Shown here: positions 1 to 11,224 of the stretch, piece by piece
Layout of the letters: each line of letters opens with the position of its first letter
Numbering within the stretch: position 1 is the stretch's first letter
Source: a virus
DNA: 11,224 bases
Reading direction: 5' to 3' (one strand)
UHGV virus genome: UHGV-1660473
Position numbers and translations under genes: made by a program
Notes under the pieces: generated by a model
Seen by the model: only the letters and a program-made list of their open reading frames with translations
What the model was told of the DNA's origin: nothing
Databases searched by the model: none

Positions 1-7593: not shown

Positions 7594-7927
7594 GAGAACC
7601 TCCCGCTACAGTTGCGCCCATGTCATTAACCATGCTTTGCCATATCTCACGCCCGACGTCAGTCAATCCGTCCTTAGTGACGCAACGCTCAAGAAGCTCG
7701 ATCCCCACGGTTTCCCACTGCGGGTAGAACACTTTCATGGCTGCCAGTGTGTAGCTATCGATCAGGCTGCGAACGCCTTTTACTCCATTGACGATTTCCA
7801 CACGTACGGCCTCGCCGTCCGCATCAACCATGAAATAGTCCCCGCCGCTGGTGGAGGTAATGTGGTTATACAGTGCCGACGCATACTTATTTGCCAGCGC
7901 ATTCAGTCGGAAATTTTTAGTAATCAT
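7586..7927 (-). CDS. Hypothetical protein, 113 aa
   Basis: Complete ORF in the track. SD-like GAGGATGGAG precedes the ATG at 7927. Confidence 0.65.
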   Translation of the reverse strand: MITKNFRLNALANKYASALYNHITSTSGGDYFMVDADGEAVRVEIVNGVKGVRSLIDSYTLAAMKVFYPQWETVGIELLERCVTKDGLTDVGREIWQSMVNDMGATVAGGSHA

Positions 7928-7937
7928 GGCTCCATCC

Positions 7938-8540
7938 TCAGTGCGTCACTGGTTCCGCTGGCATGCCGTTTTCATTCAGTTCAGCTATAAAGCTGTTGTG
8001 AAGTTCAGCAAGCGTTTCACGCCCAAATGGAGTCAGTGCTCCTTGTTCCACATCCATCATGGCTCTGTAGAAAATGATGGCGCGTTCTGTGCCAGACTCG
8101 ATGCCAAAACGTTCTATCATCGCGCCCTCAATGTTGTTTGCCATAGCGAGGCGCTCTGCTACTGGATACAGCGGCATGGCGACGATGCCGTTGGAATAAA
8201 TAGCCACTTCGGAAGGATTGCCAGTATCATCAATGATGCTGACAGTGCCGTTTTCCTCTCTCATTTCCAGCATGAATACTGTTGCGATCAGCCATCTCCA
8301 CATAATGACGTTATGCTGTGATGTGTAATCGAAATATCCCTGGTTGCCGCCATCGGCAATAGCGAGATGTATTGACATACCTTCATCTGGTTTATCGTCA
8401 TAATCCCCGGCATCCAGACGATTTACGGCATCAATATATGAGACGGCCTCAACGCGTTCTGTCATGCCATCGTTGCTGCGGTACATGATGTTTACGCCGT
8501 CAGGCGTTGCTTCTGCATGGAAAGTTAAGAAATTATTCAT
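7938..8540 (-). CDS. Hypothetical protein, ~200 aa (start re-assigned to an internal ATG of the track ORF 7938..8645)
   Basis: The ATG at 8540 (MNNFLTFHAEA...) is preceded by GAGG and overlaps the upstream gene's stop by 8 nt. The longer N-terminal extension in the track would overlap the 8533..8754 gene in another frame. Confidence 0.6.
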   Translation of the reverse strand: MNNFLTFHAEATPDGVNIMYRSNDGMTERVEAVSYIDAVNRLDAGDYDDKPDEGMSIHLAIADGGNQGYFDYTSQHNVIMWRWLIATVFMLEMREENGTVSIIDDTGNPSEVAIYSNGIVAMPLYPVAERLAMANNIEGAMIERFGIESGTERAIIFYRAMMDVEQGALTPFGRETLAELHNSFIAELNENGMPAEPVTH

Positions 8541-8754
8541 GTTTCGCCTCGCCTGAATGATTCTGTAACTCATATTTGCCCAACAATTCGTCCGCTTCCT
8601 GAATAGCTTCTGGTACGCCATTGAGCAGTGACATAACCGCGCCAATCATTAACTTGTCTCTGTTGCTGGGGCTGGCCCCTTCAAGCCAGAACCCTAAAAC
8701 AGTCTGAACCTGTTCGATGCGACATTGCGCTTCAATGAGCTGGATGTTGGTCAT
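8533..8754 (-). CDS. Hypothetical small protein, 73 aa
   Basis: Complete ORF in the track. SD-like GGAGAG upstream; ATGA overlap with the upstream gene. Confidence 0.55.
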   Translation of the reverse strand: MTNIQLIEAQCRIEQVQTVLGFWLEGASPSNRDKLMIGAVMSLLNGVPEAIQEADELLGKYELQNHSGEAKHE

Positions 8755-9014
8755 TTCGCACTCTCCACATCGATTAAACCGATATCTATCAGGGAGGTAA
8801 CTTTTTGTAGCCAGCTATTGATTACTGTCGCCTGTTCCCCTCCCACCGAGGGAACAATCTCATTCATCACATGAACCAGACCTGTGCGCGCTCTGGTAAG
8901 CCGTTCAGTCGCGCAATCTGCGGGAGTGAATGTGTCTGGATATGGCTCTTCACGCCCCAGCAATGATTCAATTTCCAGCTCACACGGATGACGATAAATT
9001 AAGTTGATATTCAT
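8751..9014 (-). CDS. Hypothetical small protein, 87 aa
   Basis: Complete ORF in the track. SD-like GGGGGTG upstream; ATGA start/stop overlaps on both sides. Confidence 0.55.
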   Translation of the reverse strand: MNINLIYRHPCELEIESLLGREEPYPDTFTPADCATERLTRARTGLVHVMNEIVPSVGGEQATVINSWLQKVTSLIDIGLIDVESAK

Positions 9015-9205
9015 TTTTCACCCCCAAGAATTACCAGCTCGGCACGGGCATCGTTAACCAAAGATGAGCACGCTTTAATCGCATCCACGACATCAGTAGC
9101 GTCCATTTCTTCAGCCGAAAGACTGACAGCAACCAGGACAGCCGCTGCTTGCTCGATTAATTGAAGTGCGGACGTAAGTCGAGGGGCATTAATTGAGTTA
9201 TTCAT
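9011..9205 (-). CDS. Hypothetical small protein, ~64 aa (internal ATG of track ORF 9011..9262)
   Basis: ATG at 9205 (MNNSINAPRL...) is preceded by a G-rich SD-like run and overlaps the upstream stop by 8 nt. Confidence 0.5.
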   Translation of the reverse strand: MNNSINAPRLTSALQLIEQAAAVLVAVSLSAEEMDATDVVDAIKACSSLVNDARAELVILGGEK

Positions 9206-9416
9206 TGGTTGCCCCCGTTTTTCCTGGCATTTCGCCACCTTCCAGCAGGAAATGAACGTCACGAACGGCGAGATCCAATATCGCGAGTAACGCCTTCAGT
9301 CTTTCGTCTCGTGAGGGAGAGTTGCTCACCAGAATGTCGTTAATCACTTCTGTCAGTGTGATGATCTGGCTTGTGCGTTCGAGGGGATCCATATGCACAT
9401 CGTAGGTTTTAATCAT
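9198..9416 (-). CDS. Hypothetical small protein, 72 aa (C-terminal segment of the long track ORF 9198..10235)
   Basis: ATG at about 9416 (MIKTYDVHMDPLER...) is preceded by GGAGG at ~6 nt. Upstream of this point the same frame turns into low-complexity, non-protein-like sequence. Confidence 0.5.
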   Translation of the reverse strand: MIKTYDVHMDPLERTSQIITLTEVINDILVSNSPSRDERLKALLAILDLAVRDVHFLLEGGEMPGKTGATNE

Positions 9417-9603
9417 GTGCCACCTCCATGCGGATACGACCAGCAAAAAAGCAGATGTGATCGCGCACCAGAGAACGGCGAGCATCGCGTTCAGACTCGG
9501 CAGCAATATGATGAATTTTGGCGGTAATTGTCGGGCAATCGCGGCGAACTGCGGCGATAATCCAGATAAATTGCGGTTTTTGGGTAGGGGTAGTAGCCAG
9601 CAT
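9409..9603 (-). CDS. Hypothetical small protein, ~64 aa; first gene of the small-gene chain
   Basis: ATG at 9603 (MLATTPTQKPQF...) is preceded by GGAGG at ~8 nt. Enterobacterial-type codon usage. Its stop overlaps the next start by 8 nt. Confidence 0.45.
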   Translation of the reverse strand: MLATTPTQKPQFIWIIAAVRRDCPTITAKIHHIAAESERDARRSLVRDHICFFAGRIRMEVAHD

Positions 9604-9632
9604 GTGGCAGCCTCCATTCGATAGCATGTAAC

Positions 9633-9668
9633 GCTACCACCGGAAACGCCAATTTCGCTGGTGGTAGC
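9633..9668. promoter_or_regulatory. Inverted repeat GCTACCACC-N16-GGTGGTAGC in the leader of the small-gene operon
   Basis: 9-bp perfect arms read directly, about 30 nt upstream of the ATG at 9603. No U-tract follows on either strand, so it is not a terminator; possibly an operator or RNA structure. Confidence 0.3.
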
Positions 9669-9924
9669 CCAGACAGGGTTGGCGTAACCGGCTCGAATGG
9701 ATACCGGCGCTTCCGCCGCCACTTCCCGCCCCTTTCCAGAAAGCGGGGTAACATCCTGCATGGCCGCAAAGAAATTGATGTCCTCCTCGCCTGTTTCATT
9801 CCCCGTTTTTTTCGGAGTGGAGGAGGCAGCATTCTTGCCGGCTATTTCAGGAGTAGGATTGTTTTTTTTCGTTTTTGACAACGAACGATCGGTCTCCCAG
9901 AGAGCCTGTTTGCCGAGTACAGGG

Positions 9925-10914
9925 TTATTCAGGGAGGTAACGGAAGGCCGTTTTTCGCGTTTTGCGTTTGCCGGAGCGCCTTGCGAGTTCCTCTTGAACT
10001 CTGCCGAAGGTGGACGAGTCGATAATGGCAGGGTGGCTGTTTTCCACATAGTATTTCGGGCGTTCGCCGTTGTTGACTCTGACCTTTTTGCTGATACAGT
10101 CGGTGATGTAGGTCTTATTGATGATGGCATCGCCTTTGTATCTCTCGTTGGAGAGAATGGACTGTATCGTGGAAAACTGCCATTCTGCTTTTCCCGTCGG
10201 GCTTTTGATGCCCTTTTCTTCAAGTAGTTTGGCAATTCCCTTTAAGCTGTCGCCTGCGAGGAAGCGGTCATATATAAAGCGGATCGTTTCGGCTTCTTCG
10301 GGGGCGATTTCGGGTTGTCCGTCCTCGCCCTTGCGATAGCCGAGGAAGTTCTTGTATCTGAATACTACCTTGCCTTCACGGGCGGCCTGCGCCTTGCCCC
10401 ATTTAATGTTGGCGCTGATATTTTCCGATTCGCTTTGGGCGATGCTGCCGTAGATGGTGATGTAAAATTCCGCACCGGGCTGATTGCTGTGGATGCCCTG
10501 CTCCTCAAAGTATACATCCACGCCCAGCTCATTGAGTAGTCGGACATACTTCAAGCAGTCCACCGTGTTCCGCGCGAACCGGGCAATGGATTTCGTGATG
10601 ATCATGTCGATTTTCCCTTGCTTGCATCGGCGGATCATGCGGTTGAATTCATCTCGGTTTTTCACGCTTGTGCCGGAGATGCCCTTGTCGGCGTAGATAC
10701 CTTCAAGCGTCCATCCGTTTTCGGAATTGATGCGTTCGGTATAGTGTTCCACCTGATTTTCATAACTGTTGAGCTGTTCCTCCTGCTTAGTGGAAACGCG
10801 GCAGTATGCCGCCACCCGCAGGACTCGGTAATGGGTTTTCACGCTCTCTCTGACCGATATTGTCGGTTCGATTATCCGCACCACTCTCGGCGGGGATACA
10901 ACAGTCTGTTCCAT
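9925..10914 (-). CDS. Serine recombinase (resolvase-type catalytic domain + recombinase domain), 329 aa, apparently lacking the C-terminal zinc-ribbon/coiled-coil domain of large serine integrases
   Basis: Complete ORF in the track with an AAGGAG SD 7 nt upstream. Contains the catalytic motif RVAAYCRVSTKQEEQ, IARFARN, and a recombinase-domain end HPAIIDSSTFGRVQEELARR, then stops 13 codons later. Codon usage (frequent AGA, CGA, CGG, CTC) is unlike the rest of the window. Confidence 0.8.
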   Translation of the reverse strand: MEQTVVSPPRVVRIIEPTISVRESVKTHYRVLRVAAYCRVSTKQEEQLNSYENQVEHYTERINSENGWTLEGIYADKGISGTSVKNRDEFNRMIRRCKQGKIDMIITKSIARFARNTVDCLKYVRLLNELGVDVYFEEQGIHSNQPGAEFYITIYGSIAQSESENISANIKWGKAQAAREGKVVFRYKNFLGYRKGEDGQPEIAPEEAETIRFIYDRFLAGDSLKGIAKLLEEKGIKSPTGKAEWQFSTIQSILSNERYKGDAIINKTYITDCISKKVRVNNGERPKYYVENSHPAIIDSSTFGRVQEELARRSGKRKTRKTAFRYLPE

Positions 10915-11224
10915 TGTCTGACTCCTTTCGTATGATCTGTCCGTTCAGCAGTATGATGTCTGCCGTTTTGTCGGTGTACAGGCGTATTTCGCTGACCGTG
11001 CGGTTCAGCCGCTCGGCGATGTCTGCCGTACTGTCAAGTTCGGCCTTCAGCCTTTGTACGGCGTAGCACCCGTTGCCGAGTTCTTTATATTTCCGAGCGA
11101 GGCATTTCGTCATTTTGCTTCGTAATACGGTTTTGTCTATTTCCGCCATGTCAAGCATTCGGCTGATCTCGTTGTTCAGGCGTATTACCTCGGCACTCGG
11201 TTCGTAGGGCGTTTCGGCAGGCAG
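10787..11224 (-). CDS. Hypothetical protein, partial (5' end beyond window); overlaps the recombinase start by ~128 nt
   Basis: Minus-strand frame is open from the window edge: ...LPAETPYEPSAEVIRLNNEISRMLDMAEIDKTVLRSKMTKCLARKYKELGNGCYAVQRLKAELDSTADIAERLNRTVSEIRLYTDKTADIILLNGQ..., followed by a low-complexity tail inside the recombinase ORF. Uses ATA, CGA and AGG codons like the recombinase. Confidence 0.4.
   Translation of the reverse strand: MPAETPYEPSAEVIRLNNEISRMLDMAEIDKTVLRSKMTKCLARKYKELGNGCYAVQRLKAELDSTADIAERLNRTVSEIRLYTDKTADIILLNGQIIRKESDNGTDCCIPAESGADNRTDNIGQRERENPLPSPAGGGILPRFH

Follow-up and report, generated by a model that had tools for sequence, protein, structure and literature searches.

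The window analyzed here, a stretch of 11,224 nucleotides, raises the question of why DNA that reads as an enterobacterial prophage should end, on its right side, in a truncated serine recombinase with a different codon usage. An initial annotation had offered three answers: the remnant of a foreign integrative element, an acquisition across phyla, or an assembly chimera. The window is the entire contig ena:ERZ505461:NODE_2412_length_11224_cov_3.177008, which has a SPAdes-style name and a low mean coverage of 3.18. Sequence matches assign its DNA to three phyla. The contig runs from an Escherichia coli prophage through a 21-mer (9695-9715), 286 nt of Bilophila and a second 21-mer (9960-9980) into a recombinase locus (Table 1). 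The sides of the breakpoints thus match different genomes, at 99.5% for E. coli, 100% for Bilophila wadsworthia and 97.6% for a Clostridia-type large serine recombinase (LSR) locus, and the native continuation of every piece differs from that in the contig. We consider it highly probable (about 95%) that the window is a chimera made in a de Bruijn-graph assembly, in which DNA of three unrelated gut bacteria was glued at shared 21-mers, and not a biological feature.

Table 1. Coordinates of the segments, junctions and gene fragments of the window
Feature	Position (nt)	Strand	Remark
Left tip, no source match	1-49		E. coli matches start at 50
Piece A, E. coli chromosomal prophage segment	50-9715	-	99.5% DNA identity
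'ash family protein', C-terminal 172 codons of 355	9198-9715	-	E. coli homology ends mid-gene
Junction 1, 21-mer GAATGGATACCGGCGCTTCCG	9695-9715		Native to the E. coli prophage and the Bilophila Smr gene
Piece B, internal Smr-domain gene fragment of Bilophila wadsworthia	9695-9980	-	100% identity, 286 nt
ORF tail TRKTAFRYLPE and stop	9925-9959	-	Bilophila Smr DNA, wrong frame
Junction 2, minus-strand GGCGCTCCGGCAAACGCAAAA	9960-9980		Common to the Smr gene and the Clostridia recombinase gene
Piece C part 1, large serine recombinase codons 1-318 of 545	9960-10914	-	98% aa identity to P0001
Piece C part 2, 3' end of the gene upstream of the recombinase	10787-11224	-	DNA match to L025/L026/L027

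The change in composition was quantified on both sides of the junction region. Synonymous codon usage in the right-hand ORFs, namely, the recombinase and the partial ORF upstream of it (462 codons), was compared with that of the 12 genes on the left (2533 codons), yielding a summed chi-square of 154.5 on 41 degrees of freedom (p = 4.5e-15; chi2/df 3.77). In the control, in which each left-hand gene was compared with the remaining left-hand genes, chi2/df was just 0.72 to 1.49. The five codons that had been named as characteristic of the right end (AGA, ATA, CGA, CGG, and CTC) were indeed enriched there, accounting together for 8.4% of codons versus 3.7% on the left (Fisher p = 3e-5). Tetranucleotide composition told the same story. 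The Jensen-Shannon divergence of 9962-11224 from the left part lay 4.7 SD (symmetrised) and 5.0 SD (strand-specific) above a baseline of left-hand windows of equal size, and the best single split point was at ~9800. Codon usage and tetranucleotide composition both shift sharply near 9.7-9.8 kb. GC content is nearly flat (0.49 versus 0.52), and most of the shift is carried by A/T skew and third-position choice. The switch described in the initial annotation is therefore real and well beyond chance, and it is explained by the boundary between genomes of different phyla.

The sizeable ORFs of the window all lie on the minus strand. Pfam searches of the 329-aa ORF at 9925-10914 (minus strand) detected PF00239 (residues 34 to 182, E = 7.5e-36) and PF07508 (residues 205 to 313, E = 9.1e-27) and did not detect the zinc ribbon PF13408. 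The RVS motif that includes the presumed catalytic serine can be recognized within AAYCRVSTKQE. The window copy therefore shares PF00239 and PF07508 with large serine recombinases, the integrases of Firmicutes phages and ICEs, but lacks PF13408 and everything downstream of it. Its best homolog, P0001, is a protein of 545 aa with the zinc ribbon at residues 336 to 396; amino acid identity is 98% over residues 1 to 318, and there is no similarity beyond. The nearest homologs, of 545 aa, come from gut metagenomes, and among the 120 best matches nearly all close homologs have 545 to 548 aa and contain PF13408. By its record, an 86%-identical homolog comes from metagenome-assembled genomes (MAGs) of Ruminococcaceae/Oscillospiraceae and an 80%-identical one from a Clostridia bacterium. 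Both the truncation ahead of the zinc ribbon, a domain that the 545-aa homologs have, and the Firmicutes origin of the recombinase had been correctly anticipated.

The DNA comparison locates the point of divergence. The contig encoding P0001 (L002) matches the window at 97.6% over 9962-11024, whereas to the left of 9962 the two sequences are entirely different, and the close native LSR homologs all read ISRKAKTEQGKY in place of the tail of the window ORF. On the other side of the recombinase, the partial ORF is homologous to the gene of a 322-aa PF07508 protein at its 3' end. In native contigs, this is the middle gene of recombinase clusters that comprise two or three genes, where it precedes and overlaps the LSR gene; the window shows the same overlap. 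The DNA match of the upstream gene to L025, L026, and L027 extends to position 11223 of the window, and the PF07508 protein is encoded at 2088-3056 of L026. Codons 1 to 318 are thus the bona fide N-terminal half of a large serine recombinase of the ordinary Clostridia kind. PF13408 is missing because the contig leaves the LSR gene for another genome, and not through decay.

Two other accounts of the short ORF were considered. One is a frameshifted but complete recombinase, which we rejected, as no frame downstream of 9960 resembles the C-terminal half of an LSR. The other is a family of serine recombinases that are naturally short (~330 aa) and devoid of the zinc ribbon, an outcome that the initial annotation had named as contradicting its own view. 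One cluster of 339-aa homologs (P0076, 81% identity) does occur among the 120 best matches. Nevertheless, the nearest homologs have 545 aa, nearly all close ones have 545 to 548 aa with PF13408, and the last 11 codons of the window ORF are out-of-frame Smr-gene DNA. DNA homology ends abruptly at 9960-9962, where Bilophila sequence takes its place; this break and replacement refute the short-family reading, to which we give next to no credence.

The left part of the window is a nearly identical copy of a chromosomal prophage segment. E. coli EC17GD31 and others are collinear with 50-9715 at 99.5% identity, the range across many chromosomes being 99.3 to 99.8%, and identity to E. coli over 8500-9715 is 99.8%. 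At least 80% of the prophage segment is covered in 66 of the 5,426 complete E. coli genomes. The segment encodes P22-type injection proteins, DUF2824, a TOPRIM/DUF927 primase, small early genes, and an Icd-like ORF. It is collinear at 99.5% with a P22-like E. coli prophage that has a TOPRIM/DUF927 primase early region and adjoins yicC in strain JP538. All E. coli matches end at 9715, inside a 355-aa ORF annotated by PGAP as 'ash family protein'. In E. coli, the sequence continues with the rest of the ash ORF, DUF4222, an AntA/AntB antirepressor, an HTH regulator, and a tyrosine integrase. The window, in contrast to that prophage, lacks everything from the remainder of the ash ORF through the tyrosine integrase, and DUF4222, the antirepressor, the HTH regulator, and the integrase were all absent from it.

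The sequence that follows position 9715 in the window (9716-9961) was present in none of the 5,426 complete E. coli genomes, and 9716-11224 had no match among plasmids, so that neither search revealed a genuine element inserted in the E. coli prophage. In megablast searches against phages, the right end gave just a 75-nt match of the Rha/antirepressor-like type at 9636-9710, and the whole window gave short unrelated matches only, including matches in the DUF2824 region. Exact scans of IMG/VR for the junction, the middle piece, the AAA-variant LSR word described below, and the left tip were empty.

The middle piece was identified by searching for exact copies of a 26-nt word that crosses 9715/9716. 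Besides 20 contigs from metagenomes, this retrieved the genome sequence of Bilophila wadsworthia ATCC 49260, a member of the Desulfovibrionaceae in the phylum Thermodesulfobacteriota. The 286 nt are 100% identical to positions 1536-1821 of the ATCC 49260 locus (L023), within an ORF of 333 aa (1302..2303) with an Smr domain (PF01713). We also considered 9716-9961 as a divergent E. coli variant of the ash gene. This was discarded, as upstream of the join the two resemble each other neither in DNA nor in protein and the match to Bilophila is 100%. The flanks of the Bilophila-type loci were then scored wherever enough flank was available, which was the case for 21 loci on the left and 11 on the right. 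On the left, 16 flanks were identical or near-identical to the reference Bilophila flank, 4 belonged to more divergent variants, and E. coli-type sequence was found in a single contig, L014. On the right, LSR-type sequence was found in 0 of the 11.

Both joins coincide with short words common to the two adjoining genomes. At junction 1, E. coli and Bilophila overlap by exactly 21 nt, with flanking bases that differ on either side; L029 and L023 have one 21-mer and no 22-mer in common. At junction 2, the overlap is 19 nt with L002, the closest full-length LSR homolog, and exactly 21 nt, again with no common 22-mer, with the LSR variant L028, which has a synonymous AAA lysine codon; the 21-nt figure at this junction depends on L028, a sequence of another metagenome (ERZ893899), and not on the LSR allele of the sample itself. 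All close LSR homologs encode Lys-Ile at this place, with the lysine codon AAA in L028 versus AAG. The joins are 245 nt apart, and both cut genes in the middle of an ORF. For a random junction between unrelated sequences, the probability of an overlap of at least 19 nt is ~4^-19, and the overlaps are therefore not a coincidence. We estimate, for genomes of 5 Mb and 4.4 Mb with uniform bases, that about ten 21-mers are common to the two by chance, so that shared words that can serve as glue are always available to an assembler. The junction had been placed at about 9600-9930 in the initial annotation. This was approximately the right place, and the first join (9695-9715) lies inside that range. 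The assumption of a single join did not hold, as there is a second one at 9960-9980, just outside the range; the double join, the 286-nt Bilophila bridge, and the 21-nt words at both joins were missed.

These features are those expected if a low-coverage assembly of the SPAdes type had glued three genomes of one gut sample at exact common 21-mers, namely, an E. coli prophage, the B. wadsworthia Smr gene, and a tandem-recombinase element from Clostridia of the Oscillospiraceae/Ruminococcaceae type. The smallest default k of SPAdes and metaSPAdes is 21, and SPAdes hands contigs obtained at smaller k to the later k iterations, so that joins made at k = 21 in low-coverage regions can persist. The assembler word would accordingly be k = 21 in this case, for a contig whose name records no k values. 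Gaps in coverage may have broken the true paths, leaving the chimeric path unbranched, and reads across the joins would be absent, the mean coverage of 3.18 being the sole depth figure. The join at codon 318 would then cut the recombinase before its zinc ribbon and append a tail of 11 out-of-frame Bilophila codons.

A second assembly contains one of the two joins. L014 (ERZ1106981 NODE_2654, SPAdes-named, coverage 1.70) has the E. coli sequence of the window over 116 nt, followed by 5.2 kb of native Bilophila DNA. Its join is the 21-mer of junction 1, and past the position equivalent to 9980 it follows Bilophila and not the recombinase. Two different chimeras with one glue word are what graph gluing predicts, and not what a single real recombinant would give.

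The recurrence of junction 1 in two assemblies could also be taken as a sign of a true recombinant, in which an E. coli prophage or another replicon would have gained Bilophila and Clostridia DNA in vivo at microhomologies of ~21 nt. The source organisms apparently share the gut, several of the matching contigs being named human gut metagenome. However, the window and L014 diverge completely after the 286 nt, the recombinant is found in 0 of the 5,426 complete E. coli genomes, and both joins lie mid-ORF and out of frame. Nor would biological recombination be expected to bring three phyla together within 1.5 kb at overlaps exactly as long as an assembler word. In this reading, the right end would be the remnant of a foreign integrative element with a now decayed recombinase, joined by illegitimate recombination at short homologies, yet the DNA shows no decay, and piece B matches native Bilophila DNA at 100%. 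We regard such a recombinant as very improbable. Of the three answers offered at the outset, the integrative-element remnant thus finds no support, with the junction in 0 of 5,426 E. coli genomes and the joins inside ORFs, nor does the cross-phylum acquisition, with none of these genomes continuing past 9715 as the window does. The assembly chimera is the one that the three sources and the exact 21-nt overlaps bear out.

A chimera might instead have arisen in vitro, by template switching or by ligation at microhomologies during library preparation or amplification, and then have been assembled faithfully. Polymerase template switching likewise gives joins at short identical stretches, which those of the window resemble, and every piece copies its native sequence perfectly. 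Yet both overlaps have the size of an assembler word, 21 nt with no common 22-mer (for junction 2, by comparison with L028), and one molecule would not yield ~3x coverage over 11 kb. The different continuation of junction 1 in L014, from another assembly, also fits graph gluing, not a library chimera that formed once. We therefore hold an in vitro origin to be unlikely, though somewhat less so than recombination in vivo, and even jointly the in vitro and in vivo origins retain a small probability.

Gluing by the assembler belongs to the class of inter-genome translocations, which are reported to be the most prevalent type of misassembly in metagenome assemblies of the CAMI benchmark (PMC9661791). 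The window resembles such misassemblies in the near-identity of its foreign sides, the k-sized words at its breakpoints, its low coverage, its SPAdes naming, and the recurrence of a join in a second assembly. It differs from the usual case only in having two joins, with a 286-nt bridge from a third genome.

The case matters for quality control and not for biology. In a public assembly, a contig that looks like a prophage contains 1.5 kb from two other phyla, and this foreign DNA gives rise to a spurious "truncated serine integrase," an equally spurious fusion ORF of 345 aa, and an apparent transfer of genes across phyla. Chimeric contigs of this sort can seed false host assignments, false calls of horizontal gene transfer, and spurious protein clusters. 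The signature of exact 21-mers, together with its recurrence in a second assembly, offers an easy check for further SPAdes contigs of low coverage. If the in vivo reading were true, the window would be a direct snapshot of illegitimate recombination across phyla.

The left tip of the contig may hold a further join. Positions 1-49 are unrelated to the E. coli sequence at that place by direct alignment, the top E. coli matches beginning at 50, and they had no match in phages or IMG/VR. This tip is possibly another chimeric end.

The joins also generate artificial ORFs. One is the 345-aa ORF at 9198-10235, in which the tail of the ash ORF and the Smr fragment are fused to the recombinase gene in an alternative frame; the Smr fragment is in frame with the ash tail because the 21-mer of junction 1 encodes EAPVSI in both. 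In the 329-aa ORF, the last 11 codons and the stop come from the Smr gene in the wrong reading frame, and this chimeric protein is already recorded in a protein collection.

The E. coli/Bilophila 21-mer at which the window is joined was also found to be the point of chimerism in a separate public assembly. Contig L014 (ERZ1106981 NODE_2654_length_5326_cov_1.70) consists of 116 nt of E. coli prophage (positions 1-116) followed by 5.2 kb of Bilophila sequence. That a contig from another assembly is chimeric at the identical 21-mer suggests that this artefact recurs wherever the two organisms co-occur at low depth.

One consequence of the joins is an artificial fusion, the 345-aa ORF, which is composed of the tail of the ORF that PGAP calls 'ash family protein', the Smr fragment in frame with it, and finally part of the recombinase gene read in an alternative frame. 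Such an ORF could be picked up by a gene caller (see the table below).

Features of the window with their coordinates
Feature	Window position	Strand	Remarks
11-nt repeat, 1.9 copies	4363-4383		unit TGTTGGTTCAG
9-nt perfect tandem repeat, 3 copies	4427-4453		unit TGAACCAAC
345-aa ORF	9198-10235	minus	unbroken through both joins
72-aa ORF	9409-9627	minus (window)	within the 355-aa 'ash family protein' ORF, in a different frame; likewise in E. coli loci L001 and L029

The left tip of the window was considered as well. Identity to E. coli prophages is 99.5-100% from position 50 on, starting in an injection gene with a lytic-transglycosylase domain, and positions 1-49 had no match in complete E. 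coli genomes, phage records or IMG/VR contigs. This stretch may be a further tip glued to the contig end, or it may represent a mosaic allele of the injection gene.

In its native context (L026, positions 539-4458, and L025 and L027), the large serine recombinase gene closes a tandem cluster, coming after genes for a 513-aa resolvase and recombinase protein and a 322-aa recombinase-domain protein. PemK toxin and SHOCT genes lie before this cluster, and genes for a short-chain dehydrogenase and an acetyltransferase come after it. The large serine recombinase of L026 and L027 is 485 aa long and carries an internal deletion when compared with the 545-aa form.

The 72-aa ORF may correspond to the 'host cell division inhibitor Icd-like protein' that some RefSeq records give for the 'ash family protein' region. 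Several E. coli RefSeq records label a small hypothetical gene there 'nicotinic acetylcholine receptor subunit beta', evidently an annotation error.

The spacer downstream of the primase gene has a low GC content (about 0.40), and its repeats span positions 4363-4453, with the reverse complement of the 9-nt unit found within the 11-nt repeat. Klebsiella phage phiKp_30 matches a 38-nt stretch of the window (4209-4246) at 97% identity.
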